From IMG/VR virus record IMGVR_UViG_3300002026_000020: a stretch of 64,000 nt of DNA, one strand, 5' to 3'. Of the stretch, positions 1 through 64,000 are shown piece by piece (within the stretch, counting starts at the first letter, position 1; every line of letters begins with the position of its first letter). The position numbers were made by a program, and so were the translations under genes. The notes below the pieces were generated by a model. It saw only the letters and a program-made list of their open reading frames with translations, searched no databases and was not told where the DNA came from. The stretch is from a virus.

Positions 1-653
1 ACTTCACCAGCGGCACCAAGAGCTTCGGCAGCTTCCTGGGCGATGATATCAAGGTCTGACATAGCGCCTTCTTCTACTGGCGAGGCTCCTGCTACACCAG
101 CCTGTGACTTTGCGGCGGCTGCTGCATTCATCTTTCTACGCATTTCAACTTCATCCGTGTCATCTGGATAATCGGTTGCTGGCTCCTGCTCGGCTTCTCC
201 CTTGAACCAGTCAAGAATGCCTTCATTGAGGCGAACCTTGATGCCAAGGTCATTCTGACGCTTGTGGAGAGTCTGAGCGGCACGAACAACCGTATCAATC
301 TGTTCCATAACAACGATAAAGTCGTTCTTACCACGGAGCTTGACCTTCATCTCGGAACTTAGGGTTCCAGCAATAGAAGTCAATGATTCAATCATGACAT
401 CTATATCATTGGGCGATCCCTTAGAGTAGCCACGCATGACCTTGGAGATAAGGTCAACAACGTTGGCACCCTCTACCTTGGAGGATACGGCTTCAGTTAT
501 GCTTCCGCAGAACTTAGCCCAAGAACCCTCTTGGAATATCTTGATTCCACTGGATAGGTGCTTGTAGTCGCACTCGCAGAGGTCGCAAGTATATTCGTTA
601 AAATTGAAGGTCTTGCTAACCTTAGATGATCCGCAGAATGGGCAGTTTGACAT
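1..653 (-). CDS. Hypothetical protein with N-terminal Zn ribbon (partial, runs off window start)
   Basis: Not in ORF track because it is truncated. ATG at 653 reads MSNCPFCGSSKVSKTFNFNEYTCDLCEC..., open to the window edge; AGGAG RBS and minus-strand TATAAATA at 678-685 upstream. Confidence 0.75.
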   Translation of the reverse strand, partial: MSNCPFCGSSKVSKTFNFNEYTCDLCECDYKHLSSGIKIFQEGSWAKFCGSITEAVSSKVEGANVVDLISKVMRGYSKGSPNDIDVMIESLTSIAGTLSSEMKVKLRGKNDFIVVMEQIDTVVRAAQTLHKRQNDLGIKVRLNEGILDWFKGEAEQEPATDYPDDTDEVEMRRKMNAAAAAKSQAGVAGASPVEEGAMSDLDIIAQEAAEALGAAGE

Positions 654-692
654 ACGTTTCTCCTAAAACTTTATATTTATTTATAATAAGGA

Positions 693-1589
693 TTATTTAG
701 ACTCTACAACATTCTTCATATACATGGTCTTCAGCATAGCCATGGCTACTTTTGCGTTAGCATCCAACGATGAATCATCTGCCGTCTGAGATATGATAAG
801 GTCTGGAAATATGCATCTAAATGCTATAAGATACCTATCGTTATCGACCTTGAAGTGTATCTTCCGTATCTCGTTTACCCACTGCTGTATCTTATATTTG
901 TGCGCAAATGCCTTGATGTCTTCTGGATTTGGGCGCTCCAAGTCAAGAAGGGTAATCGCCTTTATCATCTCACCGACGATAGGTATGCTCTTGCCGAATA
1001 GTCTGGATTCTGAAGCGGGGTCGTGCTTCCAGATTAAGAAGCCAAGGTTCAACCCACCACGGGCTACCTGAGCAATCTCTTCAAGCTGGGCTATATCCTT
1101 AGCGTCTTCTGGTCTAAGAACGATGAGAACGTTTGATCCATGGAAGCTCTCTTTGAACTCCACAACCATCTCGTTGACATCCTTCATGAACTCTGGATTA
1201 GAAGAACTCTGTGGGTCATTCCTCAAGAAGTGCAACATTTTATCAAACTTGACTGGAAATATCTTCAACCCGAAGAACTTGGTGGCTATAAAGTCACGTT
1301 CTTCCATGGATAGATCATACGATAGCTGATTGGCAACATCGTTCTCATATGACTTGTCATAATCGGTTACAAGCCCGATATCTACCTTCTCGTTGAACTT
1401 TCCAGCAGCTTTCTTGATATACGTCTCGACAAACTGACAAATTCTGGCATACTCATCCTTGGTTATTGGATTGTAGTCACCTGCAAACAGCACAACATCC
1501 CAAGGGGCTGCCATTGGTGGAGTAGGAACCTCATCAACTTTTGCTGCTACGGTTTCTGTATAGAACTTCTTGAATGAGTTTTTAGACAT
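693..1589 (-). CDS. Hypothetical protein, degenerate HxGH (cytidylyltransferase-like) fold
   Basis: VVLFAGDYNPITKDE resembles the G-R-F-N-P-x-T/H-x-G-H strand but lacks the His residues; N-terminus MSKNSFKKFYTE. Confidence 0.5.
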   Translation of the reverse strand: MSKNSFKKFYTETVAAKVDEVPTPPMAAPWDVVLFAGDYNPITKDEYARICQFVETYIKKAAGKFNEKVDIGLVTDYDKSYENDVANQLSYDLSMEERDFIATKFFGLKIFPVKFDKMLHFLRNDPQSSSNPEFMKDVNEMVVEFKESFHGSNVLIVLRPEDAKDIAQLEEIAQVARGGLNLGFLIWKHDPASESRLFGKSIPIVGEMIKAITLLDLERPNPEDIKAFAHKYKIQQWVNEIRKIHFKVDNDRYLIAFRCIFPDLIISQTADDSSLDANAKVAMAMLKTMYMKNVVESK

Positions 1590-1590
1590 A

Positions 1591-1944
1591 TTAGAGAACC
1601 TTTACTTCCAGTTGGTCAAGTAACATCTGTATGAGTTCTTTTTGCTTATTCTTTAGGAACGGAGCCTTGACGAGCATTCCATCCTCTATAACGATTCTCT
1701 GGCGGGTAGATAAAATGTCATTACTATTGAAACCGTAGAACTTCAACACTTTTGTCATGTATAAGGTCTTCTTATTCCGATCTTCAAGTTCTATTATGAG
1801 GCGAAGCATCATGTCAAGTAGAATAGACATATCACTATCCTGACTTTTTATGACAGAGAATACCTCTTTGATAGACTCATCCGATACGGGATTTATCTTC
1901 TCCTGCTCAATAAGCGTGATACTTTCGTCAATATTCATAGCCAT
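1591..1944 (-). CDS. Hypothetical protein (late)
   Basis: ORF with RBS and minus-strand TATAAATA at 1972-1979. Confidence 0.7.
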   Translation of the reverse strand: MAMNIDESITLIEQEKINPVSDESIKEVFSVIKSQDSDMSILLDMMLRLIIELEDRNKKTLYMTKVLKFYGFNSNDILSTRQRIVIEDGMLVKAPFLKNKQKELIQMLLDQLEVKVL

Positions 1945-2035
1945 TGTATAATCGCCCTCTTTCGTATAATCTATTTATAAAAGATAAACCTATTTGTGAC
2001 ATTCCCAAAATCAGCTACATACCTGTGGAGGAAAT

Positions 2036-2521
2036 ATGACCGACGTTGCCGAAACTGCTAAAGATGAAATAGTAGAACAATCCATTGATGATATTATAAA
2101 GGATATTGACGTAAAGTTCTTCGAAAAGTATGAGAAGGTCAAAAGTGAGGCAGAACAGGCTGTATTATATAAGAGGGATGAGGATTTAGATATACAAATT
2201 ATAAATTGTCACTCGGCTGCGATGCGCTTTACTGATCGTCATGCCTATGAGAAGCACCTATACTTCCGCTTGAAGGCTAAGTTTGAGAGAATATATGCCG
2301 AAGAGGTAGAGAACGCAAAGCGTAACCCGCTTATGTTGAGAACCACATCCGAGTTGGATGGGTTTGTTATACGCAGTAACAGAATAGCCAAGGCAAAAGC
2401 CATCCTACAGAACCAGCTTGAATTAGTTGAATATCTTCAGTCAGTTCTTGATCTGCTCAAGTCTAAGCGGTTTGACTTGAAGACTATTGCTGATATAAAA
2501 AAGTCGGAGAATGGTAGATAA
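2036..2521 (+). CDS. uvsY: UvsY-like recombination mediator
   Basis: Helical protein with C-terminal KRFDLKTIADIKK resembling the UvsY C-terminus; adjacent to uvsW; GGAGG RBS. Confidence 0.65.
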   Translation: MTDVAETAKDEIVEQSIDDIIKDIDVKFFEKYEKVKSEAEQAVLYKRDEDLDIQIINCHSAAMRFTDRHAYEKHLYFRLKAKFERIYAEEVENAKRNPLMLRTTSELDGFVIRSNRIAKAKAILQNQLELVEYLQSVLDLLKSKRFDLKTIADIKKSENGR

Positions 2522-2538
2522 GGCTATATAATATATGA

Positions 2539-3534
2539 GTGGAAAACTCTGATAAGCCGAAGATAACTTTTGTATGGATAAACAACATTTACGGGCAATT
2601 GCTCTGTGATGATCCGAGGCTTATGGATGCCGCTATCAAGAGGTTTGCGGTTCCTGTAGAAAACTATTTCTTCATGCCAGCATACAAGTCTGGTCGCTGG
2701 GACGGCAAGATTAGGTTCCTAAACTTCAACGGAACGTTCTATACTGGCATATACCACAGACTTCTGAAATATGTTCAGAATGATGAACTGTATGAGCTTG
2801 TTGTTGACCCAATGTTTCAGAAGTTGACCAATAAAGATAAGGATGCTCTGAAAGAAGACTTCTTCCGTATTACAGAAGAGACATTGGATTCTGGTGTTGT
2901 TCCTTACACCCATCAATACCGTGGAGCATTGAAGTCTCTCTATTTCGAGAGAGGTATATGTGAACACGTTACATCGTCAGGTAAGTCGCTTACTATAAGC
3001 CTTACTATAAATTACCTGTATAACAGCAATAAAGATAACAAGATACTTATCTTAGTTCCTAAGCTTGACCTTGTTGAGCAGTTTGTTGAGAACATGACTG
3101 CGTATGGAATTCCTGAAGACCTTATAGGAAAATACTGTGGGTATCAAAAAGATACTGACCAGCCTTACATAGTATCAACATGGCAGTCTATATACAAGCA
3201 GAAGGATTTCCTGAAAGAGTTTACTATTATGATAGTGGATGAGTGTCTACACCCATCTACACAAATAACAATGGCGGATGGAACCACCAAGCTTATAAAA
3301 GATATAGGTGTTGGTGATATTGTAAAAACTGTAAATGAAACTACAGGAACAGTCGAATATAAACCCGTTGTAAAATTACATTCCAATTTATCAAAGAATA
3401 ACCAAATGTATAAAATAACTACGAGTGACGGTAACACTCTACTTATAACAGGCAATCATAAGGTAATGTTATCGGACGGTAGTTGGAAAAAAGCAGAAGA
3501 TTTAAGTGTTGATGATGATATAAAAAATATATAG
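2539..3534 (+). CDS. uvsW: UvsW SF2 helicase N-terminal half fused to split intein N-fragment
   Basis: FMPAYKSGRWDGKIR, Walker A TSSGKS, STWQS, then DE|CLHPSTQITMADG (intein block A) and TGNH (block B). Confidence 0.92.
   Translation: MENSDKPKITFVWINNIYGQLLCDDPRLMDAAIKRFAVPVENYFFMPAYKSGRWDGKIRFLNFNGTFYTGIYHRLLKYVQNDELYELVVDPMFQKLTNKDKDALKEDFFRITEETLDSGVVPYTHQYRGALKSLYFERGICEHVTSSGKSLTISLTINYLYNSNKDNKILILVPKLDLVEQFVENMTAYGIPEDLIGKYCGYQKDTDQPYIVSTWQSIYKQKDFLKEFTIMIVDECLHPSTQITMADGTTKLIKDIGVGDIVKTVNETTGTVEYKPVVKLHSNLSKNNQMYKITTSDGNTLLITGNHKVMLSDGSWKKAEDLSVDDDIKNI
3244..3531 (+). mobile_element. Split intein N-fragment (96 aa)
   Basis: Starts at Cys of CLHPST, contains TxxH block B, ends at TAG 3532-3534. 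Confidence 0.9.
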
Positions 3535-4415
3535 TGTCATGGTCTAAAAGGCATATAAATACATATATGAAACCTATAATACAATCAGCATACGATTCAA
3601 TAAGAATTGAAAATTACAATAAAGAAGATTTATATCGTATACTGAAGTCGGAATCGCTGCGGTGGTCGCAAAACTTACATAAGTGGTTTTTAGACCGTAA
3701 TTTAGGAAGTATATATGAATGTATTTTTGGTAATATTATACATAAAAATACTTCACCATCAATAAGTAAAATAATGTATGATTTTTGTATAGGGCAAAAA
3801 TACTGTAAAATATGTGGAATGGAGTCTAAGTATTTTACATTCACCGAAGGATACTGTCATACTTGTGGTAACGAGACTTGTTATAATAAGTTAAATTCTA
3901 AATTGCGGTGCGGGGATAAAAATCCATGTCATAAGATGACAGATTTTACTAAGAAGGAAGCGGCTCGTAAACAGTCTGTAAAAATAAAAGCTAAGATTCT
4001 TGATGGTAGTTTTACGCCTTGCATTACTAACAGTTGGGCTAATAGTAGATGTAAAATAAAAATAGAAGGCAATTGCGAATATTTATTTAGAAGCACCTGG
4101 GAGGCTATGTTTTGGATATTGACTGGATATGAATATGAAAAAGTGCGTATACAATACAAAGACCTCGGTGGTATATCTCATACATATATAGTTGATTTTG
4201 TTGATTATAAAACACATACACTATACGAAATAAAACCTTCAAAATTAGTAGATAATAGTATCAATAAAATAAAAATGAAATATGCTAAAAGTTGGTGTAG
4301 AAAAAACGGATATAATATAGTTATTATAGACGAACACTACCTCAAGCAGTATAAAGATAGAATACTATCAATGACAACCGATCCAAAAATTATAAAAGCA
4401 ATAGAAAAGTTATGA
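3534..4415 (+). CDS. Free-standing endonuclease (TnsA-N-like PD-(D/E)xK) between the split-intein halves
   Basis: FRSTWE..YEYE..HTYIVDF..LYEIKP motif; CxxC pairs; AT-rich; overlaps both neighbours by 1-4 nt. Confidence 0.75.
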   Translation: MSWSKRHINTYMKPIIQSAYDSIRIENYNKEDLYRILKSESLRWSQNLHKWFLDRNLGSIYECIFGNIIHKNTSPSISKIMYDFCIGQKYCKICGMESKYFTFTEGYCHTCGNETCYNKLNSKLRCGDKNPCHKMTDFTKKEAARKQSVKIKAKILDGSFTPCITNSWANSRCKIKIEGNCEYLFRSTWEAMFWILTGYEYEKVRIQYKDLGGISHTYIVDFVDYKTHTLYEIKPSKLVDNSINKIKMKYAKSWCRKNGYNIVIIDEHYLKQYKDRILSMTTDPKIIKAIEKL

Positions 4416-4516
4416 AAATTACAAAGATAGAAAAAATAGATTACACCGACGACGTTTATAATTTACATATAGAAGATAACCATAATTACTTTGCGAATGG
4501 CATATGTGTCTCAAAC
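4412..4516 (+). mobile_element. Split intein C-fragment (35 aa)
   Basis: Block F/G, terminal Asn followed by Cys+1 at 4517. Confidence 0.9.
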
Positions 4517-5287
4517 TGTCACGGACTAAAGGCTGATGTGGTTAGGTCGGTTGCTGAGAAGATGACCAACGCAACCATCCGCTTAGGCTTCACCGGAACC
4601 ATGCCAGAGGCTAAAGCGGACTTTATGTTGGTTGAAGGGGTTCTCGGACCAATCATCGACAAAGTTGGCTACACGGAGCTTCAGGACGCAAAGCAGATAT
4701 CAGACATATCGGTTCGCATAGTCAATATTCTTTACTCAAAAGAGGTTGTAGAACAGAATGCTGTGAGTGACTATGCTCAAGAGAAAGATTTCATTGAGAG
4801 CGATCCATACCGTAATCGTGTCATATGTAAGATAGCGCAGGAATACACCAAGGCAGACAAAAATGTTCTCATTCTGGTCAAGAAGATTGACCACACTGAA
4901 ACCATGAAGAACATTCTTGAGAAGCTTGGTATGAAGGTGTGTGTTGTTACTGGTGAGACTAAGATTGAAGAGCGTAATAAGGCTCGCCATGATATGGAGA
5001 AGTCGGGTGGTAACGTTATTGTCGCTACTGTTGGAGTTTACTCGACGGGTGTTTCTATAAACAGACTTCACACCGTTATATTCGCTTCCGCTGGTAAGAG
5101 TAAGATACAAACTCTCCAGTCAGTTGGTCGTGGATTGCGTCTCCACAACACAAAAGACAAACTGCACCTGTATGATATCTGTGAGAACCTACGTTTCTCA
5201 GAACAGCATTCCAAGAAGAGAATAAAATACTACAAGGATAACAACTTCGACTTCGTAGTTAGAGATGTGGTGGTGAAGAGTGCCTAA
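4412..5287 (+). CDS. uvsW: Split intein C-fragment fused to UvsW C-terminal half
   Basis: MKITKIEK..VYNLHIEDNHNYFANGICVSN|CHG, then GFTGT, STGVSI and QSVGRGLR helicase motifs. Confidence 0.92.
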   Translation: MKITKIEKIDYTDDVYNLHIEDNHNYFANGICVSNCHGLKADVVRSVAEKMTNATIRLGFTGTMPEAKADFMLVEGVLGPIIDKVGYTELQDAKQISDISVRIVNILYSKEVVEQNAVSDYAQEKDFIESDPYRNRVICKIAQEYTKADKNVLILVKKIDHTETMKNILEKLGMKVCVVTGETKIEERNKARHDMEKSGGNVIVATVGVYSTGVSINRLHTVIFASAGKSKIQTLQSVGRGLRLHNTKDKLHLYDICENLRFSEQHSKKRIKYYKDNNFDFVVRDVVVKSA

Positions 5288-6764
5288 GTTTCGCAATACA
5301 ACGTCACGGGAAATAGGTCTACTACATCAAGGTCGTAAGATAAGTATTCCTCCAGGGGCTATTGTTGACGGACCTGACCACTTCAAGATGTATAAAGGTC
5401 TATCTGTAGTTACCGACGCTGATGTTGAAAAGTATAGGCGGATACTTCCTAAAGTTGTTCAAAATAACCCCGCTTCACCATTGAAAAGGTTTATAAAACC
5501 AAACGAGAGCCTTATGGATTCGACAAATATAGAAAGCATCCAATACCATCCTAAAAATGTTGATAATACATTTGAGGCTGTTCAGTTTATTTCCGAATAT
5601 GATAAAAAGGGAACTTTGACTGTAACTATTTGTATTGATGGAACTCGTGAGAATGTGAAAAACTTTATTCTAAATGTCGGCTCCAAAACTAAACACCCAA
5701 GCATAGAGTTTCTTTGGGTAAATCCAGAGCCGGATAGTGAACTAAAGACTATTGATGAAAATGTCATTCATAAGCTTACAAACAGATACATTCTAAGACA
5801 CTCAGCAGACTTGCTTATCGTAGACGATTACATCCGTGCGTTTGTTAAGTATGGCTGCACAAATAAAGTCAAGCTACCGAAGCCAGTTGTATTGGAAGAG
5901 TTGAGCCACAACTATGTAAAGAATAAGATACTCAACAACTACTTTACAAAGAAGACTGTTGACATATCCATAGTAACCCTTTCTCATAACGTAGGGCAAT
6001 ACTATAACTTGTTAGAGGATTTGAAGAACCAGCGAACCAAGGCTACATTTGAAGTTATAGCAATACCAAACTATAACAAAGAGTTTAGCAGTTGTGCTGA
6101 AGCATTGAATTACGGCAGAGATATATCCGATGGTAGTGTTGTTATTTTATGCCATCAAGACCTAAGAGTTCCTGAAGGGTGGGTTCATGGTATTATGAGT
6201 CATGTTTCTTACTTCGAGAGTAAGAATATACCGTGGGGTGTTCTTGGAATGGCTGGATGCTTCAAGAATAGCCCAGCGTCAACACCTGACCAAGATATCT
6301 GTATCATTTATTTGTCTGACAAGGTTCCAGATGGAAGAACCTACGCCCAGGCGTATCGTCAAATGTTCGGTCCTCGCAAGGAGGTTCAGACGGTTGATGA
6401 GTTATGTCTTATAGTTCCCAAGACGGCACCGTTTAGCTTCGATGAAACTATGCTTGACCATTTCCATTGGTATGGTGCTGATATATGTATGGATGCTCTG
6501 TCTAAAGGATATAGGAACTTCGCTATAGACGCCGAGTGTATCCATTTGTCAGACGGTAGAAGTAACTTATCGGGCGGTCACGCAGCTAAGTTTGTCGAGG
6601 ATGCCCGTAAGATATGGTGGAAGTGGAGTAGTCGCTTCCCATATTTCAGAACAACAACGGCGACCTTTATGTTCAAAGAAAAAGTTATAATATTCGGTAT
6701 CTTTATACTTATAAACAGGGGCAATGGTAATAACAACTTGCCGGAAATGATAAAGATGAATTGA
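5280..6764 (+). CDS. Glycosyltransferase (GT-A fold C-terminal domain) with unknown N-terminal region
   Basis: AEALNYG..ILCHQD..GVLGMAG..VQTVDE..FDE..FHWYGADIC motifs. Confidence 0.75.
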   Translation: MPKFRNTTSREIGLLHQGRKISIPPGAIVDGPDHFKMYKGLSVVTDADVEKYRRILPKVVQNNPASPLKRFIKPNESLMDSTNIESIQYHPKNVDNTFEAVQFISEYDKKGTLTVTICIDGTRENVKNFILNVGSKTKHPSIEFLWVNPEPDSELKTIDENVIHKLTNRYILRHSADLLIVDDYIRAFVKYGCTNKVKLPKPVVLEELSHNYVKNKILNNYFTKKTVDISIVTLSHNVGQYYNLLEDLKNQRTKATFEVIAIPNYNKEFSSCAEALNYGRDISDGSVVILCHQDLRVPEGWVHGIMSHVSYFESKNIPWGVLGMAGCFKNSPASTPDQDICIIYLSDKVPDGRTYAQAYRQMFGPRKEVQTVDELCLIVPKTAPFSFDETMLDHFHWYGADICMDALSKGYRNFAIDAECIHLSDGRSNLSGGHAAKFVEDARKIWWKWSSRFPYFRTTTATFMFKEKVIIFGIFILINRGNGNNNLPEMIKMN

Positions 6765-7190
6765 CAAATTCACATAACACGGTCTAATGTATCAAAAGGG
6801 TTTCCTAAGTTAGTCCTCACCCACCAAAAAGGACAGCAGTTGTTAGAGGCGCAAGGTAGCATATCTTGACAGCGCAGATAACACTCCCGACGAAAGAGGG
6901 GGAGAAGAGAAAACAAAGATATGACGGTAAACCATATGTCACCCCAGCCGTAAAATGGGCGATGTTACGCGAACATCATGACACATACTTTCAGAAAACC
7001 AGATGTGAGTCTGTATAGGTGAAATATGTATATGCAGTATTTTTATGCAGTAAGAGGAAATAGCTAATATCTATTGATACTATTTTTATACTTACTTAAA
7101 CTAACTTATAAGATTATATGAAGTAGCTTATAGTAGCTTATAGCTACTCCGCCCAGGTGGCACCCCAATCAATACATTATGAGATGAAAC

Positions 7191-7218
7191 AAAAAAGCTA
7201 CGGTTTTTGACCGTAGCT
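7191..7218 (-). terminator. Intrinsic terminator downstream of gp46
   Basis: AGCTACGG-loop-CCGTAGCT hairpin with an A-run on the left (U-tract on the minus strand). Confidence 0.6.
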
Positions 7219-7244
7219 AATGTGTTTGTATATGAATGTTGTTT

Positions 7245-9038
7245 TTAGCTTTGCATTTCAACTATCTTTTCGATAGTGGTGAATCCCTTAGACTTCTTCA
7301 AGCATATTATTCTATCAAAGGTATCGTTGGAAATGTCATTGCGATGTGTAATGATATAGATACACTTCTCACCATAAATCTTTTTGAAACCATTCTTGAG
7401 GAAGTCTAAGAAGTTTTCAACTCCGTCGTTATCCATTGATGTATCAAGCACTTCGTCAAGAACGAGTATATTAGTATCAACCGAGTTTTGCATTTTTGCT
7501 ATATCCATAAGAGCAAGAAGAATAGCTAAATCTATACGCTTCTTTTCACCCGAAGAGAAGTTGTTATAGTTTCTCTCTTCTCTTGTTCTTGTGATAACTT
7601 TCTCAACTAAGTTATTGTCAAATATAAGGCTGTAATCACTACCCATAAGTTTGAGGTAATGATTTATCTTGTTATTGAAGAACGGCATGATTTTAGATAG
7701 AACGAACCTTCTAACACCATCTTCCCCGAGCATGTTTCTGATGAACTTGGAATACTCAAATGTAGCAACCGAGTCATTCATCTTCTGCTCAGACTTTTTG
7801 ACTGAATCTTTATACTCTTGATACTTTTCTTCAGATATTACAGAACCAAGGTCAAGAGTTCTTGCTCTGGTTTTAGCTAACTCACTATTCTTACCATCTA
7901 TCTGACTAACTATAACGTTTCGCTTACTCTTCATTTGAGCAATAGAACTTATCTTGGCTTCAAGCGAGCTAATCTCACTCACTTTAGCTTCTTTAGCTTT
8001 CTTACCAAGTTCTTTCTTACCGAATATATCATTTAGCATTGTTTCACACTCGGTAACTTTATCCTTACATTCCTGAATCCATTTCTGAGCCATAGGGCTT
8101 TCGGCTAATACAGTTCTGCATGATGGGCAAGTAGTTTCATGCTCAAGTCGCTTTAGAACAGCTTGAGCATCCTTCATATCCTTATTACATTCAGCCTCTC
8201 TCTTCACAAGCACCATAAGCTTCGCATCTATATTTGTTAGACTTGTCTTAGCGGTTGATAATAGAGATGCATAATCAGTTTCATCAATCGTTATAGAGTC
8301 TCTTCTACTCTCAAGTGTAACTATATCTGTTTCTATTTCTTGACATTGGAGCCGCTTCTCTTCCTCAAAGTGTTCCTGCTTTTCTTTTAGAGACTTTATA
8401 CTCTCGTCGGCAACCTGAAGTGACTTTATATAACTTCTCAGTTCTGTTTCCGCAACACTCTTATCACCCTTAGAAGAAAGGTGAATAGATTTTGCCTGCT
8501 CTGACATTCTACCATATACATTCAGCGATAGAACGTCTTCAATAACTTCACGCTTCAGGGCAGCATCCATTGCGAGGAACGGCTGAGACGAGTTGACATT
8601 GAGAACGAGAATATTAGAGAAGCATGTATGGCTAATACCGAGTTTTGTAACAAGCCAGTCTTGAGTATGCTTCATAGAGTCAAACTTAACTTCAACAGCA
8701 TTGTGGATGATGGTTAGACCGTTTGGCTTTATTGTTCTTGTTACAGTGATTGATTCCTTATCAATAGTAAAGTCAACAGATACGGAACACTCTCTACCGT
8801 TTACATCGTTAATAAGGTCTTCTTTATTGATATGAGCATCGCCACGCAGAGGGCGACCATATAAAGCAAACGAAAGAGAGTCAACGAGAAGAGTTGACTT
8901 GCCAACCCCATTTCTCTTAGTTGAACCCTCGACAATACCAGTTACAACGTTTATTCCCTTTTGGTAGTCAAAGATAGTCTCGTTATTACCAAACGAGAGA
9001 AAGTTCTTTAGCGTGACTCTTTGGAAGGTTATCTTCAT
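7245..9038 (-). CDS. 46: gp46 (Rad50/SbcC-like) recombination ATPase
   Basis: KNFLSFGN, NGVGKST, coiled coil with CPSC zinc hook, FSSGEK, LDE. Confidence 0.95.
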   Translation of the reverse strand: MKITFQRVTLKNFLSFGNNETIFDYQKGINVVTGIVEGSTKRNGVGKSTLLVDSLSFALYGRPLRGDAHINKEDLINDVNGRECSVSVDFTIDKESITVTRTIKPNGLTIIHNAVEVKFDSMKHTQDWLVTKLGISHTCFSNILVLNVNSSQPFLAMDAALKREVIEDVLSLNVYGRMSEQAKSIHLSSKGDKSVAETELRSYIKSLQVADESIKSLKEKQEHFEEEKRLQCQEIETDIVTLESRRDSITIDETDYASLLSTAKTSLTNIDAKLMVLVKREAECNKDMKDAQAVLKRLEHETTCPSCRTVLAESPMAQKWIQECKDKVTECETMLNDIFGKKELGKKAKEAKVSEISSLEAKISSIAQMKSKRNVIVSQIDGKNSELAKTRARTLDLGSVISEEKYQEYKDSVKKSEQKMNDSVATFEYSKFIRNMLGEDGVRRFVLSKIMPFFNNKINHYLKLMGSDYSLIFDNNLVEKVITRTREERNYNNFSSGEKKRIDLAILLALMDIAKMQNSVDTNILVLDEVLDTSMDNDGVENFLDFLKNGFKKIYGEKCIYIITHRNDISNDTFDRIICLKKSKGFTTIEKIVEMQS

Positions 9039-9106
9039 GTAAAATATCCCCTTTACTCTTCTACATTTTAGCAGAAAAGCCGTATTTTACAATAGTTATT
9101 TCAACT

Positions 9107-10204
9107 TCAGTCTTTTTCTTTTTCTATTTTCTGGTATAGTTCCATCACTCGTTTCGTCAACTCTTTCTTATCCAGAGTTATTTCACTATCACTTGGAAGC
9201 TCTATCGTCTTCACATACTCTAATAAGAACGATAGCGGATCATTGAGCTTTGATAAATCAACATCCTTCATAGCATCAGCATCAATAGCCTCTTCAATAT
9301 ACTGATTGTCTATATCAAACTTGAACGGGTGTAGACCCTCTATAACAGAAGTCACTTTCAATATCACCGAGTCTTTATACTTCTTATCAATGATAAGTCT
9401 TACAACATTACCCTTCACCTTCTTCAATGACTCACGCTCACCAGCGGCAAGTTCTGACATCAGTATCTTGATATGGTGTGGGCTATCTGTATTCTTGATA
9501 AACGTGGTTTCACCAGTATCGACATCATATATGTGAATGCCTTTATCGTTACCGTAATCACTCCACGATAACTGATATGGGCATCCGAGGTATGAAAGTT
9601 GTTGCCTCGTATCCCTAATGTGATAATGACCTGAAAAAACTCTGGTGAAGTTTTTGAATACCGGTCCATCAAGACCTGTCATGTCGGTCAATCCAGGCTG
9701 AACCTCAAATCCACGCATTTCGAAGTGACCAAGAAGTAAATCAAACTTCTCATCACTATTAGCCATGGATATAAACTTTTGGTAAGTGGCAGTATCATGA
9801 ATAAGCCACGGAACCATGACGATCTTTTTACTGCCTATCTTCTCTACTTGAATAGAGTCTATAATCTCAACATTACCCATATGTCTAAGACATTCAATAG
9901 AGTTTATATCTGTTCTATTATGGTAGTATATATCGTGGTTGCCGAGAAGTATCTTGAACGTTACGTCTTTATGTTCCTCAGAATACCACCTAAAGACTTC
10001 CATGACTGTATTCATGGTTCTGACGTTTAGAGTATTCCTATTATCAAATAAATCCCCGAGAATACGAACGTCGGTTATTTTATTCTCCGTAATAGCCCTA
10101 AGAAGGGTAGTCGTGAAGAAGTCTTTGATAATCGTGAGATACTTTTCGCTGTTTCCTCTACATCCAAAGTGGATGTCGGATATCATCAAAATCTTGTTAC
10201 TCAT
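9107..10204 (-). CDS. 47: gp47 (Mre11/SbcD-like) nuclease
   Basis: SDIHFG, GDLFD, GNHD, GHFE, SGHYH metallophosphoesterase motifs. Confidence 0.95.
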   Translation of the reverse strand: MSNKILMISDIHFGCRGNSEKYLTIIKDFFTTTLLRAITENKITDVRILGDLFDNRNTLNVRTMNTVMEVFRWYSEEHKDVTFKILLGNHDIYYHNRTDINSIECLRHMGNVEIIDSIQVEKIGSKKIVMVPWLIHDTATYQKFISMANSDEKFDLLLGHFEMRGFEVQPGLTDMTGLDGPVFKNFTRVFSGHYHIRDTRQQLSYLGCPYQLSWSDYGNDKGIHIYDVDTGETTFIKNTDSPHHIKILMSELAAGERESLKKVKGNVVRLIIDKKYKDSVILKVTSVIEGLHPFKFDIDNQYIEEAIDADAMKDVDLSKLNDPLSFLLEYVKTIELPSDSEITLDKKELTKRVMELYQKIEKEKD

Positions 10205-10226
10205 ACAACTATTTTACCGACTTTCG

Positions 10227-10685
10227 TCAGTCGTCAATAGTTATCTGATTCAACACGTTGAATTTCTCAAGCTCGTGGTTTATTCTCTCTTGGTTCTTTA
10301 TCAACTTATCCTTCAACGTCGAATGCTTTTTCTCACGCTGAATAACCTGAAGGAATGCGTTGTATATGATAGTCGTACAGTAAGCAAATGCATTCATCTT
10401 CTTATTGTTCTTAGCGGCATATTCGGGGTTGAACGACGGTGCATACTTCAACAGGAACAGCTTTGCCTGTGACTTCATCTCATCAAGATAAGTATAGTTC
10501 TTGAATGACAATGAGGTAGCGTATCTATCAACATGGATGGTAAACAACTCACCAAGACGCTCGGTAGCTTTACCCGTCTTCTTATACTTGATAAGCTCCG
10601 CAGTATACTCATCCTTGTCAATATAATACCTTGACAGGTCTGCAACTGGATTGCGCTTGCGGATGGTTCTCTTTTTATTTTCCAT
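10227..10685 (-). CDS. 55: gp55 late sigma factor
   Basis: FKNYTYLDEM..FNPE..NAFAYCTTIIYNAFLQVIQREKK; many TATAAATA promoters in the window. Confidence 0.9.
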   Translation of the reverse strand: MENKKRTIRKRNPVADLSRYYIDKDEYTAELIKYKKTGKATERLGELFTIHVDRYATSLSFKNYTYLDEMKSQAKLFLLKYAPSFNPEYAAKNNKKMNAFAYCTTIIYNAFLQVIQREKKHSTLKDKLIKNQERINHELEKFNVLNQITIDD

Positions 10686-10758
10686 AATGCTCCTTTAGAT
10701 AATAACGCCTTATACTATAATCATTATATAAGTAATTATTATAAATCTTAGGAGTAAC

Positions 10759-11805
10759 ATGAGCAAGCCAGAAGCAAAGTCTGTAATCTTATATCCTTCC
10801 GATAAAAACGGATGTGGATTTTACAGAACATTCATACCATTTAGGTATATGAGTGTAAAATACCCCGAATACCACGTTTCGGAGTTCTACGCGTATCACT
10901 TCGACTTGAACTATGTTAGACGAGCAGCTTATATCCGCTTCCAGCGTCAAGTAACCAAGAAGCAGGCTCAACTTATTCAGCAGTATCAGTTCCAGATAAA
11001 GAAATGCGGTTCACCAGCCAAGCTGGTGTACGAGCTTGATGACCTTGTTCACGGAATCATGCCCAATAACATATTAGCTTATCAGTTTTACACCCCGTCG
11101 AGAAAGAACAACCTCATTGATATATTCAGGATGGTTGATACTGTGACCTTCTCTACGCAGTTCCTCAAGCATTTCTACGAAGATAAGTATGGCATAAAGA
11201 ATTCGGTTGTCATACCAAATTACCTTCCTAAATATCTGTGGGGTCAGTGTGGTAAGCGTGACAAGCGTAATAAAGACAAGAGAGGTCGCCCTCGTGTTCT
11301 TTGGGCTGGTAGCGCCTCGCATTTGGGCAAGGGCGGCGACTTAGAGTTCCTTATGCCTCTCATCAAGAGAACCCTGAATGATATTCAGTGGGTATTCTTT
11401 GGTGTTCAGCCGCCAGAACTAAAAGGTATGGTTGAGTTCCACGATTGGGCTAATGTATATGACTATGCTGGAGCTTTGGATAAGATTGACGCTGACATAG
11501 CATTGGCTCCAATCGCTGACAACGAATTCAATCTCGGAAAGTCAGACCTCAAGATTCTGGAATACTCGGCTCTCGGGCTTCCTGTAATAGCTTCAACCAT
11601 CGGAAGTAAGGCTGGTCCGTATGACTTGATAGATGGTATAAAGACGCTTGAGAATAATCCCGACCTATGGTATAACGCCATTATGGAATTATATAAAGAT
11701 CAGAACCTACAAAATAAACTTGTAGAGGCTGGTAGAAATGAACTCAATGAGCGTTGGTTGGAAGACGAGAATAATATCGGTCTATATAGAAAGGTTTACG
11801 CATGA
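10759..11805 (+). CDS. GT-B (GT4-like) glycosyltransferase
   Basis: GCGFYR, YELDD, WAGSASH, APIADNEFNLGKSDLKILEY. Confidence 0.8.
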   Translation: MSKPEAKSVILYPSDKNGCGFYRTFIPFRYMSVKYPEYHVSEFYAYHFDLNYVRRAAYIRFQRQVTKKQAQLIQQYQFQIKKCGSPAKLVYELDDLVHGIMPNNILAYQFYTPSRKNNLIDIFRMVDTVTFSTQFLKHFYEDKYGIKNSVVIPNYLPKYLWGQCGKRDKRNKDKRGRPRVLWAGSASHLGKGGDLEFLMPLIKRTLNDIQWVFFGVQPPELKGMVEFHDWANVYDYAGALDKIDADIALAPIADNEFNLGKSDLKILEYSALGLPVIASTIGSKAGPYDLIDGIKTLENNPDLWYNAIMELYKDQNLQNKLVEAGRNELNERWLEDENNIGLYRKVYA

Positions 11806-11996
11806 CTGAACTAAAAAAGAATCTTATAGAGGCTTACGACAATCTTGATAATCTTAGAGAGCTTCTTGAGTTTGAAAATACAAACGGCAGCAAGGAGAAG
11901 CACCTAAAACTTCTTGACGATGCTCGGGATGCTCTTAATAGATATCTTTCCGCTGTCGAGAAATTTGACAGAACCGGTAGTAAAAAGACTAATTGA
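11802..11996 (+). CDS. Small hypothetical protein
   Basis: ATGA overlap with the upstream gene; helical composition. Confidence 0.55.
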   Translation: MTELKKNLIEAYDNLDNLRELLEFENTNGSKEKHLKLLDDARDALNRYLSAVEKFDRTGSKKTN

Positions 11997-12064
11997 TTTA
12001 GTATTTATAGAATACCCGTATTGATTTACGGCGAGACTCTGGTATAACTAAGCCAGAGGTATAA

Positions 12065-14812
12065 ATGTATTCAAGCCTATATTTTTCTCCCAAGGAATCT
12101 GAGATTTACTGCTGGGAGTATGAGAACGGAGTCAAGGTGCTAAACAAGCACCCTGCTCCTTTGTTCTTTTATGTCAAGGATACAAACAGCAAAGACACTG
12201 AATACAAGACCATATACGGCGACCCTGCTAAGAAGGTCGAAGTATCTTCGTGGAAGAAGTACAAGGATGCCATTGAGAGATACCGTGAGTGGGGCACGCA
12301 GACCTTCGAATCTGACGTAGCTGTTGAAACCAAGTTCATCATTTCCAACTACCTTGGGCTTGAGCTAACCGTTCCCAAGTTTGACATTCATTTCCTTGAC
12401 ATTGAGGTTCACTCTGACGTTGGGTTTCCTCGCCCTGAAGAAGCCAACCATCCTATAACCATCATAACTACATGGTCAACCAAACACGAAAAGTTCTTTA
12501 TCTTCTGTGAGAAGGATTTTGACGAATCGTTCATCACTAAGAACGGTGAGAAGTGCGAGAAGTTTGTATTTCCTAATGAGGAAGACCTACTTCGTGAGTA
12601 TATGGCATGGGTTCGCAACGAGCATCCCGACATTATCTCGGGTTGGAACTCAAACGGGTATGACATTCCATATATCATTAACCGGGCGAGAAAGCTATTT
12701 GGATACACTGAGAATGAGAGAGGTTACACTGAAGAAGATGGCGCAGCAGCCTTGTCACCAATCAACATCATCAGAACCCGCAAGATTCCCGTTGATGAAT
12801 TCAATTTCGACATCAAGTATGAAATAGCTGGAATCAACCTCCTTGACTACATGGAAGTATTTCAGAACTACACGTTCTCGGAACAGGAATCGTGGAAGCT
12901 TGGTCATATTGCTGGTCTTGAGTTAGGTGAAACGAAACTTGAATATGACGGCTCGTTTGCCGACCTATATAAAGATTGGCAGAAGTATGTGGAATATAAC
13001 GTGCAAGACGTTCGTCTTCTTCGTAAGTTGGATGCCAAGAAGAAGTTCCTCAAGCTTCTCATAACCTTCTGTTATGGCTGCCGTGTTCCATTCGAACACT
13101 ACGTTAAGACCACTAAGGTTCTCGACGGTGCGTTCCTGTCTAAGCTGGCTCTGGAGAAGGTTGTTCTTCCAGACGTAAACCGTAAGCTTATCGAAGAGAT
13201 GAAGATAAAGAACGAGAAGTATATTGGCGGATATGTCAAGCAGCCCGAAGCCGCTCTTCACGAGTGGACGGAATCGTTCGACGCAACCTCGCTTTATCCT
13301 TCTATCATGATGGGTTGGAATATCTCACCAGAAACAAAGATATGTGTCGTTGACAAGAAGTTTGTCAAGCCAATTGCCAAGTGTCTCGCTGGTGCTGTCG
13401 AGAATACTGATGAAATATTCATCATGAAGCAGCGTATGACCATATCAGACTTGGCTGGTCTTATAAAGGAGAAGAATTGGTGTATGGCTGCCAACGGTGC
13501 CATATACAAGACCGATGTTCAGGGTGTTATTGGGCGTTTCGTAAAGGAATGGTTCAATATGCGTAAGGCTTATAAGAAGAAGATGTTGAAAGCCAAGGAT
13601 GACCACGATGAAGTCATGGCTTCCGAATATGACGGTCTTCAGCACAACTATAAGATTCTTATCAACTCGGTTTACGGATACCTTGGAACACCACACTCTC
13701 GTCTATTCGATTGGGATAACGCAATCGCAGTAACCATGACGGGTAGAGCAATCACCACAACCTGTATTTCGGCTATCGACGGTTATTTCTCGTCGGATGC
13801 TTGGGTAAACAACACCAAGTTCCGCAATGAAGAGAAGCAGTCTAACACTCCGATTGACAACACCATCATATATGGTGACACTGACTCTCTGTATATCTCA
13901 TTCGGTAGAATCCTGAAGTCTTATGGGTTCAATTATGAGACTATGGATCCCGAAGTCGTAAAGAACTACTTGATATTCGGTGTTCAGAAGAACAATGCTG
14001 ACTTCTACGATAAGCTCTCTAAGGATGATCGTGAGAAGCTTGAGGATAGTGCCGATTCTATTCAGAACTTCGTTGCAAACATAATCAACAATGCCATGAA
14101 GTCATTGACTCTCAAACATTTCAACTGCCCCGAGAATCTTATATACTTCAAGCGTGAAGCTGTTGCATCCAGAGCAGTATTCCTTGAGGCTAAGAAGCAT
14201 TATGTAATGTGGGTTCTCAATACCGAAGGAGTTGAGTTGGAAGAAAAGAAGCGACTCAAGGTTGTCGGTATTGACATCGTGCGTTCGTCAACTCCACCAC
14301 TGGTTCGTAAGGAACTCAAGGAAGTCATCAAGAACATTCTCGTGAAGCTTGACCGTGACCATACGGTTGGTGAGTTGACGAAGATGTATGACAAGTTCCT
14401 CGCAGCCAAGCCCGAAGAAATAGCCTTCCCATCATCCGTTCGTGATATAAAGAAGTATGTTCAGAAGTTGAAGGAAGACGGTAAGTTCAAGTCAACACCG
14501 ATGCACGTTAGAGCGGCTATTCTTTACAATCAGATGCTTGAAGAGAATCCAACGCTGAAGCGCAAATATGACCTCATCCATAATGGTGAGAAGATGAAGT
14601 ATGTATATACAAAGACTTCCGATAAGTGGAAGCACAACATATTCGGATTCAAGGATGCATGGGTCAAGGAGCTTGGAGTTGAAGACAACATCAATCGTCG
14701 TGAGCAGTTCCATCGTGCCGCCATCAGTCCAGTTGAAGACTTCTTCAATATTCTCGGATGGAGTCTGCCCGACTTGGATTGCCACGATATGAAGGGCATC
14801 TTCAACTGGTAA
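12065..14812 (+). CDS. 43: Family B DNA polymerase (gp43)
   Basis: Exo DIE, GWNSNGYD, YNVQD; Pol DATSLYPS, KILINSVYG, YGDTDS. Confidence 0.97.
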   Translation: MYSSLYFSPKESEIYCWEYENGVKVLNKHPAPLFFYVKDTNSKDTEYKTIYGDPAKKVEVSSWKKYKDAIERYREWGTQTFESDVAVETKFIISNYLGLELTVPKFDIHFLDIEVHSDVGFPRPEEANHPITIITTWSTKHEKFFIFCEKDFDESFITKNGEKCEKFVFPNEEDLLREYMAWVRNEHPDIISGWNSNGYDIPYIINRARKLFGYTENERGYTEEDGAAALSPINIIRTRKIPVDEFNFDIKYEIAGINLLDYMEVFQNYTFSEQESWKLGHIAGLELGETKLEYDGSFADLYKDWQKYVEYNVQDVRLLRKLDAKKKFLKLLITFCYGCRVPFEHYVKTTKVLDGAFLSKLALEKVVLPDVNRKLIEEMKIKNEKYIGGYVKQPEAALHEWTESFDATSLYPSIMMGWNISPETKICVVDKKFVKPIAKCLAGAVENTDEIFIMKQRMTISDLAGLIKEKNWCMAANGAIYKTDVQGVIGRFVKEWFNMRKAYKKKMLKAKDDHDEVMASEYDGLQHNYKILINSVYGYLGTPHSRLFDWDNAIAVTMTGRAITTTCISAIDGYFSSDAWVNNTKFRNEEKQSNTPIDNTIIYGDTDSLYISFGRILKSYGFNYETMDPEVVKNYLIFGVQKNNADFYDKLSKDDREKLEDSADSIQNFVANIINNAMKSLTLKHFNCPENLIYFKREAVASRAVFLEAKKHYVMWVLNTEGVELEEKKRLKVVGIDIVRSSTPPLVRKELKEVIKNILVKLDRDHTVGELTKMYDKFLAAKPEEIAFPSSVRDIKKYVQKLKEDGKFKSTPMHVRAAILYNQMLEENPTLKRKYDLIHNGEKMKYVYTKTSDKWKHNIFGFKDAWVKELGVEDNINRREQFHRAAISPVEDFFNILGWSLPDLDCHDMKGIFNW

Positions 14813-14950
14813 AAAGTGGAGATATGTCGAAACAACTATCTTTTTAGTCTCTACGTCTCTTGTGAGCCAGGGCGTGCTGTCAGAGTGTAACTTGGATAAT
14901 CTCAAAGCCCCTTCGCAGTATTCTACGACTGGAACACAACATATCTCCTT
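14812..14950 (-). ncRNA. Candidate late small RNA in the gp43-uvsX spacer
   Basis: Minus-strand TATAAATA (14954-14961); 10-bp perfect closing stem (14818-14827/14939-14948); 3' U-tract. Confidence 0.4.
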
Positions 14951-15020
14951 TCCTATTTATAAAGGTATTGTAGTATTTCAGAACCTCGTAAAATAATCCA
15001 TATACAAACAGGAGATACAC

Positions 15021-16166
15021 ATGGCTAAGAGCAAAAAAGAAACTGAACAGAAGAAGGTAGACATTCGCAACCTCTTCAAGACCTACGCATCAAACACGAA
15101 GGGGTCAAGACTTGAAATGTTTGACGAGGCGCAGCTTCCTAATGTGGAAGACTTTATATCAACTGGATGTTACGCACTCAATAAGATTCTCTCTGGATCC
15201 TACAACAAGGGTATAGCTCACGGTCGCCTTACAGGTGTCGTTGGTCTTCCCGGCGTTGGTAAGACATATGTTTGTAAGAATGTCATTAGAGAAGCCCAAA
15301 AGCAAGGATATGGTGTCATCATATATGATACCGAGAACGCCTACTCTAAGGATGATTTGGAACGTTCTGGAATCGACGCTTCGCAAGTAGCATATCCAGC
15401 CGTTACAACCATCAATGAGTGGAAGACTGACATAGCAAATATGCTTCCAGCACTTCACGCTGATAATCCTGACCAGAAGTGGCTTGTAGTTACTGACTCG
15501 CTTGCCAACCTTCTCACTGAAAAGGAAATTGCCGACACGGAAGAAGGCGGAACCGCCCAAGACATGGGATTGAGAGCCAAGCAGTATTCGGCAGCCTCCA
15601 GAATTCTTCAGAAGGTCATAGCAAACAATAACGCTGCTATGCTTATAACAAATCACTCATATGAGAAGCCTGCACAGAATCCTAACGTGCCACCTGTAGA
15701 AATTCCAAAGGGTGGAAACGGGTTTATCTATATGGTATCGTACATGGTAGGTATCAAGAAATATGCTGTTAAGGATGAGCAGAAGAATGTTGTTGATAAC
15801 AGCACCGAAAAGGTAAAGGTAGGAAACCGCATGGTGTTCACAACCATGAAGAACCGTTTCGTTCCTGAAGGTATGACCGCTGAAGCGTTCATCAACTTCC
15901 GTGAGGGTCTTCTTCCTTACCAGGGTCTTCTTGAAGATGCCGTCAAGTATGGCTTCATCGAAAAGGCTGGTCCTCGTTGGGATATCAAGCACCTGAACAA
16001 GACAGTCTGGACGAAGGATCTTTACACAGATGAAATCTGGCTTCCAATACTTCCAGAAATGGATAAGAAGTCAAGTGAAGATAGTCAGTATTCGTCGTAT
16101 GGTGACGAAGCAATGAAGGCGATGGGTGACGATGCAACCGATAAGGAGGAAGCCAAGGTTGACTAA
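15021..16166 (+). CDS. uvsX: UvsX RecA-like recombinase
   Basis: ISTGCYALN, GLPGVGKT, YDTENA, DSL, DMGLRAK, KNRF. Confidence 0.93.
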   Translation: MAKSKKETEQKKVDIRNLFKTYASNTKGSRLEMFDEAQLPNVEDFISTGCYALNKILSGSYNKGIAHGRLTGVVGLPGVGKTYVCKNVIREAQKQGYGVIIYDTENAYSKDDLERSGIDASQVAYPAVTTINEWKTDIANMLPALHADNPDQKWLVVTDSLANLLTEKEIADTEEGGTAQDMGLRAKQYSAASRILQKVIANNNAAMLITNHSYEKPAQNPNVPPVEIPKGGNGFIYMVSYMVGIKKYAVKDEQKNVVDNSTEKVKVGNRMVFTTMKNRFVPEGMTAEAFINFREGLLPYQGLLEDAVKYGFIEKAGPRWDIKHLNKTVWTKDLYTDEIWLPILPEMDKKSSEDSQYSSYGDEAMKAMGDDATDKEEAKVD

Positions 16167-16205
16167 TTTCCGAATGTCACTAAAATAAACAAAGATAAGG
16201 AAATT

Positions 16206-17600
16206 ATGTCAGACAAAACCGAGCTTTATATTCTGAACGCTATTCTTAGCGATCCGAATTTTGCAAATAAGTATCTTGATAAGTTGGAGGCGAAGTTCTT
16301 CGACGCTCCAACTGCAAGAGTCATCCAATGCTGCAAGAAGTTTTATCTTGTATATCATAGAACACCAACAACGGAGCAGCTTGTCAAGACTCTGCTTCCG
16401 AAGTTGGTGAAGGAAGACACTGTAAAGTTGGAAGAGTCTATTGATTCCATTCAGGAGTGTCGCCAGCTTGAAATGAAGGAAGACTCTGCACAGTGGATTG
16501 AAGACGAAGTAAAGTCTTTCGTCAAGATGCAGAGAATCAAGAACGCTCTTATGGGATGTATTGAGCTTCTTGATAAGGGCGACCCTGACGCCGCAGCAAA
16601 TCTCGTCTTGAAGGCAAGTGAAATCCACTTTGATGAAGACCTTGGTCTTGACTACTTCGAAGACCTTGAACAGCGTATGCACGAGTTACGCAATCCAGCC
16701 CAGGTTATACCTACAGGTCACGAAAAGCTTGACTTGGCTATTGGTGGAGGCTGGCGTCCAAAGTCACTTATCATATTCGGAGCAGCTACAAACGTCGGTA
16801 AGACCCTTATTCTTGGTCATACAGCGTTCAAGCTCATAGAACAGGGCATGGATGGGTTATATGTGACCCTTGAAATCAACCAGAACATCCTTGCTAATAG
16901 AATTGACGCCAACCTTTCCGATATATCCATGGGTGATCTTTCCAGTAATGTTGACGAGTTGATGGGAAGAATCCTTCAGAAGAAGAAGGAACGTGAACAG
17001 ATGAGTAAGGAAGATCCAGGCGTAAAGCCGTTTGGAAGACTTATCATCAAGGAATGCCCTCCAGGCTATCTGAATGCTAACGGATTGAATGCTCTTCTCA
17101 AGGAGCTTCAGTTGAAGCGTGGATTCCGCCCTAAGTTCATTTGTGTTGACTATATTGGTCTTATGGTTCCGAATGGCAAGGCATTCTCAGACAACTCCTA
17201 CGGTAAGATGAAGACCATCACCGAAGAGTTGCGAGCAGTCGGTGTTATAAACAACATTCCTATCTTCTCAGCAGTTCAGGTAAACCGTGAAGGCTACAAT
17301 ACCACTCATATCGGTATTGAAAAGACTTCCGACTCCATGGGTATCGCTCATGGTGCTGATTTGATGATAATGGTTAGCCGTGATGAAGGCGGCGATCAAG
17401 AAAACAAGATGTACTGGAACGTAGCGAAGTCACGCTGGTCGAGAAACGGTCAGAGCTTCATTATGTCAGTAGATTATGACCACATGAGGTTAGTCGATGA
17501 AGAACAATCAACAAACGAGGCGCAGACGAAATCTGTTCTAAATGCTATCAATGAGTATAAAGACAGGGCGGCTGCTCAACCCAAGGGGAACAAGCCATGA
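16206..17600 (+). CDS. 41: gp41 DnaB-like replicative helicase
   Basis: ATNVGKT, YVTLE, VDYIGLM, AVQVNREG, SDSMG, KSR. Confidence 0.93.
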   Translation: MSDKTELYILNAILSDPNFANKYLDKLEAKFFDAPTARVIQCCKKFYLVYHRTPTTEQLVKTLLPKLVKEDTVKLEESIDSIQECRQLEMKEDSAQWIEDEVKSFVKMQRIKNALMGCIELLDKGDPDAAANLVLKASEIHFDEDLGLDYFEDLEQRMHELRNPAQVIPTGHEKLDLAIGGGWRPKSLIIFGAATNVGKTLILGHTAFKLIEQGMDGLYVTLEINQNILANRIDANLSDISMGDLSSNVDELMGRILQKKKEREQMSKEDPGVKPFGRLIIKECPPGYLNANGLNALLKELQLKRGFRPKFICVDYIGLMVPNGKAFSDNSYGKMKTITEELRAVGVINNIPIFSAVQVNREGYNTTHIGIEKTSDSMGIAHGADLMIMVSRDEGGDQENKMYWNVAKSRWSRNGQSFIMSVDYDHMRLVDEEQSTNEAQTKSVLNAINEYKDRAAAQPKGNKP

Positions 17601-17872
17601 GAGTAGCAAAGCCAGATCAACTCACATACGAAGAGATAGCAACGCTTTATAACATATCACCAAATAAAGTTCATGCCATTGTCAAGTCAGGTTACAACAA
17701 GATGGTAAATCATTGTGTAACTAAGCTCAACATGAATATATTTGATGCTGTCATGGCGCTTCGCAAGCAAATGAATATGTCAGAAAAGGAAGCGTTTGAT
17801 AAACTGGATGATGAGAATAAAATAAAGATCAAAGAAGAAGCATTCCACCGCATGCGAGAGAAAGAGGGCTAA
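17597..17872 (+). CDS. Small HTH protein (sigma region 4-like)
   Basis: LTYEEIATLYNISPNKVHAIVKSG resembles the sigma-4 HTH. Confidence 0.55.
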   Translation: MRVAKPDQLTYEEIATLYNISPNKVHAIVKSGYNKMVNHCVTKLNMNIFDAVMALRKQMNMSEKEAFDKLDDENKIKIKEEAFHRMREKEG

Positions 17873-17876
17873 TATG
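17796..17876 (+). repeat. Imperfect direct repeat, copy 1
   Basis: ttgataaact...aataaagatcaaagaag(aag)cattccacc..gcgagagaaagagggct.atatg also present at 18541-18618. Confidence 0.85.
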
Positions 17877-18536
17877 GTGAACGACAGCCATTTAAAAAAT
17901 AGAGTGGCAGTATGTATGTCAGGTCAGCCGAGATTTGTAAAAGAATGCCAAGAAACAATAAAAAAGAATCTTATAGAAAAATACAAAGCGGATGTCTATA
18001 TTCACTCGTGGGATTACTCTGATATCATAGGTCAACCGTTTAACATTAAATATCCAGACAGGGGAATTGTCGAGTCTAATTTTAAAGAAAGTTTGATGCT
18101 TTATAATCCTGTCAAAATACAGTTAGAAAAACCTATATTCGATAGTGCAGATTGGCTAAGTGGTGTAAAAAGTATGTTTTATAGCTTTCATAAATCTATA
18201 GAGTTGGTAGATACTGAAAAATATGATTGTATAGTAAAAATTAGAAGCGATAATTTATTGTATAATTGTGTTATAGATTTTGATTATTTGGATTATTTTA
18301 ATACGACTGATTTTAGAGGCAAGTATTATTGTAAAGATATAATTTTTTATAGTAGCGGTAAAAATATGAAAAGGATATCTGAAATATATAGAGATTTTGA
18401 TTTTTTATTTAACAGTCTACCTCAAGATGACAGAATGAACGAGACATTGATCGGTAAAAAGTTGGAAATATGTAATATTCCCGTTAGAACTTCGTTGTTA
18501 CATTATGACATGTTTAGAATGGTAAAAAATAAATAA
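17874..18536 (+). CDS. AT-rich putative glycosyltransferase-like protein
   Basis: VAVCMSGQPR..DVYIHSW..SMFYS..YDCIVKIRSD motif typical of uncharacterised GT-like proteins in viral glycan clusters. Confidence 0.6.
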   Translation: MVNDSHLKNRVAVCMSGQPRFVKECQETIKKNLIEKYKADVYIHSWDYSDIIGQPFNIKYPDRGIVESNFKESLMLYNPVKIQLEKPIFDSADWLSGVKSMFYSFHKSIELVDTEKYDCIVKIRSDNLLYNCVIDFDYLDYFNTTDFRGKYYCKDIIFYSSGKNMKRISEIYRDFDFLFNSLPQDDRMNETLIGKKLEICNIPVRTSLLHYDMFRMVKNK

Positions 18537-18540
18537 ACCA

Positions 18541-18618
18541 TTGATAAACTTATTGATACTGATAAAATAAAGATCAAAGAAGCATTCCACCACAAGCGAG
18601 AGAAAGAGGGCTGATATG
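18541..18618 (+). repeat. Imperfect direct repeat, copy 2
   Basis: Duplicate of 17796-17876. Confidence 0.85.
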
Positions 18619-18990
18619 TCACAATACTCATGGGAATATCCAAGTGCCGCCGATACAACTCCGGAGGCTCCTAAGTGGGAAAATGAAAAGTTTAGAACTC
18701 TATTGACAGTGGTGAACGCTGCATCAAAGTCTTTAGACACTTCGAACTACAAGATAGTAGCTTCCGCCGCTGTTGTATGCGCCCTCCAGTCTATAGAAGA
18801 TTTTGTTATGAATAAGAAGGTTAGAACTCTATCAGACGGCAAGCAATCAGTTGGGCGGATAGGTAAGTATAAGGTTATAAGAGATATAACTGCTATAAAG
18901 GATTACCTACAAGTATATCGTGGAAACAAGATGGTGGAAGTTGAAATAAAAAACCTAAGTTACTCATCCGTTGGAGGAATGTTCAAATGA
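18616..18990 (+). CDS. Small protein resembling an internal segment of major capsid protein gp23
   Basis: KWENEKFRTLL / KIVASAAVVCAL / GRIGKYKVIRD..KDYLQV parallel, in order, gp23 motifs recalled as RWAGESFKALL / FIIASRNVV / GGKYRVYID..QDYFTV. Confidence 0.5.
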   Translation: MSQYSWEYPSAADTTPEAPKWENEKFRTLLTVVNAASKSLDTSNYKIVASAAVVCALQSIEDFVMNKKVRTLSDGKQSVGRIGKYKVIRDITAIKDYLQVYRGNKMVEVEIKNLSYSSVGGMFK

Positions 18991-19373
18991 AACCCACAGA
19001 CTACATCAAAAAAGCTATCCGCACCGAAGTCGGTGAATACCAGTTCGCTATTCTCAAGTCTGAGAAGCATTGGGTTCCGCCCCGTGTAGAACATGCAGCC
19101 ATGGGACTCGTTACTGAGGCTGGTGAGGTTATGGATGCGCTCAAGAAGACCAAGATTTACGGCAAGCCGTTTGATGCCGTCAATATGAAGGAAGAAATCG
19201 GAGATGTGTTCTGGTATCTTGCCATCATGTGTGACGAACTTGGCATTTCATTTGAGGAAGTTTGGGAGAAGAATATAGCCAAGCTCGCCAAGCGTTACCC
19301 TGAGAAGTTCACGGAAGAACTAGCCCTAAACAGAGACACTGACGGTGAGCGCAAGGTGCTTGAGGGAAAGTAA
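18987..19373 (+). CDS. MazG-like nucleotide pyrophosphohydrolase
   Basis: GLVTEAGEVMD..KEEIGDVFWY..NIAKLAKRYP. Confidence 0.88.
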   Translation: MKPTDYIKKAIRTEVGEYQFAILKSEKHWVPPRVEHAAMGLVTEAGEVMDALKKTKIYGKPFDAVNMKEEIGDVFWYLAIMCDELGISFEEVWEKNIAKLAKRYPEKFTEELALNRDTDGERKVLEGK

Positions 19374-19379
19374 ACCGTA

Positions 19380-19387
19380 TATAAATA
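19380..19387 (+). promoter_or_regulatory. T4-type late promoter TATAAATA upstream of gp32
   Basis: Exact TATAAATA. Other copies: + at 37427, 44797, 54212, 57341, 58927, 60077, 62914; - at 678, 1972, 14954, 22823, 37423, 44757. Confidence 0.75.
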
Positions 19388-19511
19388 CATTCGTTGGGCG
19401 GGTGTTCCGCTCATCATAAGTATCTTAGAAGAAACCTATAAGCGGCGATTCTGCCGATTGAAAAACTAGAAGAACCTAAGATAATCACAAGAAGAAATAA
19501 GGAGACATCCT

Positions 19512-20561
19512 ATGAGTAGTAAGTTCGGATCATTCAACAAAGACCAGTTTGAAGAGCTTCGCAAGAAGTTAGAAGCGTCGAAGAACGCTGGCAGTGTAAA
19601 GAAGGAAACAAAGACCTTCGATTACCGATTCAACCCAACCCTAACCAATGACGCTGGAAGAACGCTTTACAAGGTTCGTATACTTCCTCACGTTGCCGTA
19701 GATAACGGCTTGTCGGAGCCTTGGGTTCAGAATCTCGTTCACATATTCAAGCCAAGGGGCGCAGATAAGAACACTTATCAAGTTTGCCCAGCAACTCACG
19801 ATGAAAAGGCTAAGTGCCCTATCTGTGAGCATTCCAAGTTCTGGTTCGCTAAGAAGGATAAGACCTCCGAAGATATCGGTCGTGCCTTCTGGCGCAAGAA
19901 GCGTTATCACATGAATGTTCTCGTCAAGGAAGACCCTCGTAAGGGCGATGAGAACCAGACTGGTAAGGTTCTCGTGTGGGAAATCGGTTCCAAGATCATG
20001 GAACGTCTCAGTGAAGCACTTACCATGCACAAGATGTTCTTTTGGGATCCAAATGAAGGATTTGACTTCAATATCGTAGTCAAGAAGGTTGGCGGATATC
20101 CAAACTACGATTCGTCAGACTTCAGCAGAACAACTTCGCCAATCGCTGAATCTGAAGAAGAAGTCAACGTCATTTACGATCAGATTCGTGACTTGAACAA
20201 GTTGGTTCTCGGTCAGAAGCGCAAGTCGTATGATGAGTTGAAGGCTATTCTCGAAGGTCGTAAGACCGCTGGTGGAGCCGACCCTGAAGGTGAAGGTTCG
20301 CCCGAGACAGTGACTCGTGACAGTGAAGGTGTGACTGAAGTTGCCCGTGCCAATGACGCTGAACAGGTTGCCGTGGAGCCTGAAGCTGAAGTTGAGGAAA
20401 CTCCAGTAGCCAAGCCTGTTCCTGTGGCTAAACCAGTAGTAGCAAAGCCTGTAGCGGCTCCTAAGCCAGCAGCCAAGCCTGTCGCAAAGGCAGCCGCAGC
20501 TTCCGCTCCAGAAGGTGAGATTGACATCGACAAGATCAACTTCGATGAGGATCCGTTCTGA
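19512..20561 (+). CDS. 32: gp32 single-stranded DNA-binding protein
   Basis: VRILP, CP..CPIC zinc site, NVLVKEDP, GKVLVWE, GYPNYDSSDF; acidic tail ending DEDPF. Confidence 0.92.
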   Translation: MSSKFGSFNKDQFEELRKKLEASKNAGSVKKETKTFDYRFNPTLTNDAGRTLYKVRILPHVAVDNGLSEPWVQNLVHIFKPRGADKNTYQVCPATHDEKAKCPICEHSKFWFAKKDKTSEDIGRAFWRKKRYHMNVLVKEDPRKGDENQTGKVLVWEIGSKIMERLSEALTMHKMFFWDPNEGFDFNIVVKKVGGYPNYDSSDFSRTTSPIAESEEEVNVIYDQIRDLNKLVLGQKRKSYDELKAILEGRKTAGGADPEGEGSPETVTRDSEGVTEVARANDAEQVAVEPEAEVEETPVAKPVPVAKPVVAKPVAAPKPAAKPVAKAAAASAPEGEIDIDKINFDEDPF

Positions 20562-20590
20562 TAGTTTGATAAAGCCGAAGAAGTGGTATA

Positions 20591-20631
20591 ATGGTCGGTG
20601 TGGGGAAACCTCCACCGACCATTTTGTTTTT
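20591..20631 (+). terminator. Intrinsic terminator after gp32
   Basis: ATGGTCGGTG..CACCGACCAT hairpin followed by TTTGTTTTT. Confidence 0.7.
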
Positions 20632-20641
20632 AGGAGAAACC

Positions 20642-21661
20642 ATGAAACACTTAGTATTGACAGGCTGTGTAGGATTTATAGGAATAAACTTCCTTGAACA
20701 CCTTCTAACACGAAAGGATATACTGAGCAAGTATAAGAGTGTCATAAGCATTGATAAGAAGGGTTACGCTGCCGAATACAACACGGCTCATTATTTTGAT
20801 TTGGCTAAAAAGTTTGACGAAGGTCATGTAAAGTTTGTTGATATAGAGTCTGACATAAACTCTAAGGATTTTGTGTCAAGAAAGATAGCACACGAATCTG
20901 GCGATACGTTTGACATACTTGACTTCGCTTCCAGTTCACACGTTGACAACAGCATAAAAGACCCATATGCTCAATATTCACAAAACGCTAATCTTCCTGC
21001 TCACCTGTGTTCTAAGTTTGGGTTGGCTAATATAGAAAACTTCATTCACATAAGCACCGATGAAGTGTATGGCGACATAGATTATGAAGAAGCTAAACTC
21101 AAGAAGAACTGGTTCACCACAAAGACACCTTTCAACCCTGGAAACCCCTACTCAGCCTCGAAAGTGGCTCAAGACGCCTTCTTGATGAGCATGAAGCATA
21201 CCTTCGGGCTGAATGTCAGATTCATACGCATGGCTAACCAGTTTGGACCGTGGCAGCATGGCGAAAAGATGCTTCCGGCGTCGATTCTACGGGCTTTAGC
21301 TGGCGACCCTATCCGAGTGTATGGTGAGGGTAAAAACATCCGCCAATGGACTCCTGTTGTGGATACCGTGAAGATAATAGCCGATATCTTAGACCAGCCC
21401 ACAGCATATCCAACCGTAGCTCATATAGCCGCTCCGCAGATGCTTCAGTCTAATATGTATTGGGTTGAAGAGTGGCGCTCGGTTCTCCAGGCAAATGGTA
21501 TAGATAGCTCGCTGAAGTTTGTTGAGGATAGAAAGGGGCATGATAAGGTCTACGCCTTGAATGATTGTGTGAAGTGGGATGACTCGGCTCCTTCGATATC
21601 CAATAGGTTTGTAGAAACAATCAAGTGGTATATTGATAATAGAAAGGTTTATGGAGTATGA
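20642..21661 (+). CDS. rmlB: dTDP-glucose 4,6-dehydratase (RmlB-like)
   Basis: TGCVGFIG, SHVDNS, HISTDEVYG, YSASK, DRKGHD; start moved to ATG 20642 (AGGAG RBS). Confidence 0.9.
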   Translation: MKHLVLTGCVGFIGINFLEHLLTRKDILSKYKSVISIDKKGYAAEYNTAHYFDLAKKFDEGHVKFVDIESDINSKDFVSRKIAHESGDTFDILDFASSSHVDNSIKDPYAQYSQNANLPAHLCSKFGLANIENFIHISTDEVYGDIDYEEAKLKKNWFTTKTPFNPGNPYSASKVAQDAFLMSMKHTFGLNVRFIRMANQFGPWQHGEKMLPASILRALAGDPIRVYGEGKNIRQWTPVVDTVKIIADILDQPTAYPTVAHIAAPQMLQSNMYWVEEWRSVLQANGIDSSLKFVEDRKGHDKVYALNDCVKWDDSAPSISNRFVETIKWYIDNRKVYGV

Positions 21662-22041
21662 CGGATTGTTATACAAAAGACCTTGAATCTGACAATATAA
21701 AACTACGGGATGCTTTGGAATATAATAGAAAACTCTCCGACATTTGGGTTCCTAAGTGGATATATAAAATAAACGAAAAAAAGAGGAAAAATAAAGAATA
21801 TCTGGCATATGCGTGTTTAGCAGATGGAAGAGAAATTGTAAAGGTATTCTCTGAAAGAGGCAAGTTTACTGCTGAGAAAATAGATGGAAATTATGTAGTT
21901 CCAATATGTCACAAGAAAACAATTCAAGAGTGTGTAGAGTTTGTGGAGGAATACTATAAAAATTTAGAGTATCCGTATTCGTCATCATACAGAGAACAAG
22001 AAATACATTTTTACGAACCGACCGAAAATATATGCTTATAG
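21658..22041 (+). CDS. Hypothetical protein (AT-rich)
   Basis: ATGA overlap with rmlB. Confidence 0.5.
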   Translation: MTDCYTKDLESDNIKLRDALEYNRKLSDIWVPKWIYKINEKKRKNKEYLAYACLADGREIVKVFSERGKFTAEKIDGNYVVPICHKKTIQECVEFVEEYYKNLEYPYSSSYREQEIHFYEPTENICL

Positions 22042-22800
22042 AGGAACTTCCTTTATCGTCATTCCCCTGTAATGATTCCTTTTACCATATAGAACTCTTC
22101 TTAGACATCTATCAGACAAGTTATTATCTCTGCAATATTTTAGTATTCCGGTTATAACCTCTTCTCTACCGTCTTTATGCGTTATTATGTATGTCTTACG
22201 ACGGGTTGAGTTTATACTTCTTTTCAATCTTTGTTCGTCCGTAAGTTTTACACCAAACATGGGATTACGCTCGCCAAGCTTACAATCTCTTCTGGATAAA
22301 CTTATTTTATAACAATCACCACAAGTTTTTCCGTTTTTATACATTGGATTATTTTTACCAAGCTTTGACATTCTAATTTTCTCTCTAGCTTCAGAAGATA
22401 ATTTCCTCCCTCGGCTAGTTTCGGCAATTCTTTTCTTTGTTCCTTCAGAATGTGTTGATATGCCTCCTTCGGCGGCTCCCATACTATTCAATAACGGTCC
22501 CCGCCCCTCATTCTTTTTACCTATGGTATTCAGGTAATACCCTTCAAGAATATATGCTTCTTTAGACTCCATTTTCTCTCTTATTTTTATAACTATTGGC
22601 TTCCGCCCCTGCGAAAGAATACTCTTTATTCTCTGTGCTTTATCATCATTGATTTTTAGATATTTTGGAGCCATATGATTGTTTATTCTGTTTCCACTAC
22701 CTTTACCCACATAAAAAGGCTCAAACTCAAATACATCATCACCATATCTAAAAACACCGGGGGATAGAGGATCTAAGTATATGTAAACATAATATCGCAT
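22036..22800 (-). CDS. GIY-YIG-like homing endonuclease with NUMOD3-like repeats
   Basis: YYVYIYLDP..PFYVGKG..R; HSEGTKKRI, GKNNPMY, GERNPMFG; start at ATG 22800 after a late promoter and AGGAG. Confidence 0.8.
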   Translation of the reverse strand: MRYYVYIYLDPLSPGVFRYGDDVFEFEPFYVGKGSGNRINNHMAPKYLKINDDKAQRIKSILSQGRKPIVIKIREKMESKEAYILEGYYLNTIGKKNEGRGPLLNSMGAAEGGISTHSEGTKKRIAETSRGRKLSSEAREKIRMSKLGKNNPMYKNGKTCGDCYKISLSRRDCKLGERNPMFGVKLTDEQRLKRSINSTRRKTYIITHKDGREEVITGILKYCRDNNLSDRCLRRVLYGKRNHYRGMTIKEVPL

Positions 22801-22843
22801 AATAGAAACTCCTGCTATAATGTATTTATAATCGGAGGACCGC

Positions 22844-24199
22844 ATGTTCACAAAAACTATAGCATATGACGAATTAGAGTCATTTTTTGACGGAAAAGTA
22901 AAAATAAGAGCATTGAAGACTTATAGTGATAAGCGCGGTTATGTTTGTGAAACGTTTAGGCTTGATTCCGATATAACACATGACTCTAAGATGTGCTACA
23001 TAAGTGAAACCGCCCCATATGTTATACGAGGGTCACATCAACATGTATCCCAACGCGACGAGTTTATTTCTTGGAAGAACCATATGTGTTATATGTTTCA
23101 CAACTCAGCCACGGGTGAAGTTGCGCAATATATAACAGACCCTACCAAAATAATAAATGTTAGCGTTGAGCCTGGAATATCACACGCTTATAGAAATATT
23201 GATGATAAGCCAGCATCCACACTAAATTTCCCAACTTCTTTGTTTATGGGAGTTGACAAAAAAGGTGAAATAGATGAAATACGCCACGAGTCTAAGCTCA
23301 AAGATACCAAAGTATATGTTGTTCTTGGAGCGGGTGGAAGGCTTGGTAAGGCTGTTACAAAAGCTTTATTTGCTGGTATGGGGTTGGCTAACTACCAAGT
23401 TATCCCAATATATCACAAGTTCCCAAACTACGACACAGCCAATGTTCAGACATTCGTTGACCGCATTAAGGCTGCTGCCGCTCTGTCGGAATCTAAAGAT
23501 GTTGTTATTATCAACTGTGCCGGAATGGCTAATGTAGCCAAGGCAAACAAGAATGATAAGAGCCTTATCTGGATAAACGGAGACTTCCCACTCTACCTTG
23601 GAGAGCGTTGTTCCCGTGCTGATGTGAAGCTTATTCATTTCAGCAGTGACTATGTGTATCAGAAGGTAAAGGAACACAACGTTCGTGGAAAGATAGGCGA
23701 CTACACCAACAGCAAGCAGATTTATGAACAGTCTATTGAGAGTCTTGTAAAAGCTAATGGCAAGTCTCAGAGAAACACTGTCATCCTACGAGTAGCTAAC
23801 CTGTTCTCAGTAGATGCCAACGATAAGATAAACATACTGTATAAGTTGAATGAGAAGGTCAAGACAAATACAGCCATAGAACAAGACCCAAACATAAAGC
23901 TCGGACCAACCGATGTCAATGTTATTGCCAAGTGGCTTGTTGAAAACTTGGAGAACGGTGAAGTATTGAAGAACGAGACACTTGTGCCAAAGTTCTATAA
24001 CCTTGTGTCTGGTAGCGTCTATAACATTCCAACTCTTATTGAGAAGCACTTCAACGGCTATAACAACACCAAGAAAATCGAAAGCGACTTGGAATACTGG
24101 TTTGAAGAGTTTATGAATGATAAGACGGTGAATACCGTAACTCTTCCAGACTCGGAAGAATCAGTAAAAGCTTATCTTGACCTTATAAGAGGCAAGTAA
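22844..24199 (+). CDS. RmlC-RmlD fusion (3,5-epimerase + 4-reductase)
   Basis: N-half DKRGY..RGSH..HAY (cupin epimerase); C-half GAGGRLG, INCAG, HFSSDYVY, YTNSK. Confidence 0.85.
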   Translation: MFTKTIAYDELESFFDGKVKIRALKTYSDKRGYVCETFRLDSDITHDSKMCYISETAPYVIRGSHQHVSQRDEFISWKNHMCYMFHNSATGEVAQYITDPTKIINVSVEPGISHAYRNIDDKPASTLNFPTSLFMGVDKKGEIDEIRHESKLKDTKVYVVLGAGGRLGKAVTKALFAGMGLANYQVIPIYHKFPNYDTANVQTFVDRIKAAAALSESKDVVIINCAGMANVAKANKNDKSLIWINGDFPLYLGERCSRADVKLIHFSSDYVYQKVKEHNVRGKIGDYTNSKQIYEQSIESLVKANGKSQRNTVILRVANLFSVDANDKINILYKLNEKVKTNTAIEQDPNIKLGPTDVNVIAKWLVENLENGEVLKNETLVPKFYNLVSGSVYNIPTLIEKHFNGYNNTKKIESDLEYWFEEFMNDKTVNTVTLPDSEESVKAYLDLIRGK

Positions 24200-24260
24200 A
24201 ACCATAAGCTCTATTGAAGTATTCTCCGCCTCTGTAAAATAGAAGGCAGGAGAGAAATAC

Positions 24261-25007
24261 ATGCTTCAAGGAAAGTTCAACGAAGAGCAAGCGGCTGCGT
24301 TTCTTGCCCCGCTTGCCGATATTCTCAGAGTTGGTATTGATAAGATACTGCTTGAAATAAACTCAGATAAGACGCTGAACATCGGAACACAGACCTCAAA
24401 CGGGTCAAACTACGTCATTGTAAACTTCAATGATAAGTTGTTCACAGGGTTTGACACTCTATCCGAAAAGTTTCAGTTTGGCATCCATAACCTATCCGAG
24501 TTCTCTGGCATCATGCGTATCTTTGAGGATGGATTCTCCCTCAAGTTGACCGAAGAGATGGCTGCAATTGACAATGGAAGCAATAAGTTCCTGTATTATG
24601 GCTGTAACGCCAAAGATACCCTAAAAGCCCCAGGATCGAAGATAAACGGGCTTGCGTTCACCCCCGACGCTACCTTTACCTGGGATGTAAAGTTCAAGCA
24701 GTTCATGAACGCCATGAGTCTTCTCAAGCAAGAGCATATTATCTTTACAGGTGACGAAAAGTTGAAGACCGTAACTGTATCGGTAACAAATAAAGAGTTC
24801 AAGAGATACAACAACTTCAAGATTACCATTCCAGCCACAACCATAGCCAAAGACTTCCGCATCGTGGTCGATAAGGAGAAGCTACAGCCTGTCGTTCTGA
24901 GTAAGAACAACACCTTTGAGGTATCTCTTCTCGAAAAGGGTGTGGTCTTCATAAACAAGACCGACTACTACACCATCATGCACTCTGTAACTCCACTGGC
25001 GAGATAA
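24261..25007 (+). CDS. 45: gp45 sliding clamp
   Basis: FGIHNLSEF motif, size and position before the clamp loader. Confidence 0.75.
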   Translation: MLQGKFNEEQAAAFLAPLADILRVGIDKILLEINSDKTLNIGTQTSNGSNYVIVNFNDKLFTGFDTLSEKFQFGIHNLSEFSGIMRIFEDGFSLKLTEEMAAIDNGSNKFLYYGCNAKDTLKAPGSKINGLAFTPDATFTWDVKFKQFMNAMSLLKQEHIIFTGDEKLKTVTVSVTNKEFKRYNNFKITIPATTIAKDFRIVVDKEKLQPVVLSKNNTFEVSLLEKGVVFINKTDYYTIMHSVTPLAR

Positions 25008-25507
25008 TGGCTTCTCCACCGTTAGCAGGAACAAATGTTCAGAGTATATCGGGAAGTCTAAGCAACTTCCAGATAGGTTCTATTGTAGCTGCCAATCCGA
25101 GCATGTATACCATAACTGCAAACCCTGCGGTTGCTGGGATAAGCTTCGGAAAAACATTAGCATCAACCGTGAAGAATATGAGAACACACCTATTCAAAGT
25201 GGAAATAGGTGAGTATGATTCTACCATTGTTACTGCTATGATAAGATCCATAAACTTTCACGATAACGACATACACATAACGTTCTTATTGGATGATGAC
25301 GATACCATACGGCAAGCGTTTGCAGAATATCATAGCTTCCGTCTATCGTATCTTGACTCTTCTGGCACCCCTGTAGAAACATACGAGATAACATCAGACC
25401 CTTTACAGGAACTAAAAATCGTATTACCAAACGTCGGTCATGACCTCGGAGATATGCCCAATTGGAAAATCATCCTGAAGAACTATACTACATACAAAGT
25501 GACATGA
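25007..25507 (+). CDS. Hypothetical protein, weak tail-tube (gp19)-like motifs
   Basis: THLFKVEI..LSYLDSSGTPVETY. Confidence 0.4.
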   Translation: MASPPLAGTNVQSISGSLSNFQIGSIVAANPSMYTITANPAVAGISFGKTLASTVKNMRTHLFKVEIGEYDSTIVTAMIRSINFHDNDIHITFLLDDDDTIRQAFAEYHSFRLSYLDSSGTPVETYEITSDPLQELKIVLPNVGHDLGDMPNWKIILKNYTTYKVT

Positions 25508-25519
25508 GAGGAACCGTTT

Positions 25520-26422
25520 ATGCCTAAGATTCCGTGGATTGAGAAGTATCGCCCATCAACGCTTGAAGATGTCATCGGTGACGAAGACATGCTTGCCAAG
25601 TTCCGTGAATATATTGAAAAGAAAGACCCACCCCACCTTCTATTCGTTGGAAGTCCCGGCGTCGGCAAGACAACATGCGCTAAGATCATAGCCAGAGCCA
25701 TAACCCAGGAAGTCATGGTCATCAACTCGTCCGAAAAGCGTGGTATTGATACTTTGAGAAACGAAGTAGTCAACTTCTGCTCTACCATGACATTTGACGA
25801 GTCGGGTATCAAGGTCATCATACTTGATGAGTTTGATAACATGACCTACGATACTATGCAGGCTCTCCGTGGCATCATGGAAGAACATATGGAAACCGTA
25901 AGGTTCTTCTTGACTGGAAACCACGGTGGTAAGATTCCAGATGCTATTGAATCCCGCTGCCAGAAGTTTGACTTCAAGAACATATCCAAGAACGATGTAG
26001 CAAAGCGTTGTAAGTTCATTCTTGATAATGAGGGTGTTACATGTGTAAACTTCATTCGGGATGTCAAGTATATCATCAACCAATACTATCCAGACATTCG
26101 TTCTGTAGTAGGTGCGTTGTCTAAGTTCACTGTGGCTGGCACGTTCAAGGTGGATCCGTCAAAGTTGTCTTCAACCAATCACGATTTGCTGATACAATAC
26201 CTCAAGGAGAAAGACTGGAAGGCTATACGCTCGCAGGTTTGTGGAACGGATACATATGACTCTCTGTTCAAGATCATTTTTGACCGTGCAGAAGAGCTAT
26301 CACCTGAAAAGGCACCGTTCATCATGATACATGCCGCAGAAGGCATGAAGAACCAAGCGGATATGGCTGACCTTGAAGTAAACTTTATGGCTACGGTTCT
26401 AAAAATAATACAGGAGATGTAA
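25520..26422 (+). CDS. 44: gp44 clamp loader ATPase
   Basis: WIEKYRP, GSPGVGKT, ILDEFD, SRC. Confidence 0.95.
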   Translation: MPKIPWIEKYRPSTLEDVIGDEDMLAKFREYIEKKDPPHLLFVGSPGVGKTTCAKIIARAITQEVMVINSSEKRGIDTLRNEVVNFCSTMTFDESGIKVIILDEFDNMTYDTMQALRGIMEEHMETVRFFLTGNHGGKIPDAIESRCQKFDFKNISKNDVAKRCKFILDNEGVTCVNFIRDVKYIINQYYPDIRSVVGALSKFTVAGTFKVDPSKLSSTNHDLLIQYLKEKDWKAIRSQVCGTDTYDSLFKIIFDRAEELSPEKAPFIMIHAAEGMKNQADMADLEVNFMATVLKIIQEM

Positions 26423-27495
26423 TGGGTCTTCTTGGGTCATTCAAGAAGTTCTTTACACCAAAACAAGAGGCACCGAAGCAACCAGAGCCGCAATCGGTGG
26501 AGAGTCTTATTGGAGTTAGGTTTGGCGCACCGCAGGCTAAACCCGTCGTAACCATACAAAATATGGCTACCACTCCTGTAGAAACAAATAAGATAATAGA
26601 AAAACCAGTTTATAATAACATCAATCAAGGAGATTTCATGGGCGAAAAATATTTAGTGGTATTGGATACAACGAACCGTCCTGAAGTAAAGGATAGGGGT
26701 CTTCAAGGCGGCTTGAAGAACTTCTACTTCGTTTGTGCCACCACACCAGACCAAGCTCGTGAGTATGTATTGAGAACATTCGCAAGGTCGCCACAGATAC
26801 TTCAACAGGTTCAGTATTCTCTGACGGTCACGCCGTTATCCAGAATCGCCCCTCATATAAATGAACAGAACCCATTCTGGAGTTATATCCCATTCAACAA
26901 GGGTCAACGTGCGCCTGGACAGAGGTCTGCTCCACCCACACAGAATGTAAATCCTAACAACCCTGAAGAAGTCATTCCAATGAATCCTCGGGATATTCCA
27001 GCCCCATTGACTCCGGTTACGCAGGATGACACTCCGAAGATTTCCGATATTGACAAAGAAGCCCAGGCACGGGCAGCTAACCCAATGGCTGGATTCTCAC
27101 CAACGCTTCCTAACGGGCAGCCTAACCCAATGTTTGCCATGATGCAGATGATGATGGCAGCCATGCAGGCTGGGCAGGCTCCCGTAGCTGCTCCTGTGCC
27201 GCCACAGGCAGTTGTAACCCGCGGAAACCCTAATGATCCAGAACTTCAGGCTCGTATGGCTGAAGTTCGCTCAACTGCTGTAGCCCAGCATAGAAACCAC
27301 GATCCAACCGCTCTTGATGAGGGAATGGAAGCCGCTGAACATAGAGCCAACCAACAGGTTGAGAGATTCAAGACGCTTCCGAGAGAGCAGCAATCTGCTG
27401 CCGGTCTACAGAGAGTTGATATGAACGATGTGGGTGTTGATATGGATAAGATGACGGATATAATGAGAGCATCGACCATACCTCAGTCATCCTAA
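26422..27495 (+). CDS. Hypothetical protein with long P/Q/M/A-rich disordered tail (alternative start 26638)
   Basis: Long ORF; strong AAGGAG RBS before ATG 26638. Confidence 0.7.
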   Translation: MGLLGSFKKFFTPKQEAPKQPEPQSVESLIGVRFGAPQAKPVVTIQNMATTPVETNKIIEKPVYNNINQGDFMGEKYLVVLDTTNRPEVKDRGLQGGLKNFYFVCATTPDQAREYVLRTFARSPQILQQVQYSLTVTPLSRIAPHINEQNPFWSYIPFNKGQRAPGQRSAPPTQNVNPNNPEEVIPMNPRDIPAPLTPVTQDDTPKISDIDKEAQARAANPMAGFSPTLPNGQPNPMFAMMQMMMAAMQAGQAPVAAPVPPQAVVTRGNPNDPELQARMAEVRSTAVAQHRNHDPTALDEGMEAAEHRANQQVERFKTLPREQQSAAGLQRVDMNDVGVDMDKMTDIMRASTIPQSS

Positions 27496-27514
27496 TGCAA
27501 GGGTTTATGATTTT

Positions 27515-27955
27515 ATGAAGAAGCGTGAAGGAATAAAGAAAAAAGAGAAGTCAACAAAGGTATGGGATATCGTTGATGATATTCTTGTTGGAAAGACAGG
27601 AACCCTGTTGGATGATGCAACCTATGAGAAGGATTTCAATGCGTTCCTTATCATACGGTATATGTCTATGAATCCAGACCTCCTGCCATATTGCAACTAC
27701 TTGAATACTCTTCATGATATGAGAGGTCAGAAGTCAATAAGCAAGAAGCAGTTCTACCAGTTGATGATCAAGCTGATTCCAAAGGTGGAAAAGAGATTCC
27801 AATATATAAAGTCGGCAACTGCTGAGAACCCCGATTTAGATGCAATCATGAAATACTATGACTGCAACCGTCGTGAAGCTATCATGTATCTTGACGCCCA
27901 TGGTAAGAAGTGGTCAGAAGAGATTGCCGCCGAGTTCGGCGGAATTCGTAAATAA
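27515..27955 (+). CDS. 62: gp62 clamp loader small subunit
   Basis: FNAFLIIRYMSM..IMKYYDCNRREAIMYL; position before regA. Confidence 0.8.
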   Translation: MKKREGIKKKEKSTKVWDIVDDILVGKTGTLLDDATYEKDFNAFLIIRYMSMNPDLLPYCNYLNTLHDMRGQKSISKKQFYQLMIKLIPKVEKRFQYIKSATAENPDLDAIMKYYDCNRREAIMYLDAHGKKWSEEIAAEFGGIRK

Positions 27956-27966
27956 TAAGGAGCCAT

Positions 27967-28386
27967 ATGAATAATGAAGAAACTATCCTTGACCCCAACA
28001 CGATTGGGATAAAGGTAACACTGACCAAAGATTACGCTCTCGTGTGCGAAACACTTGAACGTATGGGGGTTGTAAATCATAAGGAAAAGATAATCTACCC
28101 ATCGTGCTATTGTCGTAAGGTAGAGTCAACCCCAGGAGTTTTTGAGTATACAGTATGTCACTTCAAGGAGATGTTTGCAACACAGGGAAAGCCATCAACC
28201 TTCAATAATGTTGACTCTCTTCGCAGATGCACCATATCATACCTCCTGCAAAAATGGGGTCTGATAGAAGTAACCAATCCAGACGATGTATCGAAGATCC
28301 TTGACGAGAAGATAGATGTTGTTCCACATAAGGATAAGCGACTATATAGAATCGTTCATAAGTTCAAGCAGCAAAGAACTGTTTGA
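27967..28386 (+). CDS. regA: RegA translational repressor
   Basis: ETLERMGV..SC..HFKEMF..RR..LLQKWGL..VPHKDK. Confidence 0.9.
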   Translation: MNNEETILDPNTIGIKVTLTKDYALVCETLERMGVVNHKEKIIYPSCYCRKVESTPGVFEYTVCHFKEMFATQGKPSTFNNVDSLRRCTISYLLQKWGLIEVTNPDDVSKILDEKIDVVPHKDKRLYRIVHKFKQQRTV

Positions 28387-28444
28387 CACTCTTCAACCCC
28401 CTTTCGGGGGTTGATTCGTTTGTATAGATAGGTATAATAGCCTT

Positions 28445-29491
28445 ATGAATAAGCCACCCGCATATGCGGTTCAAGCGATATTTTATAGAATCGTTCCAGA
28501 TTGTGAGGAAGTAAAGACTTCCAACATCGCACTCCACCGTGGCAGATGCCCATTGTGTTCTGACTATAAGAAGCGCATGTATCTGAAGGAGTGCCCCGAC
28601 CACTTCCATGTTTACTGTCATAACTGCGGATACTCGAATGGGTTTACAATATTTCTGAAAGATGAGTATCCAGAGTGTGTTGAAGAGTTGAAGGAATATG
28701 TCATCCAGTCGATTCGTGATGGTTCGTTCATGCAAAAGAAGAAGGCAGTTCCGCTTGTAGAAGACCTTCGTGACGAAATAGACATGAAGCTCCGTTGTTA
28801 TATTCAGGATAATGCATTCTCGTTGACCAAGAAGCAGAAGCACCAAGCAAAAGAGATGTGCAGAACCAGAGCTATAGAGTATCTGGAGTCACGAAGAGTT
28901 CGTGAGCATGATTGGTCTGACTACTATTTCTTCTTTGATGGTCAACTCAAGGGTTATATTGGAATACCGATGTGGGATGAGAAGAAGCAGGTTCTTCTAC
29001 ACGTTCAGGGAAGACTTCTCATACCTTCTAAGGCTGCTGAAATAAAGCAGGAGAAATATCTGTTCCTGAAGGATACATCGGCAAACATAGACAACATTCC
29101 TAAGCCAGTATACGGCATGTGGAAGGCGGATCCTACGAAGCCCGTGTATATGTCGGAAGGAACGTTGAGCGCCCTCGCATTTGGTAAGCAGGGCATGTCA
29201 ACATGTGGTGCTAACATTAGTAAGATATTCATAAACAGAGTCAAGAAGAAGTATGAGAGAATTATCTGGTCACTTGATAACTACTGGACCGATCCTACTG
29301 GTCAAAAGAAGACCAACACTCTTTTGGAGCTTGGTGAGACATGCTTCATATTCCCATCCGAAGTAACCTGCAAGGATACTAACGACCTCCTTGAGTATCT
29401 AAATGTTGATGAAATACCTACCGATTTCATAGAAAAGAACCTATATACGGGTAAGACTGGATATGCTAAACTACAATTGATGAAGAGATAA
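28445..29491 (+). CDS. 61: gp61 DNA primase
   Basis: CPLC..CHNCG zinc finger, QGR, TOPRIM EG, LDN, KDTND. Confidence 0.9.
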   Translation: MNKPPAYAVQAIFYRIVPDCEEVKTSNIALHRGRCPLCSDYKKRMYLKECPDHFHVYCHNCGYSNGFTIFLKDEYPECVEELKEYVIQSIRDGSFMQKKKAVPLVEDLRDEIDMKLRCYIQDNAFSLTKKQKHQAKEMCRTRAIEYLESRRVREHDWSDYYFFFDGQLKGYIGIPMWDEKKQVLLHVQGRLLIPSKAAEIKQEKYLFLKDTSANIDNIPKPVYGMWKADPTKPVYMSEGTLSALAFGKQGMSTCGANISKIFINRVKKKYERIIWSLDNYWTDPTGQKKTNTLLELGETCFIFPSEVTCKDTNDLLEYLNVDEIPTDFIEKNLYTGKTGYAKLQLMKR

Positions 29492-29522
29492 TATGATATA
29501 ATGCTCTAAGGAGATTGTATCT

Positions 29523-30599
29523 ATGAAGAAGGTGCTTGTTTCTGGTTGTTACGATATTATTCACGGTGGTCATGTCGAATTCTTCAATCAAGCAAAAGCC
29601 CTCGGTGATTACCTCATAGTAAGCTTTGCTGATGATAACGTGTTGATGAAGTATAAGGGAAGAAGATCATCAATACCGACTGAACATAAAAAGAGAATAT
29701 TAGAATCTCTAAACATGGTTGACGAGGTAATAGTTGGAAACTCCGTTGACTGTGAGGGGTTGGATTTTATTGAACATTTTGGAAGAGTTCAGCCAAATAT
29801 CTTGGTGGCGACCGATGACGATAAGTTCAAAGAGCAAAAAACACAACTATGCTTACTTGCCAGTTGGGGGTGTGAGTATGTTGTGCTGCCTAAAACTCTA
29901 AACTTTGAGAAGATATCTACCAGTGAAATAATTCAGTGGATAAAAGCGCCTAAAGAGGTTCCATTGCGTGTTGATTTTGCGGGTGGATGGCTTGACGTTC
30001 CTAAGTATGCAATTGACGGAGCATATATAGTCAACTGTGCTATAAGCCCAACCGTATCACTTGCGAACTGGAATTATGAAATTGGTGGCGGCTTAGGTGG
30101 CTCGGCAGCATACGCCATGTTGGGTGGCAAGGATGCGTTTACAAGCGAACTGAACCTCGGCGTCGGCTGGCAAGATCCCGCTATTATAAGAGAAACTGGT
30201 ATGTGCGTGTGGAATAGTGGCAAGACACCATCCTTAGACTTCAAATGCAATCCAAGTTGGCTTGAAGGTAAGATGGCGCTGCTTTGGACCGGAAAGTGCC
30301 ACACAACGTACAACCACACCGATAATAAGAGAGATTACAGTCTCATAAAAGCTGCTGGTAATGTAGCCAGAGTGGCTTGTATTCATAGACAACTAAGCAC
30401 TCTCGCGGAAGCTATAAATATGTCGCACAAGGCGCAGATTGGTGAAGGCATGGATCCTTTGCCTGAGTTGGCGTTGGCTCGTAAGTATTGTGGTGGTGGG
30501 TTTGGCGGGTATGCTTTGTATTTGTTTGATAGTAAGAACGGTAGAGATAACTTCGTAGCTGAGAAAAAAGCAATAACAATTGAACCATATATGAGATAG
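29523..30599 (+). CDS. Cytidylyltransferase-like + GHMP kinase fusion
   Basis: GCYDIIHGGH and ISTS; PLRVDFAGGWLD, GGGLGGS, GWQD, GGGFGG. Confidence 0.85.
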   Translation: MKKVLVSGCYDIIHGGHVEFFNQAKALGDYLIVSFADDNVLMKYKGRRSSIPTEHKKRILESLNMVDEVIVGNSVDCEGLDFIEHFGRVQPNILVATDDDKFKEQKTQLCLLASWGCEYVVLPKTLNFEKISTSEIIQWIKAPKEVPLRVDFAGGWLDVPKYAIDGAYIVNCAISPTVSLANWNYEIGGGLGGSAAYAMLGGKDAFTSELNLGVGWQDPAIIRETGMCVWNSGKTPSLDFKCNPSWLEGKMALLWTGKCHTTYNHTDNKRDYSLIKAAGNVARVACIHRQLSTLAEAINMSHKAQIGEGMDPLPELALARKYCGGGFGGYALYLFDSKNGRDNFVAEKKAITIEPYMR

Positions 30600-30600
30600 T

Positions 30601-31977
30601 ATGATAAAGCTTATAATATTCGATTTAGACGGTGTTCTGGTAGACTCAAAAGAGACTCACTACGAAGCACTCAACATGGCTCTTGCCGACGTTGACCCTA
30701 AGTTTGTTATAAGCCATGACGAGCATATCGCCAAGTATGATGGGCTTCCTACTAATAGAAAGTTAGACATTCTCGCAAAAGAGAAGGGGCTTCCGAAGGA
30801 TTCATTTGAGACTGTGTGGGAGAAGAAGCAGCAATACACGTTTGATGTTATCAATACAAAGGTAAAAGAGAACTCTGAACTGATAAGCCTCTTTAGAGAG
30901 TTGAAGAGTCGTGGTATTCAGATATGGGTAGCCTCAAACTCTATAAAGAAGACTATTCGCCTATACCTTCTGCGCCTCGGTCTTATGGAGTTTGTTGATG
31001 ACTTCTTATCCAATGAGGATGTCAAGAAGTCTAAGCCAAATCCCGAGATGTATCTGAAGTGTATGGTTGAGAACTCGGTATCTCCATGTGAAGCTGTTAT
31101 CGTGGAAGACTCTCAGGTTGGAATAACCGCTGCCATAAAGTCTGGTGCCAATGTTATACCTGTTAGAAACTCATCAGACACAAATAGACAGAGGATTTTG
31201 TCATATATTGATAAAATGAATGCTATAAAAATATACAACAAGTGGGAGAGCGCAAGCATGAACATACTTATTCCTATGGCTGGGGCTGGTAGCCGTTTCG
31301 CCTCCGCAGGATATACATTTCCAAAGCCTCTCATTGAGATTCGTGGAAAGCCAATGATTCAGGTTGTTGTTGACAATCTGAACATCAACGCTACATACAC
31401 CTATATAGTCAGAACCGAGCATCTTGAGAAGTATAACCTCAAGTATCTCTTGAATATGATGACTCCTGGGTGTAATGTCATAGATGTAAACCATCTTACC
31501 GAAGGTGCAGCCTGCACAACGCTGCTCGCAGAACAGTTTATAAACAACGACAGCCCATTATTGATTGCCAACTCTGACCAGTTCATCGAATGGAACTCTG
31601 GAAACTTCATGTATAGCATGACTTCTGGAAATGCTGACGGTGGGATCCTAACATTTGAGAATAGCCATCCGAAGTGGTCTTACGTCAAGACTGATGAAGC
31701 TGGATATGTTACCGACCTCGCTGAGAAGAAGGTCATATCCAACAAGGCAACAGTCGGCATATACTACTGGAATCGTGGCTCTGAGTATGTAAAGTATGCC
31801 AAGCAGATGATTGCAAAGAACATCAGAGTCAACAATGAGTTCTATGTAGCCCCTGTTTACAACGAAGCCATAGCCGAAGGCAAGAAGATAAAGATATTTG
31901 ATATTGATAAGATGTGGGGTATAGGAACTCCCGAAGACCTCAACTACTTCAATGAGAACTATAAAGGAAACATATGA
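30601..31977 (+). CDS. HAD phosphatase + sugar nucleotidyltransferase fusion
   Basis: FDLDGVL, KPNP, EDS; IPMAGAGSRF..PKPLI, ANSDQ, NNEFYVAP. Confidence 0.88.
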   Translation: MIKLIIFDLDGVLVDSKETHYEALNMALADVDPKFVISHDEHIAKYDGLPTNRKLDILAKEKGLPKDSFETVWEKKQQYTFDVINTKVKENSELISLFRELKSRGIQIWVASNSIKKTIRLYLLRLGLMEFVDDFLSNEDVKKSKPNPEMYLKCMVENSVSPCEAVIVEDSQVGITAAIKSGANVIPVRNSSDTNRQRILSYIDKMNAIKIYNKWESASMNILIPMAGAGSRFASAGYTFPKPLIEIRGKPMIQVVVDNLNINATYTYIVRTEHLEKYNLKYLLNMMTPGCNVIDVNHLTEGAACTTLLAEQFINNDSPLLIANSDQFIEWNSGNFMYSMTSGNADGGILTFENSHPKWSYVKTDEAGYVTDLAEKKVISNKATVGIYYWNRGSEYVKYAKQMIAKNIRVNNEFYVAPVYNEAIAEGKKIKIFDIDKMWGIGTPEDLNYFNENYKGNI

Positions 31978-32579
31978 GCATACCAACAGGACCAAACGCA
32001 GATAAGTGGTTTGAATACGGTGGTGATAACAATCTGAGAATAAACTACAATCTAAACGCCGATAGCGTTGTAATCGACGGTGGGGCATATCACGGCGATT
32101 GGTTTAGTAAAATATACAGCAAGTATGCGTGTAATATAATAGCATACGAGCCTACTGCAAGTGGATACAATATATGCAACCAAAAGGTGAATGACAAGAT
32201 AAAGCTGCATAAGTCTGGTCTATATGACAAGAATGCAAAGATAAGGATATCAAGCGAGGATGATGGCAGCAGTATATTCAATAATGGTGGTTCGGAATCC
32301 ATTGATTTGGTGGATACTGGTGTCGAGTTGGCTTCATGGGGGCAGACAATAGACCTGTTTAAGCTTAACGTTGAAGGCGCTGAATACGAAATACTTGAGA
32401 AAATCATACAAATGAACGCTCAGACAAAGTTTAAGAACTTCCAGATACAGTTTCACCGTGGTAAGTATCTTCCAAATGCTGAACATCGAAGAGATGCTAT
32501 AAGATCGGTTCTTAGCAAGACTCATCACTTGACATATGACTTCACGTTCGTTTGGGAGAATTGGGAGATAAATCAATGA
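31974..32579 (+). CDS. FkbM-family methyltransferase
   Basis: IDGGAYHG, YEP, KLNVEGAEY. Confidence 0.85.
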   Translation: MSIPTGPNADKWFEYGGDNNLRINYNLNADSVVIDGGAYHGDWFSKIYSKYACNIIAYEPTASGYNICNQKVNDKIKLHKSGLYDKNAKIRISSEDDGSSIFNNGGSESIDLVDTGVELASWGQTIDLFKLNVEGAEYEILEKIIQMNAQTKFKNFQIQFHRGKYLPNAEHRRDAIRSVLSKTHHLTYDFTFVWENWEINQ

Positions 32580-33298
32580 TAGATAAGAGTTATATAAATT
32601 GGGCTGACTTCATCTCAGTTGCAAACGGGTTCAACTTTACTAACAGTGGATGTCACCCTGACCATTATGGGCTTACAGTTGGTGGAAGGCTACCACACTC
32701 CATAAACGAGTATGAGTTCAACTACATGCGTGATTACATTGTCAAAAACAATTTGAAGTGTGGTTACGAGTTGGCAACTGGTATAGGTGTTTCAACCGTT
32801 GGAATTGGTCTTGGCTTCAAGAAAACTGGCGGAAAGGTCATCACATTGGATTCATATGTGGAAGAGCAAAACCAAGAAGTAGTTGATAACCGATATGATG
32901 TAAACTCCAACATACAAAACGCTGGAAAGAGTCGCAATAAGAGCTTGATGCAGCGGTTCTCTTTGGATGATACTGTTATTCTGGAACAGGGCTGGAGTCC
33001 GACTGACTCTATAAAGTTCATAGATAAACACTTCCAGGGCAAGAAGCTTGACTTCGTGTTTCTTGACTGCCCTAAGTATCCAGACGAGTACGAACGTGAC
33101 GCATCATATCTAATAAATTACGTCGCTAAGGATAAGTTTTGTATATTCGTTCATGATACCCATACAATGCGTGGGGAGTTCACTCAACTCTCCGAAAAGT
33201 ATTTTGGAATAACTCCGAAGTTTATAAACAAGTATAACTTCGGCGGAAGAGACATTGAAGTGAGATTCCCAATAGCCCTTATTACAAACATTCCATGA
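32576..33298 (+). CDS. Class I SAM-dependent methyltransferase
   Basis: ELATGIGVS, DFVFLD, VHD. Confidence 0.7.
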   Translation: MIDKSYINWADFISVANGFNFTNSGCHPDHYGLTVGGRLPHSINEYEFNYMRDYIVKNNLKCGYELATGIGVSTVGIGLGFKKTGGKVITLDSYVEEQNQEVVDNRYDVNSNIQNAGKSRNKSLMQRFSLDDTVILEQGWSPTDSIKFIDKHFQGKKLDFVFLDCPKYPDEYERDASYLINYVAKDKFCIFVHDTHTMRGEFTQLSEKYFGITPKFINKYNFGGRDIEVRFPIALITNIP

Positions 33299-33924
33299 TA
33301 CACTGCATAGGCAACAGCCACGCTAACATGTTTACGGGAAGCCCACCTGGGCAGATGTTTATAACAACATGTGGAAGTCGCTTCTCATCGACCAGCATTG
33401 GTCCCGTTATAGCATACAACTTCACAGAGCATCACGAATCTAAGTGTATGGAACAGTTATCAAAGATTCCTGTAAATCCTGGCGACAGGGTTATGCTGAT
33501 AGTTGGAGAAGTGGATTGCCGACTACATCTTCCAAAGAGAATAGCTACAAACAATGAGAGCATAGAATCGGTCGTATTTGAATGTACCAATAGATTCTTT
33601 AGATCCGTATTGAACCTAAAGAAGCGTGGATACAACATGGTGACTTGGTGTGGGCATCCATCAACCACCGATGGTCATAGAGATAATTATGACTCTCCGG
33701 TTTGGGGAGACTGTTTGACTCGTAATAAAATAAGTATAGAATGGAAGAAATCTCTTGAAGCTCTCTCCTTGGCAAACGATATTCCATGTGTAAGTATAAT
33801 AGATGACATGATAAAGGAAGATGGTTTGACTGATATGAGTTACTTTATAGACTACTGTCACCTAAATAGCCAGAAAGCTCTTCCGCTCGTTATCAATAAG
33901 TTTATTGAAAAAGGTCTGTTATAG
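33295..33924 (+). CDS. SGNH hydrolase-like protein
   Basis: IGNSH, GEVDCR, DYCH. Confidence 0.7.
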   Translation: MIHCIGNSHANMFTGSPPGQMFITTCGSRFSSTSIGPVIAYNFTEHHESKCMEQLSKIPVNPGDRVMLIVGEVDCRLHLPKRIATNNESIESVVFECTNRFFRSVLNLKKRGYNMVTWCGHPSTTDGHRDNYDSPVWGDCLTRNKISIEWKKSLEALSLANDIPCVSIIDDMIKEDGLTDMSYFIDYCHLNSQKALPLVINKFIEKGLL

Positions 33925-33937
33925 GTATAATGTATGT

Positions 33938-34258
33938 ATGAAAACGTTCAACATCAAAGATATGGTAAAGGGATGGTTTGTCGGTGACATTACTCCGGTA
34001 GCCTTTAGCACCCCTTCAGTGGAGGTAGCCTACAAGGAGTATAAGAAGGGTGATTACGACAAGGCACATTATCACAAAATAGCAACCGAAGTTACTCTTA
34101 TATCCAGCGGTTCTGTGAAGATGAACGGTGTCGTGTATTCTAAAGGCGAGATAATCATCATAAATCCTATGGATGTAACAGACTTTGAGGCTTTGGAAGA
34201 CTCGTCAACTGTTGTTGTCAAGGTTCCTGGGGCTAAAAACGATAAATACGAGTCATGA
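33938..34258 (+). CDS. Cupin protein
   Basis: KGWFVG, HYHKIATE, VVVKVPG. Confidence 0.75.
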   Translation: MKTFNIKDMVKGWFVGDITPVAFSTPSVEVAYKEYKKGDYDKAHYHKIATEVTLISSGSVKMNGVVYSKGEIIIINPMDVTDFEALEDSSTVVVKVPGAKNDKYES

Positions 34259-34695
34259 TACTTATAGCACATAGAGGTAATACAGACGGCTCAAACCCTA
34301 CGTTGGAGAACTATCCAGGGTATGTAAACACTGCTTTTGAGATGGGATTCCATGTTGAAATAGATGTGTGGTTGGTCGATGGTAAGTTCTTTCTCGGGCA
34401 TGACAACCCCAAGTTCCCCATTAGTATAGACTATCTGAAAAACGAGAAGCTTCTATGTCACGCTAAGAACAAAGAGGCATTCGAAGCGATGTTGGAGCAT
34501 CCAAGTATTCATTCATTTTGGCATCAAGAAGACGAATATACATTATCATCCAAGAGAATACCAATAGTATATCCCGGCAAGCCCCTAATGACTAACTGTA
34601 TAGCAATGGTTAGAGACTACTATACCGAGTCAGACTTTAGTAAATGTTATGCAATATGTTCTGACTATGTTGGTATGGAAAAGGTTTACCGATAA
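34255..34695 (+). CDS. Glycerophosphodiester phosphodiesterase-like protein
   Basis: IAHRGN, EN, VEIDV, GHD, HAKN, ICSD. Confidence 0.8.
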   Translation: MILIAHRGNTDGSNPTLENYPGYVNTAFEMGFHVEIDVWLVDGKFFLGHDNPKFPISIDYLKNEKLLCHAKNKEAFEAMLEHPSIHSFWHQEDEYTLSSKRIPIVYPGKPLMTNCIAMVRDYYTESDFSKCYAICSDYVGMEKVYR

Positions 34696-35363
34696 TGAAT
34701 TTTACATTTGGGATAATAACCGATGGTAATAATGAGGGATATATAAACACCGTCATTGCATCAATTCACCGTCAGGAAATACCTACAGACAAGTATGAAA
34801 TACTAATAGTTGGTAATAGTAGAGCGAGTGGCGCTAATGTCAGAGTTATACCATTTGATGACAGTGTGAAGCATGCATGGATAACCAGAAAAAAGAATAT
34901 AGTCACTGAACAAGCAAAGTTTGATAACGTTGTTTACACCCATGACTACATATCCTTTAGCGATGGATGGTATAGTGGATTCTGCAACTATGGAAACGAC
35001 TTCTTAGCGTGTATGACCCCTATGATAAACACCGATGGAACCCGCTTCCGAGACTGGACCACCTATCCAAATTGGGTAAGACCGCTTGGGGTCAATACCT
35101 ATATGCTCCCATATAACGTGACCAATCTCTCGAAATACCAATACTTCTCGGGTGCCTATTTTATATGTAAGAGACATGTAATGCAGGAAATCCCACTCAA
35201 TGAGAAGCTGAGTTGGGGCGAGGGTGAGGATGTTGAGTGGAGCAAAGCCTATAACTCCAAGTATGAATTCAAAATAAATACACAGTCAACTGTAAAGCTG
35301 ATAAAATATAAGCCAGCATACTTTGACCATATAACCCCCGAAGACCTTTGTAAGCTACAGTAA
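34695..35363 (+). CDS. GT2-like glycosyltransferase
   Basis: FGIIT, WITRKKN, HDY, EDVEWS. Confidence 0.75.
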   Translation: MNFTFGIITDGNNEGYINTVIASIHRQEIPTDKYEILIVGNSRASGANVRVIPFDDSVKHAWITRKKNIVTEQAKFDNVVYTHDYISFSDGWYSGFCNYGNDFLACMTPMINTDGTRFRDWTTYPNWVRPLGVNTYMLPYNVTNLSKYQYFSGAYFICKRHVMQEIPLNEKLSWGEGEDVEWSKAYNSKYEFKINTQSTVKLIKYKPAYFDHITPEDLCKLQ

Positions 35364-35372
35364 GGAGACTAC

Positions 35373-36023
35373 ATGTTATTTGACTTTCTAAAAGATGGAG
35401 ACTTGGTATTTGATGTTGGATGTAACGTCGGTAAGAAAGCTGACCTATTCCTTTCCAAGAATTGTAAAGTTGTTGGGTTTGAACCGCAGAAGACATGTTA
35501 TGATACATTGGTTCAGAAGTATTCAAACAACTCCAATATAAAATTAGAATCTCTTGGCTTAGGATCTGAAGATAAGGAAGTGGAATTCTACATAGCTTCC
35601 GCCGACACCATAAGCTCCATGTCTCCTGAGTTTATTGTTGAGACTAAGAAGAACCGCTTCAGCACATACTCCTGGCACCGCAAGGAGATTGTAAAGGTTA
35701 CAACTCTTGACGCCATGATAGATAAGCATGGTCAGCCTGCATTCTGCAAGATAGACGTTGAAGGTTATGAGAGCGAAGTTCTCAAGGGGTTGAATAGGTA
35801 TACCATACCAATGCTGAGTATGGAGTTTACTCCGGAGATAAAGAAGAATACTCTTGAGTGTGTTGATAAGCTTCTCAGCCTGAATAGCAACTACCGATTC
35901 AATATCGTAAATGGTGAGAATGAACACTTCAGGTTCAACGAGTGGCTTGACGAAGGCTACATCAAGAAAGCCATCTCCGAAATAAACTTCCCCGAATGGG
36001 GTGACTTGTATGCCAAGCTCTAA
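35373..36023 (+). CDS. FkbM-family methyltransferase
   Basis: DVGCNVG, FEP, TTLD, KIDVEGYE. Confidence 0.88.
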   Translation: MLFDFLKDGDLVFDVGCNVGKKADLFLSKNCKVVGFEPQKTCYDTLVQKYSNNSNIKLESLGLGSEDKEVEFYIASADTISSMSPEFIVETKKNRFSTYSWHRKEIVKVTTLDAMIDKHGQPAFCKIDVEGYESEVLKGLNRYTIPMLSMEFTPEIKKNTLECVDKLLSLNSNYRFNIVNGENEHFRFNEWLDEGYIKKAISEINFPEWGDLYAKL

Positions 36024-36843
36024 GGTTGGTATATTCTTCAATGGCGACCCAAACGAACTGCGTGGACCGTCTAAGGTTTATAAGAACCTTGTAAACGGTC
36101 TTAGCAAGCTCGGAATAGAATACTCCCTAAATCAAGGGGAAGTGTTCAACGGTTCTTTGAATAATATGGATCATCACCTTCCTAAGAACACGGTCATCGG
36201 TCCTAACACTGTCATACTTCCAACCGACAATCCAGCACTATACCAGAAATACAAGAGCTTCATTGTGAACTCGCAGTGGACGTATGACAAGCATTCTTCC
36301 ACGGGGCTTCTCCATGGCAAGAATCTGTATATATGGGCTGTTGGCATAGATACTGATTTGTTCAACGATTCCAACAGAAACCCCGACACAGATTGCTTCA
36401 TTTACTTCAAAGGAAGAGAAGACGGAGAGTTGGAAATAGTAAAGCAGAAACTAACTTCTCTGAACATGACATATAGAGTTATAACATATGGCTCATATCG
36501 TGAGGAAGAACTTATTGATGCTACGAAGAAGTGCAAGTTCTGCATCTTGCTAACTGGAACTGAAAGCCAGGGAATCGGATACATGGAGATTCTATCTGCT
36601 AACGTCCCGTGTTATGTTTTGAATATGGGCGCTTGGCGTAACAGCAGCTATCCAAGAGTCTATCCAGCTTCATCGGTTCCATACTTTGATAGCAACTGTG
36701 GAATTATTGATGATATGAACATGGGAAAGTTTGTCGAGTTCTTGAACTCATATGACTCATTCAACCCAAGGCAATACATTGTTGAGAATCACACTCTCGC
36801 AATATCGGCTGGCAAGTATTATGATATACTAAGTCACCAGTGA
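36010..36843 (+). CDS. Glycosyltransferase-like protein (GT-B)
   Basis: GPSKV, IGPN, GIDTD, ESQGIGYMEILS, SVPYF. Confidence 0.65.
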   Translation: MPSSKVGIFFNGDPNELRGPSKVYKNLVNGLSKLGIEYSLNQGEVFNGSLNNMDHHLPKNTVIGPNTVILPTDNPALYQKYKSFIVNSQWTYDKHSSTGLLHGKNLYIWAVGIDTDLFNDSNRNPDTDCFIYFKGREDGELEIVKQKLTSLNMTYRVITYGSYREEELIDATKKCKFCILLTGTESQGIGYMEILSANVPCYVLNMGAWRNSSYPRVYPASSVPYFDSNCGIIDDMNMGKFVEFLNSYDSFNPRQYIVENHTLAISAGKYYDILSHQ

Positions 36844-37412
36844 GTTAGATTACAAACTCCGGTTCCAAATATATTAGCCTTTACATGCAGTCTATCAAAC
36901 TTATATACAGATAGCTTGTTATCTGATATATACTTTGCTGTCAACCATTCAAAGTTCTGCATGTTGTTTTCCATTCCATCATAGTCTATGGTTTCGAGGA
37001 ACCTGACAAGATGTGAATACTTCATGGCAAACATTCCTGTGAACACCTGACCATGATTATCATATCTAACATATGCATCATAGTTAGTGCTATCAATCAT
37101 ATCAAATGTGTTTCTACTCTCAACAAGATAGCGACCAGTTAGCTTTGCCACTTTCTCTCCTTCTGGAGCCTTTATTTGTCTCAGGGCTGTTAGGAGAGCC
37201 TTAGCCTCGTTTACTCCTTTATTTCGCAAGCCAGGGTTGTTTACGCCTGGGTAGATGACATCCTCCCCGTCGATGGGGAATGAACTGGCAACACACTCCA
37301 CTATCTTTGGGCGTATACCATATTCTTTTAGTTGCTGAAGACTATCGGAATATTCTTTCATTCTCATATCATATTTTTCTGTTATAATAGCCGATGTAAA
37401 GAGTAAAATCAT
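36834..37412 (-). CDS. Hypothetical glycan-cluster protein
   Basis: NKGVNE..KLTGRY motif; minus-strand late promoter at 37423-37430. Confidence 0.6.
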   Translation of the reverse strand: MILLFTSAIITEKYDMRMKEYSDSLQQLKEYGIRPKIVECVASSFPIDGEDVIYPGVNNPGLRNKGVNEAKALLTALRQIKAPEGEKVAKLTGRYLVESRNTFDMIDSTNYDAYVRYDNHGQVFTGMFAMKYSHLVRFLETIDYDGMENNMQNFEWLTAKYISDNKLSVYKFDRLHVKANIFGTGVCNLTHW

Positions 37413-37449
37413 ATATACTTTTTATTTATAAATATGCCAGGAGAAGATT

Positions 37450-38214
37450 ATGCAGTATATAAAATCTCGTGAAACTCTCATACGCATAATAGACCGTATA
37501 GAGCAGCGCAAGCCTGGAATATATTTGAGGTTTGGCGCCGGCGATGTAAACTTAGCCAACAATACCAGAGAGTTGATGCAGCAGGCAAATGATAAGTTGG
37601 GCGCTGAGATGCGTGAAGCATTTTCCTTGACTGGTGAAGGTGTTATGAAATGCTTACCTGTATACTGCCACAAATATGGAGCGGTTGAGCCTGGAATGTG
37701 CCCAGGAAACCACGAAGCTCCTAATGAGTGGGTGGATGACATCATGCGACGGGCAGCCCCCCATTGGGGTGGAGAGTTTGGTGAAGTATATCCCCACGTT
37801 GCGTTATGCTATATGGCAACGGTAGATGCTCCTGTAGCAAAGAACTTCCTAAACCGTATGAGAGACGCTAACTGCAAGAAGATATTCATCGGCAATAGAA
37901 CATGCCCTGAGAGTGTCATAGAGAGAATGTTTGGGAAGTGTCATATCATAAAGACACCAGAAGCTAACTCTTATGACGGTGCTGACGCAGCATGGGAAGA
38001 GTTTCAACGAGTCAAAACCGACGAATACACGCTCGTCATATTTGCCATGGGATGTTCTGGAAGAGCAGTTCAGAAGAGGATATGGAAGAAGTATTCCGAC
38101 TGCTTTGTATTTGACGTTGGTAGCATCATGGATACCGTTTATGGGAACAGCCCAACAAGAGCGTGGATGGAGATAACCAAATTCAACGGAAAGAAGTTTC
38201 TGGAGACATTATGA
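37450..38214 (+). CDS. GT-D-fold-like glycosyltransferase
   Basis: RFGAGD, TPEANSY, AMG, DVGSIMD. Confidence 0.6.
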   Translation: MQYIKSRETLIRIIDRIEQRKPGIYLRFGAGDVNLANNTRELMQQANDKLGAEMREAFSLTGEGVMKCLPVYCHKYGAVEPGMCPGNHEAPNEWVDDIMRRAAPHWGGEFGEVYPHVALCYMATVDAPVAKNFLNRMRDANCKKIFIGNRTCPESVIERMFGKCHIIKTPEANSYDGADAAWEEFQRVKTDEYTLVIFAMGCSGRAVQKRIWKKYSDCFVFDVGSIMDTVYGNSPTRAWMEITKFNGKKFLETL

Positions 38215-38975
38215 TAAGTTGTGAGCTTATGGGTGGCATCGGCAACCTTCTATTTCAAGTATCGGCTACATATGCTCACTCAAAGCGTATGGGTGAAGAA
38301 TGCTACTTTGACCTCGGTAGAGATATAATATCCTGCACAAGACACTATGATAATCTATCAGTGTATAAAGACAATATATTTAGGAACTTCAAAAACAGCA
38401 CAAGAGTTCACAACCACCACAGACACGAAGAACCTTCACATAGGTTCTCACCAATACCAAGAGTTCCTAATCTATTCTTGTTTGGTTACTTCCAATCAGA
38501 TAAGTATTTCTCAGAATATGCCGATGAGATACGAACAATGGTTTCACCAAAGCAGGAAGAAATGACTTACATAATAGAGAAATACAAAGAAGTGTTGGAT
38601 AAAGATACTGTCAGCGTTCACGTTAGACGAGGCGACTATTTGAGGGTCAACTCCGCAGCAGTTCTGCCAATAGATTACTACAAGAGAGCATTGGCTCTCT
38701 TCCCAGGAAAGCAGGTTGTAGTATTCAGCGACGATGTTCCATACTGCAAGAATGAGTTCGGAAACGATGCTGTTTACATAACTGGAGAGAAGGATTATAT
38801 TGACATGTATATCATGTCAAGGTGTAAGAACAATATAATAGCAAACTCGTCATTCAGTTGGTGGGGTTCGTATCTGAATAACCATCACGATAAGAAGATA
38901 GTAGCTCCTAAACTATGGAATGGCAACTACACCGACAATCCAGACATTTACTGTAACAACTGGATAACCATATGA
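38211..38975 (+). CDS. GT11 alpha-1,2-fucosyltransferase-like
   Basis: GGIGN, GYFQS, HVRRGDY, FSDD, ANSSFSWW. Confidence 0.9.
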   Translation: MISCELMGGIGNLLFQVSATYAHSKRMGEECYFDLGRDIISCTRHYDNLSVYKDNIFRNFKNSTRVHNHHRHEEPSHRFSPIPRVPNLFLFGYFQSDKYFSEYADEIRTMVSPKQEEMTYIIEKYKEVLDKDTVSVHVRRGDYLRVNSAAVLPIDYYKRALALFPGKQVVVFSDDVPYCKNEFGNDAVYITGEKDYIDMYIMSRCKNNIIANSSFSWWGSYLNNHHDKKIVAPKLWNGNYTDNPDIYCNNWITI

Positions 38976-39619
38976 AAATATCCATTCTCATGCCCATATA
39001 TAATGGCATAAACTTTTTGGAAGAGAGCTTGGGATCCATTCGCAATCAGACATATAACGATTGGCAGCTTATCATAGGGGTAAATGGTCATCCACGAGGC
39101 TCTGATATATTCAACATAGCCAACAAACACGCATCCGATAAGGTAAAGGTTTTAGATTTACATACCATAAAGGGAAAGCCCAGCGCCCTGAACGAAATGG
39201 TAAAGCAATGTTCAGATATATGCTGCCTGCTTGACGTTGACGATAAATGGCATCCTGAGAAATTGAGCAAACAGATAGAGCATATATCCTCATACGATGT
39301 GGTCGGAACCTGCTGCCAGTATTTTGGGGATAGGAATGACCACCCGCACGTCCCAACCGGTCATATTGACAGAATTACGTTCATGTCGTTCAATCCGATT
39401 ATAAATTCTTCGTCTATGTTCAAGAAGACCGACGCTTATTGGGATCCGTCACTTTCAGTAGAAGACTATGATATGTGGCTGAGACTGAACAAGCAAGGAA
39501 AGCGGTTCTTCAACCATTCCGACATATTGACTTATCATAGAATTCACAATAATAGTTACTTCAACACTCGCAATCATGACGAAGAGATAAACACAACCAG
39601 AAACCGCTGGAGAATATAA
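38972..39619 (+). CDS. GT2 glycosyltransferase
   Basis: ISILMPIYN, LDVDD, EDYDMWLR. Confidence 0.88.
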   Translation: MKISILMPIYNGINFLEESLGSIRNQTYNDWQLIIGVNGHPRGSDIFNIANKHASDKVKVLDLHTIKGKPSALNEMVKQCSDICCLLDVDDKWHPEKLSKQIEHISSYDVVGTCCQYFGDRNDHPHVPTGHIDRITFMSFNPIINSSSMFKKTDAYWDPSLSVEDYDMWLRLNKQGKRFFNHSDILTYHRIHNNSYFNTRNHDEEINTTRNRWRI

Positions 39620-39628
39620 AGGAGCTTT

Positions 39629-40327
39629 ATGAAGATAGGATTTCTTATAGTTGCAACCCACAAATATATACGCTTTGTTCAGCCTTTGCTGGATTCGATG
39701 AAGCGTCATCTAAGAATACCTAATGGTGAAATAACCATGTTCGTATTCACCGACCAGCCAAACGTTCCAGAAGGATGTGTGAGAATACAACAGGAACACA
39801 AGCCGTTCCCATATCCTACTCTTATGCGCTATCACATGTTCCATAAGAACAAGAGTCTCTATGAGAACTTTGACTTCCTTTATTATCTCGACGCTGATAT
39901 GTTGTTCCTCGGTCCAGTCGGTGATGAAATACTCGCAACTCGCTTGGGCGTATTGCACCCCGGCTTCTTCCGCAAGTCAAGACCAGACTTCACATACGAG
40001 CATCGCCAGGAGTGCTTGGCATACGTTGCTCCACATGAAGGAACCAACTACTTCTGCGGCGGATTCAACGGTGGAAGAACTGCTCCATACCTTGAAATGT
40101 GTAAGGTAATCTCGGAGAGAGTTGACAAGGATCATGAGAAGGGCATAGAAGCCATATGGCACGACGAAAGCCATCTCAATAGATACTATATTGACAATCC
40201 GCCTACTGTTATATTGAATCCATCATACTGCTACCCAGGTGACGGATTGGCTCATGTTCTCGGTCTTGCTGGTCTTCCAAAAAAGATTCACGCAATAGAC
40301 AAGAACCATGACGAAGTTAGAAACTAA
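39629..40327 (+). CDS. GT6 (ABO-like alpha-1,3-Gal/GalNAc transferase)
   Basis: IVATHKY, FTD, TLMRY, DAD, HPG, GGFNGG, WHDESHLNRY, KNH. Confidence 0.9.
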   Translation: MKIGFLIVATHKYIRFVQPLLDSMKRHLRIPNGEITMFVFTDQPNVPEGCVRIQQEHKPFPYPTLMRYHMFHKNKSLYENFDFLYYLDADMLFLGPVGDEILATRLGVLHPGFFRKSRPDFTYEHRQECLAYVAPHEGTNYFCGGFNGGRTAPYLEMCKVISERVDKDHEKGIEAIWHDESHLNRYYIDNPPTVILNPSYCYPGDGLAHVLGLAGLPKKIHAIDKNHDEVRN

Positions 40328-41070
40328 ATAACGTTCCAATTGGGCGGGTATATATCGTTGTTCTTGACGCCGAAGCTAGGTGCAAACCAAAGCTTCGGCG
40401 CAATTACTTTATTGCCTGGGCGTTGATTCAAGTGCGCTGCCCACCAAGAGAACGTAGAATTGCATATGATGTTGTGATTGCATAGCATCATACATGCGAA
40501 GTCATCAATCATTCTGCCCTGGTGGAAGTGCATATTTGGTAATCCACCAAGATATCTTCTCGCCAAGTTTATATCATCTGAGAATACTATGAACTTATTA
40601 TTACCAGACAAAGCCATAGCTCTTCTGTAGAAATCCATGTCAGGTCTTGGATACTGGTGTCGAATACCCTCGTAGTCACCGAAGCGAGTATGGATAGTGG
40701 TATACTCGTGAATGTTCTGAATGATATTGACAGGAACCTTTATTCTAAACCAATTGAGAGCATCCTGTCTATCAAAATACTTATAGGTTTGGAAATACCC
40801 CCAACCGGCAATATCTGTATTGTCTTGGATATTCTCAGTCTCGGGGTTATATCCTATATTGTGGTATGGCTCTTGGTAAGAATGAGCCATCTGTCCTTCA
40901 GGGTCAAAGCGCCGGTTAGGATCACTCAAATCAAATATATCATCCCCATCCCACTTCCTCAGACAATATGTAGTGTTGAGCTTCTTGGCTTTTGCTCTCA
41001 TGAATGCATACTGGAACATCTTGTTTCCAAACCGTGCATCCCATAATCCAAATTGACTGAATGTAAGCAT
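40324..41070 (-). CDS. Second GT11 fucosyltransferase-like
   Basis: GNKMFQY, GYFQT, HTRFGDY, FSDD, NSTFSWW. Confidence 0.88.
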   Translation of the reverse strand: MLTFSQFGLWDARFGNKMFQYAFMRAKAKKLNTTYCLRKWDGDDIFDLSDPNRRFDPEGQMAHSYQEPYHNIGYNPETENIQDNTDIAGWGYFQTYKYFDRQDALNWFRIKVPVNIIQNIHEYTTIHTRFGDYEGIRHQYPRPDMDFYRRAMALSGNNKFIVFSDDINLARRYLGGLPNMHFHQGRMIDDFACMMLCNHNIICNSTFSWWAAHLNQRPGNKVIAPKLWFAPSFGVKNNDIYPPNWNVI

Positions 41071-41071
41071 A

Positions 41072-41752
41072 TTACTTTATATCCGTTGGAAATTCATTTC
41101 TTTTTTGTGTTGCTAACTCAAACCCTGTGACAGTATATATCTTCTTGAACTGAACACAGAACATGAGAAGGTTGTCTATGGCAAACTCAAACGCCTTGTG
41201 GCGCTGTTTGACAATCTCTCCAAGGCGACAGTTGAAGTGGTTATACATGTTTATAGTATCACAGTTTACTATATAGGCGTGCGTCTCAAAGGGGGTTCCA
41301 TCTCTTCTGGCTAAACCACTGGCATGTTTCTCAACCAGTCTTGCTCTCTCAATACTTGAGTCTGTGAAGTTCCTAAGCCAGAATAGCTCAAACTTGGAAT
41401 TGGATAGTTCCTGCTGAATGCGGGAGAAATGACCGTAGAAGTTCTTATCAAACTCCACATCATCTTCAAGTATCAACACATTTCCACTACTCTTCCCGCT
41501 GATATCTTCCCATATCTTCATATGAGACTGAATGCATCCCCACTGCCCTTTATTACCGTCAAATCTCACCCCATGAACTTCTTTTGGAACCTCATGATCT
41601 TTTGGATAAACAGCTTCGACACGAATGATACGGGTATCTTTTATATCTACGCCAATCTTAGCCAACTCGGTTTCAAGCGACTTTTGGCGCTCTGGACGAG
41701 TAGAAGAGTTTATATAATAGATAACATCAACAAACTCAAATATATTATTCAT
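41072..41752 (-). CDS. GT25 glycosyltransferase
   Basis: YYIN..ER, GCIQSH, ILEDD, HAYIV, ID. Confidence 0.82.
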   Translation of the reverse strand: MNNIFEFVDVIYYINSSTRPERQKSLETELAKIGVDIKDTRIIRVEAVYPKDHEVPKEVHGVRFDGNKGQWGCIQSHMKIWEDISGKSSGNVLILEDDVEFDKNFYGHFSRIQQELSNSKFELFWLRNFTDSSIERARLVEKHASGLARRDGTPFETHAYIVNCDTINMYNHFNCRLGEIVKQRHKAFEFAIDNLLMFCVQFKKIYTVTGFELATQKRNEFPTDIK

Positions 41753-42489
41753 ACATACTTTCGTATTTCGTTGAACGGAATAAGAATGCGCCTCACGCCT
41801 TTCCCGTAAACTTTTCCGTTGTGGTCAATCTGTGGCTTTCTATCCTCGTCGCTTGTAGTATTTGGAACGTCGAGCATTGCTGTGCAATCCCAAGTTTCCT
41901 TGATGAACGGGAATCCCTGCCGTGGGAACTTACCGCCTATGATACACCTACGAGTATAATCACAGTGTTCATACCCGTAGCCTATGTAGTCAGGGTCCAG
42001 AGCGCCAACAGTTGCCAGCGTATCCTTAGTAATTGACATTATCTGCGCAACGTGCGTATACTCGTATATGACGGTTCCAGAAGGATATTGAACAACCTTC
42101 TTAGGATTCTTCTCGTTATCCGATACCCACTTTGGGCAGTAATTGAACAGACCTATTCCAGACTCTTTGTGAACATTGATGTATAGAGAATCCCAGCCCT
42201 TTTTAGTAGGCTTGAAGTCATCCTCAAACAAGAATACATGGTCACACTCCTGAAGGTTCATGAGTGCTATGCTCTTGTTGATTGATATACCGACATTCTT
42301 ATGAGCTATGAGGTTCATCAACTGACCTACACGCTCATAACCAGCGGTGTTTGGCTGGTCAAGTGAACATACGAGCTTATAGTCATACTTGTCTTTATCA
42401 AGTGTTGCTGCGATAGCTTCAGCAACTTCGGTAGCGGCTGCCGCTCTATTGTATGTTATCAGACCTATGCCGATAAGTGGCTTACCCAT
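41749..42489 (-). CDS. GT2-like glycosyltransferase
   Basis: GLITYNR, NK, FEDD, YGYEHCDYTRR. Confidence 0.78.
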   Translation of the reverse strand: MGKPLIGIGLITYNRAAAATEVAEAIAATLDKDKYDYKLVCSLDQPNTAGYERVGQLMNLIAHKNVGISINKSIALMNLQECDHVFLFEDDFKPTKKGWDSLYINVHKESGIGLFNYCPKWVSDNEKNPKKVVQYPSGTVIYEYTHVAQIMSITKDTLATVGALDPDYIGYGYEHCDYTRRCIIGGKFPRQGFPFIKETWDCTAMLDVPNTTSDEDRKPQIDHNGKVYGKGVRRILIPFNEIRKYV

Positions 42490-42664
42490 TCTTCACTTCC
42501 TCCAATTCAGTCTCTTCAGCCTGAAGTGATACTTCGACGTTTTGAGTCAACGCCAAGCTCACATCCACAACCTTCTTGCCTGTCTTCTTCTCAATAAAGC
42601 GAACAAGAAGCTTCTTCAAATCTTCTTCAGTTACAACTACTTTTGGGTTGTTGATGATCTTCAT
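42482..42664 (-). CDS. Small hypothetical protein
   Basis: Translationally coupled between two GT genes; GGAG RBS. Confidence 0.6.
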   Translation of the reverse strand: MKIINNPKVVVTEEDLKKLLVRFIEKKTGKKVVDVSLALTQNVEVSLQAEETELEEVKNG

Positions 42665-43392
42665 TAGTAATCTCCTTCGGGAAATGGTACGAATATCTTA
42701 TTAGGATTGAAGTCAAGATAGACTTTATTAGCCTCGTCAGAGTATTGCTTTCTTAGAGTGTTATTATAACATGGTTCCACATTCATTTCTTCGATGAAGA
42801 TATCCATGTCAAATATATGTGGGTGGATGTTGTGGTGTGCGGGTTGACACAAGCCAGCACCCTTGCAGCGTCTTGTATAATCCGCATGCTCAAATCCAAA
42901 CTTACCATAACGCATATCAAATGCACCAACCTTCTCAATAACTTCATTCGTCATCACCATCAACTGAGCGGTATTCTTCTTATAGAAGCCAATCGTAAGA
43001 TTTTGCGTTCTCGCTATTTTATAAAGGTCTGTTCTATGGTCAAGTCTGATATAGTTGAAATGCTTCATTCCCGTCTCTTGAATAGCAGTCAAAAACAACT
43101 CTATCCAGCCACTCCTACGGATAAGAATGTCATCCTCAAATATAAATACTAGATTGTTGTCTTTCAACTTGCTCAAAACACGGTTCTTATTAGCGGCTAC
43201 GCCACCGTTCGCATGGAAGATTGGCACGAAACCGGAAGGAATTTTACCAGCATAACTACCATCGGCTTCGTGGTCAACTGAACACACCAAGCTATAGTTA
43301 TGCCCCACCGTCAAAGATTTTAATATACTTGCGCAAACCTGTTGACACTCGTTTGGTCGCTTATAACTTGTTACTCCTATGCCTATATCCAT
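42664..43392 (-). CDS. GT2-like glycosyltransferase (paralog of 41749-42489)
   Basis: GVTSYKR, NKN, FEDD, FGFEHADYTRR. Confidence 0.78.
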   Translation of the reverse strand: MDIGIGVTSYKRPNECQQVCASILKSLTVGHNYSLVCSVDHEADGSYAGKIPSGFVPIFHANGGVAANKNRVLSKLKDNNLVFIFEDDILIRRSGWIELFLTAIQETGMKHFNYIRLDHRTDLYKIARTQNLTIGFYKKNTAQLMVMTNEVIEKVGAFDMRYGKFGFEHADYTRRCKGAGLCQPAHHNIHPHIFDMDIFIEEMNVEPCYNNTLRKQYSDEANKVYLDFNPNKIFVPFPEGDY

Positions 43393-43445
43393 AATACCCC
43401 TTGACTTTGTAAAAATGTGGCTAAACTGTTACCATTGGAGGCAAC

Positions 43446-44033
43446 ATGCGAATCGTTAGGTCTTCCCTTCTTATTATAGCATCTTCTTTGTTTAGTTTAC
43501 CGCTTGCGGCACCTGAACCGGGATACACTGTTTACGGGGTCGCACCGAGGTATGAGATGATGACCACCAAGTTCATCCCGAAGAATGAACCCATAGTTGC
43601 AGCCCCCATAGAACCGGTGGTTGAAGAGCCAAAGGGTCGCTGGGTTTGGGCTAAGGTGACAGCATATAGCCCTCATGTTCGTTCATGCGGTAAGTGGTCA
43701 AAGCTTGGTCTGACTTCAACTGGTGTTCAAGTGCGCAGCCCGGATCCCGATGACGCTTATGGAATTGCAGCAAACCCAAAAGTTATACCATATGGAAGCT
43801 TCATATACGTTGAAGAATATCATTCAATGTTACAAAACAATAATAAGTTTATACCAACAACAGTGGAGAGCGTTGATGATACTGGCGGCGGCATGCGGCA
43901 ATTTACCCCATATTGGAAAATTGTAAATGGTAATAGGGTCTTTATAACATGTCATATAGATGTTAGATTTAGAAACCAATCAACTGCTCAGAAATGGGGA
44001 GTAAAGTATTTACAAATTTTCATTTACGAGTGA
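43446..44033 (+). CDS. Secreted 3D-domain (lytic transglycosylase-like) protein
   Basis: Hydrophobic signal peptide; VTAY, TSTG, IAANP..IPYGS, DDTGG, HIDV. Confidence 0.8.
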   Translation: MRIVRSSLLIIASSLFSLPLAAPEPGYTVYGVAPRYEMMTTKFIPKNEPIVAAPIEPVVEEPKGRWVWAKVTAYSPHVRSCGKWSKLGLTSTGVQVRSPDPDDAYGIAANPKVIPYGSFIYVEEYHSMLQNNNKFIPTTVESVDDTGGGMRQFTPYWKIVNGNRVFITCHIDVRFRNQSTAQKWGVKYLQIFIYE

Positions 44034-44732
44034 GTCACCTTTGGATAAATTATCAAACTGCCAAAGTGGCTGGAGATTTGTATAGTGAAAACATAATTTT
44101 TGATGCTCGGTGTTAGTCATATCAAAAGACGCACATGGTATTACATGGTCTATATGCCACTTATCATTACCAATCCCGTGGTTTTCCCAAGTCATACCTT
44201 CCACAAACTTTGACTCAAGATAAGTTTTTAGGAACTCTACACTGCACCCCAACAACGATAACATAGTTTTAGACCTATAATTACGAGATACCACTTCATT
44301 CAGTCTGCTTCTGAGGCGCATTCGTATACGAAAATTTATATCGGTTTTATATCTTTCTCTTCTTTTTTCGTTTATTTTATTCTTATTTTGCCGAACCCAT
44401 ACTTTTTTACTATGTTGAATGTTTACATTATTATTTCTGTAAGAAGTGTTACATAATTTACAATAATTATTTTTGCCATGCTTGTGTTTTGCATTATTAC
44501 CAAAGCATTCAAGTGACTTTAGCTCACCACATCTTCCACATTTCTTCTTCAATTCGCCGTTTACAACTTCATCATATACTATATTTTTATTTAGACAATT
44601 CTTACAAGTTCCCCTAAGACCATCCCATTTGGTATTCTGCTTTGAATAATTGTTTAGAGATTTCCACGCTTGACAATGACTACATAGTTTACACTCTACA
44701 TCGTTTATGATAGTATGCTCGATTTTCTTCAT
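44010..44732 (-). CDS. HNH-type homing endonuclease with Zn-finger repeats
   Basis: CxxC repeats; WHIDHVIP..HYTNLQPLW..NLSKG; AT-rich. Confidence 0.82.
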   Translation of the reverse strand: MKKIEHTIINDVECKLCSHCQAWKSLNNYSKQNTKWDGLRGTCKNCLNKNIVYDEVVNGELKKKCGRCGELKSLECFGNNAKHKHGKNNYCKLCNTSYRNNNVNIQHSKKVWVRQNKNKINEKRRERYKTDINFRIRMRLRSRLNEVVSRNYRSKTMLSLLGCSVEFLKTYLESKFVEGMTWENHGIGNDKWHIDHVIPCASFDMTNTEHQKLCFHYTNLQPLWQFDNLSKGDSLVNENL

Positions 44733-44825
44733 AGTTGCTCCTTATTATAGCACATTTATTTATATACCATACGAAAAACAAATAATTACTGTATAATATA
44801 AATAATGAAGAATGATGGAGTAACA

Positions 44826-46307
44826 ATGCAGACTAAGAAATACCTCACTGAAGTATTTAGAACTTATTACGATGGGTCTAACCTTATTGAGTTGGCGCAC
44901 CTTATAGAAGCCTGGGCAGCTTCTACAACCGCTCTTTATGAGCGTTGGAAGCGTCCTGACCGTGGCAACATGAAGGAACTCAAGGTTCGTAATCGTCGCT
45001 ACCACTACGAGAAGGCAACCGAGAACTCGAAGTTCGGACCCGAGTGGATACTTCACGGGGGTCGTGGCGCTCGTTATGGTTTATTCCGTGGTGTCAACGA
45101 CGAATTCATACCGCTCAACCTCAAGACCCGCAAGGTTGTCGCTAAGGCAGGCACCTTCAAGGCTACTGAGGGCGGCTTGGTCTGGTCAAGAGAGTTGTCA
45201 TACCTTGATAAGATAATAACAAGCATCAACGAAACAGAAAACCTCGTAGAAGGTGGAAACGCCGCTGAAGCCCTTCTCCCAAAGCTTCAGGCAACAACTG
45301 GAAACGCCAATCTGAAGTATTCTAAGATACCTCAGTCAGAACTCGGAGCCGTGTTCCGTGAAATAGTAGAACCTATAATTCTCGAACTTGCCGATGCTGG
45401 TCTTATTGACAAGAACTACAAGACCGAGTTTGGTCTTGGTTCAACCCGCCTCGCAGCGAAGATAGTTGGATATGATGTCAAGGTATACAAGTCAGAAACT
45501 CCAGAGTCAATCGCCAAAGCAACCATGATGAAGAAGAATTTTGGCGACCTTGATATTGACGTTGTTCTCACACAGGGCACAAAGATAGCTGACGTTGGAA
45601 AGTTCCTCGAAAGCAAGCACCCTGAGAAGTATGCCTTCAAGCTTGGAAACAAAGAGATAAACGTGGCAGCAGTTCTCGACGGAAATAATGTCGTTCAGAT
45701 CGACATTGTTGACGTATCCAGTGAGAAGGAAGATATGATGTTCATGCAGAGCAGCAGCATCGTTGATATCTCCGCAGGAGTCAAGGGAGCCATTCAGAAG
45801 TGGCTCATCCGTGCCGTTCTCTCTGTCAAGGATATAACACCAGCACATCAGAAGCTTATCGCCCAGGCACTCAAAAAGAATCCAGAGTATCTGAAGTGGG
45901 CAAAGCAGGGCTACACACCAAACAAAGAAGGTGAGCCAGATAAACAGATTGGGCGTTACTCGCTCTCTACAGCAGGCGGTATATATCTCGTATTCGACAT
46001 ATACAAGCCAGGAGTCAAAAACAAGAAGCTCATCAAGGTTCAGGAAGAGCCTGTTGCACGCTTCTCAAACCTTCCAGAACTCATCAACTTCATTTTGCCA
46101 GGAGCAGATGAAGACGTAGCAAACTCGGCTGTCAAGATGGCTGAGTATGTTCGTGAGAACTTCGACGGTGATGATGTTGATAAGATTTGGAACGCATTCG
46201 TAGAATCCATGGCTAATCAAACCGGAGCAATGGATCCAGCAGACTACAACGCTGGTATGGCTAAGATGGCTGAGATGTTCGGTAAACCATGGAAAGCTGG
46301 AGAATAA
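44826..46307 (+). CDS. Late protein with Pol-beta-superfamily nucleotidyltransferase motifs
   Basis: LGS..GDLDID..VQID; TATAAATA at 44797 and GGAG place the start at 44826. Confidence 0.65.
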   Translation: MQTKKYLTEVFRTYYDGSNLIELAHLIEAWAASTTALYERWKRPDRGNMKELKVRNRRYHYEKATENSKFGPEWILHGGRGARYGLFRGVNDEFIPLNLKTRKVVAKAGTFKATEGGLVWSRELSYLDKIITSINETENLVEGGNAAEALLPKLQATTGNANLKYSKIPQSELGAVFREIVEPIILELADAGLIDKNYKTEFGLGSTRLAAKIVGYDVKVYKSETPESIAKATMMKKNFGDLDIDVVLTQGTKIADVGKFLESKHPEKYAFKLGNKEINVAAVLDGNNVVQIDIVDVSSEKEDMMFMQSSSIVDISAGVKGAIQKWLIRAVLSVKDITPAHQKLIAQALKKNPEYLKWAKQGYTPNKEGEPDKQIGRYSLSTAGGIYLVFDIYKPGVKNKKLIKVQEEPVARFSNLPELINFILPGADEDVANSAVKMAEYVRENFDGDDVDKIWNAFVESMANQTGAMDPADYNAGMAKMAEMFGKPWKAGE

Positions 46308-46310
46308 GAT

Positions 46311-49300
46311 ATGCCAAGAGAAGGAATAGGTAGGTTCGCTGGTAAGAACGAATTCTCCGATGTTGAGTTCTTGGAAATATTCAAGGAGCTTCTACCACAC
46401 GTTCAGAGTGGTGAGATTAACCTTGACTCTATAAAGAACATAGACATGGTTGAAAAGATGGATTCATCGTTCATCCACTTCGGTATTAACGCAGCAGGCG
46501 CATTCTTCATGGAGTCATCAAACTCTGGCGAAGTAACCGCAGCCGATTACGAGCAACGCTTCAGTCACACATTCATGTCAGACTACAAGGTTGCCTTCAA
46601 GTCTCTCTTGGAGAACAAACTGTTGCAGTCAACCCTTCAGAAGATATTCAGCAAGGTTGGCGCAATTCGTTACGACTCCGAATTGTTTCCGGTTCTCACC
46701 CATACTGGTGACGAGTCTGGTTACATAACCTTCGTAGCAACCAAGTATGACAAGTCAAAGTTCGGCTCTAAGGGCGCACTTGTTGTATTCAAGTCATGGA
46801 TAAAAGACGAAAACGCTCAGTGGACCAGACCAGAGCCAACCGCAAACCTCAAGCTCATTGGAGCTATTGAACATGCGGATTCTTCTGAATGGAGAATCTA
46901 CACCAACGAAAAGCACGCAAAGCTCTCGGGAGTTGTTCAGCTAAAGGCTCTCAACGTTGATAAGATGTTATCATCGCCAGAAGCCATTGACGAAGCCATT
47001 CAGGTTCTCTCTGCCAGAGGCAGCAGCACTATCAAGGCACACTTGAAGAATGTTATCAGTGACCTGAAAGAGAAGCTACAGGGTGTTCTCGACAAGTATG
47101 CAGAAGAAACATCATCCATATTCAGCAAGCACGATTCACCATCGTCAATCGAAGGTGTCGTTCTTCGCATCAAGAAGGCTAATGGAGATATCTTCGAAGT
47201 CAAGGGAACCTCAAACGCATTCGACACTCTCAAGAAGCAGACCTGGGCTACCCGTAGCGGTCTTGCCGAGCTTGAATCTGTAACCGAAGGATCGTTCCTC
47301 AAGGATGCACTTGGATTGAAGACATCACAGGCTGCCGCTCTCAACCGTGCCATCAAGGATTTCGGTGCGAAGTTTACCAGTAAGGAAAAGAATCCAGAGA
47401 AGCGTGAGAACCAGTTCCTCATGCAGTTGTTCGATGAAATGAAGAATACTGAAGCTATGGTTCCTCCTGAAGAAACCAAGAAGCGTGTTGAGCAGATATT
47501 CGACGTTGCCAAGACGCAGCTTGAGAATATCATTGACGAGTTTAAGTCGCAGAAGCTTGACCCTGACAGCAAGCGCAAGTCGCTTGAAGCCATCAAGAGC
47601 ATCATCGACAAGTTTGATACCATTGAGAAGACCATTCATATGGATATGCCAGATGATGCCTTCCAGTTGTATATGTTCAAGTTCTTGCTTGACCGTAGAC
47701 TGAAGATGTATGCTGGTAAGCATATGAACGTTGCTGAGAGAGACTACAGCAGCTTCTACCAGGGTGCTACACCCGTTATTATCTGGAACGGAAGAGCGCA
47801 GCCTTGGCACGTTGGTCATGACGCTATGATTCAGTTGGCTAAGACCAAGATGGAATCGTTGGGCGCTCAAAAGATACTTATCATGGTTGTCAAGGGTGGC
47901 AAGTCTTCGCTCAACAAGGAAGAGAATCCATTGACAGAGAAAGACCAGAAGGCACTTATAGAAGCTGTCTACGCTGGTGATTCTGACGTTGTGGTATCGG
48001 ATACTCCGCTGCCAAATGGAAGCGTATTCGCAATCATTCAGAAGCTTGGTGAGCAGAACATGTATATGGTCGGCTGGCTTGCTGGTGATGACCGTATTGA
48101 AGATTACCGTAAGGAGCTTACTCGCTTCAACGCATCGGTATGGTTGAATGACCACGCTGGATTGCCAATCAAGGTTGACAGCAAGGGTGTAGCTCAAGTC
48201 GAAATGATTGAGACACCACGAGTCATGAGTGGAACCAAAGCAAGAGAATCGGCTAAGACTCTCGACTTCAAGGCATGGGGTCAGCTTGTCATTCCTAAGC
48301 ACGCTCAGAAGAACAAGGCTGCTATTGGAATCTATAAGCAGGTTTACGAGTTGCTGAACTCTGCCAAGCAGGAATCGGTTGTCTATGGGATGGTCAAGAG
48401 AATGTTTTTGACTGAGTTGACAGCCGACAATCCAGAGATGCACTTGAAGAGACTTGAGAAATACATAACAGACTATGAGAATGCTCCAGCCGATAAGAAA
48501 GAGCAGATCATGGGTCGTATAAAGCAGATGTCGGGACCGCTCGACACTATCGACGCTGAAGATATGAAGAAGTTTACTCCTGAGATGCAGGCTAAAGTAA
48601 CTGATTTGAAGGCTAAAGTCAAGGAGTTGGAATCACCAGCATCGGCAAACGCTGGGGATAAGATATCCGGTCCTGAAGCTGCTAAGAATATCGGAACTGA
48701 CCAGAAGCCTTTGGGGATTGCTGGTCCAGAAGCGGAACCAAAGGCAGATCCGAAGGATGAACCTAAGCCAGAAGCGGTAGATAAGAAGAAAGAATTTGAA
48801 GCATATGTAAAGAAGATACCAAAATATGCGGCTGCTTCGGATCCTGAGAGACTGAAAAAGTTCCTACACGCATCGCTTGGTGTGTTATCTGGAGCCTTGG
48901 TATGGGCGATGAAGGCTGAGAATGAAAAAGGCGGGTCCGCTGCCGATGTATTCTTCAGTAAGGTTTCCGAAAAATGGACAGCTATATGGGATAAAATAAA
49001 GAAGGGTAGAGTAGCCGCTGATGAAATAAATCAGATGATAAAGTCTGCCGCTGATGATATGGGTGAGAACATGCAATCGTATCTTGAGCTTAAAAAGTCT
49101 GCCATGGATATTATGAATAAGCATAAGCTTGCAGACAAGTTTGAGCAGTATGCAAATCAAAGAAGAATATCTGCTGCTAAACATGACAGCGGCGGTAAGA
49201 TGCAGAAGGGATTAGATGAAACAAAGTATATGTTCTTGTTGAATCACATTAGAATATTTGCTTCTGTAGAAGGTTTGGACGAGAGTATAAAAGGTGGATT

Positions 49301-49535
49301 GAAGAACATTATGGCTAAATATAAAGGAAAGCCATCGGATGCTAAAAAAGCTACCACCGAGATAATTGACTCTCTCGGAAAAATGGATTTGCCATATGAT
49401 GTTATTAGACAAGCCTTGGATAATAACCCAGGCATGGCTCCAAAGGAACTAAAGAGCATAATAGAAAAGGCGATTGCCAATAGTAAGAATACTAAGACAC
49501 AACCTCAAAACACCAATACCAAACCAACCCCCTAA
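46311..49535 (+). CDS. Multidomain protein: ligase-like nucleotidyltransferase + HxGH (NMNAT/cytidylyltransferase-like) domain + helical tail
   Basis: EKMDSS (motif I-like), DSELF, EGVVLR, FEVK; GRAQPWHVGH, ENPL, AGDDR, MSGTKARE. Confidence 0.7.
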   Translation: MPREGIGRFAGKNEFSDVEFLEIFKELLPHVQSGEINLDSIKNIDMVEKMDSSFIHFGINAAGAFFMESSNSGEVTAADYEQRFSHTFMSDYKVAFKSLLENKLLQSTLQKIFSKVGAIRYDSELFPVLTHTGDESGYITFVATKYDKSKFGSKGALVVFKSWIKDENAQWTRPEPTANLKLIGAIEHADSSEWRIYTNEKHAKLSGVVQLKALNVDKMLSSPEAIDEAIQVLSARGSSTIKAHLKNVISDLKEKLQGVLDKYAEETSSIFSKHDSPSSIEGVVLRIKKANGDIFEVKGTSNAFDTLKKQTWATRSGLAELESVTEGSFLKDALGLKTSQAAALNRAIKDFGAKFTSKEKNPEKRENQFLMQLFDEMKNTEAMVPPEETKKRVEQIFDVAKTQLENIIDEFKSQKLDPDSKRKSLEAIKSIIDKFDTIEKTIHMDMPDDAFQLYMFKFLLDRRLKMYAGKHMNVAERDYSSFYQGATPVIIWNGRAQPWHVGHDAMIQLAKTKMESLGAQKILIMVVKGGKSSLNKEENPLTEKDQKALIEAVYAGDSDVVVSDTPLPNGSVFAIIQKLGEQNMYMVGWLAGDDRIEDYRKELTRFNASVWLNDHAGLPIKVDSKGVAQVEMIETPRVMSGTKARESAKTLDFKAWGQLVIPKHAQKNKAAIGIYKQVYELLNSAKQESVVYGMVKRMFLTELTADNPEMHLKRLEKYITDYENAPADKKEQIMGRIKQMSGPLDTIDAEDMKKFTPEMQAKVTDLKAKVKELESPASANAGDKISGPEAAKNIGTDQKPLGIAGPEAEPKADPKDEPKPEAVDKKKEFEAYVKKIPKYAAASDPERLKKFLHASLGVLSGALVWAMKAENEKGGSAADVFFSKVSEKWTAIWDKIKKGRVAADEINQMIKSAADDMGENMQSYLELKKSAMDIMNKHKLADKFEQYANQRRISAAKHDSGGKMQKGLDETKYMFLLNHIRIFASVEGLDESIKGGLKNIMAKYKGKPSDAKKATTEIIDSLGKMDLPYDVIRQALDNNPGMAPKELKSIIEKAIANSKNTKTQPQNTNTKPTP

Positions 49536-49550
49536 AATACTGGAGAATAT

Positions 49551-49919
49551 ATGGCTGATAGATTAGAGAAACTTCCGGAGGATGCTGATGATGCTTTGAA
49601 CGCTTTTATAGCGCAAGAAGCTCAATTTTTTAGTGAGTTGGCAAAGTGTGTAGAAAAAGCCAATGGTATTTTGAAAGGGGTTGCTGGCGATGCTGCTCGT
49701 GATAAAAATGTAACGTATGTTTCACGTCAAGATTACAAGGATTTCTTCAATCTAAACGATGAAGTTATAGACGCTTGGATAAAGTATGCAACTGATGTTC
49801 TTGGTAGAGAAGAATTGGTGAGGGGAATAGAAAAGATAAAAGGATCCTGGCTAAAGAAGGGTAAGAGTGGAAACGCTACAACCAACGATGCTGTGTCAAA
49901 CGCAAACAAAACAAACTAA
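49551..49919 (+). CDS. Hypothetical protein
   Basis: GGAG RBS, in operon. Confidence 0.65.
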   Translation: MADRLEKLPEDADDALNAFIAQEAQFFSELAKCVEKANGILKGVAGDAARDKNVTYVSRQDYKDFFNLNDEVIDAWIKYATDVLGREELVRGIEKIKGSWLKKGKSGNATTNDAVSNANKTN

Positions 49920-49931
49920 GAGTTTATCTAA

Positions 49932-50105
49932 ATGATAATCAAACGCTTTATAAATGGCAAGCCTGTAGAAGAGACGGTGGAGAAAAACCAGCCGTTACCT
50001 TCTGTTATTCCAAAGAAAGCAAAGACCACTCAAACTCCGCCAAAGCCACGCCCAATTCCACCATCAGCCCCACAGAAACGTGGCGGCTGCGGGTGTGGGA
50101 GATAA
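49932..50105 (+). CDS. Small Pro/Lys-rich protein ending GGCGCGR (57 aa, below ORF-track cut-off)
   Basis: ATG 49932 to TAA 50105 fills the gap between neighbouring genes. Confidence 0.55.
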   Translation: MIIKRFINGKPVEETVEKNQPLPSVIPKKAKTTQTPPKPRPIPPSAPQKRGGCGCGR

Positions 50106-50106
50106 T

Positions 50107-51366
50107 ATGAAGTTCAGCAATTTTATTTCCAGACCATTGACAGAAGAGAAGAACGTCGGAGAAACGATGGAGGGTATATTCGCCATCGCTGTAGCTCTTC
50201 ATATGGCTTATGGAAGAATAGACAAGAACCAGCTTCACCAGATTCGCAAGTCTCTGGATTTGAGCAGCGGCAAAGCTTCATACGTTATAGACCCAAACAT
50301 TGCCAACGATAATATCTACGGTGTAGACGCTGATAGCAATGATAAGGTATCTGTAAGGGTTGAGGTATACCTTCGCCCAAACAAGGTTGATGGAATGTTC
50401 GGTCCCAAAATGGTAGCATATCCAGCAGTTGACTCAAAGATAGAGACTCTGGTCAACAAGATCCCAAACCTCAAGATACTGCGCAAGATACATGAGTTCA
50501 TGATTGGTGTTCTTACCAATCACAAGAAAGATGACATTGACTTCACCGTTGTTGCCGATGGTGCTGGTGGAATCTCTTCGGGTGGAACCATCAAGGGTGA
50601 CATCAAGCTAAAGATTTCAGCCAAGTCAAAGACAGACATTCCAAAAGACCTGTCGGAGCCTATCGTATTCTCCTTGAAGACCGATGAGACTACCGTATCC
50701 AACATGGGAATATTCGACGGTATGCTCAAGCTTGGGCAGTTGTTCAACTTGAGTTTCATCGAAGGTCTTGAGAAGCTTGATAAGTTCCCCGACAAGTATT
50801 CAAAGATTCAGGATGTCATTTACCAACACCCCGACAAGATGGATGACGAAAACCACTTCTTATCGTATGTCAGAAAGTATTTGACCATACAGGATAAGCA
50901 CTACGCCGGTGGTGGAGAGTATGAAAGCGATGCTGACCGTAAGGTAGGTCAGGCTGGTCAGGAGCTAAACCAGTTGAAGGTGACTCTCAACCGCTTCATT
51001 CAAGCCATGTCTGAAGAGATACAGGCTAAAGACTCTGAGGTATTCACAGCCGACCCTCGTGCCCGCGTATTTACCATGAAGTGCTTCGAGTTCCTTCGTA
51101 GTGCCATATTCGGCTCAGATACACCAAGAGTTGTCAGTATTCGTGGAAACGATATCAAAGAGATAGAAGATGCCGATTTCGACCAACTCAAGAACGAATA
51201 TGTTGTAAACCTGAAGACGGAGCCAAACGGAACCATGAAGTTCTACGGCATAAACATAAATAATGAAAGTAAGCTCTTGTTTCAGATAAGACCAAGGTTA
51301 GAATATAATCTCAAGAGCGGCAAGAAGACACAGAAACTCATTGTGGAGGTTGGAGAACTGATATGA
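50107..51366 (+). CDS. Restriction-endonuclease-like (PD-(D/E)xK variant) protein
   Basis: GETMEG helix, KGDI..FSLK; N-terminus MKFSNFISRPLTE. Confidence 0.5.
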   Translation: MKFSNFISRPLTEEKNVGETMEGIFAIAVALHMAYGRIDKNQLHQIRKSLDLSSGKASYVIDPNIANDNIYGVDADSNDKVSVRVEVYLRPNKVDGMFGPKMVAYPAVDSKIETLVNKIPNLKILRKIHEFMIGVLTNHKKDDIDFTVVADGAGGISSGGTIKGDIKLKISAKSKTDIPKDLSEPIVFSLKTDETTVSNMGIFDGMLKLGQLFNLSFIEGLEKLDKFPDKYSKIQDVIYQHPDKMDDENHFLSYVRKYLTIQDKHYAGGGEYESDADRKVGQAGQELNQLKVTLNRFIQAMSEEIQAKDSEVFTADPRARVFTMKCFEFLRSAIFGSDTPRVVSIRGNDIKEIEDADFDQLKNEYVVNLKTEPNGTMKFYGININNESKLLFQIRPRLEYNLKSGKKTQKLIVEVGELI

Positions 51367-52802
51367 ACCAGATAAAGATACTTATGGAGAATGTATTGGG
51401 ACTCAATGAGGGTCGTGGCGTTGCTGCGAGAACCAAGGGTGACACATACATCAACGCCAAGGGGCATGTTCTCTCGTTTGAGAAGGTTATATTTGTTCCA
51501 GATAAGACCGATGGTATGGAAACTGAAGAACTCGTCAAGACCATAAACAACTGGAAGATGTCTAACAGCGACATAGCAACCAAGGACGCGAATGAAGTAA
51601 AAGATTCCACTTGCGCAGTCATCGTGGTATTCAAAGACAAAGAGAAAAATTCTTTCGTAGCCTTTATAAAGTATCTCAAGAGATTCAAGACAAATAGATT
51701 GGCAGCTTGGGCAAATGATGATTTCCGTAAGTTGACTGGCTATGAGTATACCAGTAAGCTCACTAAGAAAGAGAAGTCTGGTATAAAGGCTTCCGACCTT
51801 CTTACCGGCGGGAAAAAAGATGCCAAGGTGGAAGTTCTATCCGCTGATACTCTTATCGAAAAGGTAAAAGCAAATGTTGCCAGTTCGACCATGCTGGCTG
51901 ATGAATCTAAGACTGATATAAACAATCTCATAGATAACTTCATTATGGGGAGTGCCAATTTGGTTCCTCTGGCTAATGAATCCATGGCTTCGGCGTATGA
52001 GGATTACCTCGGAGAAATTCTCGCACCGTATGCTGTTGTAAAAGGAATAAAGGTCACTGGTGACATACAGACATCGGAGAGTAAGCTACTAGCTCCTTTT
52101 GCTCTGAAATACTCGGACATGCTCATACGTTTCAACACCACTGCCACCGAAAAGCTCATAGACTCTACTCTCGTATCACCTGACGGCAACACCAAAGTAG
52201 GAATAAGCTCAAAGGCTGACTCCGATGGTGGAGCGGCTGCGGCTATAACAAACCTATATCACGCTCTTTCAGAAGTTGATGACGCATGGAAGGCAAATAA
52301 TAAGTATGCAGTTGATATAATCAATTCGGTTACAAAGACAAAATCTGTTGAAAATCCAGTCGAATTGGCTCGTATTGCGGAATTACTTCCGGGTGACGAG
52401 TATCAGATATATAAAAAATACATAGCCACTCAGATGAAGTCAAGCACTCCAATTCCAATTCCTGACGTTCCGAGTGCCAGCGTATTTTTACATGCAATCA
52501 AAGTCAAGGATTCTTCAGCATCGTCAGAGTTCTATACTCTTTTGGCTGGTATGGCTAAGTTGTCGGCTGCGGTAATAAACAGGAACGCCAAATACAATAT
52601 AACTGGATCATTCTTAGAACTTCTCAACAAATCCAGCATACTTCAGGTTTACACTAGAGTAAAAACAAGTAAGAAGGGTATGCGATTTGATGGGTTTGAA
52701 GTCAAATACCCACCGCAGTTTAAGGGAAAGATTGAGCTATGGACTTCCACTCGCTTCAAGTCAACCGGTATCAGCGGTAGAGTTGGATTCAAGCTTATAT
52801 AA
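51363..52802 (+). CDS. Restriction-endonuclease-like protein
   Basis: YLGEILAP, LIDS..ISSK catalytic-like spacing. Confidence 0.5.
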   Translation: MNQIKILMENVLGLNEGRGVAARTKGDTYINAKGHVLSFEKVIFVPDKTDGMETEELVKTINNWKMSNSDIATKDANEVKDSTCAVIVVFKDKEKNSFVAFIKYLKRFKTNRLAAWANDDFRKLTGYEYTSKLTKKEKSGIKASDLLTGGKKDAKVEVLSADTLIEKVKANVASSTMLADESKTDINNLIDNFIMGSANLVPLANESMASAYEDYLGEILAPYAVVKGIKVTGDIQTSESKLLAPFALKYSDMLIRFNTTATEKLIDSTLVSPDGNTKVGISSKADSDGGAAAAITNLYHALSEVDDAWKANNKYAVDIINSVTKTKSVENPVELARIAELLPGDEYQIYKKYIATQMKSSTPIPIPDVPSASVFLHAIKVKDSSASSEFYTLLAGMAKLSAAVINRNAKYNITGSFLELLNKSSILQVYTRVKTSKKGMRFDGFEVKYPPQFKGKIELWTSTRFKSTGISGRVGFKLI

Positions 52803-52841
52803 GCCATATTGATTTCCTGGCGAGTATGGTAGAATAGGTGC

Positions 52842-53477
52842 ATGAAGCACCCAGCCAAGTTTACAAAAACATTGATGCCTATATTCACAGAGCTACTGTC
52901 AACTCTTCCAAAGACATCAAAGGTTCTTGACCCGTTTGCAGGAACAGGTAAGATACATGAGCTTCCGTTTGACACATATGGCATAGAGATAGAACCCGAA
53001 TGGGCGGCTATGCATCCAAAGACAATCTGCGGCGATTCAACAAAGATGAAGTTCTCTTCAGGCTTCTTTGATGCTATTTGCACTTCACCAACCTACGGCA
53101 ACCGTATGGCAGACCACCATGAAGCCAAAGACACATCAAAGAGAAATACATACACCCATGTTCTTGGTAGGAAACTCACCGAAAACAATACGGGCGCTAT
53201 GCAGTGGGGCGATGACTACAAGCGTTTACATGAAGATGTTTACGCTGAATGTTTTAGAGTGTTGAAGCCAAACGGTATAATAATCATCAATATGAAAAAC
53301 CATATACGCAGTGGCGTTGAAATTGATGTCAACAAGTGGCATATTGAAAGTCTTGTAAAGCTCGGGTTCGACCTTGAGAAGATGGTCACGGTTCCGCTCA
53401 AGGGCAATGGATTTGGTGCCAACGGAAAAGTGAGAACGGGTGTAGAATACATCAACATGTTTAGGAAGCCAATATGA
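52842..53477 (+). CDS. Amino-DNA methyltransferase (SPPY-like, possibly m4C)
   Basis: LDPFAGTG, TSPTY, RVLKPNG. Confidence 0.8.
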   Translation: MKHPAKFTKTLMPIFTELLSTLPKTSKVLDPFAGTGKIHELPFDTYGIEIEPEWAAMHPKTICGDSTKMKFSSGFFDAICTSPTYGNRMADHHEAKDTSKRNTYTHVLGRKLTENNTGAMQWGDDYKRLHEDVYAECFRVLKPNGIIIINMKNHIRSGVEIDVNKWHIESLVKLGFDLEKMVTVPLKGNGFGANGKVRTGVEYINMFRKPI

Positions 53478-54052
53478 TAAAATCTCTCTCCGACTCTCAA
53501 CTCCAGATAATCAAAGACATTCAGAGTCTCTACACTGGCAACATCCAATGCGATGTCACCTTCTCAAAGGGAGCCTTCTGGAAGGGCTTAGAAGAGCCTA
53601 CAATCAAGTTTGATGTCTGCCCCCACCCAAAGCGTCCAGATGTCCTCCAAGCCGATTGTAGGCACCTTCCTATGCCAGAGAACACCCTTGAGTCGATGAT
53701 GTACGATCCACCTTTCATCGTAGCTCACGGAAAGGGTTCCGTTATAGGGAATCGTTTCTCGTCATATAAAAGTATGAAGGAGCTTTGGAAGTTCTATGAT
53801 GACTCGCTCAAGGAGTTTGGCAGAGTCATCAAGAAGAAGGGCTACCTTATCGTCAAGTGTCAAGATATTGTCTCGGGCGGAAAGAACCACCTGTCGCATG
53901 TTTTTATCTGCAACAAGGCAGCGGAATGCGGCTTTGAGAACATTGATTTGTTCATTCTCACCGCTAAACACCGCATGACAACACATAATACAACCATACA
54001 GAAACACGCAAGAAAATACCACTCATATTTCCTTGTATTCCAGAAAAAGTGA
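53474..54052 (+). CDS. Adenine DNA methyltransferase-like
   Basis: DVTFSKG, YDPPF, EFGRVIKKKG, HARKYHSY. Confidence 0.78.
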   Translation: MIKSLSDSQLQIIKDIQSLYTGNIQCDVTFSKGAFWKGLEEPTIKFDVCPHPKRPDVLQADCRHLPMPENTLESMMYDPPFIVAHGKGSVIGNRFSSYKSMKELWKFYDDSLKEFGRVIKKKGYLIVKCQDIVSGGKNHLSHVFICNKAAECGFENIDLFILTAKHRMTTHNTTIQKHARKYHSYFLVFQKK

Positions 54053-54235
54053 GAACCTATTTATAACAACATATAGCGTATGGCGTAGTATTTATACGCT
54101 ATACATTGTGGTGTTTGACAGATTACCCATTGATAAATACCACTACCAACTAAAATAAGATGATATGAAAAACTCTATGTCAATAAATATGTTACAACAA
54201 TATTTTTCTCGTATAAATACATATAGGAGAATAGT

Positions 54236-54988
54236 ATGAGAAAAATAGAAATAGGCGAAAGATACAATAACTTTACTGTACTAAAACAAGTAGAAAGTAA
54301 GAATAATAGAAAGATGTGGTTATGCAAATGTGTCTGTGGAAATGAACATCCGGTAAGCGGAACCTATTTGATAAATGGGCAAACGAAGTCGTGCGGATGT
54401 GTCAATAAAAATATTGGATCTAATAAAAGTAAGAATATATCGGGAGAGCGGTTTGGTAAGTTGGTGGCTGTCTCGCAAATGGGGGCTAAGTCGTTCGGCA
54501 AAAAAGGAAGACAGATGATGTGGTTGTGTAAGTGTGATTGTGGTGGAGAAAAGGTATGCCCAACATCAAAACTCATCAACGGAACTTATAAAGATTGTGG
54601 ATGTTTTTATAAAAGTTCGGCAAACAATCACCACAATTGGAAGGGGTATGGCGAAATTTCTCTTTCTCTGTGGAACTCTATAAAAAGTGGAGCAAAAAGT
54701 CGCGGCTTTGATTTTAGTATAGATATAGAGTATGTTTGGAATTTATACATAGAGCAGAGTAAAAAATGTGCTTATTCCGGCGTAGATATATACTTCTCAA
54801 ACAATATAAACCATCATAGGGGAAATGCATCCCTTGATAGAATAGATAGTAGTAAAGGATATATAAAAGGAAATGTTCAGTGGATTCATAAAGACATCAA
54901 TAAGATGAAAAATGATTTTACTGAGGATATATTTTTGATGTATTGTAAAAAAATAACAGAGACTAAAATAACAGCAGGAGAACAATAA
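54236..54988 (+). CDS. HNH homing endonuclease upstream of RNR
   Basis: Two WLCKCxCG..SCGC repeats; SLDRIDSSKGYIKGNVQW..NKMK. Confidence 0.82.
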   Translation: MRKIEIGERYNNFTVLKQVESKNNRKMWLCKCVCGNEHPVSGTYLINGQTKSCGCVNKNIGSNKSKNISGERFGKLVAVSQMGAKSFGKKGRQMMWLCKCDCGGEKVCPTSKLINGTYKDCGCFYKSSANNHHNWKGYGEISLSLWNSIKSGAKSRGFDFSIDIEYVWNLYIEQSKKCAYSGVDIYFSNNINHHRGNASLDRIDSSKGYIKGNVQWIHKDINKMKNDFTEDIFLMYCKKITETKITAGEQ

Positions 54989-54989
54989 G

Positions 54990-57236
54990 ATGTCTATACG
55001 CGCCCTCATGGAATACACACGTTACGCTAAATACAGCCGTTTCGTACCGGAACTCAAAAGAAGAGAAACGTGGGACGAACAGGTTGACAGAGTATTCGAG
55101 ATGCATGAAAAGAAGTATGCGGATAAGATTGAATCCATAAGAGAAGATTTTGAGTTTGCAAAGCAGATGGTAAAGCGTAAGCGTGTTCTCGGCTCGCAGA
55201 GAGCCTTGCAGTTTGGTGGTAAGCCAATCCTTGACAAGAATGCGAAGCTCTATAACTGTACCGTAAGTTATGTTGATCGCCCTCGTTTCTTCCAAGAGTG
55301 CATGTATCTACTTCTTTGTGGTTGTGGAACCGGCTTTTCCGTCCAGACGCACCATGTAGCCAAGTTGAGCGACATTGCAACCAGAACCAAGGCTGAGAAG
55401 ACATATGTTGTTCCTGACTCCATTGAGGGCTGGGCTGACGCTATTGGTGTTCTCGTCTCTTCATACTTCACAGGCGAAGTTCCTTTCCCCGACTATCAAG
55501 GGCATAAGGTAAAGTTCGACTTCAGCAAGATTCGTCCAGCAGGCGCTCCCCTTTCATGGGGTGGCAAGGCTCCAGGCGCTAAGGGCTTGACACAATCCAT
55601 TGAGAAGATGGCAAGTGTTTTTGATGTAACCCTTGCAACCGGATCGAAGCGTCTTCGCTCCATCGACGCATACGATCTTATCATGCACGCATCCGATGCG
55701 GTGCTTAGTGGTGGTATTCGCCGCAGCGCAACCATTTGCATATTCTCGGCTAATGACACCGAAATGGTAAATGCTAAGACTGGTGACTGGTTCATCAAGA
55801 ACCCGCAGCGTGGACGCTCCAACAACTCGGCTCTGCTCATTCGTGAGAAGACTTCCCGTGAAGACTTCGAGAAGCTGATGAAGTCGGTGCGTGAATTCGG
55901 TGAGCCTGGATTTATTTGGAGTGACAACGAAGAAGCTCTGTATAATCCATGCGTAGAAATCGGCATGCGTGCCTATGACGAGAAGGGCAACTCTGGCTGG
56001 CAGTTCTGCAACCTCTGTGAAATCAACATGAAGAAGTGCAAGACGGAAGAGGAATTCCTCAATGTCTGCCGTGCAGCCGCTATTCTCGGAACCATGCAGG
56101 CTGGTTACGATAAGTTTGATTATCTTGGTCCAGTCACCGAAGCCATCGTTCGTCGTGAAGCCCTTCTCGGCTGCTCTATGACAGGCATGATGGATTCGCC
56201 AGAAATAGCTTTCGATCCAGCCATTCAGAAGAAGGGCGCAAAGCTTATTCTCAAGGTGAACGAAGAGATAGCCGCCAAGCTCGGTGTCAACAAGTGTGCA
56301 AGAGCTACCTGTGTCAAGCCTGCTGGAAGCACAAGCTGCTTGCTCGGCTCGGCAAGTGGAATCCACCCACACCACGCTCGTCGCTACTTCCGCCGTGTTC
56401 AGGCTAATGTCAATGAAACTCCACTCAAGTATTTCCAGGCTCACAATCCAAGAGCCGTTGAGAAGTCTGTGTGGAGCGCAACTGGAACTGACATGTCAAT
56501 CGTATTCCTATGCGAAGTTCCCGAAGGAGCCAAGCTCAAGAATCAGATGAACGCTGTCGAGCTTCTTGAGCATGTGCGTCTCACCCAGCAGAATTGGGTT
56601 GAGTATGGCACCCGTGATGATGCGGTAGTCGCTTCATGGCTCCGTCACAATGTTTCCAACACCATCACCGTTCGTGATGATGAATGGGATGATGTAACCA
56701 AGTTCATTTACAACAACCGCAAGTGGTTCGCAGGAATCTCCTTGCTGCCTATGTCGGGCGACTTGGATTACCCGCAGGCTCCGTTCTGCTGCGTCTTGGA
56801 GCCAAAAGAAATAATGGCTCAGTATGGCGAGGGGGCTTTGTTTGCTTCGGGGCTTATCGTTGACGGCTTGAAGGCTTTCGATGATAACCTATGGGCAGCG
56901 TGTGACTCGGCTCTCGGCATAGGTGAGAAGCTTGAGTTGACAGACGAGCAAAAGAAGCTAACCAACGGCAAGCTGAAGGCAGTTGTTGACAAGCTCACCA
57001 TCAAGGAAGATTGGGTACGCCGCTTCCAGCAGTTCGCAGATAGATACTGCGGTGGGGATAAGCGTAGATGCTCACACCTTCTCAAGCATGTCACCAACTA
57101 TAAGCTGTGGGTTGACTTGAAGCGTGAGTACCAAGAGGTTGATTGGAGTCTATGCATGGAAGATGACTTCAAGATTGATGTAACTACAATAGCTGGAGCA
57201 GCTTGCAGCGGTCCAAACGGCTGCGAGATGAAGTGA
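54990..57236 (+). CDS. nrdJ: Class II (B12-dependent) ribonucleotide reductase
   Basis: RRETW, NC, GCGTG, IRRSA, NPCVEI, CNLCE, TCVKPAGS, C-terminal CSGPNGC; no beta subunit nearby. Confidence 0.9.
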   Translation: MSIRALMEYTRYAKYSRFVPELKRRETWDEQVDRVFEMHEKKYADKIESIREDFEFAKQMVKRKRVLGSQRALQFGGKPILDKNAKLYNCTVSYVDRPRFFQECMYLLLCGCGTGFSVQTHHVAKLSDIATRTKAEKTYVVPDSIEGWADAIGVLVSSYFTGEVPFPDYQGHKVKFDFSKIRPAGAPLSWGGKAPGAKGLTQSIEKMASVFDVTLATGSKRLRSIDAYDLIMHASDAVLSGGIRRSATICIFSANDTEMVNAKTGDWFIKNPQRGRSNNSALLIREKTSREDFEKLMKSVREFGEPGFIWSDNEEALYNPCVEIGMRAYDEKGNSGWQFCNLCEINMKKCKTEEEFLNVCRAAAILGTMQAGYDKFDYLGPVTEAIVRREALLGCSMTGMMDSPEIAFDPAIQKKGAKLILKVNEEIAAKLGVNKCARATCVKPAGSTSCLLGSASGIHPHHARRYFRRVQANVNETPLKYFQAHNPRAVEKSVWSATGTDMSIVFLCEVPEGAKLKNQMNAVELLEHVRLTQQNWVEYGTRDDAVVASWLRHNVSNTITVRDDEWDDVTKFIYNNRKWFAGISLLPMSGDLDYPQAPFCCVLEPKEIMAQYGEGALFASGLIVDGLKAFDDNLWAACDSALGIGEKLELTDEQKKLTNGKLKAVVDKLTIKEDWVRRFQQFADRYCGGDKRRCSHLLKHVTNYKLWVDLKREYQEVDWSLCMEDDFKIDVTTIAGAACSGPNGCEMK

Positions 57237-57270
57237 GTGATACAGTGGGGTGGGCTACCAACTCACCCCA

Positions 57271-57348
57271 TTGACATTACTAAAAAGCTGTTATACTAAA
57301 CCTCAGAAGAAAGAAAAAGTAAGTGGTCGTGTGAACCGCTTATAAATA
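57271..57348 (+). promoter_or_regulatory. Promoters of the tRNA-array leader (TTGACA-N15-TATACT and late TATAAATA)
   Basis: TTGACA 57271-57276, TATACT 57292-57297, TATAAATA 57341-57348. Confidence 0.65.
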
Positions 57349-57372
57349 CCTATAACAAGGATTCAGATTTCA

Positions 57373-57447
57373 ATGACTACATGCACCTATAATAAGATAG
57401 CAAATAAAGGATGTGCCGAAGGTACAATCCTCGGGGGTGCGGTGTAA
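57373..57447 (+). CDS. Attenuator leader peptide MTTCTYNKIANKGCAEGTILGGAV
   Basis: AAGGA RBS at 57357-57361; 3' end overlaps the antiterminator strand; amino acids match downstream tRNAs. Confidence 0.75.
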   Translation: MTTCTYNKIANKGCAEGTILGGAV

Positions 57448-57474
57448 CAAAGGTTCTCAAACCTAAGATTCACC

Positions 57475-57509
57475 GAAACCCCTGGCTAAAACCAGGGGTT
57501 TCTTCTTTT
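57475..57509 (+). terminator. Intrinsic terminator (attenuator) before the first tRNA
   Basis: GAAACCCCTGG-CTAAAA-CCAGGGGTTTC 11-bp stem followed by TTCTTTT. Confidence 0.85.
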
Positions 57510-57569
57510 ACAACTTTATATAAGTAGTTTGATGTTTCTTCTTTTACAACTTTATATAAGTAGTTTGAT
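57498..57569 (+). repeat. Perfect 36-bp tandem duplication
   Basis: gtttcttcttttacaactttatataagtagtttgat x2. Confidence 0.9.
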
Positions 57570-57572
57570 TAT

Positions 57573-57646
57573 GCCGGTGTCGTATAACGGAAATACGAAA
57601 CATTGCCAATGTTTAGATAGGGTTTCGACTACCCTCACTGGCTCCA
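57573..57646 (+). tRNA. tRNA-Gly(GCC)
   Basis: AAACA-TTGCCAA-TGTTT; encoded CCA, U73. Confidence 0.85.
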
Positions 57647-57649
57647 TAT

Positions 57650-57725
57650 GTTCCTATCGTCTAACGGTTTAGGACAGTAGACCCTCAATCTACTAATAGC
57701 GGTTCGAATCCGCTTAGGAACACCA
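57650..57725 (+). tRNA. tRNA-Glu(CTC)
   Basis: GTAGA-CCCTCAA-TCTAC (C33 atypical); GTTCGAAT; CCA. Confidence 0.85.
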
Positions 57726-57906
57726 AACGGTGACTCACACACCATAAACGCTAAGGCGAAGTGAGGGATTGAAAGATAGAAAATGGGATTATACTTATCC
57801 CTGTCAGCAACGATGAGCGAGCCATAAGACTCCGTGAAAGACACGGCAGGCAGACCTAAGTAGTAGTTGACACGATTGACAACTTTATATAAGTAGCTTG
57901 AATTAT

Positions 57907-57992
57907 GGGTGGTTCGGGTAGCGGCAATCTCAAAGCACTGTAAATGCTTCGCTCAAAAGGCTTCGCTGGTTCGAGTCCAGCACCACCCACCA
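57907..57992 (+). tRNA. tRNA-Tyr(GTA)
   Basis: AAGCA-CTGTAAA-TGCTT, long V-arm, CCA. Confidence 0.9.
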
Positions 57993-58028
57993 ATTATGGT
58001 TCCGTCAGTAATGACATAAAACTCACGA

Positions 58029-58114
58029 ACGAGGATAGGTCGCTCTTATCAGATTCGGGAGGAATCCTTCGACGAGGATAGGTCGCTCTTATCAGATTCG
58101 GGAGGAATCCTTCG
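58029..58114 (+). repeat. Perfect 43-bp tandem duplication inside a CCA-ended RNA-like element
   Basis: acgaggataggtcgctcttatcagattcgggaggaatccttcg x2. Confidence 0.9.
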
Positions 58115-58186
58115 CCTAAAGCGGAGGGGAATCGCCATGCGTAGGTTTGTAGGCACGCTTCCAATAAAGAAAGCAACCTTCACCAT

Positions 58187-58277
58187 GCGTCCGTGCGTTG
58201 AGTGGCTGAAAACCTCCGACTCTTAATCGGAATGAGTTTATCTCACATCGTAGGTTCGAATCCTACCGGACGCACCA
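58187..58277 (+). tRNA. tRNA-Lys(CTT) with long variable arm
   Basis: TCCGA-CTCTTAA-TCGGA; V-arm TGAG-TTTAT-CTCA; CCA. Confidence 0.85.
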
Positions 58278-58314
58278 TCAAAGGTTTTTCAAGTTTACCT
58301 ATAAACTTGTGCAT

Positions 58315-58405
58315 GCATCCGTGCGTTGAGTGGCTGAAAACCCCCGCCTTTTAAGCGGACGAGACTTGTTCTCCATCGTAGGTTCGAATCCTACCGGATG
58401 CACCA
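58315..58405 (+). tRNA. tRNA-Lys(TTT) with long variable arm
   Basis: CCGC-CTTTTAA-GCGG; paralog of the preceding tRNA; CCA. Confidence 0.85.
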
Positions 58406-58641
58406 GACGCAGTTGACGGTACAACAAGAGGAAATAAACCGTATTGGCATTTCACTGGCTTCGGTCTGCCCAGCGGAGTGTCACGCTACCATAGGTAGAA
58501 ACTAATAAAGACCGATAGGTAAGGATGTAGTCAGCATAGACTACTGCGAAAGCGGTTCATCCGATGCCGAAATTTCATGCTGATAAGGTGCTGCAAGCGT
58601 TCGTCCTTTGCGCCAGCATACCCGACAATAAAGGACTTTAT

Positions 58642-58733
58642 GGGAACAGGACAGTAAGGAATCCACGGGGATTCACCGGATTGTAAACCCGGACCCTTCG
58701 GGGCACAAGGTTCGACTCCTTCCGTTCCCACCA
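58642..58733 (+). tRNA. Atypical tRNA-Tyr(GTA)
   Basis: TTGTAAA loop, V-arm CCC-TTCG-GGG, extra nt between acceptor and D-stem. Confidence 0.65.
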
Positions 58734-58734
58734 A

Positions 58735-58820
58735 AATGCGTGTCTCGTACATCAGAGGGTTTCTGGTGGGTGTCTGCAAAACACATAGAGTTTGGGGTTC
58801 GACTCCCCCACGCATTTCCA
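58735..58820 (+). tRNA. Atypical tRNA-Cys(GCA)
   Basis: TGT-CTGCAAA-ACA; AATGCGTG/CACGCATT acceptor; U73-CCA; 7-bp D-stem. Confidence 0.65.
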
Positions 58821-58823
58821 TAT

Positions 58824-58897
58824 GCCTGCGTAGTATAGTGTTATTACAACGCCTTTGTATCGCGAAAACGGGGGTTAGATTCCCTCCGTAGGCTCCA
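58824..58897 (+). tRNA. tRNA-Thr(TGT), weak anticodon stem
   Basis: GCCTGCG/CGTAGGC acceptor; loop TTTGTAT; CCA. Confidence 0.6.
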
Positions 58898-58951
58898 AAT
58901 ATTTCTGTCTCCCAACCACTTGTTAGTATAAATACTGGTAGGGAGATACAT

Positions 58952-59371
58952 ATGACTACATGCTTACATTGTGGAAAAGAACTTGTAATACATAAAGACA
59001 AAAATAAAAAGTTTTGTAACAATAAATGTCAGCAAGATTATCAATATGAACAAAAAGTAAAGTTATGGAAAGATGGAAGGCTAAAGGAAACCAGCGGTGA
59101 TTATCAAATAGCAAGAACTATTCGCCGGTATCTTTTTGAAAAACATGGTAATAAATGTTGTGAATGTGGTTGGGATAAAATAAACCCGATAACTGGTAAA
59201 TGCCCGTTAGAAGTTGAACATATAGATGGAAACCATGAAAATAATAAAGAAGAAAACTTAACTCTTCTTTGTCCAAATTGTCATTCATTGACTCCTACCT
59301 ATAAAGCATTGAATAGAGGAAAGGGTAGAAATCAAAGGATGAAAAGGTATAAAGAAGGAAAAACATTTTAG
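58952..59371 (+). CDS. HNH homing endonuclease in tRNA array
   Basis: CLHCG, KFCNNKC, CCECG, LEVEHIDGN..N..NL..LCPNCH. Confidence 0.88.
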   Translation: MTTCLHCGKELVIHKDKNKKFCNNKCQQDYQYEQKVKLWKDGRLKETSGDYQIARTIRRYLFEKHGNKCCECGWDKINPITGKCPLEVEHIDGNHENNKEENLTLLCPNCHSLTPTYKALNRGKGRNQRMKRYKEGKTF

Positions 59372-59374
59372 AAT

Positions 59375-59472
59375 GCTGCTTTAGCTCAGTTGGTAGAGCA
59401 ATAGTTTTGGTTGACTGAAATCAACTTCCAGTAAACTATAGGTCGTCTGTTCAAGTCAGACAAGCAGCACCA
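59375..59472 (+). tRNA. tRNA-Thr (TGT after removal of a 22-nt insertion in the anticodon loop)
   Basis: Perfect acceptor, D and T arms; ATAGT/ACTAT stem encloses 29 nt rather than 7. Confidence 0.75.
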
Positions 59473-59573
59473 GTGTCTCTTTGTTTCTCACCTTGCATAC
59501 AGGAGCATCCCTCAAGATGACTCAAACATGGTGTTGTTTCCTTTCGACATTATCAAAGAAAAGAAACAGGTAT

Positions 59574-59649
59574 AGGCGGTTAGTATACTAGGTGTTTACA
59601 TTCGTCTGTTAAACGAAAGAAGGTGGTTCGAATCCACCGCTGCCTGCCA
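59574..59649 (+). tRNA. tRNA-Asn(GTT)
   Basis: TTCGT-CTGTTAA-ACGAA; G73-CCA. Confidence 0.85.
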
Positions 59650-59654
59650 AGCAT

Positions 59655-59743
59655 TGAAGAGTACCCGAGTGGTAGCAGGGGTCTGACTGTTAATCAGAAA
59701 GCAGAAATGCTCGCCGTAGGTTCGAATCCTACCTCTTCAGCCA
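59655..59743 (+). tRNA. tRNA-Asn(GTT) with long variable arm
   Basis: TCTGA-CTGTTAA-TCAGA; V-arm AGCA-GAAA-TGCT; G73-CCA. Confidence 0.85.
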
Positions 59744-59993
59744 AAACAAAGCTGGATAAACAATCCGCCCTGCCAACCTTCACCTGTCCTCGTAGGGGAT
59801 AGTAAACTTCTCTCCAGCATCCGAAAGGATTTGAGGGGTTAGTAAAGGTAAAAGACCTTCCGTAGTAGCCGAGCGTGTCGGCGGCGGAGCACCATTTCAA
59901 CGGATACGATGAATCCGACAGCCGCAATGGGCTGTGAAAATTAGTTGCTGGGTATAGAAGTATCTACTCAGCGGCAACCAACGAGCCATCACC

Positions 59994-60050
59994 GAGAACT
60001 TTAGCTGAGAGGCAAAGCGTTTCACTCATAAAAAGAAACCAGCTTCACCA
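59994..60050 (+). pseudogene. tRNA remnant (CAT anticodon) lacking T-arm
   Basis: TAGCTGAGAGGCAAAGC D-arm, CTCATAA loop, ends ACCA, no T-arm. Confidence 0.45.
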
Positions 60051-60110
60051 TTTTTGGATTACTGTGATATAATGGGTATAAATACTTTGTAGCAAAGGAG
60101 ATTTACCCAC

Positions 60111-60644
60111 ATGACAGAAAATCATAGAAAGCTAGTTGAAGCAAATTGTATTCATTGTAATAAAATAATACTAACCAGACCGGATAGAGTAAAAAAGTTT
60201 TGCTCAAAACTATGTAAAAAAATACATAGAAATGTTGAAGTGAAATGCACCAATTGTGGTAAATTAACTCTAAAGAAAAAATCGGCTCTTGCCAATTCAA
60301 AACATGAAATATATTTTTGTAGTAGAGAGTGTAAAGATTTCGCTCAAAGTATCAAGGGTGGTTGTGAGATAATAAGACCTTCTCACTATGGAAATGGTGG
60401 TTTACATTTTTACAAAAGCCTAATAAATAAAACTGACAATCCTAAATGTTGCGATTGTGGTGAAACAAAAAGATATACATTATGTGTTCATCATATAGAT
60501 AGTGATCGTGAAAATAATTCAGTAGATAATTTAGAAATAGTTTGTGCAAATTGTCACATGAAAAGACATCTAAAACTTATAGATGGTGAGTGGCAATATG
60601 GCGCAAAGTATCTTACACCAAGAGAAGATTTAAAAATCATATAA
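60111..60644 (+). CDS. HNH homing endonuclease in tRNA array
   Basis: Repeated CxxC/FCS motifs; VHHIDSDRENN..NLEIVCANCH. Confidence 0.88.
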   Translation: MTENHRKLVEANCIHCNKIILTRPDRVKKFCSKLCKKIHRNVEVKCTNCGKLTLKKKSALANSKHEIYFCSRECKDFAQSIKGGCEIIRPSHYGNGGLHFYKSLINKTDNPKCCDCGETKRYTLCVHHIDSDRENNSVDNLEIVCANCHMKRHLKLIDGEWQYGAKYLTPREDLKII

Positions 60645-60645
60645 T

Positions 60646-60721
60646 GGGGGCACATGTACCTCGCAGGCGAACCGCACTTGCAATGCAGTTGTGATGGGTT
60701 GAATCCCCATTGTCTCCACCA
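60646..60721 (+). tRNA. tRNA-Ala(TGC), atypical D-arm
   Basis: G3-U70, GCA-CTTGCAA-TGC, A73-CCA. Confidence 0.75.
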
Positions 60722-60722
60722 T

Positions 60723-61037
60723 TTTTCAGTAGAAGCAAATCGTAAGGTACGGCATACATAAACAAATAAGGGTATGCTGGGAGCGGCGACACCAAGCCAG
60801 GGTCTATGCAATAGGCAACACTACATTCAATATAGTAGTTGTGTAAATAAAAACACTAAAGTCACTTTACGGTGGGAAGCCTTAGTGGGTGTGGAGAAAA
60901 TCTCCTTTATTGAGCCTAAAAACTCTAAGCCCTATGGTTGTACTTTGTCGTGACGAGGGTAATCCCATAGGGGAATATCCCAAGTTTAGGCTTCGAACAG
61001 CGGTGTCCACGCGACCAACCCGGCTGACTGAAAACCA
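60723..61037 (+). ncRNA. ~315-nt structured RNA, possibly RNase P RNA-like
   Basis: TTTTCAGT/ACTGAAAA closing stem + CCA; AGCC(A)GGGT/ACCCGGCT long-range helix. Confidence 0.45.
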
Positions 61038-61252
61038 TTTAGGTGTGTAGTATGTGTCGTATAAATGTGTTTGGCGATGCTCAGTCGTTTCATCCTGCTT
61101 GTTTGGATGGGCGGCACCACAATGGACACAGCGATGTAAACCAAACACTGCGCCAGTAAGTACGCAGGGCTACCAGCCCTCGAAGAGTAGAGTATGTGCG
61201 CCTCTATCGCTTACGCTTCGGGGTTTGTTCCCGAAAGTCACACCCAAACCCA
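61038..61252 (+). ncRNA. Unknown structured RNA, copy A
   Basis: Closing stem TTTAGGTGTG/CACACCCAAA; motifs shared with copy B. Confidence 0.65.
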
Positions 61253-61464
61253 TTTTTGTTTACCATGTGTGTCGTATAATGTTCTGTGCGAAGTCCGGCG
61301 AAATGACCATCACGGCTCCTGTGAGTCGATAAAGGGTGGTCATCTACCCTCAAAATGTAATAAAGACACAGTAAGCATAGAACAGCGCAGCCAGTACAGC
61401 GGTACTTTTAATTCCGTAGGAGTAGAGTATGTGCGCCTCTATCACAAGGCATGGTAAACAAAAA
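61253..61464 (+). ncRNA. Unknown structured RNA, copy B
   Basis: 15-bp closing stem TTTTTGTTTACCATG/CATGGTAAACAAAAA; motifs shared with copy A. Confidence 0.65.
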
Positions 61465-61471
61465 CATTCAT

Positions 61472-61603
61472 GTGGTGGTCGTAATAATGAAACGAAGTAA
61501 AGACTGTTATCTAAGTAAGTCTTGAAGAAACCGTTTCGTGGAAGTTACAATACGCGGCAATGCAATCGCTGAGATGCTGGTTCGAGTCCAGCCCACCACT
61601 CCA
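61472..61603 (+). tRNA. tRNA-Cys(GCA)-like with ~55-60-nt hairpin insertion in the D-arm
   Basis: GTGGTGG/CCACCAC acceptor, U73-CCA, perfect T-arm, loop ATGCAAT. Confidence 0.6.
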
Positions 61604-61742
61604 TTACAGTGTATCACACGCCTGTCAACTTGACTGGCATGGTGGGAAAAATAAGTATTGATAAATAAAAATACCCTCTACAATAGAGGCATGAGCAACG
61701 AAAGAAGCTCGGTTGACAAATATATATGAGTAGCTTGAATAT

Positions 61743-61817
61743 GGGTTGCAAGCATTAGGGCTGATGCAATGGTCTTTTAAACCATGGAAGTAGGATCGAC
61801 CCCTACGCGACTCACCA
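61743..61817 (+). tRNA. tRNA-Lys(TTT)
   Basis: ATGGT-CTTTTAA-ACCAT; CCA. Confidence 0.82.
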
Positions 61818-61922
61818 TAAGAGATTACAGGACAACTCTCTATAAACACTGTACCATTTAGCGAATACAGAAATCAGTTTCGGGTACTAGACATAAATCC
61901 GTCAACAAAAACAACCAATCAC

Positions 61923-61999
61923 GCGCCTAGTGTTCGCCGGTTGTGGACGGTGGTCTTATAAACCATTCTGAGGGTGTTCAACTCACCATAGGCGTACCA
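61923..61999 (+). tRNA. tRNA-Ile(TAT)
   Basis: GTGGT-CTTATAA-ACCAT; A73-CCA. Confidence 0.78.
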
Positions 62000-62147
62000 T
62001 TTTGTAATCGTTGAAGAAGAGGATAGCGCAACTCATAGAACCTTCGGGGGAGAGTTGCCGTATCAATGCGATTCCTTCATTCAACCGTGTTCTCCAGCGG
62101 AACCCGATAACATTGATACGAGTTGCATCTGGATATACAACTCACAT

Positions 62148-62225
62148 GCACCCATCGTCTAACCCGGCTCAGGACAGGAGACTTTCATTCTCCCGATTGG
62201 GGTTCAAATCCCCATGGGTGTACCA
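62148..62225 (+). tRNA. tRNA-Glu(TTC)
   Basis: GGAGA-CTTTCAT-TCTCC; CCA. Confidence 0.88.
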
Positions 62226-62284
62226 TATGACGAAGTTTGTTGGTTTGATACTCAGAGCTAATTAGATAGCGAAACCAACATCAT

Positions 62285-62359
62285 GCTCTATTAGAACAGT
62301 GGCTAGTTCATTCGGCTTTCAACCGAAAGAAGAGGGATCGAAACCCTTATAGAGTACCA
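62285..62359 (+). tRNA. tRNA-Glu(TTC), second unrelated copy
   Basis: TTCGG-CTTTCAA-CCGAA; CCA. Confidence 0.85.
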
Positions 62360-62402
62360 AGTGTAAACGCATAAACCCTATCTGGCGGTAGGTGGCACGC
62401 AT

Positions 62403-62477
62403 CGCGGGGTGGAGAAGTGGTAACTCGCTTGGCTCATAACCAAGAGAACGCAGGTTCAAATCCTGCCCCCGCAACCA
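62403..62477 (+). tRNA. Initiator tRNA-fMet(CAT)
   Basis: CGCGGGG 5' end with C1:A72 mismatch; CTCATAA loop. Confidence 0.88.
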
Positions 62478-62506
62478 TACAAGTCGAGACACATGTCTCG
62501 CAAATT

Positions 62507-62580
62507 TGCGCGGTGGTGTAACGGTAGCATAATAGCCTCATAAGCTTTTGATCAGGGTTCAAATCCTTGCTGCGCTCCCA
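62507..62580 (+). tRNA. tRNA-Met(CAT), initiator-like 1:72 mismatch
   Basis: AGC-CTCATAA-GCT; T1:T72; CCA. Confidence 0.72.
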
Positions 62581-62803
62581 TTGAGTCTTCTTTCATAACG
62601 AGGGTAGTAGTCTCGTTGTAGTTTCTTTGACTGAAAAAGAAACGCTATACTAACATCTGGTGCCGGGAAAGTGAATGTGGCGTGAGCCAACCTTTGCCGA
62701 GATTCACCACCTTTTATCCCTCCAGCCTCTTCACAATGCAGAAACGGAGACTTGAAAAAACAAGTATCGCTCATAGGGAACGATGAGTGTGGGAGCCTTT
62801 TAT

Positions 62804-62879
62804 GCGTCAATAGCTCAGTTGGTAGAGCGGAACTTTTCCAAAGTTCGGGTCGCAGGTTCAAATCCTGTTTGACGCTCCA
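62804..62879 (+). tRNA. tRNA-Gly(TCC)
   Basis: GAACT-TTTCCAA-AGTTC; U73-CCA. Confidence 0.9.
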
Positions 62880-62938
62880 TTTAAAATAGTTCAATAGTCA
62901 AGTATCGAACTAATATAAATATATGGTATAATATATTT

Positions 62939-63589
62939 ATGTTCTATACCATCTACAAGATAACAAACCGAGTAAACAACAAGATTTATGTCGGCAAACA
63001 TCAAACCGAAACCCTTGACGATTGTTATATGGGTTCTGGAACTCTTTTACTTAGAGCGATAGAGAAGTATGGTATTGATAAGTTTGATAAAGAAATACTA
63101 TATGTATTTGACAATGAAGAACAAATGAATAATATGGAAAAAGAAATTGTCAACGAAGAGTTTTTACTAAGGGAAGATGTTTATAACTTGAAGGTTGGTG
63201 GTGACGGTGGGTTTGGATATATAAACTCAAAAGATACCACCGAGACTACGAAAAAAGGGAGAATAGAATGTGATAAAATAATGTTGAGTAAGTATGGAGA
63301 TGATTGGAGACAAATCTTAGGGAAAAAAGCTGGCAATGCTTCGTGGGATAAACGAAAAAAGACTGGCAATATCCTTATAGGAAATCCATACTCATTCTTA
63401 GGTAAAAGACACACTGATGGAGCTAAAAAAATAATAGGGCAAAAAAATTCTATACATCAATCCGGAAATAAAAATTCTATGTACGGAATGATGTGGATTT
63501 ATAATTTAGAAACTTTAGAAAGTAAAAGGATTGGTAATAGAGAAGAAATACCTATTGGTTGGGTTAAAGGAAGAAAAATAAAAAAATAA
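62939..63589 (+). CDS. GIY-YIG (Seg-like) homing endonuclease
   Basis: TIYKITN..KIYVGKH..YMGSG..YNLKVGG, NUMOD-like tail. Confidence 0.9.
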   Translation: MFYTIYKITNRVNNKIYVGKHQTETLDDCYMGSGTLLLRAIEKYGIDKFDKEILYVFDNEEQMNNMEKEIVNEEFLLREDVYNLKVGGDGGFGYINSKDTTETTKKGRIECDKIMLSKYGDDWRQILGKKAGNASWDKRKKTGNILIGNPYSFLGKRHTDGAKKIIGQKNSIHQSGNKNSMYGMMWIYNLETLESKRIGNREEIPIGWVKGRKIKK

Positions 63590-63592
63590 GAT

Positions 63593-63668
63593 GCAGCAGT
63601 AACTCAGAGGCTAGAGTGCGACTTTTCCAAAGTCGATGTCGAGATTTCGAAATTCTCCTGCTGCACCA
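63593..63668 (+). tRNA. tRNA-Gly(TCC), A73 variant
   Basis: CGACT-TTTCCAA-AGTCG; CCA. Confidence 0.85.
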
Positions 63669-63799
63669 GTTTCGGTTGAATATGTGGATGGGTGCCACCC
63701 TAAAAAGTCGCTTTCAACCAACCCCCTAGAAATAGGAAGTATTCACATTATTCATTGTGCTATTAGGTTCTCTTTATCCTAAGAAACAAAAAAGAATAT

Positions 63800-63875
63800 G
63801 TAGAGCAGTAGCATTAAGTAATGCACCCGTTGTTTATACGGGACTAAGTTGGTTCAATCCCAACCCTCTGCACCA
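63800..63875 (+). tRNA. Atypical tRNA, probable Lys(TTT)
   Basis: CCCGT-TGTTTAT-ACGGG (G33), 2-nt bulge in acceptor, CCA. Confidence 0.55.
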
Positions 63876-64000
63876 GCCAGCCCCTTGAAAAAGGGCTACT
63901 TGTGATACTACAAGGAACAGTAAGGGGATTCTGCACAGGGTTATGAGGTATCGCCAGCACCTATAGCTGGTACGAGCCGAGTAATGTTCTGTGAGTGAAA

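What the first reader, a model, noticed from the sequence alone, without database searches (positions are those of the whole stretch)
57271..57569. Leader-peptide attenuator whose codons match the downstream tRNA cargo: candidate phage sensor of tRNA depletion
Seen: two promoters (57271, 57341), an RBS and a 24-codon ORF (57373-57447: ATG ACT ACA TGC ACC TAT AAT AAG ATA GCA AAT AAA GGA TGT GCC GAA GGT ACA ATC CTC GGG GGT GCG GTG TAA), then an 11-bp intrinsic terminator (57475-57509) just before the first tRNA. The ORF's last codons (CGGGGGTGCGGTG, 57432-57444) pair with the terminator's 5' arm (CACCGAAACCCCTG, 57471-57484) as an antiterminator. They can alternatively pair upstream (CCGAAGG 57416-57422; GCACCT 57383-57388), giving 1:2/2:3/3:4 alternatives. 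The first 19 codons use exactly ten amino acids (M,T,C,Y,N,K,I,A,G,E), and the 22 tRNAs visible downstream belong to exactly those ten isotypes. The match extends to codons: ATA-Ile(UAU), AAG/AAA-both Lys, GGA-Gly(UCC), GGT-Gly(GCC), ACA-Thr(UGU), GCA-Ala(UGC), GAA-Glu(UUC). Leu and Val occur only in the structure-constrained tail. Established: trp/his/thr attenuators work through ribosome stalling, and host anticodon nucleases (e.g. PrrC) destroy tRNAs during infection. Inference: loss of any of ten tRNAs stalls the ribosome and frees the antiterminator, so the phage transcribes replacement tRNAs on demand, a multi-input OR-gate counter-defence. I know of no description of this for phage tRNA arrays.
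Basis: partly seen in the sequence, partly recalled or inferred. Interest (0 to 1): 0.95.

Follow-up and report, generated by a model that had tools for sequence, protein, structure and literature searches.

The report
Leader-peptide attenuator gating phage tRNA genes
In an uncultured T4-like giant phage, each block of tRNA genes sits behind a tiny test gene written in the codons those tRNAs read, plus a switchable transcription stop, so the phage probably makes these tRNAs mainly when ribosomes decode those codons slowly; I found no description of this trp-operon-style control for tRNA genes.

Summary
Window 57271-57509 carries a sigma-70-like promoter, a T4-type late promoter (TATAAATA), an SD, a 24-codon ORF and an 11-bp intrinsic terminator, directly before a tRNA array. 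A 97%-related contig (L013/L053) has a paralogous promoter-ORF-terminator module 9 kb further on. Its 33-codon ORF contains all ten predicted amino acids and samples 10 of 10 visible downstream anticodons. The same design recurs in a 79% relative (L001: 16 of 18 anticodons) and twice in a 60% relative (8 of 8; 23 of 25). Against random windows of phage genes, P ranges from below 5e-5 to 0.007 per module; the combined isotype-level P is about 1e-9. Leaders do not match the other array of the same genome. In four of five modules the last ORF codons pair with that module's own terminator 5' arm better than random segments do. In all five, folding predicts this antiterminator survives a ribosome stalled in the leader body and is lost with a ribosome at the stop. 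Best reading: a ribosome-mediated attenuator sensing decoding speed. Expression, and the counter-defence motive, are untested. A promoter-like motif downstream of the terminator is a caveat. This scan noted the same design in other phages; I found no published description.

The parts
57271..57297 (+). Sigma-70-like promoter: -35 TTGACA (57271-57276) and extended -10 TGnTATACT (57289-57297), 15-nt spacer.
   Evidence: Sequence. It is conserved in L012 and L013. A paralogous copy precedes leader 2 in L013. The consensus scan did not list it because the spacer is 15 nt.
57341..57348 (+). TATAAATA, the T4-type late-promoter consensus, ending 24 nt before the leader ATG.
   Evidence: The motif occurs 20 times in the window against 4.3 expected. 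It lies at the same distance before other ORFs, and also before leaders B and C (CATAAATA before E).
57357..57361 (+). Shine-Dalgarno AAGGA.
   Evidence: Duplex with the anti-SD is -5.2 kcal/mol. The window's gene median is -6.1 and random positions give -1.85.
57373..57447 (+). Leader ORF, 24 codons. Codons 2-16 form the sensor zone. Codons 20-24 are the antiterminator strand.
   Evidence: Of the 23 codons after the start, 15 are read by the array tRNAs (17 if the Cys-like gene is counted), and 10 of the 12 anticodons seen in the window are sampled. At isotype level 15 of 15 sensor codons are in the set.
57383..57388 (+). Region 1 (GCACCT), which pairs with 57434-57439 in the full-length MFE.
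   Evidence: The helix is weak and is absent from the MFE of the nascent RNA.
57432..57444 (+). Region 2: the last ORF codons, forming the 5' strand of the antiterminator.
   Evidence: It pairs with 57471-57485 in nascent-RNA folds. The duplex energy is -13.6 kcal/mol, P = 0.001 against random 27-mers.
57451..57464 (+). Small spacer hairpin between the stop codon and the terminator, nested inside the antiterminator.
   Evidence: An equivalent small hairpin is predicted in all five modules.
57475..57509 (+). Intrinsic terminator: arms 57475-57485 and 57492-57502, loop 57486-57491, T-rich tail to 57509. The 5' arm plus 57471-57474 is region 3.
   Evidence: It is present in every full-length MFE.
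57507..57569 (+). Promoter-like 27-nt motif (TTKACA ... TATA ... GTAG ... TAT) in two tandem copies, the second abutting tRNA-Gly position +1. Function unexplained.
   Evidence: Further copies abut tRNA-Tyr (57876-57902) and tRNA-Lys (61712-61742), also in L012 and L013. Contigs from three public runs carry only one copy.
57573..63877 (+). tRNA sub-array 1 (the part inside the window): Gly, Glu, Tyr, Lys, Thr, Asn, Ala, Ile, Met and a Cys-like gene, interspersed with HNH and GIY-YIG endonuclease genes.

Best explanation
This is a ribosome-mediated (leader-peptide) transcription attenuator placed in front of a block of phage tRNA genes. Transcription starts at an early sigma-70-type promoter, a T4-type late promoter, or both. 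The 24-codon leader is translated while RNA polymerase moves on. If the ribosome runs through to the stop codon, it covers the last codons (57432-57444). The terminator hairpin (57475-57502) then forms and transcription stops before the tRNAs. If the ribosome is delayed at any codon of the sensor zone (codons 2 to about 16), the uncovered ORF tail pairs with the terminator's 5' arm and polymerase reads through into the array. The sensor zone holds roughly one codon for each tRNA species of the array. Its transit time therefore reports the supply of exactly those charged tRNAs. Shortage switches the array on and sufficiency switches it off, which is negative feedback. A second paralogous module gates the next tRNA block with a leader written in the complementary codon set. 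What is shown: the parts, their conservation, the codon-to-tRNA correspondence and the alternative pairings. What is inferred: translation of the ORF, the direction of the switch and the physiological trigger.
For: The parts are present. Leader-to-array correspondence under strict wobble, tested against 20,000-50,000 equal-length windows from the phage's own long ORFs, was as follows. Module A (window): 15 of 23 codons and 10 of 12 anticodons, P = 0.007. Module B (L053): 10 of 10 anticodons, P = 0.001. Module C (L001): 29 of 37 codons and 16 of 18 anticodons, P < 5e-5. Module D: 8 of 8 anticodons, with three Leu and three Ser tRNAs each matched by its own codon class, P < 5e-5. Module E: 23 of 25 anticodons, P = 5e-4. 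At isotype level the Fisher-combined P is 1.4e-9. Specificity holds within one genome: leader A reads 17 of 23 codons with array A but 4 of 23 with array B, and leader B samples 4 of 16 anticodons of array A but 10 of 10 of array B. The leader A against array D comparison gives 0 of 23. For the antiterminator, the tail-by-arm duplexes are -13.6, -16.1, -12.8 and -11.9 kcal/mol for A to D (P = 0.005 or less against random 27-mers). Modules C and D use different sequences that fit only their own partner, which is compensatory change. With a simulated footprint, the antiterminator persists for stalls at codons 2-16 (A), 2-25 (B), 2-32 (C), 2-15 (D) and 2-34 (E), and vanishes with the ribosome at the last codons or the stop. 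The mismatching Leu, Val and Ile-AUC codons of leader A lie in the structural tail. The stop-to-terminator gap is 23-31 nt in all modules, too far for a ribosome to block the hairpin directly. A late promoter and a gene-like SD sit at gene-like distances. The only amino-acid changes among the three close variants (T2I, A10E) stay inside the isotype set.
Against: There are no RNA or ribosome data. No RNA run holds this DNA, which says nothing about expression either way. SDs are weak or absent in modules B, D and E. The region 1:2 helix is weak, and the untranslated nascent RNA is also predicted to form the antiterminator. The off state therefore depends wholly on efficient translation, and the trp-like 'superattenuation' feature is not evident. 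Each tRNA is represented by only one or two codons, so sensitivity to moderate shortage is uncertain. In relatives, Arg-UCU and Arg-CCU tRNAs sit in sub-array 1 although leader 1 has no Arg codon. ACU, ACC and GCC in leader 1 have no strictly cognate canonical tRNA in the array. A conserved promoter-like motif lies between the terminator and the first tRNA and again before two inner tRNAs, so part of the array may be expressed independently. The sub-array is over 7 kb long and holds endonuclease genes with their own late promoters. Relatives at 64% RNR identity have no such module. Module E's antiterminator is weak (P = 0.1).
Confidence: 0.78

Rival explanations
1. The attenuator is real but is a minor or time-limited input. 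The tRNAs are mainly transcribed from the conserved promoter-like element that follows each terminator and abuts tRNA-Gly, tRNA-Tyr and tRNA-Lys. The leader-terminator module chiefly insulates the array from upstream transcription.
For: The 27-31-nt motif has a perfect or near-perfect TTGACA. It recurs at the same three tRNAs in the window, L012 and L013, and after the terminators of modules A, B and C. A TTGACA also follows terminator D.
Against: The geometry does not fit a sigma-70 promoter. The only -10-like hexamer at a 17-18-nt spacing ends at tRNA position -1, which would put the start site inside the tRNA. A pure insulator gives no reason for leader ORFs to sample each downstream anticodon or to carry a strand complementary to the terminator arm. 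Module E has no such motif.
Confidence: 0.15
2. The short ORFs encode functional micro-proteins, or are translated for another purpose, and the hairpin is an ordinary constitutive terminator. The resemblance between ORF composition and array content is indirect, for example shared codon bias.
For: Small phage genes are common. The ORFs have late promoters like ordinary genes.
Against: Random windows of the phage's own genes almost never reach the observed sampling. Two leaders in one genome match opposite arrays. The peptide sequences are not conserved between modules beyond the first residues, whereas the architecture is. A constitutive 11-12-bp terminator directly between a promoter and its only downstream genes would make that promoter pointless.
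Confidence: 0.04
3. The logic is inverted, as feed-forward control: completed translation favours read-through and stalling favours termination, so tRNAs are made only while translation runs well.
For: The direction of the switch has not been measured. The untranslated RNA is predicted to be in the antiterminated state.
Against: In all five modules a ribosome at the stop codon covers the antiterminator strand and leaves the terminator arms free. A ribosome stalled upstream leaves the antiterminator intact. This is the trp/his geometry.
Confidence: 0.03

Closest known systems
Multivalent leader-peptide attenuators of enterobacterial amino-acid operons (ilvGMEDA leader: Leu/Val/Ile; thr leader: Thr/Ile; also trpL, hisL, leuL, pheL). 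From textbook knowledge, not tested here.
   Same: Both have a promoter, a short translated ORF rich in regulatory codons, an intrinsic terminator, and an alternative helix between the ORF's end and the terminator's 5' arm. In both, ribosome position selects the fold, and several amino acids are sensed by one leader.
   Different: The regulated genes here are tRNA genes, not biosynthetic enzymes, so the product acts directly on the sensed step. The leader holds about one codon per tRNA species (up to 23 of 25 anticodons) rather than runs of one codon. Matching is at the level of anticodon, not amino acid. No convincing 1:2 anti-antiterminator was found. The element is phage-borne and driven by a T4-type late promoter.
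The pheST attenuator (pheM leader) of E. coli, a leader-peptide attenuator of an aminoacyl-tRNA synthetase operon. From own knowledge.
   Same: Attenuation by a leader peptide controls a component of the translation apparatus rather than a biosynthetic pathway.
   Different: It senses a single amino acid (Phe), regulates a protein-coding operon, and is cellular.
T-box riboswitches of Gram-positive bacteria.
   Same: Both are terminator/antiterminator switches that report tRNA status and control genes of the translation supply chain.
   Different: A T-box binds uncharged tRNA directly through a specifier codon and needs no ribosome. No T-box or other cis-regulatory Rfam family matched here. Here an ORF is the sensor.
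tRNA blocks of Caulobacter phage phiCbK (JX100813).
   Same: Annotated terminators lie directly before tRNA blocks. The ORF ending before the third terminator samples all 7 anticodons of the Phe-Val-Ile-Ile-Val-Gln-Gln-Gly block. gp083, before the second terminator, is rich in Ser, Leu, Pro and Lys, matching the Pro-Pro-Lys-Lys-Leu-Leu-Leu-Ser-Ser block.
   Different: phiCbK is an unrelated GC-rich siphovirus, and its modules share no sequence with these. I made only a brief check, with no statistics or folding, and found no paper describing it.

Membership tests
Leader-peptide (ribosome-mediated) transcription attenuators | A short ORF with start codon and ribosome-binding site in the 5' leader of the regulated transcript. 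| tested here: met
   The ORF is at 57373-57447. Its SD energy is -5.2 kcal/mol, in the range of the phage's genes. A late promoter ends 24 nt upstream. SDs are weak or absent in modules B, D and E.
Leader-peptide (ribosome-mediated) transcription attenuators | Regulatory codons in the ORF correspond to the product being regulated. | tested here: met
   Leaders sample 10 of 12 (A), 10 of 10 (B), 16 of 18 (C), 8 of 8 (D) and 23 of 25 (E) downstream anticodons. P ranges from 0.007 to below 5e-5. They do not match the other array of the same genome.
Leader-peptide (ribosome-mediated) transcription attenuators | An intrinsic terminator lies between the ORF and the regulated genes. | tested here: met
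   An 11-bp G+C-rich stem plus T tract lies at 57475-57509, and equivalents occur in all modules.
Leader-peptide (ribosome-mediated) transcription attenuators | A mutually exclusive antiterminator involves the ORF's 3' part and the terminator's 5' arm, and is selected by ribosome position. | tested here: met
   This is met by prediction only. Duplexes for A to D are significant against random segments, and the C and D pairs are specific to their own partner. Footprint-constrained folds switch as expected.
Leader-peptide (ribosome-mediated) transcription attenuators | A 1:2 (anti-antiterminator or pause) hairpin keeps the untranslated leader terminated. | tested here: inconclusive
   A 6-bp 1:2 helix appears in the full-length MFE of module A. 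In the nascent-RNA MFE of all five modules, however, the antiterminator forms without a ribosome.
Leader-peptide (ribosome-mediated) transcription attenuators | Read-through rises in vivo when the cognate charged tRNA is limiting and depends on leader translation. | not testable with these tools
   No RNA run holds this DNA and the phage is uncultured.
T-box riboswitch | Match to the T-box covariance model (specifier loop, T-box sequence). | tested here: not met
   Rfam found no such hit at the gathering threshold or at E up to 1 in 57000-64000.
T4-type late promoter | TATAAATA lies a short distance upstream of a gene start in a T4-superfamily genome. | tested here: met
   There is an exact match at 57341-57348. 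The motif is enriched 20 to 4.3. It also precedes leaders B and C at a gene-like distance. The DNA polymerase is of T4 type (phrog_262). I did not look for the gp55-like sigma factor.

The most novel reading that the evidence does not exclude
Roster-type leader attenuators may be a general solution for demand-driven tRNA supply in large phages, possibly evolved more than once. They are seen here in T4-superfamily jumbo phages and, on a brief check, in the unrelated phiCbK. Each tRNA block would be gated by a mini-ORF holding one codon per tRNA species. Its total decoding time is raced against RNA polymerase. The phage then tops up exactly the tRNAs that are limiting, whether through codon-usage mismatch, late-gene demand, phage-induced host tRNA loss or host anticodon nucleases, and shuts the block off once they suffice. 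This would be the first case of tRNA genes regulated by translation-sensing attenuation, and of a leader that reads out a whole tRNA set at anticodon resolution.
Probability: 0.6. Interest if true: 0.92.

Novelty: new variant of a known kind. Interest (0 to 1): 0.87.

Why it matters
How phage tRNA genes are regulated, and why phages carry particular sets of them, are open questions. This finding offers a concrete, testable circuit. The tRNA products feed back on their own transcription through the decoding speed of a roster ORF. That would be a new target class for leader-peptide attenuation, namely RNA genes of the translation apparatus. It would also be a sensor with anticodon-level resolution for up to 25 inputs. 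The leader sequence works as an annotation key, because it predicts which tRNAs lie downstream and helps assign odd tRNA-like genes such as the Cys-like one. The circuit gives a way to test whether phage tRNAs serve codon-usage needs or counter tRNA-targeting host defences. It could also be reused as a compact synthetic sensor of tRNA availability.

Tried and rejected
- No whole genome is held for the window, so the DNA beyond 64000 was read only in the 97% relatives L012, L013 and L053, not in the same genome.
- Megablast against cultured phages found nothing. An exact 45-mer of the leader is not in IMG/VR.
- No RNA holder is listed for this DNA. The reads laid were assembled contigs only. 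They showed no leader variants and only that the 36-nt tandem copy of the post-terminator motif is absent from three runs.
- Relatives at 58-70% RNR identity mostly have no tRNAs near RNR. The 64% group (L015) has an array with a plain promoter and no leader or terminator.
- I tried reading the post-terminator motif as a sigma-70, MotA-type or late promoter. None fits the spacing to tRNA position +1, so it is left unexplained.
- The hairpin and promoter-like site at window 62595-62656, with the ORF at 62675-62755, was considered as a third module. I rejected it: no terminator follows the ORF and there is no match to the Gly tRNAs.
- In module E, an overlapping 16-codon ORF (L048 reverse complement, 425-475) is also fully decodable by the array. 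I preferred the 38-codon ORF because it ends 31 nt before the terminator, but I could not exclude the other.
- ARAGORN at relaxed settings calls 58735-58820 Thr-GGU, whereas the fold shows a canonical 7-nt loop with GCA. I kept it as uncertain.
- Seven literature searches found no description.

Full report
**The locus.** The window comes from an uncultured phage found in microbial-mat metagenomes. It has a T4-type replication module: the DNA polymerase matches phrog_262 and is about 30% identical to cyanomyovirus gp43, and there are a DnaB-like helicase and an SbcC-like nuclease. GC content is about 0.42. No cultured phage matched the tested stretch (56500-58500) at DNA level. Relatives are 214-236 kb long. 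A class II ribonucleotide reductase gene ends at 57236. The finding lies in the 337 nt between it and the first tRNA gene at 57573.

**Checking the observation.**
- The 24-codon ORF is at 57373-57447.
- The terminator at 57475-57502 has 11 pairs, 7 of them G-C, a 6-nt loop and a T-rich tail. It is the strongest terminator-like site in the 7.5 kb scanned.
- TTGACA at 57271 has an extended -10 after a 15-nt spacer.
The motif occurs 20 times in the window against 4.3 expected (0 of 100 shuffles reach 20). It typically ends 15-26 nt before an ORF start; for the leader it ends 24 nt before the ATG.
- The SD duplex energy (-5.2 kcal/mol) is in the range of the phage's genes (median -6.1; random positions -1.85).
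- ARAGORN and Rfam find 17 canonical tRNAs in eight isotypes. Relaxed settings and folds add Ala-UGC, another Lys-UUU, a Tyr-like gene and a tRNA-like gene whose 7-nt loop reads CU-GCA-AA (Cys) but whose D arm is replaced by a long hairpin.

Codons 2-19 use only these ten amino acids (binomial P = 1.8e-5 given the phage's amino-acid usage).

**What lies beyond the window.** No genome is held, but two metagenome contigs with 97% identical RNR (L012, L013) carry the same leader with two amino-acid changes. Both changes stay inside the isotype set: T2I, and A10E encoded as GAA or GAG, where Glu-UUC and Glu-CUC tRNAs both exist. In these contigs sub-array 1 continues with Arg-UCU, Asn, Arg-CCU, Met, Ala and Thr-CGU. 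Arg is the one isotype of this block that leader 1 does not contain.

Two protein genes follow, and then a second module. Its promoter is visibly paralogous to the first and contains TATAAATA. It has a 33-codon ORF (L013:12424-12525), a 12-bp terminator (12552-12581) and the same post-terminator motif.

The rest of that contig (L053) shows ten tRNAs behind it: four Ser (GCU, GGA, UGA, CGA), two Val (GAC, UAC), Thr-GGU, Arg-UCU, Ile-GAU and Asp-GUC. The leader has a cognate codon for every one. The four Ser codons AGC, UCC, UCA and UCG each occur once. Sampling of 10 of 10 anticodons has P = 0.001 against random windows of phage genes. Within this one genome, leader A reads 17 of 23 codons with array A but 4 of 23 with array B. 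Leader B samples 4 of 16 anticodons of array A but 10 of 10 of array B. General codon bias cannot produce that pattern.

**More distant relatives.**
- L001 (IMG/VR contig of 214 kb, RNR 79%) has a sigma-70 promoter, TATAAATA, an SD, a 38-codon ORF (L001:14407-14523), a 9-bp terminator at 14550-14573 and a similar post-terminator motif before an array of at least 18 tRNAs. Of its 37 codons, 29 are read by that array and 16 of 18 anticodons are sampled. All three Leu tRNAs have cognate codons, and Lys is written only as AAG where the array has only Lys-CUU. P is below 5e-5.
- A complete 236-kb genome at 60% RNR identity (G004) has two modules. Module D is a 21-codon ORF whose core is made of Leu, Ser, Trp and His codons. 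It stands before a block of exactly Leu-UAA, His, Leu-CAA, Ser-GGA, Leu-UAG, Ser-UGA, Ser-GCU and Trp: 8 of 8 sampled, one codon class per tRNA, P below 5e-5. Module E is a 38-codon ORF sampling 23 of 25 anticodons of a 29-gene block that lacks precisely Ser, His and Trp (P = 5e-4).
- Isotype-level tests restricted to the predicted sensor zones give a Fisher-combined P of 1.4e-9.
- Relatives at 64% identity have an array with a plain promoter and no module, so the device is not universal.

**Structure.**
- In every module the ORF ends 23-31 nt before the terminator, and a small hairpin fills the gap.
- The last ORF codons are complementary to that module's own terminator 5' arm. Duplex energies are -13.6, -16.1, -12.8, -11.9 and -7.1 kcal/mol for A to E. 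P against random 27-mers of the same DNA is 0.001, 0.001, below 0.0003, 0.005 and 0.1.
- Modules C and D use unrelated sequences that fit only their own partner, which amounts to compensatory change.
- I folded the nascent RNA before the 3' arm is made, with a 28-nt footprint placed at each A-site codon. The antiterminator persists for stalls at codons 2-16 (A), 2-25 (B), 2-32 (C), 2-15 (D) and 2-34 (E). It disappears when the ribosome sits on the last codons or the stop.
- The full-length MFE always contains the terminator.
- The untranslated nascent RNA is also predicted to be antiterminated, and the 1:2 helix is weak. The trp-style default-off state is therefore not evident.

**Mechanism.** The best reading is a classical ribosome-mediated attenuator whose regulated product is the set of tRNAs that decode its own sensor codons. 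With only one or two codons per tRNA, I think it acts less as a strict OR gate than as a race: the summed decoding time of the roster against the time RNA polymerase needs to reach the terminator (inference). The late promoter suggests the circuit works when structural genes load the ribosomes. Demand-supply feedback explains the same data.

**Caveats.** A conserved promoter-like motif lies between each terminator and its first tRNA and abuts two inner tRNAs. Its spacing fits no promoter class I know, and it may drive attenuator-independent expression or be a processing signal. Other caveats are the missing Arg codon, weak SDs in three modules, and the complete lack of expression data.

**Comparison and novelty.** The architecture meets the sequence-level criteria of leader-peptide attenuators. 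The closest are the multivalent ilv and thr leaders and the pheST leader (my knowledge). It is not a T-box. It differs in three ways: the target is tRNA genes, the roster has anticodon resolution, and it is phage-borne with a late promoter. Seven full-text searches found no description. Earlier AI notes of this scan report the same design in other phages. Following that lead, I checked phiCbK briefly and saw annotated terminators before its tRNA blocks. One upstream ORF samples all 7 anticodons of its block, and gp083 is enriched in the four isotypes of its block. That gives a cultured system for the decisive experiments. I rate the finding a new variant of a known kind, of high interest, with the function still inferred.

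Noticed in passing
window 58187-58277, 58315-58405, 59655-59743: tRNA-Lys(CUU), tRNA-Lys(UUU) and one tRNA-Asn(GUU) are 89-91 nt long. Each has a hairpin in the variable region (type II-like) and they share an identical T arm. The Lys genes of L012 and L013 are ordinary 75-nt tRNAs. This could reflect anticodon switching on a long-arm scaffold.
   Followed up: partly
window 58640-58733 and 58735-58821: Two tRNA-like genes have an acceptor stem, a T arm and CCA, but a long hairpin in place of the D arm. Their anticodon loops read GUA (Tyr-like) and GCA (Cys-like). They are conserved in L012 and L013 and score below the Rfam tRNA threshold.
   Followed up: partly
window 59375-59472: This tRNA scores 61 bits in Rfam. 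ARAGORN reads it either with a 4-base anticodon or, with introns allowed, as Thr(UGU) carrying a 22-nt intron.
   Followed up: no
window 58952-59371, 60111-60644, 62939-63589: Two HNH-type genes and one GIY-YIG-type homing-endonuclease-like gene are interspersed among the tRNAs (weak Pfam matches, below the curated cut-offs). Each is preceded by TATAAATA 17-26 nt before its ATG. The positions of such inserts differ between the window, L012 and L013.
   Followed up: partly
window 57497-57534: The 36-nt tandem duplication of the post-terminator motif is absent from contigs of three public microbial-mat runs and from L012 and L013. It is either a strain variant or an assembly artefact.
   Followed up: yes
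window 57876-57902 and 61712-61742; L013 3834, 6678; L012 3264, 6981: A conserved motif of about 30 nt (TTGACA, then a TATA-rich stretch, then GTAGCTTGA-TAT) ends exactly at position -1 of tRNA-Tyr and of one tRNA-Lys. Its function is unknown: promoter, processing signal or cassette junction.
   Followed up: partly
L001 16870-16942: A tRNA with anticodon CUA (an amber suppressor, labelled Pyl by ARAGORN) sits in the array of the 79% relative. That module's leader ORF stops at UAA.
   Followed up: no
window 58017-58110 and about 61040-61460: Direct repeats lie between tRNA genes: a unit of about 47 nt occurs twice, and two copies of a longer unit contain 'gtgtcgtataa'. They are possibly further structured RNAs and were not analysed.
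   Followed up: no
L001 18925-19052: There is a weak Y RNA-like (YrlA) match of 35 bits, below the gathering score of 69, inside the tRNA array.
   Followed up: no

What the first reader, a model, noticed from the sequence alone, without database searches (positions are those of the whole stretch)
61038..61464. Two tandem paralogs of an unrecognised double-pseudoknot RNA with built-in covariation
Seen: two ~210-nt units, each closed by its own terminal stem. They share TGTGTCGTATAA (61053, 61268), GACACAG (61125, 61365), a GCGC (~61150, ~61385) and an identical 24-mer GAGTAGAGTATGTGCGCCTCTATC (61185-61208, 61420-61443). The helix after TATAA has different sequence but keeps pairing (GTGTTTGG/CCAAACAC versus GTTCTGTGC/GCATAGAAC). 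TGTGTC can pair with GACACA inside that helix's loop, and the TAGAG/CTCTA hairpin loop (..TGCGC) can pair with the upstream GCGC, giving two pseudoknots. Inference: a conserved tertiary fold (ribozyme, ligand-binding or decoy RNA) processed from the tRNA transcript. It matches no family I recognise.
Basis: partly seen in the sequence, partly recalled or inferred. Interest (0 to 1): 0.8.

Follow-up and report, generated by a model that had tools for sequence, protein, structure and literature searches.

The report
tRNA-shaped RNAs with giant D-loop
The two tandem ~210-nt repeats are real, conserved structured RNAs, but rather than an unknown double pseudoknot they are tRNA-shaped cloverleaves without anticodon loop or CCA end, carrying a ~95-nt branched insert in the D-loop and clamped by an outer stem, in the tRNA array of an uncultured T4-like phage; their function is unknown.

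Summary
Both units, the shared blocks and the co-varying helices are at the stated coordinates, and no Rfam family matches.

I found six more copies in four related uncultured T4-like phage contigs. Copy number at this one locus is 0, 1 or 2.

- **Acceptor-like stem:** the 7 nt before the invariant TCGTATAR pair with the 7 nt right after the 24-mer hairpin. All 7 pairs co-vary.
- **D arm:** TC matches U8/N9. GTAT pairs with GTRC as a D stem, flanked by A14, R15 and A21.
- **Other arms:** a 5-bp stem with a 3-5-nt loop sits where the anticodon arm would. The 24-mer hairpin sits where the T arm would.
- **Outer stem:** P1 clamps both ends.

A covariance model built only from the units matches 19 of 23 tRNAs in a relative's array and 7 of 8 T4 tRNAs.

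Pseudoknot 2 (GYGC with the hairpin loop) survives as a plausible D-loop/T-loop "elbow".

The units cannot decode: no anticodon loop, no T-loop consensus, no CCA. The closest analogues are T4 RNA C/D, whose roles are unknown, and bacterial Y RNAs. This is a new tRNA-like family of unknown function; a tRNA-mimic role is only inferred.

The parts
61038..61248 (+). Unit A: the complete tRNA-like RNA, from outer stem P1 to P1'
   Evidence: Orthologues are L013 6530-6745, L028 ~18655-18862, L020 16205-16418 and L032 16313-16525.
61038..61047 (+). Unit A outer stem P1, 5' strand (TTTAGGTGTG). It pairs with 61239-61248 (CACACCCAAA).
   Evidence: The orthologues use GGATATG/CATATCC instead, so the stem is kept by compensatory changes.
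61050..61056 (+). Unit A acceptor-like stem, 5' strand (GTATGTG). It pairs with 61208-61214 (CGCTTAC), 6 of 7 pairs.
   Evidence: All 7 columns show changes on both sides across the 8 copies.
61057..61064 (+). Unit A invariant TCGTATAA, read as U8, N9, the D-stem 5' strand GTAT (61059-61062), A14 and R15
   Evidence: TCGTATAR is present in 8 of 8 copies. The same bases occupy positions 8-15 of the array's own tRNA-Gly at 57573.
61067..61148 (+). Unit A P2 domain. P2 is GTGTTTGG 61067-74 with CCAAACAC 61141-48. Inside are P2a (TGCT/AGCG) and a hairpin with loop CCUGCUUGUUUGG. The whole domain is an insert in the D-loop.
   Evidence: In P2, 8 of 9 pairs changed on both sides; in P2a, 3 of 4.
61150..61153 (+).
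   Evidence: The pairings seen are GCGC:GCGC, GUGC:GCGC (L013) and GUGC:GCAU (L020B, L032B).
61159..61163 (+). Unit A A21 followed by the D-stem 3' strand GTAC
   Evidence: AGTRC is present in 8 of 8 copies. The R position varies A/G opposite an invariant U, a one-sided change only.
61166..61180 (+). Unit A P3, in the anticodon-arm position: AGGGC / loop UACCA / GCCCT. There is no 7-nt anticodon loop.
   Evidence: 4 of 5 pairs changed on both sides.
61187..61207 (+). Unit A P4, in the T-arm position: GTAGAG / 9-nt loop UAUGUGCGC / CTCTAT.
   Evidence: 4 of 6 pairs changed on both sides. The loop is invariant in 6 of 8 copies.
61216..61237 (+). Unit A P5 hairpin (CTTCGGG / GUUUGUU / CCCGAAAG), lying between the acceptor-like 3' strand and P1'. 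Found only in A-type copies.
61253..61464 (+). Unit B: P1 61253-67 with 61450-64 (15 bp); acceptor-like TGTG 61268-71 with CACA 61443-46; TCGTATAA 61272-79; P2 61280-89 with 61375-84; GCGC 61385-88; AGTAC 61393-97; P4 61422-42.

Best explanation
Each unit is a tRNA-derived, tRNA-shaped non-coding RNA gene, transcribed on the + strand together with the phage's tRNA array.

Its core is a cloverleaf of tRNA dimensions:
- a 7-bp acceptor-like stem;
- 2 nt (UC);
- a 4-bp D stem flanked by A14, R15 and A21;
- 2 nt (a tRNA has 1 here);
- a 5-bp stem where the anticodon stem would be;
- a ~6-nt variable region;
- a 6-bp T-like stem that abuts the acceptor-like 3' strand.

Three things are changed relative to a tRNA:
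- The D-loop carries a ~95-nt branched domain (P2, P2a, hairpins).
- The anticodon loop is shrunk to 3-5 nt.
- The T-loop is a 9-nt UAUGUGCGC. It can form four Watson-Crick or wobble pairs with a GYGC in the D-loop, replacing the usual G18/G19-T-loop elbow.

The 5' and 3' ends are further clamped by an outer stem P1, with an extra hairpin P5 in A-type copies. No CCA follows the acceptor-like 3' strand, which runs on into P5/P1, so it has no free 3' end.

Shown: the helices and their covariation, the tRNA-like geometry, and the restriction to one phage clade with 0, 1 or 2 copies.

Inferred:
- The RNA is cut out of the polycistronic tRNA transcript at the A/U-rich junctions (AAAC/CAUUU).
- P1 protects its ends.
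- It accumulates as a stable RNA that cannot be charged or decode.
- It acts through its tRNA-like body, as a mimic or competitor for a factor that recognises tRNA shape rather than the anticodon. The variable P2 domain would be an appended module.
For: Homologues:
- A gapped-pattern scan of metagenome contigs found an orthologue in L013.
- Contigs encoding close RNR relatives gave further copies in L020, L028 and L032, and an empty site in L034.

Acceptor-like stem (fixed offsets, so no alignment freedom):
- winA GTATGTG/CGCTTAC, 6 of 7 pairs.
- L013A GCGGTTG/CAATTGT, 7 of 7.
- L028A ATGATAT/ATATTGT, 7 of 7.
- L020A and L032A GTGATTG/CTTTCAT, 5 of 7.
- winB TGTG/CACA and B' GATG/CGTC, 4 contiguous pairs each.

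Pair counts on 8 copies:
- 91.3% of cells paired, against 31-50% when the 3' partners are slid.
- 26 of 39 pairs changed on both sides, against 4-11 when slid.
- 0 of 500 shuffles reach the observed values.
- All 7 acceptor-like pairs co-vary.
- RNAalifold on its own recovers Acc, P2, P2a, P3 and P4.

Held-out test: adding the acceptor-like and D stems to the model raised the scores of the two B' copies, which were not in the training set, from 15.6/15.3 to 26.3/22.2 bits. Their ends fell exactly where predicted.

tRNA shape: model R2, built only from the units and run with filters off, matches:
- 19 of 23 ARAGORN tRNAs of the L032 array;
- 7 of 8 T4 tRNAs.
The matches are end to end (1-165 of 165 model positions). 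On L032 they share the ARAGORN start to within one base; on T4 they fall within a few bases of the annotated ends. They are on the tRNA strand, and in the alignments printed for L032 the P2 domain is skipped. With P2 removed the cores are 76-83 nt.

Strand: I count 37 G.U cells in the table. These would be A/C mismatches on the other strand.

Transcription: there is no sigma-70 promoter-like or terminator-like site on the + strand within the units.
Against:
- The D stem and the D-loop/T-loop contact show only one-sided changes (A/G opposite U; C-G to U.G to U-A). They are consistent with pairing but not proven.
- The alignment used for the counts was fitted to the model, which favours the structure.
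- The eight copies come from only five related contigs. L020A/L032A and L020B/L032B are near-duplicates.
- In winB and the B' copies the acceptor-like stem is only 4 contiguous pairs. winB's P3 is weak.
- The cloverleaf lies 3.7-13 kcal/mol above the unconstrained MFE. In that script the D-stem 3' partner was mis-assigned for L013A and L020B.
- Nothing tested bears on what the RNA binds. The mimic or decoy role is inference only.
- Copy number of 0 in L034 shows the RNA is dispensable for the array.
Confidence: 0.7

Rival explanations
1. Processing punctuation. The tRNA-like fold is only a handle for host tRNA-processing enzymes (RNase P at the 5' end of the acceptor-like stem, RNase E at the A/U-rich junctions). 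It would separate or stabilise neighbouring RNAs of the array, namely the ~315-nt element upstream and the D-insert tRNA-like gene downstream. The excised unit itself would have no trans function.
For: - A 7-bp acceptor-like stem stacked on a 6-bp T-like stem resembles the minihelix that RNase P measures. M. smegmatis YrlA, which has a 7-bp acceptor-like stem, is cut by RNase P RNA (PMC4201824).
- The units lie between two other non-coding RNAs.
- There is no promoter or terminator of their own.
Against: - The L034 locus works with no unit at all, and L013 and L028 have one. Neighbours therefore do not need it.
- The strongest conservation is in loops that a mere processing handle would not need: the invariant UAUGUGCGC, the GYGC, and the P2b loop.
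- The outer stem P1 buries the would-be RNase P site in a continuous helix in B-type copies.
Confidence: 0.15
2. Decaying or selfish tandem duplicates of a tRNA gene. An old tRNA, or the neighbouring D-insert tRNA-like gene, was duplicated by recombination at the short AAAC-CATTT junction repeats, possibly helped by the nearby homing endonucleases. It is drifting without function.
For: - Copy number varies 0/1/2 at a single locus.
- Every unit is bounded by similar short repeats (AAAACCATTT / AAACCCATTT / AAAAACATTC), and the empty site keeps one copy, AAAAACATTT.
- HNH and GIY-YIG genes lie in the array.
Against: - A pseudogene would not keep six helices through compensatory double changes (26 of 39 pairs). 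It also would not keep loops invariant while the stems turn over.
- winA and winB have diverged almost everywhere except in the structure-defining blocks.
- The terminal inverted repeats differ between copies, which does not fit a transposase-recognised element.
Confidence: 0.1
3. DNA-level signals: the shared blocks are promoter or terminator elements. GTATAAT/GTATAAA would be a -10 or T4-type late promoter TATAAATA, and the hairpins would be terminators. Alternatively they are protein-binding palindromes.
For: TCGTATAAT contains a perfect TATAAT. winA and the B' copies read TATAAAT, 7 of 8 of the T4 late-promoter consensus (my own knowledge of that consensus).
Against: - The consensus scan places no sigma-70-like promoter and no + strand terminator in the units. 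Promoter-like sites are not enriched over shuffles.
- The motif varies as TATAAA/TATAAT/TATAGT, which fits A14-R15-N rather than a promoter.
- Abundant G.U pairs and strand-specific covariation point to RNA.
Confidence: 0.03

Closest known systems
Canonical tRNA (Rfam RF00005)
   Same: - Cloverleaf topology and helix lengths: 7-bp closing stem, 2-nt linker, 4-bp D stem, 5-bp third stem, T-position stem abutting the acceptor 3' strand.
- U8, A14, R15 and A21 equivalents are present.
- The D stem GUAU/GUAC is identical to that of an array tRNA-Glu.
- The units lie in a tRNA array on the tRNA strand.
- A model of the units finds real tRNAs.
   Different: - ~95-nt branched insert in the D-loop.
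- 3-5-nt loop instead of a 7-nt anticodon loop.
- 9-nt UAUGUGCGC instead of the UUCRANY T-loop.
- No G18/G19.
- No free 3' end or CCA, because the ends are extended by P1 (and P5).
- Not found by ARAGORN or by the Rfam tRNA model.
Phage T4 small stable RNAs RNA C (species 1) and RNA D (species 2)
   Same: - Two tandem non-tRNA stable RNAs inside the tRNA gene cluster of a T4-type phage that also holds a GIY-YIG homing endonuclease.
- Their roles are still unknown (PMC3014915, PMC9697503).
- Read directly, T4 RNA C also looks like a tRNA with an expanded D region: acceptor CGAUUCG/CGUUUCG, a canonical T arm, an AGUAG/CUACU stem and a ~78-nt D region (my own reading, not tested).
   Different: - No sequence or covariance-model similarity.
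- T4 RNA C keeps a canonical T-loop and free ends, and RNA D ends in CCA.
- The units have a non-canonical T-like loop, an outer clamp stem and no CCA.
Bacterial and phage Y RNAs of the YrlA type
   Same: A modular RNA made of a terminal stem formed by the 5' and 3' ends plus a tRNA-like domain that lacks a working anticodon loop. Some are RNase P substrates (PMC4201824).
   Different: - YrlA genes lie next to a Ro60/Rsr gene and keep canonical T- and D-loop residues.
- As I recall the YrlA fold (the passages read do not state it), its terminal stem occupies the anticodon-arm position. Here it extends the acceptor-like stem.
- The P1 sequence is not conserved, so there is no conserved Ro-binding site.
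- No TROVE/Rsr domain in the 39 window ORFs scanned.
- No Rfam YrlA hit.
Neighbouring tRNA-like gene with a hairpin in the D arm (window 61472-61603)
   Same: Same array and same idea, a structured insert in the D-loop of a cloverleaf. Its L032 counterpart is weakly matched end to end by the unit model (6.1 bits, E about 0.6).
   Different: It keeps a canonical T arm (GGTTCGAGTCC), a free acceptor end with CCA and a larger anticodon-position loop. Its insert is ~60 nt and unrelated in sequence.

Membership tests
tRNA (RF00005) | 7-bp acceptor stem closing a four-way cloverleaf with tRNA helix lengths | tested here: met
   The unit model aligns end to end with real tRNAs.
tRNA (RF00005) | D stem with U8, A14, R15 and A21 | tested here: inconclusive
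   TCGTATAR and AGTRC are present in 8 of 8 copies and can pair, but only one-sided changes are seen.
tRNA (RF00005) | 7-nt anticodon loop on a 5-bp stem | tested here: not met
   The stem is 5 bp, but the loop is 3-6 nt (UACCA, UACUC, UUACAG, AAC and others).
tRNA (RF00005) | 7-nt T-loop (UUCRANY) and D-loop G18/G19 | tested here: not met
   The loop is UAUGUGCGC or UUUUGCAUC (9 nt). The D-loop carries GYGC and a 95-nt insert.
tRNA (RF00005) | Free 3' end with discriminator and CCA (encoded in the other tRNAs of this array) | tested here: not met
   The acceptor-like 3' strand is followed by GCTT, CTCT, CTGT, CATG or GAAT and continues into P5/P1.
tRNA (RF00005) | Detection by the Rfam tRNA model at gathering score, or by ARAGORN | tested here: not met
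   No hit over the units at the gathering score or at E<=10. ARAGORN finds none, even after deleting P2.
YrlA / bacterial Y RNA | Encoded next to a Ro60/Rsr (TROVE) gene | tested here: not met
   No TROVE domain in the 39 window ORFs scanned. The rest of the genome is not held.
YrlA / bacterial Y RNA | Match to the Rfam Y RNA / YrlA models; canonical T- and D-loop residues | tested here: not met
T4 RNA C / RNA D | Sequence or structural-profile similarity to T4 rnaC/rnaD | tested here: not met
   R1 and R2, run on the T4 tRNA region with filters off, give no meaningful match over rnaC or rnaD.
T4 RNA C / RNA D | Stable small RNA accumulating during infection | not testable with these tools
The phage is uncultured.
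tmRNA | tRNA-like domain with T-loop and CCA plus a tag reading frame; detected by ARAGORN | tested here: not met
   ARAGORN reports no tmRNA. The T-like loop is non-canonical and no CCA follows the acceptor-like strand. A tag reading frame was not looked for separately.

The most novel reading that the evidence does not exclude
A phage-made tRNA-shaped decoy. The clamped, uncharged, anticodon-less cloverleaf would titrate a host factor that recognises the tRNA body. That factor could be a tRNA-sensing or tRNA-cleaving defence protein, or a tRNA-processing or modifying enzyme. The fast-evolving P2 domain would tune the target, and the 0/1/2 copy number would reflect an arms race.
Probability: 0.15. 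Interest if true: 0.8.

Novelty: new variant of a known kind. Interest (0 to 1): 0.55.

Why it matters
Phage tRNA clusters have been known since the 1970s (from my own knowledge) to encode extra stable RNAs. T4 RNA C and D are the classic case, and their roles are still unknown. This finding adds a second, unrelated family in T4-like phages and gives it a resolved, covariation-supported architecture.

The architecture is an unusual remodelling of a tRNA:
- a large domain grafted into the D-loop;
- a Watson-Crick substitute for the elbow;
- both ends locked by an extra stem.

It gives a concrete set of testable predictions (RNase P site, elbow pairing, stable ~200-nt product).

If a binding partner is found, it would bear on how phages use tRNA mimicry. 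That question is topical because many anti-phage systems target tRNAs.

The family is so far confined to one narrow clade of uncultured phages, and its function is not shown.

Tried and rejected
Database searches that found nothing:
- Rfam at gathering score and at E<=10: nothing over the units.
- blastn of 60640-61740 against INPHARED phages: no match.
- Exact 20-mer and a gapped pattern in IMG/VR: 0 hits.
- RNR-anchored IMG/VR loci L001-L011: no copy by blastn, motif search or CM. The whole 214-kb record of L001 (79% RNR identity) also has none.
- Relatives at 74-84% RNR identity (L021-L026) have none in the stretches held.

Metagenome pattern scan: 6 hits, of which 5 were chance matches in unrelated sequence and 1 (L013) was real.

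Readings rejected:
A "best partner anywhere" script for it was too permissive to be informative.
- My first idea that GUAAGU/GCUUAC (the MFE of unit A) closes a sub-domain. It is not conserved in L013.
- A MITE-like element. The terminal inverted repeats differ between copies while the interior is conserved.
- Promoter or terminator signals.
- Homology to T4 rnaC/rnaD.
- A Y RNA with Ro60: no TROVE domain found.

Other negative or failed steps:
- ARAGORN on P2-deleted cores: no tRNA.
- The genome search on five handles failed once.
- No whole genome is held for the window.
- L035 and L036 were fetched but end before the array.

Full report
**Context**

The window is part of an uncultured T4-like phage.
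- Its proteins include UvsY, an intein-split UvsW, gp46/47-like proteins, family B DNA polymerase, a RecA-family (UvsX-like) recombinase, a gp41-like helicase, gp32 and a gp44-like clamp loader. There is also a class II ribonucleotide reductase (RNR) at 54990-57236.
- From 57573 to the end of the window runs a large + strand tRNA array. It holds 17 ARAGORN tRNAs, many with encoded CCA, plus several non-canonical ones.
- The array is interrupted by two HNH genes and one GIY-YIG homing-endonuclease gene.
- No whole genome is held.
- The finding lies between a non-canonical tRNA-Cys-like gene (60645-60717) followed by a ~315-nt conserved non-coding stretch, and a tRNA-like gene with a hairpin in its D arm (61472-61603).

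**Checking the observation**

- The 24-mer occurs exactly twice in 64 kb even with three mismatches allowed; none are expected.
- TGTGTCGTATAA occurs at 61053 and 61268. A one-mismatch copy forms the 5' part of tRNA-Gly at 57573.
- The helix after TATAA (P2) is in register in a plain pairwise alignment, with three pairs changed on both sides.
- Each unit has its own closing stem. In unit B it is a perfect 15 bp.
- Rfam gives nothing over the units at gathering score or at E<=10.
- Unit B folds much better than shuffles (z = -3.8). Unit A does not (z = -0.5).

**Finding relatives**

- INPHARED phages and IMG/VR hold no copy.
- A gapped pattern scanned over metagenome contigs gave one true orthologue, L013.
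- RNR relatives from the protein collection led to more contigs:
  - L018 is the same phage as the window.
  - L020 and L032 (RNR about 92% identical) each have two units.
  - L028 and L013 (also held as L029 and L030) have one.
  - L034, from the same 90% RNR cluster, has none.
- In L034 the ~315-nt element runs straight into the D-insert tRNA-like gene, across a single AAAAACATTT. That motif recurs at every unit boundary in the other phages.
- Relatives at 84% RNR identity or less, the whole 214-kb record of L001, and the T4 tRNA region have no copy.
- The family therefore has eight copies in five contigs, of three types:
  - A: winA, L013A, L028A, L020A, L032A.
  - B: winB.
  - B': L020B, L032B.

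**What the homologues show**

*Pseudoknot 1 fails.*
- The TGTGTC strand becomes GTTGTC, ATTGTC, ATATTC or GATGTC. The homologous interior site does not compensate, and L020A and L032A have no GACA there at all.
- Instead, the 7 nt immediately before the invariant TCGTATAR pair with the 7 nt immediately after the 24-mer hairpin. These are fixed offsets, so no alignment freedom is involved:
  - winA GTATGTG/CGCTTAC, 6 of 7 pairs.
  - L013A GCGGTTG/CAATTGT, 7 of 7.
  - L028A ATGATAT/ATATTGT, 7 of 7.
  - L020A and L032A GTGATTG/CTTTCAT, 5 of 7.
  - winB TGTG/CACA and B' GATG/CGTC, 4 contiguous pairs each.

*The rest then falls into a tRNA plan.*
- TC is U8 and N9.
- GTAT pairs with a conserved GTRC that is preceded by an invariant A (A21).
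- The two bases after GTAT are A and R (A14, R15).
- P2 and everything inside it is an insert in the D-loop.
- A 5-bp stem with a 3-6-nt loop (P3) stands in the anticodon-arm position.
- About six bases stand for the variable region.
- The 24-mer hairpin (P4: 6 bp, 9-nt loop) stands for the T arm and abuts the acceptor-like 3' strand.
It reads GCGC:GCGC in six copies, GUGC:GCGC in L013A and GUGC:GCAU in the B' copies. One position thus runs C-G, U.G, U-A.
- Outside the cloverleaf, P1 clamps the ends in four unrelated sequence versions, all paired. A-type copies add a hairpin P5 with a GYUUGUU-like loop.

**Tests of the model**

1. *Pair counts on the eight copies.*
   - 91.3% of cells are paired, against 31-50% when the 3' partners are slid by 1-3 columns.
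   - 26 of 39 pairs carry changes on both sides, against 4-11 when slid.
   - None of 500 shuffles reaches the observed values.
   - All seven acceptor-like pairs co-vary. So do 8 of 9 in P2, 3 of 4 in P2a, 4 of 5 in P3 and 4 of 6 in P4.
   - The D stem and the elbow contact show only one-sided changes.
   - Caveat: the alignment was fitted to the model, and several copies are close relatives.
2. *RNAalifold*, run by itself on that alignment, recovers Acc, P2, P2a, P3 and P4.
3. *Held-out copies.*
   - Model R1, which has no acceptor-like or D stems, scored the B' copies at 15.6 and 15.3 bits.
   - Model R2, which has them, scored the B' copies at 26.3 and 22.2 bits, with ends exactly at the predicted acceptor-like stem.
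4. *Real tRNAs.*
   - R2 was built only from the units and was run with filters off.
   - It matches 19 of the 23 ARAGORN tRNAs of the L032 array and 7 of the 8 T4 tRNAs.
   - All matches cover the whole model (positions 1-165) and lie on the tRNA strand. On L032 they share the ARAGORN start; on T4 they fall within a few bases of the annotated ends.
   - The alignments printed for L032 skip the 94-position D-loop insert.
   - One array tRNA-Glu even shares the D stem GUAU/GUAC.
5. *Size.* With P2 deleted the cores are 76-83 nt, which is tRNA size. ARAGORN calls none of them a tRNA.
6. *Strand.* I count 37 G.U cells in the table. This places the RNA on the + strand.
7. *Transcription signals.* No sigma-70 promoter-like or + strand terminator-like site lies in the units.
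8. *Energy.* The cloverleaf lies 3.7-13 kcal/mol above the unconstrained MFE, without counting tertiary contacts. The D-stem 3' partner was mis-assigned for L013A and L020B in that script.

**What it is**

It is a family of tRNA-derived, tRNA-shaped RNAs that cannot act as tRNAs. There is no 7-nt anticodon loop, no T-loop consensus, no G18/G19 and no CCA or free 3' end. It fails every tRNA membership test except the cloverleaf geometry.

**How it most likely works**

These steps are inferred, not shown.
- The units are co-transcribed with the tRNAs.
- They are cut out at the A/U-rich single-stranded junctions and protected by P1.
- They accumulate as stable RNAs of about 205-215 nt.
- They act through the tRNA-like body, as a mimic or competitor for something that recognises tRNA shape. 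P2 is the variable module.

I put about 0.85 on the structural identity. I put only about 0.2-0.3 on any specific mimic or decoy function.

Rivals:
- A pure processing handle. The empty site in L034 and the invariant loops argue against it.
- Drifting duplicates. The compensatory changes argue against it.
- DNA-level signals. The scan, the motif variation and the G.U pairs argue against it.

**Comparison with known RNAs**

*T4 RNA C and RNA D* are the nearest analogue.
- They are two tandem stable RNAs at the end of the T4 tRNA cluster, beside the GIY-YIG gene segB.
- Their roles are still unknown (PMC3014915 and PMC9697503).
- Read directly, T4 RNA C also looks like a tRNA with an expanded D region (my reading, untested).
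- There is no sequence or profile similarity to the units.

*Bacterial YrlA Y RNAs* also combine a terminal stem with a tRNA-like module.
- They lie next to Ro60 genes and keep canonical T- and D-loops (PMC4201824).
- As I recall the YrlA fold (not stated in the passages read), the terminal stem sits at the anticodon-arm position rather than extending the acceptor stem.
- No TROVE protein was found in the 39 ORFs scanned here.

*A survey of viral structured RNAs* notes that unrecognised tRNA-like structures are common in phages (PMC10690425). I did not find this family described.

**Verdict**

- The thing is a new family of tRNA-like RNA, a new variant of a known kind.
- Interest is moderate. 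The architecture is unusual and now testable. However, the family is confined to a narrow clade, expression is unverified and function is unknown.

Noticed in passing
window 61472-61603; also L013 ~6761-6892, L028 ~18873-19000, L034 ~6390-6522, L032 16709-16835: A tRNA-like gene with a perfect acceptor stem, canonical T arm and CCA, but with a ~60-nt nested hairpin in the D-loop. It is conserved in all relatives, while its anticodon-position loop differs between phages. The unit model matches its L032 copy weakly (6.1 bits).
   Followed up: partly
window 60718-61037: A ~315-nt non-coding stretch between the tRNA-Cys-like gene and unit A. It is conserved in L013, L020, L028, L032 and L034, with a constant 3' end (..CCAACC..GACTGAAAA). 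It has no Rfam match and is probably another structured RNA.
   Followed up: no
window 60645-60717: A non-canonical tRNA with CCA and a GCA anticodon-like loop. ARAGORN and Rfam miss it here, but ARAGORN calls its counterparts tRNA-Ala(tgc) in L028 and L034.
   Followed up: no
L034 6385-6395 versus window 61030-61470: Copy number of the unit is 0 (L034), 1 (L013, L028) or 2 (window, L020, L032) at the same locus. Every boundary carries an AAAC(C)CATTT-like short repeat, and the empty site keeps one copy.
   Followed up: yes
window 58187-58277 and 58315-58405: Two 91-nt tRNA-Lys genes with a long extra arm. The orthologous tRNA-Lys genes in L013, L020 and L028 are 75 nt.
   Followed up: no
window 59375-59472: ARAGORN calls a 98-nt tRNA with a four-base anticodon (tggt). 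The same call appears in L028 at 17581-17678. It probably has a short insert in the anticodon loop.
   Followed up: no
window 58040-58125: A roughly 40-nt stretch that begins CGAGGATAGGTCGCTCTTATCAG is repeated twice in tandem between tRNA-Tyr and tRNA-Lys.
   Followed up: no
window 2539-5287: The UvsW-type helicase is split by an intein (Hint / Intein_splicing domains). The intein carries a TnsA-like endonuclease domain.
   Followed up: no
L032 13728-13805, 14959-15038, 20792-20862: Further + strand matches of the unit model that ARAGORN does not call as tRNAs. They are likely additional non-canonical tRNA-like genes in the relative's array.
   Followed up: no
L001 16870-16942, L021 13725-13799, L023 17092-17164: The arrays of more distant relatives encode a CUA-anticodon (amber suppressor-type) tRNA, which ARAGORN labels Pyl.
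   Followed up: no
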